64,000 bases of DNA, taken from NCBI RefSeq assembly GCF_902652985.1, contig NC_047018.1, forward strand, positions 47,616,001 through 47,680,000. Direction: 5' to 3'. Position numbers and translations under genes: made by a program. Positions 1-64,000 of the stretch are shown in pieces. Source of the DNA: Pecten maximus. Taxonomy: Eukaryota. Within the stretch, counting starts at the first letter, position 1; each line of letters opens with the position of its first letter. The notes below the pieces were generated by a model, which did no database searches, had not been told where the DNA came from, and saw only the letters and a list, made by a program, of their open reading frames with translations.

Positions 1-13446: not shown

Positions 13447-14920
13447 CGTGTGTGATATAAATGGCAATTTGTGGTACAATCTGTGTGGTATTGAAATATA
13501 TACTGACAGGGACTTGTTTGTGTTCATTATCCAGGGAATGTGTTCAATATATTTTATATAATGTGTGATCAGCTATCACTTATATAAACAATCATTATGC
13601 TGTGTTATTTTTGCATACCATGTTATACAATATATATCTCAAGCTTCTAAAAGTGTTTTTTCTAGTACTGTCTGTCGTATGTGTGAATTGTAGAGCTATA
13701 TAAAATTACAAGATTCATTAGATAAATTTGACCATAGCAATATATACCTCAAATTCTTGTGTTGTATGGTAATTCATACAAAATCATAGGATGGGCTTGT
13801 TAATTTATTTGCTAAGACATTTACGGGTGACCCAAGAGAATTCAGTTTTGACTAAAGTAATTGGGGGAGAAATTCATGAAAAAACATCTGAAAATGTAGA
13901 GTAAAATTTGCTAACAAGGGTTTACAACAATTTGGTGACAAATGTACTGGTCTTGACTGGTGCAGTTGGTCATTTGAGGTATTTTGATATGGCGAGTAGA
14001 TATTTTTTGTTGGATAAATTGTCCTTATTAAAGATAATTTGTTTATATTTATATATATATTGCAATATGTTATTGAGTATACCGAGTTTTATAAGAGTTT
14101 TCACATTTTTGATTATTTTAGTTAGTCTGTTGGGTATTTCCAATGTAGAGCAGAAAGTTCTACAACCTAGCTTAGGTTTCATTGTTATAGACAGAATATC
14201 GTAAAATCCATGATGTGATGTAACAATGATGGTCCCAATCGAGTTTGGTGGTTGGAAGGTGTTGTATTGTTTTTCTTAACATGGTTTGTGTATTGTTTGA
14301 GCTAAGTAACTTCCAGTAGATAAAGTCGTAAAATTAAAGTTCAGAAATGACAACCCACTTTCAAAATATTTCTATTATCACTATTCATTCTGATGACTAT
14401 CATAGAAGCAATATTATTGGTCGATGCATTTCAAGACTGCCTGCTATTCATAGTATTCAAATCATCAATCTTACAATAGTGTTTTTACTTCGAAATAAAA
14501 AGTTCATGTGCATTCAAAATTCATCAATGATTAAAATTTGCTGGGCATTACTTTACATTGATTTGACATTTTCTGAACGAAAAATACCATATGCTGCCAA
14601 TTAAATTTGATGTTTTATATTTTTTACTGTTTTATATGAAACTCCTAGTTACGAAGAGTGAATTATACTGTTAGTTAGCTTTGCTATTTGTTACAGAAAC
14701 TGTCTTGGTTAAACCCAACGTTTCTTGCACCTTTTGTTCTACGAAGTGATTGTTTTGTTGTCTGTTGTAAATATACACAATCATGAATAAGAAAAATTTG
14801 AAATTTGTGTTTTTGGTGTGTGCAGGGGATCTGCATATATGTACTTGAAATATTGAAAACCGCATTTAATAATTACTGGTAGAAATTACCATCAATGAAA
14901 TTAAAGACTACAGATTAACT
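13447..14920 (+). other. myc: Probable long AU-rich myc 3' UTR
   Basis: Many ATTTA and U-rich tracts; candidate poly(A) signals AATAAA at 14494 and ATTAAA at ~14900. The true end is unknown. Confidence 0.45.
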
Positions 14921-17900
14921 TGTATATATGTGTTTTATCATCATTTATAAGCCACGGAATGTACTGGAAGAATCGGTATAGAGGTCGGAGCCAATACACC
15001 AGACTTGAGGAATGTAGGTCAGCACTACTCTCTGTTGTGACATTTTGGCGGGAAAGTGTATGACTAACCAGACAGCGCGAGTTTCAGTGTATTACTATGT
15101 GTGGTATTCAGCGAAACTGGGCGAGGGCGAGCAAATCACAATAGACCCTGGCTGGGTTTTGGATTATGTAACTAAAAAGTAACTATACAAGATATTTTGT
15201 TCGGTTATTATGTTACATGGAATTGATGTTGACAAAGTTTAGCCGAGATCTGGTTAAGTGCACTGGCTAAGATCGGGTTTCCGTGATCATTGTATGGATT
15301 TGTGAATGATAAAAAAACTGACCGAGCAAAGTTTCACACTGAACGCTAGTATACAAGCTATTTATAGACATGCTATGTATGTAGAAATGTTGCACAAGAT
15401 TTGTCATCTCCGATATCAACTTCCATCCAAACGGGGCTTATTGAATCCAGACATCTTACATATAGAGTAATACATTTAAAAAGCTGGCTTCTATTCTCAA
15501 GGAACAGCGTCAAAACCATAATCACAGCAAAGTTCTGTAACAACAAGTGATAATATGTAAATACGGGGCTAATCCAGAGAAATAAACCTTTACACAAACA
15601 AGGCGGGGATTCAATGTAATAACATTAGCCTTAACTCGAGACGTTCAAACGTCCAAGCTGTAAAACTTGTGTGAATTGTAATGTAAATGATTATCGTTTG
15701 AATTCATATTCTCATTGATATTGCTATGACGAGACCATTATAATAAACGTCATCGATAAACATAACCCCGTTACATGGATACTGGTCTTCACAAAGGGCT
15801 CTGTGATTTTGTTTGCTATTTAACACCAGTACTAAAGTTAGCACGCATTCTCCGTTTTACACAAACTGTATGGCTTGATTTGATAATGCCATTGGAGTTC
15901 TTTGTAAAATACTTTCACCTTAGCAATATGTGTCAACTTACTCCACAATGACGCCCCTTTCCCACCACGGAACGAAACAAGTGTTGGCAGTGATAAAGAT
16001 TACGTTTAAGAAACTGTTTAAACTGACACGTCTGCCATAGGGTTATCAAAACGACACAATAATCCATTTTAAAGCCACTATTCGATATTCTAGGATAACG
16101 AACCTGTCTTATATACAATCTCTTATCACTCAAGAGTTTGTATAAGTCCCTTGTTACTCGAAAATCTTTCATGGAGCCCCCAAAGTAAAAGCCACGACAC
16201 TAAATCGGCAATGTCTCGAAAATTCTCAAAACTGTGCATGGTCTCAGAGTAGATAATGGTTTGAAGATCAATGGGCTTGAATTCTTCATATAATTGTCAG
16301 ATGTTCGCATTTTAATATCGTTTTTGTCCAATTTGAATCTCTCGATGTTCAACCACATCATATATGTGAAACTAAAACAGTTGTTTGAAGACTGAAAGAA
16401 AGATACATGTAAGAAGAAAAGGGAATGAAAATTGATTCAAAGTAAAAGTCGGTAAAACGAGGCCGAAATGTGGTTAAAATATCGATTTGAACCCGGACCC
16501 TTGAAAAAGGTACAAATGAATTGGACGAAACGTTCACCAAGAGCGTCGCTTTCTGCAACGACGCCGGTCATGTAAATAATCTTGGTCACAATTAAATCAA
16601 TCTGTTTTGCATATGCATGCCATGTTTTTCAGAGAATGCATTGCAGGTACCAGCGATGATATGGATAACTCTATTTTAAAAAGTTTTCTTCGATTAAGAC
16701 AGATTCAGAATAGAAGTCCTATTGAGGTCTCTGGTTTATAAAGGTTCCGCAGCAGTATGCTGGAATAAAAGATATTACTGAAGTTTACAAATATCATTGC
16801 CGATAAAATCAGTCAAATTGTAGATGTCGTTTAATTTTCTCAGAAAGACAACTGTTGGAATTTTAAATGTTCTGTTAACTATTGAATTTCACACAGGAAG
16901 CGTTCCCTACTCTCGACTGTGTCACCTCGCCATTGGCCCGGCCCCTCCTGCACACAGGTACATGTACCCGCTCACGGGTGGCATACCCCGGTATCTATTT
17001 CACATTCTGCACATTTTATCTCCGATTTACCATGTGCATTTATCGATGAACGATTTAAAACAGCGACTACAAGTTTAACAACGGAAAAGTGACACCTCAG
17101 AGTTGTGAGAATTGATCCTGACGATACTCGGTCTGTTATCTCTTCAGATAGCGCACCCGAGATCATTTTGCGTGCAATTGATAGATAGCATATGACAAGT
17201 TTAGATAACTCGTATTTTTTATGAACTTTGACAGTGAATTCTGTCACGAAAAATCTTACAAGCTTGAGAAAATCTTCACTTTACAAAGAACACAACAAAA
17301 GACCTATATATTTATATATAATTCCAACAGATTGCGTCTTAACTATAGTTTTAATAGTGGTTAAACTTCTTTTTATCTAGAAGGCTATATCAAGTTAGAA
17401 ATGAATTTGCAGTTTAAATTTTATATTTATCATCGTATATATTGTAAAAGTACCTCTACAAGAAAATGAAAAAGGAAGTAGATCTGTCTATTTATATTTA
17501 TAGAGTTTTAGCAATGGAACAGTGCTGACAATATTACACGTATAAGTTATAATTGTACAGAGAAAGAAGAAAGTGAATCGGTTAAAAAAGAGAGTCTTGT
17601 TTAGAATGGGAGAGAGACGGGGTAGGCTGGCCACCAGCTCCTAAGTTTTTAGTTAGAATTGCTCCACTAGATTCTGATACTAGATCGTTTTCCCCCTAGT
17701 TTGAAACTTAGGATCTGGAATTAAACATATCCTCGAGACCAAAATCACAAAGCTAGATTTTAATTATGATTTCAATATTCTAGGAATATGTGGCCAGTCT
17801 ATGACGGGGGTTCACTCGGGACTGCATTTTTGAATATTGCGATATACTCATATATCAACCAAAATCGACAAAAGACTTAAGTGATCAAATTATGATAGTT

Positions 17901-18169
17901 ATCTATACACTGAAACTGTCCTATCCGACCTCTGTGTAACCAGACGCTCTACACTGAAACTGTCCTTTCCGACCTCTGTGTAATCAGACATACTACTACG
18001 CAATGGAAGTCATGCTGATAGTCTGTCCACTAAACAATATGTCGGTTTGACATATTTCAAAACGAAATGAAAAATATCAGCATTATTTTTGACCTGACCT
18101 CAGGGTCATAATTGATCCCAAGTCCGTGTACTATGTAGTCGATGCAGAGACTCTCTGGCGATAGTGACA

Positions 18170-18270
18170 AGAGTTCGGCAGAAATATGTTAGCAGACAAC
18201 TACAGTTCGGCAGAAAAGAGTGTACCAATTATCCCCAAGAGGGGGCGCTGTATTTCCAAGATGGCAGCCT
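18170..18270 (+). promoter_or_regulatory. TRIT1 proximal promoter motifs
   Basis: Direct repeat AGTTCGGCAGAAA at ~18172 and ~18204, CTCF-like CCAAGAGGGGGCGC (18235-18248), and YY1-like CAAGATGGCAGC overlapping the ATG at 18261. Confidence 0.45.
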
Positions 18271-18386
18271 CCATGCGACTGCCCGTGGTGGTGATTTTGG
18301 GATCAACTGGGACAGGAAAATCGAAGTTGGCACTTGAGCTAGGGAAGATTTTTAATGGAGAAATCATTAGTGCCGATTCCATGCAG
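18261..18386 (+). CDS. TRIT1: tRNA dimethylallyltransferase exon 1 (P-loop)
   Basis: [42 protein letters not shown] matches the MiaA/Mod5/TRIT1 N-terminus. Phase-0 donor CAG|GTCACT (weak). Confidence 0.93.
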
Positions 18387-19919
18387 GTCACTGATATTTT
18401 TTAACGCTGAATTATGTGTTTGTTTACATTTTTGACTTAGCCCTATACACAGGGTATGTCTGTATACTGTATCAGCTGTGTATAGATTCTACGTAACACT
18501 GCACTGTAATATTTCACAAATCTCAACCACAATATGGCAAGCCAAAGTGGAAAAATGTCACTCTTTATGGATATCCATACATTAATTATGGAAAGGGCCG
18601 ATAGAGCCAAGTGACAATGGCATGGAATGGAAAATATATGTAAGGAAATCAAAAACTGGTAGCCCTAGGATTGAAAATGAAAGTAGAATGCATTAATATT
18701 GTTTGTAGGGAAATAGGGGAAAGAAACGAATATATATATATGTAATATTGATAGTTAAATAACACTATATTGTGTCGAGCATAATAGTTTTGATAGGTAT
18801 CAATGAGCCTTCTCTAAGTTTAAACTACAGTATGAAAGTATATTATAACATTCAATTGATTAAACGGTCCTTAGTTCAAGTAAAAGCATTTTCTCTGTGG
18901 TAAATGGTTACCTAAGAATCAGTCCCTTTTCCAAAGAGCATAAAACCTTACCAGTAATTGATATATGCGGCTAGTATCAAAATGCCATCAAAACTTACTG
19001 TCGCCCAATGCGTTATAGTTATTGGGAAGTTTTCGATGTGACACTGATCTGATAGGTAGTCAACTGCCCTGTTACATGCTATGGAAATTGGTGACACAAG
19101 ATTTAAAAAATTTTTGTTCAAGAGTTTGGATCAGCCACAGTTTTCAATATCAAAAAAGGGCTTTCTTCGTTCCATTAAGTTTTTATTGTAGTTTTACTAG
19201 AAGGCAGAAGCCCATCAATTTGGTACATTTATCTATCGCGTGTCTACACAAGTTTATCAAAAAGAAGAGAGTAAAAAGAAATGTACCTTGAATTGTGGAT
19301 ATTCATAATTTGAACTATGTATGAAAAGAGTTGCAGTGTGGCCCGCGATAGAAATTCATTATTAGTCCCTGTCAGTCTGTCAGTCTGTTCACTCAGTTTT
19401 CTGCAATTTTCTCAGCCATGCTTCAAGGTATTTTGATGAAAGTTGGTATGTAACTTCATGATGAGTAGCTACAGTTCATGTTCGAGTTTCAGGGTTTTTA
19501 AGTCGAGGTACATATACATTTATTGCTTTAGTGAAATTAATATATATATACTGTGATATGTTTCGTATCGTGAGACAAGTATCGCGATACGTATCATACC
19601 GTAATGGATGCGTATTGTTGCAGCACCAACATACAGAGGGAGCTGATTTATGGATATCAATAATTCATGTATACAAGTGTACATTTATTTTAAATTGTTT
19701 ATGGATATCCAGAATTCATTCAATATTTCATTTTCTAAAATCTATAAATCACTTGGTGATATCCATAAATGAATTAATTCAAGCCGAGTTATAATATGTA
19801 TATATCTATGTCCATAAATCGGTTTATGGATATCAAAATCAATTATGGATATTTAGAATTATTTATGGATATTCATGCCATATTATAAACTTTTAAGTGT
19901 CATCGACCTTACACGGGAT

Positions 19920-19979
19920 GCCGTCCTTAAATGACCTTAGCTGTTAATAAGACGTTAAACAAATAAAACCAAACCAAAC
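19920..19979 (+). mobile_element. 5'-truncated SINE 3' end
   Basis: gccgtccttaaatgaccttagctgttaataagacgttaaacaaataaaaccaaaccaaac, nearly identical to 60094-60146. Confidence 0.75.
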
Positions 19980-21011
19980 TTTGAAAAAAAATGTGTTAAT
20001 CCTATATTATAAAAAGAGGGGTCCTCCTAAAAACATGAATGGATATGATCAGACCTGAATTAGTTTTAAAGGTATTTTATCGCTTATAAATGTGTTATTT
20101 CTCTGTTTTATGCAAGAAAATATGTTATTACGTATTTTGAAATATCATATTTATTCAAAAAAGTTAATGATATATTTTAAAGATCATTTACTGGGTCGCT
20201 AATCAAACCGACAAACATGACCTAAAAGGGACTTGAATGGGATCGAGTGGACCTGAACGGGAATATTACACAAAATTAATTATAATACATCTATATACCT
20301 GTTCAGATCCATTCCTGTTTTTTGGAGGACCCTAAAAACGGCAATATTATTTAACTTTTCGGGGAACCTTTCTGCTTTGATAGAGAAACACAAGGAGTTT
20401 AATATTTTCCAAATAAAAAAGGAGATGAGCAGGTCGCTGCTATATTTTTTGCAATAATCACCCAATACAAATGAGATATTTATTTTTACAGGTATGAAAG
20501 TTAAAAAATGATTCAGGATTCAGTGTTTCTCATCTGGGATTTCACTCTGGGGATGCCATTATTATAATCCTACAATTTTTTTTAAAGCCTATACACAAAC
20601 TTGAGTTATTACTAAAAAAAATGTAATTAGCATTGAAAAAAAGCTGGGTTTTTAACACTCTTTGAACTACTAATGATAAAATATTTAGCTCACAAGGAAA
20701 ATTTTCATAAAATGTTATTTAAATACTTCATTTTTACTGATAACTTAAGTTACAACTGATGGAAATTTAAAAACCCACAAAGTTCTAAGATATTATTTGG
20801 GTTGAATTTATATTGAATTATGTACTTCTTCAACTTTAGCCTGAATTTCATGCGTCATTAAGATTTATTCCGAGTTTACTCAGGCTATACATGAGATGTT
20901 TGAAAATTTGACAGATGTCTGACCCCAATTCCAGACATCTAGTGTATTCATAAAAAGCTCAATTGCAAGCATTAGATGATTCAAGAAAAATAAATATTGT
21001 AGATAATATAT

Positions 21012-21497
21012 GGATGGTCTAGCTCAGGTGATTCACCTAAGCATTCGGGTAGTTTCCCCAATTTGAATGTGAAAAGGTATATTTGGGGTCACATGCCTCA
21101 CCAAATGGGATTTTTTCGGGCTGGTTCTGTACTCTGGTTTCCTCCCACAAAAGAAAGCCTCCCATGTGCTTATTTCTAGGTCAACAAAAGTGATGACTAT
21201 AAGTTGATATAACTTGTTTCACAATTGTTGTAAAATAAATAAAGTTTAGTATAAGTTGATATAACTTGTTTCACAATTGTTGTAAAATAAATAAAGTTTA
21301 GTATAAGTTGATATAACTTGTTTCACAATTGTTGTAAAATGAATAAAGTTTAATATAAATTGATATAGCTTATTTCACAATTGTTGTAAAATGACTAAAG
21401 TTTAGTATAAATTGATATAGCTTATTTCACAATTGTTGTAAAATGACTAAAGTTTAGTATAAATTGATATAGCTTGTTTTACAATTATTGTAAAAAC
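21012..21497 (+). mobile_element. V-domain-like SINE whose 52-bp 3' tail is tandemly amplified about 6 times
   Basis: Central tactctggtttcctcccac motif; the unit tataagttgatataacttgtttcacaattgttgtaaaataaataaagtttag repeats over 21198-21497. A related copy starts at ~41105. Confidence 0.65.
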
Positions 21498-21665
21498 AAA
21501 TGAACATACAAGGTACTTAAAAATTTGCTTAAACAGCCACTATTTTGGATTTTAACGTTTAGGAATTTGTTATTTCTCCATACTGGTATCCGTGGAAGGA
21601 AATGTTATGTATGAGTCCTGGTTTTGTTTGCCACATTTAGAACTTTGTTTTTGATTTATTTTCAG

Positions 21666-21806
21666 GTCTACAAGGGGTTAGACATCAGCACAAATAAAGT
21701 GACAGCTGAAGAGTTAAGGCAATGTCCCCATCACATGATCGACTTTCTCAGTCCTCTGACCAGGAACTACACCGTCACTGACTATAGAGATGCCACACTA
21801 CCTATT
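21666..21806 (+). CDS. TRIT1: TRIT1 exon 2 (141 nt)
   Basis: ttcag|VYKGLDISTNKVTAEELRQCPHHMIDFLSPLTRNYTVTDYRDATLPI|GTATCCTT. Confidence 0.95.
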
Positions 21807-22563
21807 GTATCCTTTTGTTTGTCTCTTACGGATGGTCCAGTGATGCTGGAAATTAGGGATGCTGGAAATAAGGAATGCTGGAAATTAGGGATGCTGGAAA
21901 TAAGGGATGCTGGGAATTAGGGATGCTGGAAATATGGACTTCAAGGATTTGTGTTAAGCTGCAGTTTCTCAAAATATATAGCTGTTATTCTAACCAAACT
22001 TTAGAATATAACTGGTAGAGAGAATTCAATTCTTTTTATTGAAGTTTGTATTGTAACAGGGGGTATTGTGTTTCATAGAATTTTAAATTCAATGCTAAAA
22101 TCAAAAGGCAATGTCTCTCTTCAAAAGTTGACTGTCCAATACGCAGACATCTTTAAAATATAAAAATATCAAATTTATGAAAATATAAAAATATCAAATT
22201 TAACAAAGAAATTCATAAAATGATGATTCTGTTTCACGGGTACAGATAAGATTTCAAGTACATGTATTTTTAAACAAAACTGATGAAGCCTCGCATATAG
22301 AGGCGAAACCAGTCGACAAATAAATTATAAGTAACCCACTTACCTGGTGACACTTGTCCTTGTTACCTCCCCCCTCTTTATATTTAAACAAGATAGTAAT
22401 GATTAATTTTTAATAAGTTGGTACATGGAGTTATATCTTGTTTCAGATTGACCGACTTGTAATAGAGGGTAAATTTTGTTTTGATAAAATAAATTACCTG
22501 GTTTATTGTATAAATGATTTACTATTAATAAGTTGTGAGTTATATACTTAACTCTTGTGTCAG
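21807..22563 (+). other. TRIT1: U12-type (minor spliceosome) GT-AG intron 2 of TRIT1
   Basis: 5' splice site GTATCCTTT; branch site TACTTAAC ending 11 nt before the exon; no real polypyrimidine tract. Confidence 0.9.
22280..22381 (+). mobile_element. Penelope-like element terminal fragment with a minimal type I hammerhead ribozyme core
   Basis: CTGATGA-A-GCCTC(GCATATA)GAGGC-GAAA-C-CA-GTC followed by AATAAA. A near-identical inverted copy lies at 40630-40740. Confidence 0.75.
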
Positions 22564-22662
22564 ATTGACCGACTCCTGAAGCAGGAAAAGCTCCCAATCA
22601 TTGTTGGAGGCACCAGCTACTACATAGAATCCCTCCTGTGGAACTTCATCGTTACTAAGCAG
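22564..22662 (+). CDS. TRIT1: TRIT1 exon 3 (99 nt)
   Basis: IDRLLKQEKLPIIVGGTSYYIESLLWNFIVTKQ|GTAAAA, containing the conserved IVGGT.YY motif. Confidence 0.95.
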
Positions 22663-23739
22663 GTAAAATACTTCCCTGGTAAAACAGGTAAATTTATTTC
22701 ATTCCACAATTACCGATTATCTTACTTTAAACACCAGTAAATATGTTGAATATAATTGTTTTTTTTGCCACAAACATTCAACATACTGCCTTGATGAAGA
22801 AATTTAACCTCAATTTTTTAGCCCAAAATGTGATGATGGTGGGCTATTAAAATTGTATATTGTCCATGGCCCATGGCCTAGCTAAAATATTACTTCAGAA
22901 GTACAGGAAAGATATTTATCATATTTGATATACGTGCCTGATCAGTTAAAAAAAACAAATAATAAGCCCATCCATATCTATTTCACTTTCGATAAAAATT
23001 GCAATTTTCGTTATCCTGCAATAACCCAACCCCCGTCTTCAGTCAAAGTGTAGGTGTTATACCCGTGGGCTTTCATACCCCTGGGCTTTCTATAGAATAA
23101 AAACGGTTCATTTAACGAAAGTGTGACTGTCGAAGGTGTGGGCCACTTGACCTTTGGTGCCAGATTCGTAACTAACCCTGATAAAAATAGATAAAAATAA
23201 TCACAATGTCCATATTTTTTTAATCACTTGAAAAGCACTCGAGAGCCACTTTGGTTATGGATTGACTGGCGATCTCTACTCCAGTATGTCACAACACTAA
23301 CGTCAGAGCAATACAGAATGAAGTGGCAACAAAAGAATTTCATTGTAGAAATTAACATTTCACAGTATATAAAAATTATGTAATGTTCAGTAACCGGTCA
23401 ATTTTGTCCTGATATGAATATAAATAGTATTTAATCTAATTAACGCACAAATGTTCAAGAGAGGTGTACACGTAAAAGGAATGTAAAAGGAGCGGGTCAT
23501 TGTAGCTTGTATATCGAGTTAAATACGGTCTGTGGCGCTCAGTCGATGGAGCATATTTTGGCTTAGACTGGCCACATGTCTCTAGAATATTAGAATTATA
23601 AATTGAATTGAGCTTTATGATTTTGGTTCACTAGGATTTGTCTGATTCTATGGTCAAACTAGGAGGGGGTAGTCTAGTATTTGAATTTAGTGGAGCAATT
23701 CTGACAAAAAACTTTGACTCAGTAGCATGTTTCTTTGAG

Positions 23740-23822
23740 TCGAGAAGTAGATTTACGGATTATCACCCTGGAGACCTGGGTTCGATTCCAGTCAGTGCAC
23801 TCAACGGGAATGCACTTGTTTT
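23740..23822 (+). mobile_element. tRNA-derived SINE head fragment
   Basis: B box GGTTCGATTCC in ggagacctgggttcgattccagtc; similar to 51957-52040. Confidence 0.5.
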
Positions 23823-25099
23823 TACCCATATAATAATGTCATAATTGAGTTGTAATAGTTGTCGTATCAAATCACTGTTATCTAGTATTAATTATAGTTA
23901 GTAACAGGTACATTCAGTGTGTTAAAACAAGCAATTCATCTTTAAAAAAAATTTCACATTACATACCATAAAGTCTAGAGTGATTTTTGACACAGAGGGT
24001 CAAGGTCATTTCACAGAATCATTGGTAGAGAAATTAACTGGCGCATGTACATACTTTGTACCAGTATCTAACAACATTTTAAAATTTCCATGGTGAAGAT
24101 TACAGGGGTTTTAAATAGAGATCTCCTTTTGACAAAAACCTTAAAACAAAGTGCCTTGAACTACTGTTTTTTCTTGATTAATTGGAATTTAAAAGTTATC
24201 AACAATGAAAAAGCTTTACTGATAAATCATGAGTCTTTCTACCACAAAGAGAGTTTTGATTGTTTTGAAGTTAGCTAACATTGGATGCAAGACGTTCTAG
24301 TTTATTTCACACGGAAGTCCTGTTGCTGTGAAGTCTCCCAGACAGAAACTTTTTTTCCCATCGTGGCCCACCTGAGATTCGTGTATTAGCTGCCTTTGGA
24401 GGTAGTGTAGACCTTGGGGGTCCCAGGCGTTTCTGGCCTCACACCATTAACATTGCACCCAAGGGAGCCCTGCGGTTCTGGTTGACTGGAACCCTCCCTG
24501 GAAGTGGGAAGCACCTGTTTGGAGCTGTTAATGGATTTATGGCCCAATATAGACTCACATGACTGGCACTGATTTCCTACTGAAGTGTCTGCCCTAACCA
24601 CTGGTACAGACACTCTCTCACACTTCCTTTCAGACGGAGTTACCTCCCTTTCCAACATACTCTCCACTTTTCTTCATAGGTATGCCAGAGGGTTTCCAGA
24701 CCCTCATGTCAATGTCAAGGCCGAACTTCAAAGTCAAATGTCAAAATAGTTTTTTAGAGCATTACTGCTTCCTCTCATATATATGAACAATTTCCGGAAA
24801 ATTCTGCGTGTGTATGTTCATTTCCTCAACTAAAAGCCGCAGTTACAAATTAAAGTAAAAGTGATTCTATCAGCGATTTAACATGTATGTTAACACAAAT
24901 CATTTCATGGATTGTTGTCGAAGGTGAGAAGTTAGTTGTTGGCTTGCTATGAAGTTGCTTCAAGAATGTTTCATAGATCCATTTCGCTCCAATCGTCATT
25001 TGTAATGTTTGTTGTAGAATACCATTGAGATCTTTAAAGGTCAGTTAGGTCAGATTTCTTCACTTTTAAATTAGAATGAAAGGGTTGTGTATAAGATAT

Positions 25100-25440
25100 G
25101 TCATAAACCCCTAGACATATTTAGTTCATATTTACATCATAACATCACACCATCAAGGTCTACACCTGTATAGATTTTAGTGGTCATCCGGTAAGGCTAA
25201 AGGTCAAAGGTCACACCACTTTCAAAATAAAACGTTTATCGCACTAGATATCCCATGAACCTCTAGACAGATTTAATTCATATTCACACCATAATGTCGC
25301 ACCATTAAGGTCTACACCAAATAAGATTTTAGTGGACATTGGGCAAGGATAAAGGTCAAAGGTCACTTCTGACCACTCTTAAAATAAAAAGCATGTCTAC
25401 AAGATACCCCGTAAGCTCCTGGACAGATTTATACCTCACC
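25100..25440. repeat. About 2.4 copies of a ~137-bp HINE-type internal repeat carrying AGGTCAAAGGTCA
   Basis: ctagacagatttaattcatatt..aaggtctacacc..gattttagtgg..aaaggtcaaaggtcac is repeated. Confidence 0.6.
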
Positions 25441-25629
25441 TATAGCTCACTGATGTTGATGTCATAGCGTTATCTGAGAATACTACTATTGACCTAAATT
25501 CTAATTCAATCAACTCTCTTTGTTTTTTACTATAATGATGATCATGTCTAGAGTATACAGTTTTCAGTGGATTAAAATAGTCGTTGTACCTAGGTTGGGA
25601 ATGTGGTGCCATAGTCAACTAATTGGTAG

Positions 25630-25935
25630 TTTTGTTTCTTTGCTGGGTTATCTCCCCTTGAACAACCAGGGTCATTTTGAGGCGGGGTCTCCTTGTAGTA
25701 GTTGGTGACTACCTCACCGAAAAACATATGAGAGGTCTGTCATATGCCATCCAGAGCAATTAGGGTAAAGTGTCTTATCAAAGGACACAACCACAATGGC
25801 ATAGACCGGCCTGTTTCTCAGCTTCCTGAGAAACAAACCAACATGGGCAGGGAGCGTCGAACCGCACGTCTCGAATCTTCACCTGAGGTTACGTGGCCCA
25901 GTGCTCTTTAAACTGACTGAGCTATCACGGCCCCC
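25630..25935 (-). mobile_element. Near full-length tRNA-derived CORE-SINE
   Basis: Minus-strand head gggggccgtgatagctcagtc...gcggttcgac and CORE-like gggtaaagtgtctt..caaaggacacaac. A partial second copy lies at 31490-31625. Confidence 0.75.
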
Positions 25936-26566
25936 AGGATTGGGACAGACAGAAGCTAAAGATCCTCGTTTCTATAAATCACAGTACGGCAGACTTGTTG
26001 AGGTGTGAGCTAGTTCCTCCTCCTTGGTCTTGGCCGGTGGCAGGCCTCGGAGAAATTAACCAAATCCTGGTTTCTCTGATGCTTGACTTCCAGAATCGGT
26101 CACCTGTATCACTGCCACCACTGAACTTTTCCTGTCTAGAACTTCAGTGATAGAAAGCATGTGTACTTCCGTTATAAACTTGTTAAATCAACGTTTATAT
26201 TTCATTACGAGTGGAAAAAATATTTCAAAAAAATGCTTTTGTGGGCTGAATATTATGATATATATTTCTTTCTTTTAATAATTTTAATTGTATTTTAAAG
26301 AACTTTTATTTTGATTTTAACTTACGGCTGTTTGTTGGTAGACTAACAAGGCATGTGATGAGAAAGTCACGGGAGAGTCGCCTATTAACGAATCAGCTTG
26401 ATAGTAACCCTATAGTTCTGTAGGTATGCATGCACATGCATGTATTGAGGCCAAGGGGACTCACACTTGAGTTATATGTAGTTTTAAACATGCAGATATT
26501 TTCATTGAATTACGAACTATTGGCCCGCCCATGTGGGTGGTATTTAGCGATTTAGGTAATTGTTTG

Positions 26567-26602
<36 letters not shown>

Positions 26603-40842: not shown

Positions 40843-40961
40843 TGTGCCGGACTACACACATGGGATATTCCAGAGTATCGGCTTCAAGGAATTCCACAAC
40901 TTCCTCATATTGTCAAAGGAGGAGCAAACCACAGACAAAGGGAAGCAACTCTTTAAAGAAG
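40843..40961 (+). CDS. TRIT1: TRIT1 exon 7 (119 nt)
   Basis: aacag|SVPDYTHGIFQSIGFKEFHNFLILSKEEQTTDKGKQLFKE-G|GTAGGA, with the signature GIFQSIGFKEF. Confidence 0.95.
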
Positions 40962-41104
40962 GTAGGACATGGATAGCAGATCATCAGAATCCTTTGTAGT
41001 GTATATTACTGTATTGCGTGGTTCATACAATGTTTACTTTGTGGATCAGTGGAATAATATTATTTCGATATTATGAATTAGTATCACTTGTCAGAAAAAA
41101 AACA

Positions 41105-41732
41105 ACTTTGGGTGGTTGGACGGCACACTAGTAACACATTTTCACCTAAGCGGCCAGGGTTCGATTCCTAGATCAGATGTTGAAAGGTATGGGGGTCACG
41201 AGCCTAACCAAGCATGTATTTTTGGGGTACTCTAGTTTCCTCCCAAAGTAAGACCCTCACACGATTCCACCTACGACAACAAGAGTGATTAATATAAGGC
41301 CATCTTTAAAAATATCTTCATTTGCTGTAACCCGACCAGGGGGTTTTACATATGGGTAGATAGGTAGTGCTGAACTTTTTTTTTATTCACTTCTGAAAAC
41401 CGATTTTCAACCTTCAACACAAAAACAAGCCAGAATATAAACTGTTTGCAAATCATTATTTATTTTGTGATCTTAAACAAAAGAAACACACACCAATCTT
41501 ATTTTGGTTTGCGATACATATTTTCAAACTTGCAAAGCAACTTCTGGGCATAAATATCCGGAATGGTCAAGTCATTCAATTATTTAAAAAAAAGTTTTGT
41601 TTTTCACAATAACATTTTCTGAGTTGGCACATTTTTTCTGAGTTGGGGGGGTCACGCCAAACCAACTATATTTTTATTTTGGCCTAATTTGGTATAACTT
41701 TCATAATTGTTATAAAATAACTAAAGTTTACA
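41105..41732 (+). mobile_element. V-domain-like SINE interrupted by a ~390-bp MITE-like insertion (~41296-41687)
   Basis: B box GGTTCGATTCC and gtactctagtttcctccc; the tail resumes after ggcctaa. Insert ends are taaggcca...tggcctaa. Confidence 0.65.
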
Positions 41733-41912
41733 TTAAAAAAACAACTTGATGCGGCGATGTTGAAGGCTTAAAAATCACCTGTGAATCGTTGTTTTACCCA
41801 GTTTTACAACTTTCACACACTGTTGACAGTTACTTGTATTGACCTGAAATTTGGCGACTGTAACAGATGGAAATATTTCTAAGTATTTAATTGTGCTGGT
41901 TTTGTTTTACAG

Positions 41913-41990
41913 GAGTAGAAAATCTCAAGAAAAGAACGCGCGCCTACGCCAAGTATCAGGTGAAGCACATCCGCAACAGATACATCAGAC
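41913..41990 (+). CDS. TRIT1: TRIT1 exon 8 (78 nt)
   Basis: ttacag|GVENLKKRTRAYAKYQVKHIRNRYIR|GTAGGT, with the TR.YAK.Q motif. Confidence 0.93.
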
Positions 41991-42359
41991 GTAGGTAACA
42001 CAAGAAACTCTCAAAATGTCCTCTTAAAATTGTGAGAATTTTGTGCGGATGAGTTTATACTATGGTGGAGAGTGATAGGGTTGTATAGGGTAACAAATAT
42101 TTGGATATTGAAACTGAATGTTTTTCAGCTGAATCATCTTTACCTCCTGGAAATTAAATATTACAAAAGTTTTCTTCTCTTAATGTTCCCGAGAACCAGA
42201 TATTAATATATGGAAATTTTTGTAATGTTACTGTCAATAAGAATATTTTGCCAGGTTGCTAAAATAATTATATACAGTTGAACAATGCAGGCCCTCTGGA
42301 CATTTTTTGTTAATTTATCTTTTGTGAATTGTAATCCAATACATGTGGCTAATAAACTT

Positions 42360-42749
42360 GTAGTGGTCAATGACTCCAAAGATGTAATAGGAAATTGTTA
42401 TGAAATATTTCTTGTCACTGCTGAGCTTTTAACTAATGACCTTTTACCCTCTGAGCAGACATCCTACCACTTGGCTAAAGGGAAACTTCTGCTAGTCTGA
42501 GTCATAGTAAGGTGACCTATGACCTAGTAAAGTGACCTAGTGAAGTGACCTATGACCTAGTAAGGCGACATATGACCTATTAAAGTGACCTATGACTTAG
42601 TAAAGTGATCTATGACCTAGTACGGTGACCTGTGACCTATTAAAGTGACCTATGACCTAGTAAGCTGACCTATGACCTATTAAATTGACCTATGACCTAG
42701 TAAGGTGACCTATGACCTTGTAAGGTGACCTATACTCCACTCTTTCACA
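42360..42749 (-). mobile_element. Diverged PBS+LTR copy of the miniature LTR element at 59754-60244, with an internal 20-bp tandem expansion (42505-42733)
   Basis: agtggtcaatg, catccta.cact.ggctaaa, gctagtctgag, tagtaaggtgacctat and actc...tttcaca are collinear with 60005-60244. Confidence 0.75.
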
Positions 42750-42763
42750 TATATATTTTCCAG

Positions 42764-42873
42764 GCCGAGGCGCTAACACATTACCTGTATATGGACTGGA
42801 TGTCTCTGATGTCTCTCAATGGGAGGACCGTGTGAAAACACCAGCTGTGGAAGTCCTAACGGATATTTTACAG
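42764..42873 (+). CDS. TRIT1: TRIT1 exon 9 (110 nt)
   Basis: ttccag|RRGANTLPVYGLDVSDVSQWEDRVKTPAVEVLTDILQ|GTAAAA, with the PVYGL.VSD...W motif. Confidence 0.93.
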
Positions 42874-43320
42874 GTAAAATTACAGGCTATAGAGATTCTC
42901 AACAATATTTTACAGGTAAAATTACAGGCTATAGAGATATTCAACAATATTTTACAGGTAAAATTACAGGCTATAGAGATTCTCAACAATATTTTACAGG
43001 TAAAATTAATTACAGGCTATAGAGATTCTCAACAATATTTTACAGGTAAAATTACAGGCTATAGAGATTCTCAACAATATTTTACAGGTAAAATTACAGG
43101 TTATAGAGATTCTCAACAATATTTTACAGGTAAAATTACAGGCTATAGAGATTCTCAACAATATTTCACAGGTAAAAATTACAGGCTATAGGGATTCTCA
43201 ACTACATTTTACAGGTAAAAATTAGAGGGTCATGAGAACAATATTTTACAGGTAAAAATTACAGGGTATTGAGATTCTCAACAATATTTTACTGGTAAAA
43301 TTACAGGGTATTGAGATTCT
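42863..43320 (+). repeat. 42-bp tandem repeat (~10-11 copies) containing the exon 9 splice donor
   Basis: Unit atattttacag|gtaaaattacaggctatagagattctcaaca. Confidence 0.95.
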
Positions 43321-43757
43321 TACTGTTCCTCTAGTGAGCCGACTTATTGACAGATTTTGATTAAACATAACAGGTTTATCTTGGACACATTTAAATACGA
43401 TCAGTCAATGGTCTAGGCCACTGTTACTAAAAATAGAATTGTACCATCACAGCTCACTATCCCATCAAAACGAAACATTTGCTAAGAAAAACGTAAAGAA
43501 ATCCTGCAGTTTATTGATAAAAAAAAATTCTTTCCTCTTGAAGATGTTTTATATTTAATTTCATCAAGGAAAAAAACCAGTTAAAATTCCTCTGGTTTTA
43601 ATAGGTGACATGGTATATTCAGAGAGAATTAAAAGGTTTAAAAAAGGAAAAAAAATCAGAAAATTATTAAAACTAGCAGGGATTCTTTGAAATTTACAGT
43701 TGGTTACCTCCCTTCGCACATGCATTCAATGGGTATGTTTTACTTTTGTTGTTGAAG

Positions 43758-43875
43758 GGGAGAGAACCCCGTCATGCCCCGATCCCTTCAGAAGAGACGG
43801 ATAACTACCTTGTACATGAAGTTTGTGACATCTGTAATGATGGTCGCATGTTCTACACGTCAGACGAATGGAACC
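43758..43875 (+). CDS. TRIT1: TRIT1 exon 10 (118 nt), CxxC half of the matrin-type zinc finger
   Basis: ttgaag|GREPRHAPIPSEETDNYLVHEVCDICNDGRMFYTSDEWN-C|GTAAGT. Confidence 0.9.
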
Positions 43876-43904
43876 GTAAGTATATATTGTAGTTATTATC
43901 TGGG

Positions 43905-44390
43905 ACAAGTTGAATAAAAGATAAAGGAATAAATAGATAAATAAATAAATAAATACAAGTTGAATAATAGATAAAGGAATAAATAAATAAAATAGATAAA
44001 AGTGCAATAATAGATAAAGGAATAATGAAATAAAATAAATACAAGTTGAATAATAGATAAAGGAATAAATAAATAAAATAAATAAAAGTGCAATAATAGA
44101 TAAAGGAATAATGAAATAAAATAGATAAAATAAATACAAGTTGAATAATAGATAAAGGAATAAATAAATAAAATAAATAAAAGTGCAATAATAGATAAAG
44201 GAATAAATAAATAAAATAAATAAAAGTGCAATAATAGATAAAGGAATAAATAAATAAAATAAATACAAGTTGAATAATAGATAAAGGAATAAATAAATAA
44301 AATAGATAAAAGTTGAATAATAGATAAATAAATAAATGAATAAAATAAATACAAGTTGAATAATAGATGAAGGAATAAATAAATATAATA
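43905..44390. repeat. A-rich ~44-bp tandem repeat
   Basis: aataatagataaaggaataaataaataaaataaatacaagttg units; source of the spurious minus-strand ORFs. Confidence 0.9.
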
Positions 44391-45239
44391 GATTAATGAA
44401 AAAATAACTGTTGTAAGGTCATTGTCTAGTCAGATTTCTCTTGGTAAATTGTCGATTTTAGTTCCCTTCCATGAAAGTTATGGTCCTATATATAATTCTC
44501 ACGAAATTGCAGACAAATTGAATGACGTGTGATATGATTAATTTGTCTAATCCTGTGAGATTTACAGGACAATAACTTTCCATAGAAAGCAGTTTAGTAC
44601 TTATATTTCTTGTCCAAATTTAATTTTTTCCTATATCCTACCTGTGACAGTGGCATTTCATTCCAAAGTCAAATTTCACACTTTCAATGGGACCTCTTCT
44701 TGTGATGTCATGAGTACACGTGACTGTTTCTGACAAAAAATTAGTTTGTGGGAGTAAAAACATCATCAATTTGGTTTTATCATCTCAATCATTGAATTCC
44801 ACCTTGAGTATATTCAACTGTTATACAAGCTAGCTACGTAAATTGTTACAAGGTACATTGACCAATCATGTGTTTAATCCAGTTACACAAATTTCTGTGA
44901 TGTTTGAAAATACACTTATATAGAGAATATAGGGGATAATTAGTATTACCTGACCTTCAATATTTATTTTTCACTGTCTTAATATAGCTTGGAAGATTCT
45001 GTGTCATAAGTCACGTGAAACACAAATGTTGGTAAAGGGAGGTAACTCCACAAAAGTAATTAACTTGGTTGATGCATGAGTTATTAAATTTACTTAACAT
45101 TTGATGCATCAGGGACTACTCGCTTCAACAATCTTGATGCAAGGTGCTTCAAATGAATATCGCATCAAGTGGAGAAATTTAATCTTGTTGAAAAAATCAC
45201 TGATCATCATTATAATGGATATCTCTGTCTTTTATCCAG

Positions 45240-45312
45240 GTCATCTCAAAAGTAAAAGGCACGAAAGAAGGAAATATAGACTTAAAAAAGAACAAGCTAA
45301 TTTATTGAAAAG
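45240..45312 (+). CDS. TRIT1: TRIT1 exon 11 (73 nt), HxxxxxH half of the zinc finger plus a basic NLS-like stretch
   Basis: tccag|RHLKSKRHERRKYRLKKEQANLLK-AG|GTATGT. Confidence 0.9.
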
Positions 45313-45845
45313 GTATGTAGCTTTTTTTTAAACAAGTTTTGATTCCACCATTATTAGATGATGTTCAAATCTCTCTTCTTCCCTTCATCCTTATTCATTC
45401 TTAGTTTGTCATCCGTTCATTGTCCATGCAGATGTTACAGGCAGTCATCCTGGATATTGATAAATGAAGGTTGCTTTCACCATTTCTGAAAGTTTATTGT
45501 TCAAGTCTTTTTCCCAAAATTGTATATGTTGATTTTGCTTGGTCCATAGATGTGCATGTTCAATTCTGTGATTGATAGAGAAAAATAACCAACAAGAATT
45601 TGTCCGTTTTGAAATGAGACTGTTGAAGATTGCCTTTGTTTTTTTCTCAGAATGTTTTTGATGTATCTTTCAAGTTTAACATTGCAATAAAACTAAGGCA
45701 TATCAAATTGTTTTGTGCAACTGGGAATGCTTTTTTATATGTATAAAAGTATACACTAATGTACAAGTTGTTTATCTTTTTTGAATAGATTATATTCACA
45801 GCGCATTCACAATAGCTAATATTTGTATATTTATTTTTCGTTCAG

Positions 45846-46185
45846 AACTGAAGCAAAAGAAAAGGCGACCTCTGATGATGCTACGCAAGCCGGTGTAAAG
45901 GGGGATAACTCTCATCTGGAAGACAGTGTCATAGGTGATTTTGAAACAATGGAAGACAATGACATTACATCAGGCAATGTCAGTTTTCACGGTTCACCCA
46001 CAAATGACTGTGAACTGGGAAATGACATTGATACATCAGATAATGTCACCATGTCACATGATGTCAAAGAAGATAATGATGTAAAGGGAAGCAACTCCAC
46101 GATGTCAGGCAGTAATGTCAACGATTCGCCTGATACAAACCATGAAAGGGGAGATAACTCTCCTAAAAACAAGGATGTCAGTTGA
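45846..46185 (+). CDS. TRIT1: TRIT1 terminal exon, acidic low-complexity C-terminal extension
   Basis: ttcag|A is phase-compatible with exon 11 and stays open to TGA at 46185; ATTAAA signals at 46504 and 46514. No family motif here. Confidence 0.75.
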
Positions 46186-48809
46186 AATTGATTTAAAGAA
46201 AATTGTTACAATGAGGATTTAGCTTGATTACAAAACTACAATTTGACCGGTGTTTAAGAAAAAAATAATAAGAAGTGTGTTTTGATTCTGTAGACTGATA
46301 GATAGCAGATAAGCTTTCTGTAACAGAATATTCCTGCGTGGGAAGTTCAGAGCATGGGTATAAACATTCCACTTGTTGTCGACATAATCTAAGTGTCAGA
46401 ATATTTCACAAATTATTATTTGTGGAAGTTGAAACTACCAAGACATTTAAGAACTATTGGTTCTTTGCTTTTTCTAACTCGATTTCTTATCTGTTATTTT
46501 GTGATTAAAGAATATTAAAGAAATATTAACACAATTTTATTGATGGCCTGTTGTTTTCATTTATTTACGCCAATCTCAGGGTACATTGTGTACTAGATTA
46601 GCTATGTCTATGATACTTTCCTGAAGTACAAAATGGACATTTTTCTACGATCTTAAGTGGGAATGATGCATGGGCAAATTTTCCTTTTTTGCCCCAGATT
46701 ATTTGATCATTGTGACAGGGTTGTATCATCTCTACACAGTAAAACCTTCAACCGAAAATATTCCCCAAAAGATAGGATGAATATAGGGATACTAATTCCC
46801 CACAAACTTTAGAAAAGTGATAAATATTCCCCACAAGACAGGCTAGATAGAGATAAAGTCAACGAACAGTGATAATTTTCCGTATAAAATGCATATTAGA
46901 AAAATGAGGTATGATTTTTGACCTCGCTTGGTTTCCTTAAAAAATATGGTAAAGAGAAAAGAAAACATCTAAGTTCTTTCTTGGGATCTCCGCTTTTTAT
47001 TGGTATAAATCCTTTTTACACCAAGAGCTTTTCGTTTTTGACTTTGAGTGGTTTATTTACCAAAAGCGTTAAGAAATTTCACCCCGTTTTCTGCAGTTTT
47101 TTTTACCGACGTTTTCCCAACAAAAACTGAGTGGTTCTGTGCAATCTGGAACTAGCTATTATAAAATTTATATGACTATAAAATACAGAAATCACTTGTT
47201 CCGTTGATATCAACTTTTTATTTCTAAGATGCATATAAAGGGCATTGTGATGCGTTTGAAATTAAAGATTACGTTATAAAAGTCATATCGTACCGATGCG
47301 AACGTGAAGGTGTTAAGAGAGATACCTTGGTATTATACATCCCCATTCAACCAAAGAAGAACATTTTCCCCCACAAGAATTTGTATATGCTGGGAAAGAG
47401 AATGCATTTAGCTGGGTAAAAATTGCCTCCTCAATTGCTGGTTTGGTATTCACAGACTCAGAAGGAAGGATTTTGCACCACTTCTTCCCCACCGCGCCTG
47501 CGCAGCTCCCCCCCCCCCCCCCCCCCCCCAAAAAAAAGCCCCCACCCGTCTTAATTTTGTTTTTGTGTTTTTTGTGTCCCACATTCCGAACATCAAATCA
47601 TGGAATTGGAATTTCATAAGCAACATTTGATTATTTTTTTTTTCGACTGAATAGATTCGTGAAGATATGGATAATTCTATATGTTCCTTAAAAGATCAGA
47701 TATTATTATGAGGGGAAATGTGGTCCTGACACCCTCAGAATGAAGCATTTTCAGCATTTCTTCATAAGGATGTACACTTTTGTATGCTTATAAATGTTAG
47801 CCCAGACGTTCACATTCAGTGTTGACGTTACCGACTCAAGTATTGCTAGTGTGACGTCATTCAGTTGGTATGATTACAAAATTCCCCGTCCCTCCCCTTT
47901 GAGGTGCCATTTAACTATGTTAAGATTTGTTTATATCAAATCTTTGAATTTTTATATAAATAAAAAAAAAATCCTATATGAAAAAAAAAACAACAAAAAA
48001 ACAAAAAAACAATTGAAAAGATCAAATTTTCGTTATCAAAAAATTGTGAATATGTAGTAAAACGGCGCTTTACGCCCTAGTCCGAATTTTCTGACGATCT
48101 CGCTGTAGGCCTATATACTTTTAAAGTCAACATCGGAACTCTTCGGATTACATACTCCCCTGACGTACAAAAATAGTAGACAAGTATGTAGAATAGTTAT
48201 CGATTGTCAAAACAATGTACATACTCTCCGGAAAATATCTGTTTCAGGTTTTTTGTTCTGATAATTTTTCTTTTGTAAATATAATCTAGATTTCGAGATA
48301 TACTAGATTAAAATGCTCTATATAAAAAAACAAAAAAACAAAACAAAAACAAAACAAACAAACAAATAAACAAACAAACAACAACAAACGCTATTTCTCG
48401 TTAAGTAGACTAGATTACCTATCTTCCGCTTCCATCCGGTCAGACAAAAGTGAATCGTTATATTTTGTTTAACACTTTTAGACTTCGAAGAAAAGTTGGT
48501 CAATTAAGATTTCAATTAAAGTCTTTTCAAGTGAGCTCCAAGGTTGTTTTCCTTTTTCTTTTCACAAAATACATGTAGCTCTATACGAAAATTGTATACC
48601 TAAAACATAAAACATGGCCCGATTAATATCCCATTAATATATTTTAAGCGAAAGTTTTGCACATTTTCATTGTTTTTACATGCAACAATATCAAAATGAT
48701 GAACCTCTCAGCTTGTTTTTCATCCCTCAGATAGTATATGCTTTTTTGGAATATGTTGTGTATACATTATGAAAAATAGAATATTGTTTATGAAGAATTA
48801 AACAGCATC

Positions 48810-49138
48810 GATACCAAAAATGTTTCCCCTTTGCCCAAAAATGCCTCGGACCAAATTTGGACCAAATCCTTTCATATCTACAAAAGAAGGATTTTAGAGA
48901 GTTTGCTATATTTTCCATATTGGGTGCCACCCCTCAGGAACCTGACCTCTGGGATCCACCGTTTACACAAAATTGGTGTCCCTTTACCCTGGGTGCTTCA
49001 GATTAAATCATGTCAAATTTACTTAGTGCATGACTAGAAGCGATTTTTAGGGAAAATAGACGGACGACAGAACTGACGGACGACGGACGCCGCGCCATGA
49101 TATAATCGCAACGGTCCAATGGACCAGGAGGGCTAAAA
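48810..49138 (-). mobile_element. HINE/Helentron-like non-autonomous element end
   Basis: (gacg)n microsatellite, short palindrome ggtcca-a-tggacc and terminal gctaaaa, typical of bivalve HINEs. Confidence 0.55.
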
Positions 49139-49605
49139 ATGGTAAAGATTTTTTTTTCTGAAACCACGACAGAAAAATGTGAACAGGAAGTTAACCAAAG
49201 ACACCTAAGTTATTGTTTTCGCTCTTTCGCATGGTCGCATGGTCGCATCGCAGCATCACACTGTCGAACCCTCGCGAATCCGGCAGTGCAACATGGCCGA
49301 AATCAGCTACCAAATGTTTACGTATGCTTTCTTCTGTGATATTGTTTCTGAGAGTACATGTAGATAATCTCTATATATCTTATAATACATAAAAAAATAT
49401 AAGTTTCATGTATAACTACCACAGGGACTTGATAACCCGTAATTATATATAGGTCGTGAATTGGGTGCCAAGTCCCTGTGATTGTATATATCTAGTCGAA
49501 TGTGAACCTAGGCGTATATCTAGACTTCATTTCAATTAAATTGTGTTATGTGTAGGAGTACAAGCTAGTATGTAACTTAATAAAGAACTGATATAGATGT
49601 TCCTC

Positions 49606-50375
49606 ATAGCTCGTTACGTCATCTGATCCGAAGGTTAGGATGACCTACTGTATAGTCATCGTGCTTCGTCCGTCGCCGTCCGCCAACTTTTCACATTTCA
49701 AACTTCTCAAGTTCCACTGGTGTAAATGAGCTGAAACTGACCTGGAATGATCCAGAGATGGTCCTGGCCAAGTGTTGTTATTTTTCGGGTTGTTTCGAAA
49801 TCCAAGATGACTGCCATGGTAGCCATCTTGAAAAACACATTTTAAACTTCTTCTCCAGTACCACTGGTGCCCTTGACCTGGAAATTGGTGAGGTTGTTAA
49901 AGAAGGGGAGCCAACAAAGTGTTGTTATTTTTCAGCGTCGCTAAAACTTTGACATGGTAGCCACGGTGGCCATTTTGTAACACGATTGCGCAATCATGGG
50001 ATTCCTGAACAACACCTATTTCAAACATCTCAAGTTCAACAGTTGGATTCAGCTGTAACTTACCAGAAATGATCCTGAGATGGTCCTGACCAAGTGTTGT
50101 TATTTTTCGGGTTGGTCCAAAATCGAAGATTGCCGCCATGGCAGCCATCTTGAAAAAATTGATATGGCAGCCACGGTGGCCATTTTGAAACATGATTGCA
50201 CAATCATGGTTTTCCTGAACGACGTCTACTTCAATTTTTTCCAAGTTTCACCAATGGCATTCAGCTCGAACTTGGCAACAATGATCTTGAGATGGTCCTG
50301 ACCAATTTTCAAGTGTTGCTATTTTTCTGGTAGGTCAAAAATCCAAAATGGCCGCTATGGCCAACGATACCATTA
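49606..50375 (+). mobile_element. HINE/Helentron-like element with internal tandem subrepeats
   Basis: tagctc start, hairpin, (cgtc)n, then repeated gagatggtcctgaccaagtgttgttattttt...gccatcttgaa modules. Confidence 0.6.
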
Positions 50376-51956
50376 TACTCGCTACTGAGTATGTGTACTA
50401 CAATAGTACAAGGGTTTTAATAGCGTCAGATATTGGCCTCTTGTTTTCATACTGATAGAGCTTTTGACGAAATTCGCTATGGTTGGACGAGTATCGACTT
50501 GCACCGGTAAGGTAAACAGGTATACAGGTGTGTCGACAAACACGTGATCTGACACGATCACCACGTGCACCTGCTCGTGTAGTTCACGTAAATGGATTGA
50601 TGTGAACTTGGAAGAACGTTGTGTAACAACACACATTTTCCGGGCTTGAAGAAACTTACATTTGAACAGGTAAATATTTCAGAAAATGTTAAAAAACGTA
50701 TTATATCTAAATACTGTATAATATCTGATGATTTGGGATGTCAAGATGATCTAAGTTATTAGTGTGTGTGTGTCAGTGTAAAAAGTGCAGGGTAGGAGAG
50801 GGGTAACACGTCATGCAGCTGTATGCCTGTGACATTTAATTTACATATATAGATATAGAGATATGTATAAGCTTTTAAAACTCCATCAGTTTAATCATTT
50901 GGACTGCTACTTTATGACGATTTCTAATGTTGTATTCAATTCTCAACAGGAAAATAAACTGTACGTACAGTATTTTTTTTTACTCTTTTCAAAGATTAAT
51001 ATGGAAATACTGAAACCAAGACAGGAAGAATAACGTGAGTCCCCCTGCATGTCCCCACTGCCTGACGACGAGATGTGTACATATTTTCGTTACATGTTAA
51101 AACTGAAAACAACATTATGGTATATTTATCAACTTTTGCTTTCTTTACGAAGTCACAGAAAACTAATCGTTTGTAATGATTTTTAACAATTAAGCAAACA
51201 CAAATCACTTTATCTTTTAGCATTGGCGAGTTTGAAAATAAGGAACCACAATTTATATACTGTATTATGCACAGGGACCTGAGAATTTGTTACAGTCTAC
51301 ATGTACAGTGTACATGTATTTGGACCTTCCCTAGTGTGTATAGCACATTTTGAGACGTCAGTTTTGGGGGCTAGATTAAAATTCGGTAATGGTTATGGTG
51401 ATGTTTTTCCCCCTAGCTATGATTTCCCACGGGAATCAATACGTTTGTTTACGTGTAACGGACACATGTGCATATCTCGTTATTGTAGTCTGTCTATTTC
51501 ACATCTTTCCTATACTTTGATTTTCTACAATAAAACTTGTTTTGCTTGATGGAAAGAAGAGAGCTGAAAGGTATGTATGTGTAAGTATGGTCGATTTATA
51601 CAAACACCTGTACAATTATCACCTGTCCTTCATTGTACGGTCCACATCTATTAATAAATATTTATCAAAATCCTTGTGTATTCTGTTTTTTTTTTTATTG
51701 GTGCATGGTACATTGTAGTTTCTGAAGACAAAGAGCACGAAGACGCAGAGAAGATCACAGTAAGTACCCAGCATGCGTCCCACTGCCCATTTCCTGTTGT
51801 AAATAACACTTCCGGTTCCTGTCATCTTTCTACTGTTCGTTATATTGATTGTTGTTACTAATACAAAAAGAAAAAAAGAGAGAAAAAGTTACCACGACCA
51901 TGTTTAGTATGGCATATGACACAAACAATGAAACTTCACTGACACATCATGCTTCT

Positions 51957-52040
51957 TTGGCTCAGAAGGTAAAGCCAAGGATTAACACACCGAGGACCTT
52001 GGTTCGATTCCTGTCGGAGTACTCGTCAGGAATCTGTTTT
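51957..52040 (+). mobile_element. tRNA-derived SINE head or tRNA pseudogene
   Basis: A box TGGCTCAGAAGG and B box GGTTCGATTCC, but no intact cloverleaf. Confidence 0.55.
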
Positions 52041-54113
52041 TTGGGGTATGATTTTTCAACATAAATGTAAGCTTATGATGATTATAACAAAATGACCGTC
52101 GAGGTGGTAAAATGTCGGCCTCCCAATAAATATATATTATATGATAGGCGGTTTATGGCGTAAAGTGGTAAACTGCAAATGCCATAGAGATGGTACTGAC
52201 CCTGGTAATCATGGTTTGTTTGTTCAGTGGTGAGATAATCATCAATCTTATGAGACATGATTGTCCTCAAGTTTGCAATTGAATTCGGCGAAAAACAAAA
52301 AAAAAATACAATTTTACTGTAGTATACCTATCCGAGTCCGGTGGTTTTAGTTTGGACATTTCGAAATCGGGAATTTTCTTTGCTGTTTGTTTTTCTTGTG
52401 GAATCGCAATTGTTAACAGTATCTGACCAACTGTCTCGTAAATCGTCTTGCTTTATTATCAAAGCGAACAAAAACTAAAAATATGTTAGAAAGAAGTACA
52501 GAACATAGTGTACACGGGGAAATACGGATTATCGTGTCGTTCGGATAAGAAGAATTTACTGAAAACAACGAGATTGAGATGACATAGAGGATGTTCGTCT
52601 TTAGTAACCAGTATTCACGAAGGTAAACTTAAACTTAATGCAGATCTTCCTTACCTCAAGTGCTTGCTTAGGACTGTTTTCCATGTCCGAAGGTCAAAGG
52701 TCAAACTCATTATTACTTAAAATAGAAAATTTGTTCTTTGTGATAACCCAAGTTACTTTGAATCCATCAAACTCAATTTTCATGCAGTTTTTCCTTATCA
52801 CAAGCGCTTGCATGTGATTGCATATTTACTAGTTCTTAGGTCAAAGGTCAAGGTTACTGTTACTATAAACAGAAATAATGTTGCAAAAACTCTTATAATC
52901 ACCCAACTTTTTCCGCAGGCGACACATCCACTTCCAGAAATTCTTGTCATGAGGAGAGATCTTTTGGGGTAAATTGTCATATTAAGGTGAATTAGTGATT
53001 TTGCAGTGTGTCCTATTTCTTTCTTGATATTTACACACATGTTTATGACGTATACAGGGGGCTTCCATGCTAATCGCTTTGTTAAAATTGAGGTTTGTGT
53101 TTAATTTTGTTGGAAACAAATGAAGAAATTTGAGTGAATTTTGGAGTTTGCGTAAACTTACTATAATGTCAAAGTGGAATAGGCGAGACATGTACAACTT
53201 CACGTGTATAAATAGATCAATAAATAAATAAATAAGTCTCCTTACTGTTACAGATGGTTATGAAAATACTGAATAAAGACATAAAACACAGTGTGAGTCT
53301 CCTTACATGTCCCCACTGCCCCACGAAACATGTACATGCGTTAATTACATGTTCAAACAGAAAACTTCATTTTGGTATTTTACAACTATTACTTACTTCC
53401 ACAGATGACAATATCATTATAATGACGTTTGATGATACACGAGTATGTAGAAAGCACGTGATACTCTAGATTTTGAGGCTGACAACTTTGTAGATAAGAA
53501 CCATGATCACAGGTTTGTAATTTGTATTACGATAAATATAAGAGAGATGGTTCTGATAGGTATATTATTCTCCTAGATTAAGATTTCGCTCGGACCTGAA
53601 GTTGTTTGTTTACGTGTAACAAACACGTGTACATATTTCGCTATTGTTGTCTATCTATTTCTTGGCTCTTCTATATCTTAATTTCTGTCATTTTTATTTT
53701 ATTGATAAATACATACGTATATCGTTTGTAAATATAAATATCAATGGTCTTGTAAAATAGTACAGAACTGTATCAGATGTCATTCTTAATGTATGATTTC
53801 AAATACTAGTATAGATACATGTTTAAATCTGTTTATATCATAATCATTAACGGGTTTAACGTCCACCATTACGGCCTTTCAGTGGACGAGCTTAATTCTG
53901 GACAATGAAACTTGTTTATGTATGTAGCTTACAAACACGTATGTACATCAGTACATTACAAATTTTCAAATATCTAATTGAAAGATGGAACTTTGGCCGG
54001 GAATTTCCATTGAAATTACAACAATGCCATATCCAAGAGATCAAAACTAGTTTTACGTTCATTTATGATATTCCAGAGACAGGGAGCAATTGTACAATAA
54101 GTAACCTACCGAT

Positions 54114-54176
54114 AAAATTTCCGGCATTCTTCGGAAATAAACTCTGACTTTGATTCCGAAGAATGCCGGAAATTTT
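54114..54176. repeat. Perfect 23-bp inverted repeat with a 17-nt loop
   Basis: AAAATTTCCGGCATTCTTCGGAA / TTCCGAAGAATGCCGGAAATTTT. Confidence 0.95.
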
Positions 54177-54704
54177 CCCCGAGATGTATTAATTGAAATT
54201 TGAGGAACTTATTTACCCATGTAGTGTCAGATGATAGCTGTACGGCATGCTTCAGAGATACAAAAGTGCATAAATTCATGTGAAGACATCTGAAGTGAAA
54301 GTTTACTGATTTCTATCAGCATTGAGATGTGTTGAACCTGTTGGAATCCAAACAAGACCGATATGTGAGGAGAGTCATGTTACACTCGGCCCATGTGTTA
54401 CAGCGAGGGTACAGTTCATAATTAAAATGCTGCAAAAAAAAAAAAATCTTTAAATTTATATTTTTGACCATTCTGTATAGCGATGCTGGTGTTAAATTGT
54501 CCATTTGTTGATATTTACGGAGATGTAAGTAAAATTGTTACGACCGTTGATGTAGATATATGGGTGATTCAGGGTTGTTTAAAAAGTACATAAAGGATAT
54601 CATATTGCAAACTATCGGCTATATCTTATCTCCGATGTCATTCTCAGTTTGATTTGTTCCATATCTACTCCTACGAGTTCGCAAGCAGTTCTGGTTACAC
54701 TTAG

Positions 54705-57185
54705 GTGAACCCGTGATATCAAGTTGTACTGCTGCGGGTTCATATATTGTTGTACTTCTGTGTGAACCCGTGATATCTAGTTGTACTACTGTGTGAACCC
54801 GTGATATCTAGTTGTACTGCTGCGTGAACCCGTCATATCTAGTTGTACTTCTGTGTGAACCCGTGATATCTAGTTGTATTACTGTGTGAACCCGTCATAT
54901 CTAGTTGTACTACTGTGTGAACCCGTCATATCTAGTTGTACTACTGTGTGAACCCGTGATATCTAGTTGTACTACTGTGTGAACCCGTGATATCTAGTTG
55001 TATTACTGTGTGAACCCGTCATATCTAGTTGTACTACTGTAAACCCGTCATATCTAGTTGTACTACTGTGTGAACCCGTGATATCTAGTTGTACTACTGT
55101 GTGAACCCGTGATATCTAGTCGTACTACTGTGTGAACCCGTGATATCTAGTTGTACTACTGTGTGAACCCGTGATATCTAGTTGTACTACTGTGTGAACC
55201 CGTGATATCTAGTTGTACTACTGTGTGAACCCGTCATATCTAGTTGTACTACTGTGTGAACCCGTGATATCTAGTTGTACTACTGTGTGAACCCGTGATA
55301 TCTAGTGACTACTGTATGAACCCGTGATATCTAGTTGTACTACTGTGTGAACCCGTGATATCTAGTTGTACTACTGTGTGAACCCGTCATATCTAGTTGT
55401 ACTACTGTGTGAACCCGTCATATCTAGTTGTACTACTGTGTGAACCCGTGATATCTAGATGTACTACTGTGTGAACCCGTCATATCTAGTTGTACTACTG
55501 TGTGAACCCGTCATATCTAGTTGTACTACTGTGTGAACCCGTGATATCTAGTTGTACTACTGTATGAACCCGTGATATCTAGATGTACTACTGTGTGAAC
55601 CCGTCATATCTAGTTGTACTACTGTGTGAACCCGTCATATCTAGTTGTACTACTGTGTGAACCCGTGATATCTAGTTGTACTACTGTGTGAACCCGTGAT
55701 ATATAGTTGTACTACTGTAAACCCGTCATATCTAGTTGTACTACTGTGTGAACCCGTGATATCTAGTTGTACTACCATGTGAACCCGTCATATCTAGTTA
55801 TATTACCGTGTGAACCCGTGATATCTAGTTATATTACCGTGTGAACCCGTGATATCTAGTTGTACTACTGTGTGAACCCGTGATATCTAGTTGTACTACT
55901 GTGTGAACCCGTCATATCTAGTTATATTACTGTGTGAACCCGTGATATCTAGTTGTACTACTGTGTGAACCAATCATATCTAGATGTACTACTGTGTGAA
56001 CCCGTCATATCTAGTTATATTACTGTGTGAACCCGTGATATCTAGTTATACTACTGTGTGAACCCGTGATATCTAGTTATACTACTGTGTGAACCCGTGA
56101 TATCTAGTTGTACTACTGTGTGAACCCGTGATATCTAGTTATATTACTGTGTGAACCCGTGATATCTAGTTATACTACTGTGTGAACCCGTTATATCTAG
56201 TTGTTCTACTGTGTGAACCCGTCATATCTAGTCTTACTACTGTAAACCCGTCATATCTAGTTGTACTACTGTGTGAACCCGTGATATCTAGTTGTACTAC
56301 TGTGTGAACCCGTGATATCTAGTTGTACTACTGTGTGAACCCGTGGTATCTAGTTGTACTACTGTGTGAACCCGTCATATCTAGTTGTACTACTGTGTGA
56401 ACCCGTCATATCTAGTCGTACTACTGTAAACCCGTCATATCTAGTTGTACTACTGTGTGAACCCGTGATATATAGTTGTACTACTGTGTGAACCCGTGAT
56501 ATCTAGTGACGAATGTGTGAACCCGTCATATCTAGTTGTACTACTGTGTGAACCCGTGATATCTAGTTGTATTACTGTGTGAACCCGTGATATATAGTTG
56601 TACTACTGTGTGAACCCGTGATATCTAGTTGTATTACTGTGTGAACCCGTGATATCTAGTTATACTACCGTGTGAACCCGTGATATCTAGTTGTACTACC
56701 GTGTGAACCCGTCATATCTAGTTGTACTACTGTGTGAACCCGTGATATCGAGATGTACTACCGTGTGAACCCGTGATATCTAGTTATACTACTGTGTGAA
56801 CCCGTGATATCTAGTTGTACTACTGTATGAACCCGTCATATCTAGTTGTATTACTGTGTGAACCCGTTATATCTAGTTATATTACTGTGTGAACCCGTGA
56901 TATCTAGTTATATTACTGTGTGAACCCGTCATATCTAGTTGTACTACTGTGTGAACCCGTCATATCTAGTCTTACTACTGTGTGAACCCGTCATATCTAG
57001 TTGTACTACCGTGTGAACCCGTCATATCTAGTTGTATTACTGTGTGAACCCGTCATAATTTATCTAGTTGTACTACTGTGAACCCGTCATATCTAGTTGT
57101 ACTACTGTGAACCCGTCATATATAGTTGTACTACTGTGTGAACCCGTCATATATAGTTGCACTACTGTGTGAACCAGTTATATAT
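54705..57185. repeat. 31-bp minisatellite, ~80 copies
   Basis: Unit gtgaacccgtgatatctagttgtactactgt. Confidence 0.97.
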
Positions 57186-57554
57186 CAAAGCAGGGTTGCT
57201 CCTACAAATATTTTATTCCACGTCATTCACACCAGATCGCGGCCGATAGGTGGCGATAAATCACCGTCTCTGCTGTAATTAACGGAATGTCGTCACGTGC
57301 CCTGTTGTGACTGACATGCCCACACACGACTGTTAGTGGTTACCAAGTGTAGGGCTCTCTAATGAGTTAGAAACTAGTTTTGTGTTTCACAATTTGGCTT
57401 TAATATGATACTCGAGATAGCCAACAGCCACAATTTTGAATTTCGATAGAGAAAAGTTTGTTCCACTTTTTCACAAGAACTATTCAAGAAATCCCTTTGA
57501 AACTAGAGACAAGTATAAATCCTCGATACGTATGTTTAATTTTGATATTGTTTT

Positions 57555-57890
57555 TTTTTCGGCATAGCCGTATAATTTTCTTTTGGTCCCGGATATGACG
57601 CGAAAGGTGGCGTTACTTGTCAAGATGAAGTGTGTGATTGGTCAATGTAGCGGTAAATGCAAAATGCAGGTATATGCAGTTAAAAAAAGAAACAAAATTA
57701 AGATTGAATGCAAGCTGAATAAGTGGATGTATCTATTAAAATGACACATCAATAAATTATATTCCTGATTCAAATGCAGTCTTATTATCACCAAAAATGA
57801 TTCAAACTTATGTTGCAGTTTTACATTATAACCACCAGCATTAAAACTATGCCCTTTATCTTTTTAAAAGATATTTCTTGTTTGTATTTA
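57555..57890. repeat. Dispersed repeat, direct copy of 61523-61895
   Basis: tttttcggcatagccgtataat..tcttttggtcccggatatgacgcga.aggtggcgttacttgtcaagatgaag... is shared; probably a non-autonomous DNA transposon fragment. Confidence 0.85.
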
Positions 57891-59753
57891 AAATGGCCGC
57901 TTTCCGCCATTTTGGATTTGAAATTCATGTGTGAAGTTTGTTCAGCGTAGATATTTTTTTGTCTTAAATTTTGAAATAAATATAATAATGTATATAATAA
58001 CAAAATCAAGATGGCCGCCACCCTTTATTTTGGATTTCGACAAATACATTGCCACTTTTTTTAAGAAACTTTATATGTGATTTAGAAAAGAAAAAAAAAA
58101 TGTTGAGTACATATGACATTAGGAACTTGACAACATATATTACATATTAACATCTCGAGTGTCTTATCGCTACTTCTCAAGAAATACTGAAGTGATATTC
58201 TTGAAACTTTAGACAAGTGTCCAGTGTGATCATAGCTGTGTATGCTATGTCTTTATCGTAATTGAACATTGAATTTTGACATTTCTTATTTTTTACGGTT
58301 TTGAATTCAAGCCAATACGTTAATTAACATTCTCACTTTATAACGAAAATTTAATCAAAGGGCCAAAGGCCCTGAGAAACGTCAGGGTCTGAGGTCATAT
58401 AATAAGAAATTTAAAATTGGATTTTATAGTCAGACCGCTACATTTGTATCAGATGAAATATCTTAATCTGGTTATTCCTATTCTATATACTTTGTATATT
58501 CAAGAAAACGTGTATAGCATATTTATCTGCTGACAACTTTCCAATAGCTGAGGAGTATATATAGTTCTTTCCCTATTACTTTAATGCTTGTGGAAGATTA
58601 TTGATATACTCCTGAATCAGTAAAGCTGCTTGTAAACTTTGAAAAAAATCAACTGAACGACAAATTGGTCTATCAACAGAACATGAACCAAAGATAAAAT
58701 CCAAGATGTACACAGCTTAAGATTTTTTTAAATTTTATTTATACTATAAGATGTTAATTAGGCCTAGCAAACATCTATTTTATGACCCCTAGTAACATAT
58801 TTTAACTCCGATGGAAAATTGCGGCTGCGTTGTCTGACGAGACATATCTAGTTTTGACATCGACCCCAGTACATCAGTCACGGATCATAATCATTAGATT
58901 CTTTTCAAATAAACAAATAATAACATTATTTAATAAAATCCTTAAGAAAAATGGCAGTGTAGTTTGTTACAACTTGCCTTCAATTCCCGGTGATATTTCT
59001 CGCGTATTCCAGCGACATACAAATGAATATAAAACTGCGAACGGTCGTTGGTTTAGTTACATTAGACATAACCGCCATTTTTGCCGATTAGTGATGAGTC
59101 ACGTGACAGCTGAAGTTATCTCGTGGAATGCTCGGGTGCATTTGACTACGTTAATAGGGTTGGTTTTAGGCTTATATGAAATGTTCCTGCATATGAACTA
59201 TGGATGAACATATGAGTCTAAGACATGTGGATAGTTTCTCTGTGAATGCATGTAAATTTCCACGACGATCAAACTGATTTTTTTTACTTTCGTTTTCAAG
59301 GCAGGATCGAGACAGAACTACATTGTACGTACTCCTACGCCAACAAAATTGCATATACTGACGAGGAAAATGTTAATATTTATACTCTAAAATAGTCTAG
59401 AACACTAAACATTTATATTTCATTTTAAATAATTGCAGTAAACACGGTTTACATCAGTAAAATCGTGTCAATAATTGCTATCAAAATTGGAACTATATTA
59501 GGCTGCGGATGTATATCATTTGTATGACAGAAACCGGAAGTTGTTAGCCGGAAACACAAGTGTCGCTAACAACATTTTCCTACCACGACTATAACGGCAG
59601 GTGCCAAAGGCATCCTGACGTTAAAAAGTAGAAGAGATGTAAAATCAGTAAAGATCATCAATGATGGGTGCCAAGAACTTACTGGGATCTTAAGATGAAG
59701 ATTGGGATATATTTCCTGTCATTGTCCTCATAACGACCTTTGTAGAAATCTAA

Positions 59754-60244
59754 TGTATTTCAGAGGAAGGAGTAACGGAAAATGCCCTGCACGTGCCGGG
59801 CTTCGAACTAGCGCCCTCTCAAGGCAAATATCCTATCACTAGACTAAAGGGAATTCCCGACTAGTCTGAGATAGTAAGGTGACCTTATACTCTCTACTTT
59901 TACACTACTCCCTCCTTCACAAAGTTTTCGCTCCTCGAAGACAACCACAACCAAGGTTCTTTATCTCCAAGGAAGCCTCTCAATCTCCTATAGCTTTCAC
60001 TTGGAGTGGTCAATGGTACCAAATCTGTGATAGGAAGGAGTAATGAAAAATACCATGCCCGTGCCGGCTTCAAACTAGCGACCTTCCACGTTCGCCGTCC
60101 TTAAATGACCTTAGCTGTTAATAGGGCGTTAAACAAAATAAACCAAACCTTCCACGTTCAAGGCAAACATCCTATCACTAGGCTAAAAGAAAATTCCCGC
60201 TAGTCTGAGCTAGTAAGGTGACCTATACTCTCAACTTTTTCACA
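59754..60244 (-). mobile_element. Miniature LTR retroelement (TRIM) with tRNA-derived LTRs
   Basis: Direct repeats ~59754-59904 and 60026-60244 (TGTGA...TCACA). The 121-bp interior has PBS-like TGGTACCA and polypurine GAAGGAGGGAGTAG on the minus strand. A/B-box-like sequence lies in each LTR. Confidence 0.75.
60094..60146 (+). mobile_element. 53-bp 5'-truncated SINE tail nested in the LTR, with a 13-bp target-site duplication
   Basis: ACCTTCCACGTTC at 60081-60093 and 60147-60159. Confidence 0.9.
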
Positions 60245-61522
60245 GACATAACATTGTTTAATTCCGTTGATGCTCAATGCAATATAAATAGTATTGCAGG
60301 GTTCACCCTGAAGCCAAAAATCATGAGCCATTTTGACAAGATTTCAGAAATCGTACGGGCCAAAACATGGAAAATTGAAGAAATTTGTGAGTTTTGGTGG
60401 GCCATTTTGGAAAATATGGGGCAAATGGCCCCTGGCCCCCTCCAGAGTTATCCCTGGTATAGCTGTCAATATGATGATCAATTGGTATTTCGTCAAAAAG
60501 AACCCAATCCGCAAAAAAACTTGCTAATCATGACAGTCGTGTCTGTGTCTGGGACGATAGAAACAAATCTTATATCTAATTAGCATATGGCTACTAACAA
60601 CGAACTCATTTTCAGATTACAAAGCCATTCGTATTCAAGATACATAATTCATCTCCCCAGGAAATCGTAGCCGAGTACTACATAGAGTACATGCTTGTGA
60701 TTAATATTAAGTTGCTTCTATCTCCTTGAGTGACAAGAATAGTTGTATACACGTGCTTTACGCGAGGGAGGTCCCTATATAAAACAACCGTCCAGACTGA
60801 TCATCTCATGTCTTGATGATAACGCGTATTGAAGTACATGTATAAAGGAAATACGATCCGTGATCCGTGTTGTTAGTTTCCGTTATAGAGATGCGGATCA
60901 GAGCTCTACTGATATCGTGCCACCTCGCCGTGCCGCTCTTCTTATCTGGAGGAGAGAAAGTGTAAATTGTCAAAGAAAATATTGAAAAAATGCTAATCGT
61001 AAGCGTTGATGTGGATATCTTGGCGATGCTAAGGAAACCCGATACTTTGATTCTGTTGAATATGTTCGGGTGGCCGTTAATTTAAACAGAGATGAGTTCG
61101 CGTAAATACAAGGCTTGGTAATTGAGGCCTAACGATGTCTTTGATTGTTGATGCGGTGGAACTCCATCATTGGTTTGTATTCTGCATGCGTCTATTTCGA
61201 GTGTGACACCACACAGCTGTCGGAGAGGGGAAACCATTAAACAGTATCGAGTTCGTGTCTGATTTCAATATGTAGCGACTCTAATGTATACAAATAGAGT
61301 TATATGATTCTAACAGAGAACAACCCGATAACGCACCACGTGCACAAACATTTTTTATGCAGTATCGCGCATGCGCATTATGATGTCTTTTAAAGGAAAT
61401 GTCGGGTTAAAATCACGCGGTAATACGGAATATTACAATATCATATAAATCTACTGTAATTAAAACAAATAAAGATTCAATGGCCCCACACGTTTTTCTA
61501 TTTATTTCGAATTTCGTATTTC

Positions 61523-61895
61523 TTTTTCGGCATAGCCGTATAATATTCTTTTGGTCCCGGATATGACGCGACAGGTGGCGTTACTTGTCAAGATGAAGTA
61601 TGTGATTGGTCAATGTAGCGGTAAATGCAAGATATACAGTTAAAAACGAAACAAAGTTCAGATTGAATGCAAGCTGAATAAGTAGATGAATCTTTTTAAA
61701 TGACATACTAATAAAATTATATTCCTGATTCAAATGCAGTCTTATTATCACCAAAAATGATTCAAACTGATATGATTTTGTTATCCATGCAGAAACGTAT
61801 TAGTTCGTTAATTTATTTCACCAGCAGTTTCACATTATAACACCCAGCATTAAAACTATGCCGTTTATCCTTTTTTTAAAAGATATTTCTTGTTT
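61523..61895. repeat. Dispersed repeat, direct copy of 57555-57890 with a ~50-bp indel
   Basis: Long near-identical blocks. Confidence 0.85.
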
Positions 61896-63545
61896 ATAAT
61901 TCATTTATTTATCTTTTTTTTTTAATTTGTTATTTTTATTTTTTTATTTTTTTTTTCTGGGGGATTTTGATTTTTAAACTAATTTTAATCGGTCTACAAA
62001 TATGTTGATGATCATCCTTTGTAAGAAACAAGATATCCTGGTAATGTGCATAGCTCTAGTGTTACTTCTGATTGTCGATCGTTTTAAATATAAGTTTTAT
62101 GTGTGTTTTTTTGGCCATACAAAAAATATTAACAAGCTTTAACATCTTTCGTCTGCATTTATTTAATGGGACATTCCTTCGCTTGACTAAAGTGTATGTC
62201 GCCAAAATGAAACTTAATCTTTTTATTAATACGACAGTTTTACTCTGAAGGAAAACAATAATGCTTCACGTATTAAATCATAAAAAAAATCTCAATTCGA
62301 CCCGAAGTATCACTAATTACCGCAAAGGCAGAAGGTATTTGTGTATGAAACGTCATTTTTCTGTATATTTCGCCGTTACTGTCATTACTGGTAGGCACAA
62401 AAACTTATTTATTCCTCATTCGAGCATAGATTTTATAAATGGAAATTTTGCACGTTTCTGATGTACGAACAAAGGAGTGCCCCTTTAAAGTTGGGTCAAT
62501 TTCGTTCTTCAAACAAACATATATATCCCTTTGTCTCAGTATGTTCAAATAATGAGCTCGCTTGCTGTTCCTTTGGACAGTTGAGTCAAAGTTTCTTTTT
62601 CCTTGCGACATCTGAAACTTGCTGGGGATGTTTATAAACAACATTTGAACATAATGCAATCAATGTTGACTCGAAACAATAATAGAGCAATTATTTACTT
62701 AATTAACTGAATTAATTAAAACTCCTTTCAATATGTTCGAATATTATTTATAAACACCCCTGCAAGTTTTATGTGTCGCTTTTGCGCGCATGCATTTTCA
62801 TCAAAAAAATGCTGTATTTCGTCAGTTTGGTAAAGCTAAAATTAAATGGCTATCAATACGATGTATTGCTAAAATAGCTATAAATCATAGCATGAGTATT
62901 ACAATACAAGACTTAGTTTTCAACAGTATTTGTTATTCCACTGTGGCTATTTTCAAATATTCGTGTCCTATTAAAATATTTTGCTTTGAAGAGTCGCAAA
63001 TCTAATTACCTATGGTCCTTAAACGACAGGAAGTATTATACTAGTATCTAATAGAGTAACCGTTGAAGGGAACACGGAATCCGGATATAGAGTTACAGTA
63101 CATCAGGCGATGTTAGTGGCACGAAATAACGAAACGGCATCCCCCTTATGTTCTCATAACATTTAATTCAACAGTATGGAACGACAATTAAGGACAAAAA
63201 AATGGCAAAAAATGGCAAAAAATGGCGAAAAAAATGGGTTGTGAAAAAAACAAAAACAAAGAGCTGAAAAGGAAAATTAGATGTTACAATATTAAAATGA
63301 GGAAAACGATAACTGGAAATATATGCTGTCAACTTTATTATGTACTGTACGAATAATAACAGTAGGTAAAATACAGAAACTCGTGGAACCTCACATGCAA
63401 TATTTACACAGTCGCTGTGTGTTTGATTAAGTGTAAACTGTTACTTTTCAAAGAAGGTCGTAAACAAAAACACACATACACACACACAAAACTCCAACAC
63501 TTTGTTTCACACACAGAGAAATCCAGAAAAAGTGGAAACACGAAT

Positions 63546-64000
63546 TCATAATTCTCCAATAATTGCGGCAACAGAAAACTTGAGCCTAGCAGTTTTGGGA
63601 ACAACTGTCTCGCGAGAGTCACCTCCTAAGGTCTTTTTCACATTCGTAACTTTTGATTCTGAAAGAGATACGTCAGTTTTGGGTACGTTACAACCCGCCT
63701 CTCTATGTTGCTTCCTGATGGACTGACCACCGTCGTAGACGTCGACTTCCGGTTCCTTTATGTGCTCTAGTCCCATGTAGTGCGAATCTTTGACGTAAGA
63801 AAACACGTTCCGGTGAATAACTTCCGGTACCGGAAGTGACGAAAGACCAGATGGGATGGATGGTACATTACAGGCGATTTGTTGAATTGCTTTTTGCAGA
63901 TTTCCTTGACAACCCTGCCAGACTAATTCTAACACACTTGAGCTGTGGAAGGGAAATATTTGTTGCAGGAAGTCACGTGGGACACTGGGAAACACTGTTG
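63546..64000 (-). CDS. dmrt: Dmrt (doublesex/mab-3 related) transcription factor, 3' part with a DMA domain; 5' end lies outside the window
   Basis: RDFLQQIFPFHSSSVLELVWQGCQGNLQKAIQQI matches the DMA (CUE-like) pattern L..IFP.....VLEL.L.GC.G....AIE. The frame is open to the window edge. The DM domain is not visible, so the paralogue is unassigned. Confidence 0.75.
   Translation of the reverse strand, partial: TVFPSVPRDFLQQIFPFHSSSVLELVWQGCQGNLQKAIQQIACNVPSIPSGLSSLPVPEVIHRNVFSYVKDSHYMGLEHIKEPEVDVYDGGQSIRKQHREAGCNVPKTDVSLSESKVTNVKKTLGGDSRETVVPKTARLKFSVAAIIGEL

What the first reader, a model, noticed from the sequence alone, without database searches (positions are those of the whole stretch)
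22411..22574. Duplicated U12 acceptor that lacks exactly the branch-point octamer
Seen: the real acceptor is taataagttg-t-gagttata-TACTTAAC-tcttgtgtcag|ATTGACCGACT. A copy 117 nt upstream reads taataagttg-gtacatg-gagttata-tcttgtttcag|ATTGACCGACT and lacks precisely the U12 branch site. Using the copy would add 39 in-frame codons with a stop that falls in the real branch site. A GG|GTAAAT donor at 22468/22469 could make it a 22-nt poison micro-exon. Inference: either selection silenced a competing minor-class acceptor, or it is a U2-type decoy linking minor-spliceosome activity to NMD of TRIT1.
Basis: partly seen in the sequence, partly recalled or inferred. Interest (0 to 1): 0.7.

Follow-up and report, generated by a model that had tools for sequence, protein, structure and literature searches.

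The report
Decaying copy of minor-intron acceptor
In a scallop tRNA-modifying gene (TRIT1), the end of a rare minor-class intron is duplicated just upstream of itself; the copy differs in spacing and form between two chromosome versions and is likely unused, decaying DNA rather than a splicing switch.

Summary
Scallop TRIT1 intron 2 (21807-22563) is a GT-AG U12-type intron. A 60-nt copy (22398-22457) of its last 51 nt plus 11 exon nt lacks the branch octamer. Contigs from two DNA samples reproduce it letter for letter, so it is not an assembly artefact.

A second haplotype, about 9% diverged, also carries the duplication. There the spacer is 24 nt, not 55, so the offset is 86 nt (out of frame), not 117. 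Its copy lies on the real acceptor over the full 62 nt, so the deletion is probably specific to one haplotype; its branch letters could not be read.

The one RNA run with a positive control shows only the normal junction, but contigs drop rare forms. No strong U2 donor lies upstream to pair with the copy. Such duplications occur about once per 10 kb here, and another TRIT1 splice site is also tandemly copied.

Best reading: a decaying pseudo-acceptor (0.62). Selection for branch-site loss 0.25; regulated poison exon 0.06. The scan noted duplicated U12 acceptors before in other genomes.

The parts
18261..18386 (+). TRIT1 coding exon 1; its U2 donor is the nearest strong major-class donor upstream of the copy
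   Evidence: tblastn 100% to P0001 aa 1-43; boundaries; donor 7 of 9
21666..21806 (+). TRIT1 exon 2 (141 nt)
   Evidence: 100% identical to Pecten maximus and Ylistrum balloti proteins; Pfam IPPT 1-44
21807..22563 (+). 757-nt GT-AG U12-type intron 2, donor GTATCCTTT
   Evidence: only GTATCCTT on the + strand of the window; RNA contig joint 21806->22564, GT..AG
22280..22386 (.). Fragment of a dispersed repeat with paired inverted ends, unclassified; present in the window haplotype, skipped by the second haplotype
   Evidence: 40 matches listed in the genome; alignment of copies; joint 22260->22513 in X2
22398..22457 (+). Upstream copy (pseudo-acceptor): AG at 22445-22446, 11 exon-like nt 22447-22457, 6 extra nt within 22421-22427, branch site missing between 22435 and 22436
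   Evidence: best U12 pairing at branch spacing -1.9 kcal/mol, rank 35 of 39 AGs in the intron
22458..22512 (+). 55-nt spacer (24 nt in the second haplotype) holding the donor-like AGG|GTAAAT at 22468|22469; origin unresolved
22513..22574 (+). Original unit: branch site TACTTAAC 22545-22552, AG 22562-22563, first 11 nt of exon 3
   Evidence: U12 pairing -5.9 kcal/mol, rank 2 of 39
22564..22662 (+). TRIT1 exon 3 (99 nt)
   Evidence: tblastn 100%; Pfam IPPT 48-75; RNA contig

Best explanation
The end of TRIT1's minor-class intron 2 is duplicated just upstream of itself, and the copy is likely a splicing-silent pseudo-acceptor that decays like ordinary intron DNA. Shown: the duplication covers at least 51 intron and 11 exon nt, exists in two diverged haplotypes in different forms, and lacks a U12 branch site in the window haplotype. 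Inferred: it arose by local tandem-type duplication before the haplotypes split and before the neighbouring repeat inserted. Inferred: the minor spliceosome, starting at the U11 donor and needing a branch site 11-13 nt from the AG, skips the copy and uses 22564. Inferred: the 8-nt loss is a later lesion of one haplotype, and a copy with only 11 exon nt was already a poor competitor (role of exon sequence in duplicated-acceptor choice recalled, not tested).
For: Second haplotype: joints 22260->22513 (62 nt laid, 17 letters between) and 22574->22513 (42 nt laid, 24 letters between) on one 418-nt X2 contig. A 1448-nt X3 contig of the same sample also jumps from 22260 past the repeat. Spacer, offset and frame therefore differ between haplotypes. 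Copy-versus-original divergence (4 of 54) is close to haplotype divergence in the adjacent intron (23 of 264). Base rate: 20 two-copy short-range duplications in 214,685 unmasked bases, 7 of 20 with a gap of 5 nt or more. 2 of the 20 TRIT1 splice boundaries in the window are straddled by local copies. A random 8-nt deletion in the unit removes both branch adenosines in 7 of 55 placements and falls between core and AG in 24 of 55. RNA run X9 shows only 21806->22564. U12 geometry: PMC3584512 (passages).
Against: The exact placement has only 2 of 55 chances. Two indels of 5 nt or more against 4 substitutions is more than the window-versus-C138 rate predicts (11 per 314 substitutions; about 0.14 expected, Poisson P about 0.01 by hand; blastn undercounts large indels and the two may be one event). 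The second haplotype's branch letters were not read, and 3 indel rows were hidden, so a balanced gap pair or a point mutation in its branch site is not excluded. The donor-like GGGTAAAT is present in both haplotypes. The copy has a U2-like pyrimidine stretch (10 of 14). RNA evidence is 1 run with a positive control, as contigs.
Confidence: 0.62

Rival explanations
1. Selection removed a competing minor-class acceptor: the fresh copy drew splicing into a premature stop, so only haplotypes that disabled its branch site persisted. The copy has no function, but its lesions are not random.
For: The deletion removes both branch adenosines and keeps the flanks. Use of the copy gives a stop in both haplotypes (for the second, read by eye from the letters). 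The duplication has persisted in two deep haplotypes. The second haplotype's copy must carry further substitutions, since it did not seed on the window's copy.
Against: The second haplotype's copy appears full length (62 of 62). Selection would accept any disabling change, so the neatness of the deletion adds nothing. An earlier scan note reports an intact U12 decoy in another genome (e1-7931703, not checked here).
Confidence: 0.25
2. The copy is a U2-type decoy or 22-nt poison micro-exon that couples minor-spliceosome activity to NMD of TRIT1, working like a twintron.
For: Pyrimidine-rich AG (10 of 14). Donor 7 of 9, as good as most real donors of the gene and present in both haplotypes. Predicted frameshift and stop. 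Cryptic exons inside minor introns occur in mouse and human (PMC6717393, passages).
Against: No donor of 7 or more of 9 in 21666-22446; pairing would need exon 2 skipping or a weak site. The AG-free zone is 14 nt, against 22-57 nt for 9 of 10 real acceptors (the tenth is 3 nt). Spacing is not kept between haplotypes. Such donors occur 4.5 per kb. Retention alone gives a stop. No such junction in X9.
Confidence: 0.06
3. The duplicate is an assembly artefact.
For: The assembly holds a haplotig of the same gene (C138) and the window lacks exon 4, so the region is not simple.
Against: Contigs of two samples match the window across the copy with 0 differences, and a second haplotype has its own version.
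Confidence: 0.02

Closest known systems
Short tandem duplication across an exon-intron boundary (Lehmann et al. 2010, PMC2891723, passages)
   Same: A local duplication copies a splice signal; unwanted products would meet NMD; the spare copy is free to decay.
   Different: There, duplicated coding sequence with an AG/GY proto-splice site becomes a new intron. Here the copy falls inside an existing U12 intron and no intron is gained.
Twintrons and nested U2/U12 introns: prospero, SRSF10, MAPK8/9, TMEM87a/b (PMC8329584, parts 2-3 of 6 read)
   Same: Major-class-like sites lie inside a U12 intron and could yield an unproductive isoform.
   Different: Those have a complete U2 donor-acceptor route and observed isoforms. 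Here the upstream U2 donor is missing, no isoform was seen and spacing differs within the species.
USSE of SNRNP48 and RNPC3 (PMC3584512 passages; PMC8329584)
   Different: USSE is a tandem U12 5' site with conserved spacing that activates an upstream U2 acceptor in genes of minor-spliceosome proteins. This is a copied 3' site with variable spacing in a tRNA-modifying gene.
Cryptic or pseudo splice sites near minor introns (PMC8329584; PMC6717393, passages)
   Same: A weaker look-alike site, unused normally, that may be activated when minor splicing fails.
   Different: This one has a traceable origin as a copy of the true acceptor.

Membership tests
U12-type GT-AG intron (intron 2 itself) | Conserved 5' site GTATCCTT | tested here: met
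   21807
U12-type GT-AG intron (intron 2 itself) | Branch site able to pair with U12 snRNA | tested here: met
   TACTTAAC pairs with the genome's U12. The energy alone is unspecific: 3 of 9 U2 acceptors score better in the wider scan.
U12-type GT-AG intron (intron 2 itself) | Branch site 11-13 nt from the 3' end | tested here: met
   13 and 12 nt from the two adenosines; optimum from PMC3584512
U12-type GT-AG intron (intron 2 itself) | Spliced by the minor spliceosome in vivo | not testable with these tools
   The junction is used; which spliceosome makes it was not shown. Human TRIT1 is listed as a minor-intron gene (PMC7507305, passage); the intron position was not compared.
Functional U12 acceptor (upstream copy, window haplotype) | Branch site at 11-13 nt | tested here: not met
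   rank 35 of 39 AGs, -1.9 kcal/mol
Functional U12 acceptor (upstream copy, second haplotype) | Branch site at 11-13 nt and intact AG | tested here: inconclusive
   62 letters laid on 62 positions; letters not displayed or 25
Twintron or poison exon in a U12 intron | U2 donor upstream to pair with the internal acceptor | tested here: not met
   none at 7 or more of 9 in 21666-22446; four at 6 of 9
Twintron or poison exon in a U12 intron | Alternative isoform seen in RNA | tested here: inconclusive
   0 of 3 RNA contig sets cover 22393-22512 uniquely; only X9 had exons in the stretch as control; contigs drop rare forms
Twintron or poison exon in a U12 intron | Conserved arrangement | tested here: not met
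   spacer 55 versus 24 nt within the species; other species' introns could not be obtained
USSE | Tandem U12 5' splice sites | tested here: not met
   a single GTATCCTT on the + strand
Local duplication straddling a splice boundary | Two nearby direct copies holding intron end and exon start | tested here: met
Intron gain by tandem duplication | Duplicated exonic AG/GY proto-splice site yielding a new intron | tested here: not met
   the junction reads CAG|ATT and the copy lies within the existing intron

The most novel reading that the evidence does not exclude
Two old alleles of one minor intron segregate in the scallop: one whose upstream copy keeps a working U12 branch site and acceptor (predicted stop after 9 codons) and one that has deleted it. 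This would be a natural allele pair showing how the minor spliceosome chooses between tandem acceptors and catching selection silencing a decoy.
Probability: 0.2. Interest if true: 0.55.

Novelty: new member of a known kind. Interest (0 to 1): 0.24.

Why it matters
As a decaying duplicate it is ordinary for a highly polymorphic bivalve genome. Its value is as a test case. How the minor spliceosome picks between two branch-site/acceptor units is little studied: PMC3584512 (passages) says alternative U12 3' sites are rare and of unclear status. If the second haplotype keeps an intact copy, a heterozygous animal tests this within one cell by allele-specific junction counts. A regulated poison exon would add TRIT1 to a short list of minor-splicing sensors, but the evidence does not point there.

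Tried and rejected
1. Second haplotype in the assembly: haplotig C138 holds only exon 4 onward, and 22400-22760 has 1 match in the genome.
2. Reading the second haplotype's copy by laying contigs on 22195-22512: the copy did not seed there and the loose-end row was among 6 not shown.
3. X5 (third sample) has no cover at 22419-22457; a hole proves nothing. X6 and X12 have no cover at 22393-22512 but had no exon control.
4. Orthologous introns: the genome search has no relatives here. The metagenome scan returned 80 of 235 loci whose match spans and identities looked like compact, distant homologues; I judged them from the table only and did not use them.
5. Origin of the spacer: no significant match to the upstream flank with the repeat left out (962 of 2000 shuffles as good), weak to the repeat (160 of 2000), 8 of 21 to the exon continuation, single-copy in the genome search. 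A by-eye likeness of its translation to exon 3 of a relative is not supported.
6. The repeat as cause of the duplication: rejected, because the second haplotype has the duplication without the repeat.
7. Annotated isoforms: P0001-P0005 and P0024 all show the normal junction.
8. Literature: 'TRIT1' + 'minor intron' gave 1 paper; others (0 papers) listed nothing on this duplicate by title or abstract start. No supplements were read, and TRIT1 rows in supplements of PMC6717393 could bear on cryptic use in mammals.
9. One donor (43879) is probably misplaced by my script and is not relied on.

Full report
Gene and intron. The exon at 21666-21806 translates 100% identically to tRNA dimethylallyltransferase (TRIT1) models of Pecten maximus and Ylistrum balloti and matches Pfam IPPT, as does the exon at 22564-22662. 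The intron between them is 757 nt, starts GTATCCTTT and ends with TACTTAAC 12-13 nt before the AG, which fits the U12-type definition and the 11-13 nt optimum (PMC3584512, passages). The genome holds two U12 snRNA genes. Human TRIT1 is listed among minor-intron genes (PMC7507305, one passage). An RNA contig of run X9 joins 21806 to 22564.

The observation. The copy 22398-22457 matches 22513-22574 with 4 substitutions in 54 columns, 6 nt extra and 8 nt missing; 0 of 2000 shuffles reach its score. The gap fits at 22545 or 22546. Splicing to 22447 would add 39 codons with a stop at codon 35, and a 22-nt exon would frameshift to a stop early in exon 3. Among the 39 AGs of the intron, the real one ranks 2nd and the copy 35th for U12 pairing at branch spacing. 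This measure is unspecific: 3 of 9 U2 acceptors pair better than the real site in the wider scan.

Not an artefact. Of 24 runs listed I laid 7, all as contigs. X1 has one contig over 22335-22760 with no difference; X2 has one over 22379-22554 with no difference. X1 differs from the window at 21656, so it is probably not the window's own haplotype throughout (inference). X5 has a hole over the copy.

A second haplotype. X2 also holds a 418-nt contig: 273 letters on 21997-22260 (23 substitutions, 9 gap letters), 17 other letters, 62 letters laid on 22513-22574, 24 other letters, then 42 letters on 22513-22554; these sum to 418. The 24 letters begin like the window's spacer at 22458 and keep GGGTAAAT. 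X3, the same sample, has a 1448-nt contig that also leaves at 22260. So the duplication is shared, the repeat at 22280-22386 is not, the spacer is 24 instead of 55 nt, and the offset is 11+24+51 = 86 nt. By eye, the read-through there meets TAA at codon 10. The tool had both the window's copy and the real acceptor on offer and laid this copy on the real one, at full length. I infer, at about 0.8, that it lacks the 8-nt deletion. This is not proven: mismatches near piece ends are not listed, 3 indel rows were hidden, and the attempt to expose the letters failed. That failure implies extra substitutions near the 3' end of that copy (inference).

How unusual is it? In 264 kb (window plus 20 neighbouring loci; 214,685 bases after masking arrays) a blastn self-scan found 20 two-copy duplications within 300 nt, this one among them near the score cut-off; 7 of 20 have a gap of 5 nt or more, and the units cover 0.8% of bases (uncurated). 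In TRIT1, 2 of 20 boundaries are straddled by local copies: this acceptor and the donor at 42873, repeated about 11 times. An 8-nt deletion placed at random in the unit equals the observed one in 2 of 55 placements, removes both adenosines in 7, touches the core in 13, and falls between core and AG in 24. The substitution load of the copy (7%) resembles haplotype divergence (9% nearby; 314 of 6434 between window and C138). Against simple decay, two large indels for four substitutions exceed the C138 rate (11 per 314; P about 0.01 by hand), though one compound event would explain both.

The decoy idea. The copy has a U2-like pyrimidine stretch (10 of 14) but an AG-free zone of 14 nt. A U2 route needs an upstream U2 donor; none reaches 7 of 9 in 21666-22446, leaving exon 1's donor or weak sites. 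The proposed donor scores 7 of 9, like 124 of 1,656 GT sites in 18400-46000. Retention already gives a stop at 21918. Known regulatory cases (USSE, prospero, SRSF10, TMEM87) show observed isoforms, and USSE keeps its spacing conserved (PMC8329584, parts 2-3). RNA evidence here is thin: X9 shows only the normal joint; X6 and X12 show no cover at 22393-22512 without an exon control; contigs drop rare variants.

Mechanism. Shown: anatomy, reality, presence in two haplotypes, normal splicing in one run. Inferred: a local duplication older than the haplotype split; later insertion of the repeat and loss of the branch site in the window's lineage; bypass of the copy because U12 acceptor choice depends on the branch site. 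The origin of the spacer is unresolved. If the window's missing exon 4 is real and in phase, this allele is predicted null, which would further weaken a selective reading; structural polymorphism is widespread in bivalves including P. maximus (bioRxiv 10.1101/2020.09.15.298695, passages).

Novelty. I found no paper on this duplicate (searches; listings only). The scan holds three similar notes from other genomes and none near this place or for this sequence; I did not check them. Verdict: a real, new instance of a known kind, interest 0.24, with one open and cheap question: the branch-site letters of the second haplotype.

Noticed in passing
window 36212-36238 versus G000:C138:5972-8945 (L012, L031): The window lacks about 3 kb holding the 389-nt TRIT1 exon 4 (C138:7117-7505), replaced by 25 unrelated letters; no 25-mer of the missing stretch is in the window. 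Skipping it would frameshift. Either a null deletion allele or a misassembly; the P0001 model lacks these residues and has a short unrelated stretch there.
   Followed up: partly
window 42863-43320: A TRIT1 donor (42873) is tandemly repeated about 11 times as a 42-nt unit of 11 exon and 31 intron nt; the array is also on C138.
   Followed up: partly
window 22280-22386 and 40627-40741: Two fragments of one unclassified dispersed repeat whose copies elsewhere form inverted pairs up to about 1.1 kb apart; each is missing from the other haplotype at that place.
   Followed up: partly
window 22259-22266: The palindrome TACATGTA, apparently shorter in the second haplotype, resembles a Tc1-type excision footprint (recalled). 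It occurs 10 times in the window against 2.8 expected, and the 6 extra letters in the copy resemble it.
   Followed up: partly
window about 12033-13446: A bHLH gene (Pfam HLH) that looks like MYC by recalled motifs lies just upstream of TRIT1, as MYCL does beside TRIT1 in vertebrates (recalled, not tested).
   Followed up: no
window 22683-22695: A second donor-like CAG|GTAAAT lies 25 nt behind the exon 3 donor; not significant as a duplicate.
   Followed up: no
G000:C5:10024646-10033579 (L135, L136): Two nearly identical U12 snRNA genes 8.8 kb apart.
   Followed up: no

What the first reader, a model, noticed from the sequence alone, without database searches (positions are those of the whole stretch)
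22361..46160. A 14-bp motif (AAGGGRRRYAACTC) concentrated in the TRIT1 gene body on both strands, including protein-coding sequence
Seen, close matches: 24637-24650 (-), 25645-25659 (-), 32594-32607, 36569-36582, 40938-40951 (exon 7), 43701-43714 (-), 45035-45048, and three in the last exon (45898, 46084, 46147, read as KGDNS/KGSNS/RGDNS). Weaker matches occur near 22361, 27750 and 31477. Flanks are unrelated, so this is not a dispersed transposon, and by eye I found no full match outside the gene. In two repeat pairs only one copy carries it (SINE 25645 vs ~31500; Penelope fragment 22361 vs ~40640), which suggests it arises de novo in place. Inference: a binding site for an unknown factor that marks transcribed or methylated gene bodies strongly enough to shape amino-acid sequence in a weakly constrained tail.
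Basis: partly seen in the sequence, partly recalled or inferred. Interest (0 to 1): 0.8.

Follow-up and report, generated by a model that had tools for sequence, protein, structure and literature searches.

The report
Genome-wide dispersed 18-base scallop motif
The short DNA word seen in the scallop TRIT1 gene is real, but it belongs to the whole genome: a strictly spaced 14-18-base motif present tens of thousands of times, largely in single-copy DNA, which looks like the docking site of an unknown sequence-specific factor.

Summary
The motif is real. AAGGGRRRYAACTC has 5 exact and 3 one-mismatch copies in the window (0.00 and 0.31 expected), all inside the TRIT1/IPPT gene. It is not TRIT1-specific. 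The 918-Mb assembly holds 14,395 exact copies against 87 for the reversed control, equally on both strands. With one mismatch allowed the count is 46,960 against 3,611.

The motif is bipartite, with strict 4-nt spacing, a purine/pyrimidine-only centre and a 3' extension (AACTC-Y-N-A-Y). The 18-mer occurs 4,234 times against 2. Flanks are unrelated. About 40% of copies ride in at least 9 different repeats (LINEs, a satellite, other elements). The rest look unique, and 5 of 5 tested contexts are single-copy.

The "de novo" repeat pairs do not hold up, and matches with 2 or more mismatches are at chance level. The three tail-exon copies sit in an in-frame internally repetitive exon, so they are probably not independent. 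A cluster of this size is expected about twice per genome by chance. The gene-body/methylation link is untested: TRIT1 is CpG-depleted, but other hit loci show only a non-significant trend.

Best reading (about 0.4): a recognition site for an abundant sequence-specific DNA-binding factor, partly spread by mobile elements. Neither the literature nor this scan's earlier notes describe it.

The parts
21624..46185 (+). tRNA isopentenyltransferase (TRIT1/IPPT-family) gene body, which holds all motif copies of the window
   Evidence: Pfam IPPT PF01715 on exon ORFs 21624-21800 (E 1.6e-12) and 22555-22650 (E 1.1e-6). Spliced RNA contigs give exons ..40959|41911-41990|42764-42871|43756-43875|45240-45310|45844-end with GT..AG introns.
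20001..48000 (.). CpG-depleted domain (CpG o/e 0.23-0.56) coinciding with the gene; flanks are 0.83-1.17
   Evidence: This is a proxy for germline methylation of the gene body; methylation itself was not measured.
24637..24650 (-). Exact motif copy (AAGGGAGGTAACTC), intronic, antisense to the gene
   Evidence: The +/-100 bp context is single-copy in the genome.
32594..32607 (+). One-mismatch copy (last C>G), intronic
36569..36582 (+). One-mismatch copy of the common AGGGG variant, intronic
   Evidence: The AGGGG+RRRY+AACTC variant is frequent genome-wide.
40938..40951 (+). Exact copy inside coding exon 7; read as (D)-K-G-K-Q-L in the true frame
45035..45048 (+). Exact copy, intronic (intron 43876-45239), in a 28-bp island identical between two 93%-identical haplotypes, with dense substitutions on both sides
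45898..45911 (+). Exact copy in the last coding exon (KGDNS)
   Evidence: Identical in haplotig C138.
46084..46097 (+). Exact copy in the last coding exon (KGSNS)
   Evidence: Lies 186 nt from the previous copy, within an in-frame repetitive exon.
46147..46160 (+). One-mismatch (AGGGG) copy in the last coding exon (RGDNS)
   Evidence: Lies 63 nt from the previous copy.
25645..25658 (-). Two-mismatch match inside a SINE; chance-level and not counted as part of the phenomenon
43701..43714 (-). Two-mismatch match; chance-level

Best explanation
The window shows a local cluster of a genome-wide cis-element. It is an asymmetric motif of about 18 bp, AAGGG-(V V R Y)-AACTC-(Y N A Y), that serves as the recognition site of an abundant sequence-specific DNA-binding factor. 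The length and three-block layout suit a multi-zinc-finger or transposase-derived helix-turn-helix protein, but that is inference. Copies were spread partly by mobile elements and satellites that carry the site. Thousands of free-standing copies in single-copy DNA are kept, or were created, because the site is used.

Shown: the over-representation, the architecture, the strand symmetry, the unique contexts and the multiple unrelated carriers. Inferred: that a protein binds it, that it acts on double-stranded DNA, and that selection keeps it. The TRIT1 cluster is an ordinary dense patch of this element. Its three tail-exon copies are multiplied by in-frame internal duplication of a low-complexity coding tail.
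For: - Counts: 14,395 exact copies against 87 for the reversed pattern (base composition predicts about 75). 46,960 against 3,611 with one mismatch allowed.
- Spacing is strict. The N4 spacer gives 24,802 matches against 1,180. The N5 spacer gives 6,009, and these are mostly the AGGGG variant of the N4 motif.
- The centre is constrained by base class only. RRRY is 6% of possible centres but 58% of matches, and all 16 RRRY variants occur.
- The 3' block Y-N-A-Y is present in 29% of copies (about 8% expected). The 18-mer occurs 4,234 times against 2.
- Forward and reverse counts are equal, 7,113 and 7,282.
- Flank conservation stops at -1 and +5, and 26 of 36 contexts are singletons. 5 of 5 tested contexts are single-copy genome-wide.
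- Carriers are unrelated to one another and hold the motif in either orientation: a LINE RT ORF and 3' region, another LINE's 3' UTR, a 146-160 bp satellite, a 1,745-bp tandem repeat and a dispersed element of more than 500 bp.
- All 4 copies are identical between two haplotypes that differ at about 10% of other positions. None of the variants listed from 4 public runs falls in a copy.
Against: - There is no occupancy, accessibility or cross-species data, so binding is inferred from sequence statistics alone.
- The haplotype test is weak: 45% of all 14-mers are also unchanged, giving p of about 0.04 at the 14-mer level.
- No candidate factor and no known matching motif was identified, and no paper holds the sequence.
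- Maintaining thousands of sites of about 24 bits by selection is demanding, so a generating mechanism cannot be excluded.
- The association with gene bodies or any chromatin feature is unproven.
Confidence: 0.4

Rival explanations
1. Relics of mobile DNA without host function. The motif is a module used by mobile elements themselves (a promoter, packaging or enzyme-recognition site) and shared by many LINE, satellite and other families. The 'unique' copies are what is left of very old insertions.
For: About 40 of the 100 copies listed fall into at least 9 recognisable repeat families. LINEs carry 2-3 copies each. A satellite monomer carries one. Two LINE families have the same 14-mer at the same place in the RT but shifted by 2 nt.
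Against: Neutral decay cannot leave a perfect 14-18-mer while erasing all flanking similarity. 5 of 5 tested contexts are single-copy. The motif occurs in either orientation and at different positions in the carriers. There is no inverted partner, adjacent inverted repeat or secondary word as expected for termini or subTIRs. Copies also occur in coding exons of a housekeeping gene.
Confidence: 0.2
2. An RNA-level element. The motif acts in transcripts, either as a site for an RNA-binding protein or as the pairing partner of a small guide RNA. The R/Y-only centre would reflect G-U wobble with one fixed guide.
For: 7 of 8 copies in TRIT1 are on the sense strand. Four are in the mature mRNA. Three sense copies cluster in a LINE 3' UTR. 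Centre degeneracy is purine-for-purine and pyrimidine-for-pyrimidine, and A2>G is the commonest mismatch.
Against: Other LINEs carry it antisense. Centres with C at positions 6-7 are also enriched, which wobble cannot explain. Other positions that wobble would free (A10, A11, C12, C14) appear fixed in the small sample. 7 of 8 is not significant. No Rfam family overlaps.
Confidence: 0.15
3. A motif-generating mutational process. Copies are written into DNA by insertion of a pre-formed oligonucleotide (for example abortive, extremely 5'-truncated reverse transcription of an element's 3' end) or by short-tract biased conversion.
For: Conservation ends sharply at the 3' side after Y-N-A-Y. There are thousands of copies in unique DNA. 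Copies occur in exons, introns and repeats alike.
Against: There is no graded upstream conservation as 5' truncation would give, and no target-site duplications are visible. All 16 centre variants are common, which does not fit one master template. No copy is an indel between the two haplotypes. The two supposed de novo cases fail.
Confidence: 0.1
4. Chance or compositional artefact, or an assembly artefact.
For: The motif was defined post hoc by eye, and the TRIT1 cluster itself is within what a genome of this size yields by chance.
Against: The excess is 165-fold over the reversed control and over the base-composition expectation. There were 0 of 100 shuffles with any exact match. The same half-sites at 5-nt spacing are far less enriched. 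Independent RNA and DNA runs and a second haplotype contain the copies.
Confidence: 0.01

Closest known systems
Insulator/architectural-protein motifs spread partly by mobile elements (vertebrate CTCF sites in SINE B2; Drosophila Su(Hw) sites in gypsy)
   Same: An asymmetric motif of about 12-20 bp, 10^4-10^5 copies, on both strands, part in repeats and part free-standing, with degenerate inner positions.
   Different: The sequence does not resemble the CTCF or Su(Hw) consensus as I recall them (memory, not tested). No binding, boundary or loop data exist. The enrichment over chance (about 100-fold even for unique contexts) is unusually high.
CENP-B box (17-bp site of a transposase-derived protein inside satellite monomers)
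   Same: A short, strictly defined box occurs once per monomer in a 146-160 bp satellite. A transposase-derived binder is plausible.
   Different: Most copies here are outside satellites, in single-copy DNA, introns and exons. No centromere link is known.
C. elegans Ruby motif (upstream element of about 15,000 piRNA units)
   Same: About 10^4 dispersed copies of a short motif on both strands, including in introns.
   Different: No conserved feature at a fixed distance downstream or upstream within +/-150 bp. Copies are spread over the genome and not seen here as large clusters. No small-RNA evidence.
Helentron/HINE (DINE-1-like) subterminal inverted repeats, 12-15 bp and nearly identical between unrelated families (PMC4067079)
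   Same: A 12-15-bp word shared by otherwise unrelated sequences. The elements carry central tandem repeats and are known in molluscs.
   Different: The predicted inverted partner, adjacent short inverted repeat or hairpin and boundaries are absent around the free-standing copies. 5 of 5 contexts are single-copy.
Bacterial over-represented oligomers (DNA uptake sequences, REP, Chi)
   Same: A short oligomer is far above chance and dispersed through coding and non-coding DNA, which forces particular peptides when it lies in genes.
   Different: This is a different domain of life and mechanism. It serves only as an analogy for how a DNA-level word can appear inside coding sequence.

Membership tests
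Copies of one dispersed transposon family | Flanks of the copies are homologous to each other | tested here: not met
   The logo of 36 contexts shows no conservation beyond -1 and +5. 5 of 5 contexts are single-copy genome-wide. At least 9 different carrier families appear.
Helentron/HINE subTIR | Second copy in inverted orientation within the element, and a short inverted repeat or hairpin next to it | tested here: not met
   Most 3-kb loci hold a single copy even at up to 2 mismatches. Inverted half-words occur at background frequency in +/-150 bp: CCCTT 8 against 7.6, GAGTT 12 against 12.8.
Extremely 5'-truncated retroposon tails | Sharp 3' boundary, graded conservation upstream, target-site duplications | tested here: not met
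   The 3' boundary is sharp. There is no graded upstream conservation, no visible duplications, and all 16 centre variants are common.
Sequence-specific DNA-binding-factor site (insulator/TF type) | Over-representation with fixed spacing and position-specific degeneracy, on both strands | tested here: met
Sequence-specific DNA-binding-factor site (insulator/TF type) | Sites evolve more slowly than their flanks | tested here: inconclusive
   0 of 56 motif positions differ between two haplotypes against about 10% elsewhere. The 14-mer-level test gives p of about 0.04 with only 4 sites.
Sequence-specific DNA-binding-factor site (insulator/TF type) | Occupied by a protein in chromatin (footprint, ChIP or DAP signal) | not testable with these tools
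   No accessibility or binding data could be reached.
   The TRIT1 body is CpG-depleted and holds all window copies. The 22 hit loci against 30 control pieces give median CpG o/e 0.55 against 0.75, Mann-Whitney p = 0.105.
Upstream motif of small-RNA units (Ruby-like) | Conserved initiator or transcript start at a fixed distance | tested here: not met
   No positional signal or enriched secondary word in +/-150 bp.
Any curated RNA family | Match to an Rfam covariance model | tested here: not met
   0 matches at gathering score in the window, L001, L019 and L010.

The most novel reading that the evidence does not exclude
The 18-bp element is the site of a lineage-specific architectural or genome-defence protein that organises scallop (perhaps bivalve) chromatin at more than 10^4 positions. 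Alternatively, the genome actively writes this word into DNA. Either would be an undescribed system in a phylum without a known high-copy cis-element of this kind.
Probability: 0.2. Interest if true: 0.85.

Novelty: new member of a known kind. Interest (0 to 1): 0.55.

Why it matters
Molluscs have almost no characterised genome-wide cis-elements. A strictly spaced 18-bp word, about 100-fold above chance even in single-copy DNA, points to an abundant sequence-specific factor. That factor could be identified directly by pull-down or DAP-seq with the 18-mer and tested against existing scallop ATAC-seq, Hi-C and methylome data. It would also show how mobile elements and satellites distribute such sites in a spiralian genome. 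For TRIT1 itself nothing special follows.

Tried and rejected
I stopped that step and built the logo from stored loci only. The roughly 40/60 split into repeat families and singletons is a tally by eye.
As a result 32594, 36569 and 40938 could not be compared between haplotypes, and the CpG test could not be enlarged.
- Cross-species comparison: the tail-exon peptide alone found no relatives.
- Helentron subTIR idea from PMC4067079: rejected.
- Spliced-leader or snRNA-like reading of the L001 satellite (a GT plus an Sm-like AUUUUGG nearby): no Rfam support and not pursued. A remembered resemblance to U1 snRNA and to a 5' splice site in the reverse complement (GTAAGAG...) was treated only as an unverified lead.
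- G-U wobble/guide-RNA model: not supported by centres containing C or by the small mismatch spectrum.
- Protein-level origin (the KGDNS peptide, or the LINE RT 'GxxPxxWK' block on the other strand): explains a few carriers only. Most contexts have stops in all frames.
- Literature searches and the scan's own notes found nothing on this motif.
Full report
OBSERVATION. The pattern AAGGGRRRYAACTC has 5 exact matches in the 64-kb window: 24637-, 40938+, 45035+, 45898+ and 46084+. None of 100 dinucleotide-preserving shuffles gave any exact match. With one mismatch allowed there are 8 matches, adding 32594+, 36569+ and 46147+, against 0.31 expected. With two mismatches there are 10 against 4.3 +/- 2.1 expected. 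All matches lie between 24.6 and 46.2 kb. The window has no N.

THE GENE. Exon ORFs at 21624-21800 and 22555-22650 hit Pfam IPPT. Spliced RNA contigs from public runs give exons ..40959 | 41911-41990 | 42764-42871 | 43756-43875 | 45240-45310 | 45844-end, all with GT..AG introns.
- The copy at 40938 lies in a coding exon. In the true frame it reads D-K-G-K-Q-L, and that frame continues into exon 8 as GVENLKKRTRAYAKYQ.
- The copies at 45898, 46084 and 46147 lie in the last coding exon and read KGDNS, KGSNS and RGDNS.
- The copies at 24637, 32594, 36569 and 45035 are intronic.

THE MOTIF BELONGS TO THE GENOME, NOT TO TRIT1. The assembly (918,306,378 bases in 3,983 contigs; the window is C4:47,616,001-47,680,000) holds 7,113 + 7,282 = 14,395 exact copies. 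The pattern read backwards gives 87, and base composition predicts about 75. With one mismatch allowed the count is 46,960 against 3,611. The mean density is 15.7 exact copies per Mb. The gene, with 5 copies in 24.6 kb, has about 13 times that. The Poisson probability of 5 or more in one such bin is about 5e-5, so about two such bins are expected per genome by chance.

The three tail-exon copies are probably not independent. That exon is full of short direct repeats whose spacings are multiples of three, and the motif copies themselves are 186 and 63 nt apart. This is the pattern of an internally duplicated low-complexity coding tail.

ANATOMY.
- Replacing the centre by NNNN gives 24,802 matches against 1,180. 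RRRY is 16 of the 256 possible centres but 58% of these matches, and most of the rest are V-V-R-Y.
- A 5-nt spacer gives only 6,009 against 1,176, and most of those are the AGGGG variant of the 4-nt motif. The spacing is therefore strict.
- A logo from 36 distinct contexts shows conservation only at -1 (A or C) and for five bases after AACTC (Y-N-A-Y-A). Beyond that the flanks are random.
- Genome-wide, 29% of exact copies carry Y-N-A-Y (about 8% expected). The 18-mer occurs 4,234 times against 2 for its control.
- All 16 RRRY centres occur, at ratios near 1:1 to 3:1 per position. The centre is thus constrained to base class only, while the two 5-nt blocks are fixed.
- The motif is not palindromic.

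WHERE THE COPIES SIT. By eye, about 40 of the 100 flanked copies listed fall into at least 9 groups with shared flanks. The rest are singletons. Identified carriers are:
- A non-LTR retrotransposon with one copy antisense inside its RT ORF. There the reverse complement encodes G-V-I-P-L of the 'GxxPxxWK' block. A second copy lies in its 3' region.
- Another LINE with three sense copies in 750 bp of 3' UTR.
- A third LINE RT that has the same 14-mer shifted by 2 nt relative to the protein alignment.
- A 146-160 bp satellite with one copy per monomer.
- A 1,745-bp tandem repeat.
- A dispersed element of more than 500 bp with an internal copy.
In contrast, all five contexts tested by genome-wide search are single-copy: two from the window and three arbitrary ones. 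Among 41 distinct stored hits, 27 have no repeat match in the stored 420 kb.

The SINE at 25645 belongs to a family with at least 1,522 candidate copies. In 20 other copies the consensus at that spot is TTCAYGGGGCGATAAACCC, which is already motif-like and CpG-rich. The window copy is one variant among many and still has two mismatches. The Penelope-like pair differs by a 7-bp indel, and the resulting word has four mismatches. Neither case supports creation in place.

CONSTRAINT. Contig C138 is a 93%-identical second copy of 44.4-46.5 kb. RNA and DNA contigs of other individuals carry its variants, so it is an alternative haplotype. All four motif copies in this stretch are identical in the two haplotypes: 0 of 56 positions differ, against about 10% elsewhere. 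At 45035 the motif lies in a 28-bp invariant island flanked by dense substitutions. However, 45% of all 14-mers are also unchanged, so the 14-mer-level probability is only about 0.04. None of the variants listed from four runs falls inside a copy, but 82 further variants were not shown. This evidence is suggestive only.

GENE BODIES AND METHYLATION. CpG o/e is 0.23-0.56 across 20-48 kb and 0.83-1.17 outside, so the gene looks germline-methylated. For 22 hit loci elsewhere against 30 control pieces the medians are 0.55 and 0.75 (p = 0.105). Near-matches in ten control stretches show no relation to CpG o/e. The question stays open.

ALTERNATIVES TESTED.
- One transposon family: excluded by the unrelated flanks and single-copy contexts described above.
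- Helentron/HINE subterminal inverted repeats are 12-15 bp and can be nearly identical between unrelated families (PMC4067079). I found no inverted partner within +/-1.5 kb, and inverted half-words and secondary 6-mers are at background frequency.
- Truncated retroposon tails: there is no graded upstream conservation.
- Ruby-like promoter: there is no fixed-distance feature.
- Rfam: nothing.
- Guide-RNA wobble: weakened by centres that contain C and by the small mismatch spectrum.
- Literature and the scan's earlier notes: no record of the motif. The only paper holding one of the 14-mers is an unrelated primer hit.

VERDICT. The best-supported reading is a recognition site for an abundant sequence-specific DNA-binding factor, partly spread by mobile elements (confidence about 0.4). 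Binding, selection and any link to gene bodies are inferences. TRIT1 is not special, the de novo cases fail, and the coding copies are explained by an in-frame repetitive tail plus one chance overlap with an exon.

LIMITS. 

Noticed in passing
window 44372-46480 vs L071 (G000:C138:16900-19000): An unplaced 24.9-kb contig is a 93%-identical second copy of the TRIT1 3' end. RNA and DNA contigs from other individuals carry its variants (for example 45987 T>C, 45989 A>G, 46168-9 AA>TC). Two deeply diverged haplotypes therefore segregate here.
   Followed up: partly
L039:6833-8269 (+) and L004 around 1501 (-): Two different LINE families have the same 14-mer (GAGTTATCYCCCTT) at the conserved 'GxxPxxWK' block of the RT, but shifted by 2 nt relative to the gap-free protein alignment (G-V-I-P-L against S-Y-L-P-Y). 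This is either a compensated frameshift or independent acquisition of the DNA word.
   Followed up: partly
window 20001-48000: CpG o/e steps sharply from about 0.9-1.2 to 0.23-0.56 exactly over the TRIT1 gene body. This is a textbook mosaic-methylation signature.
   Followed up: partly
window 45844-46185: The last coding exon is a low-complexity Asp/Asn/Ser-rich tail built from many short in-frame direct repeats (spacings 18, 33, 51, 54, 63, 66, 72 and 186 nt). It has no detectable relatives by word search.
   Followed up: partly
L001:1302-1806: A 146-160 bp tandem repeat (3.3 units) sits inside a larger repeat. Each unit holds one motif copy followed by GGTAAGG and ATGATTTTGG, which looks like a splice donor plus an Sm site. 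There is no Rfam match.
   Followed up: partly
L010-L012 (G000:C1:933914, 935659, 937404): A tandem repeat with a 1,745-bp period, each unit carrying one identical motif copy. More copies of the same unit lie at C1:9.42 Mb and 17.30 Mb.
   Followed up: no
run X10: A run labelled as DNA of a second organism gives spliced contigs across three TRIT1 introns, so it is RNA-derived. It is about 95% identical in the last exon.
   Followed up: no
window 25480-25760 and 31440-31740: Two copies of a SINE-like family with at least 1,500 genomic candidates. The conserved core is ...GTAGTCACCAACTACTACAAGGAGACCCCGCCTCAAAATGACCCTGG..., ending in an (AAAC)n-like tail.
   Followed up: partly
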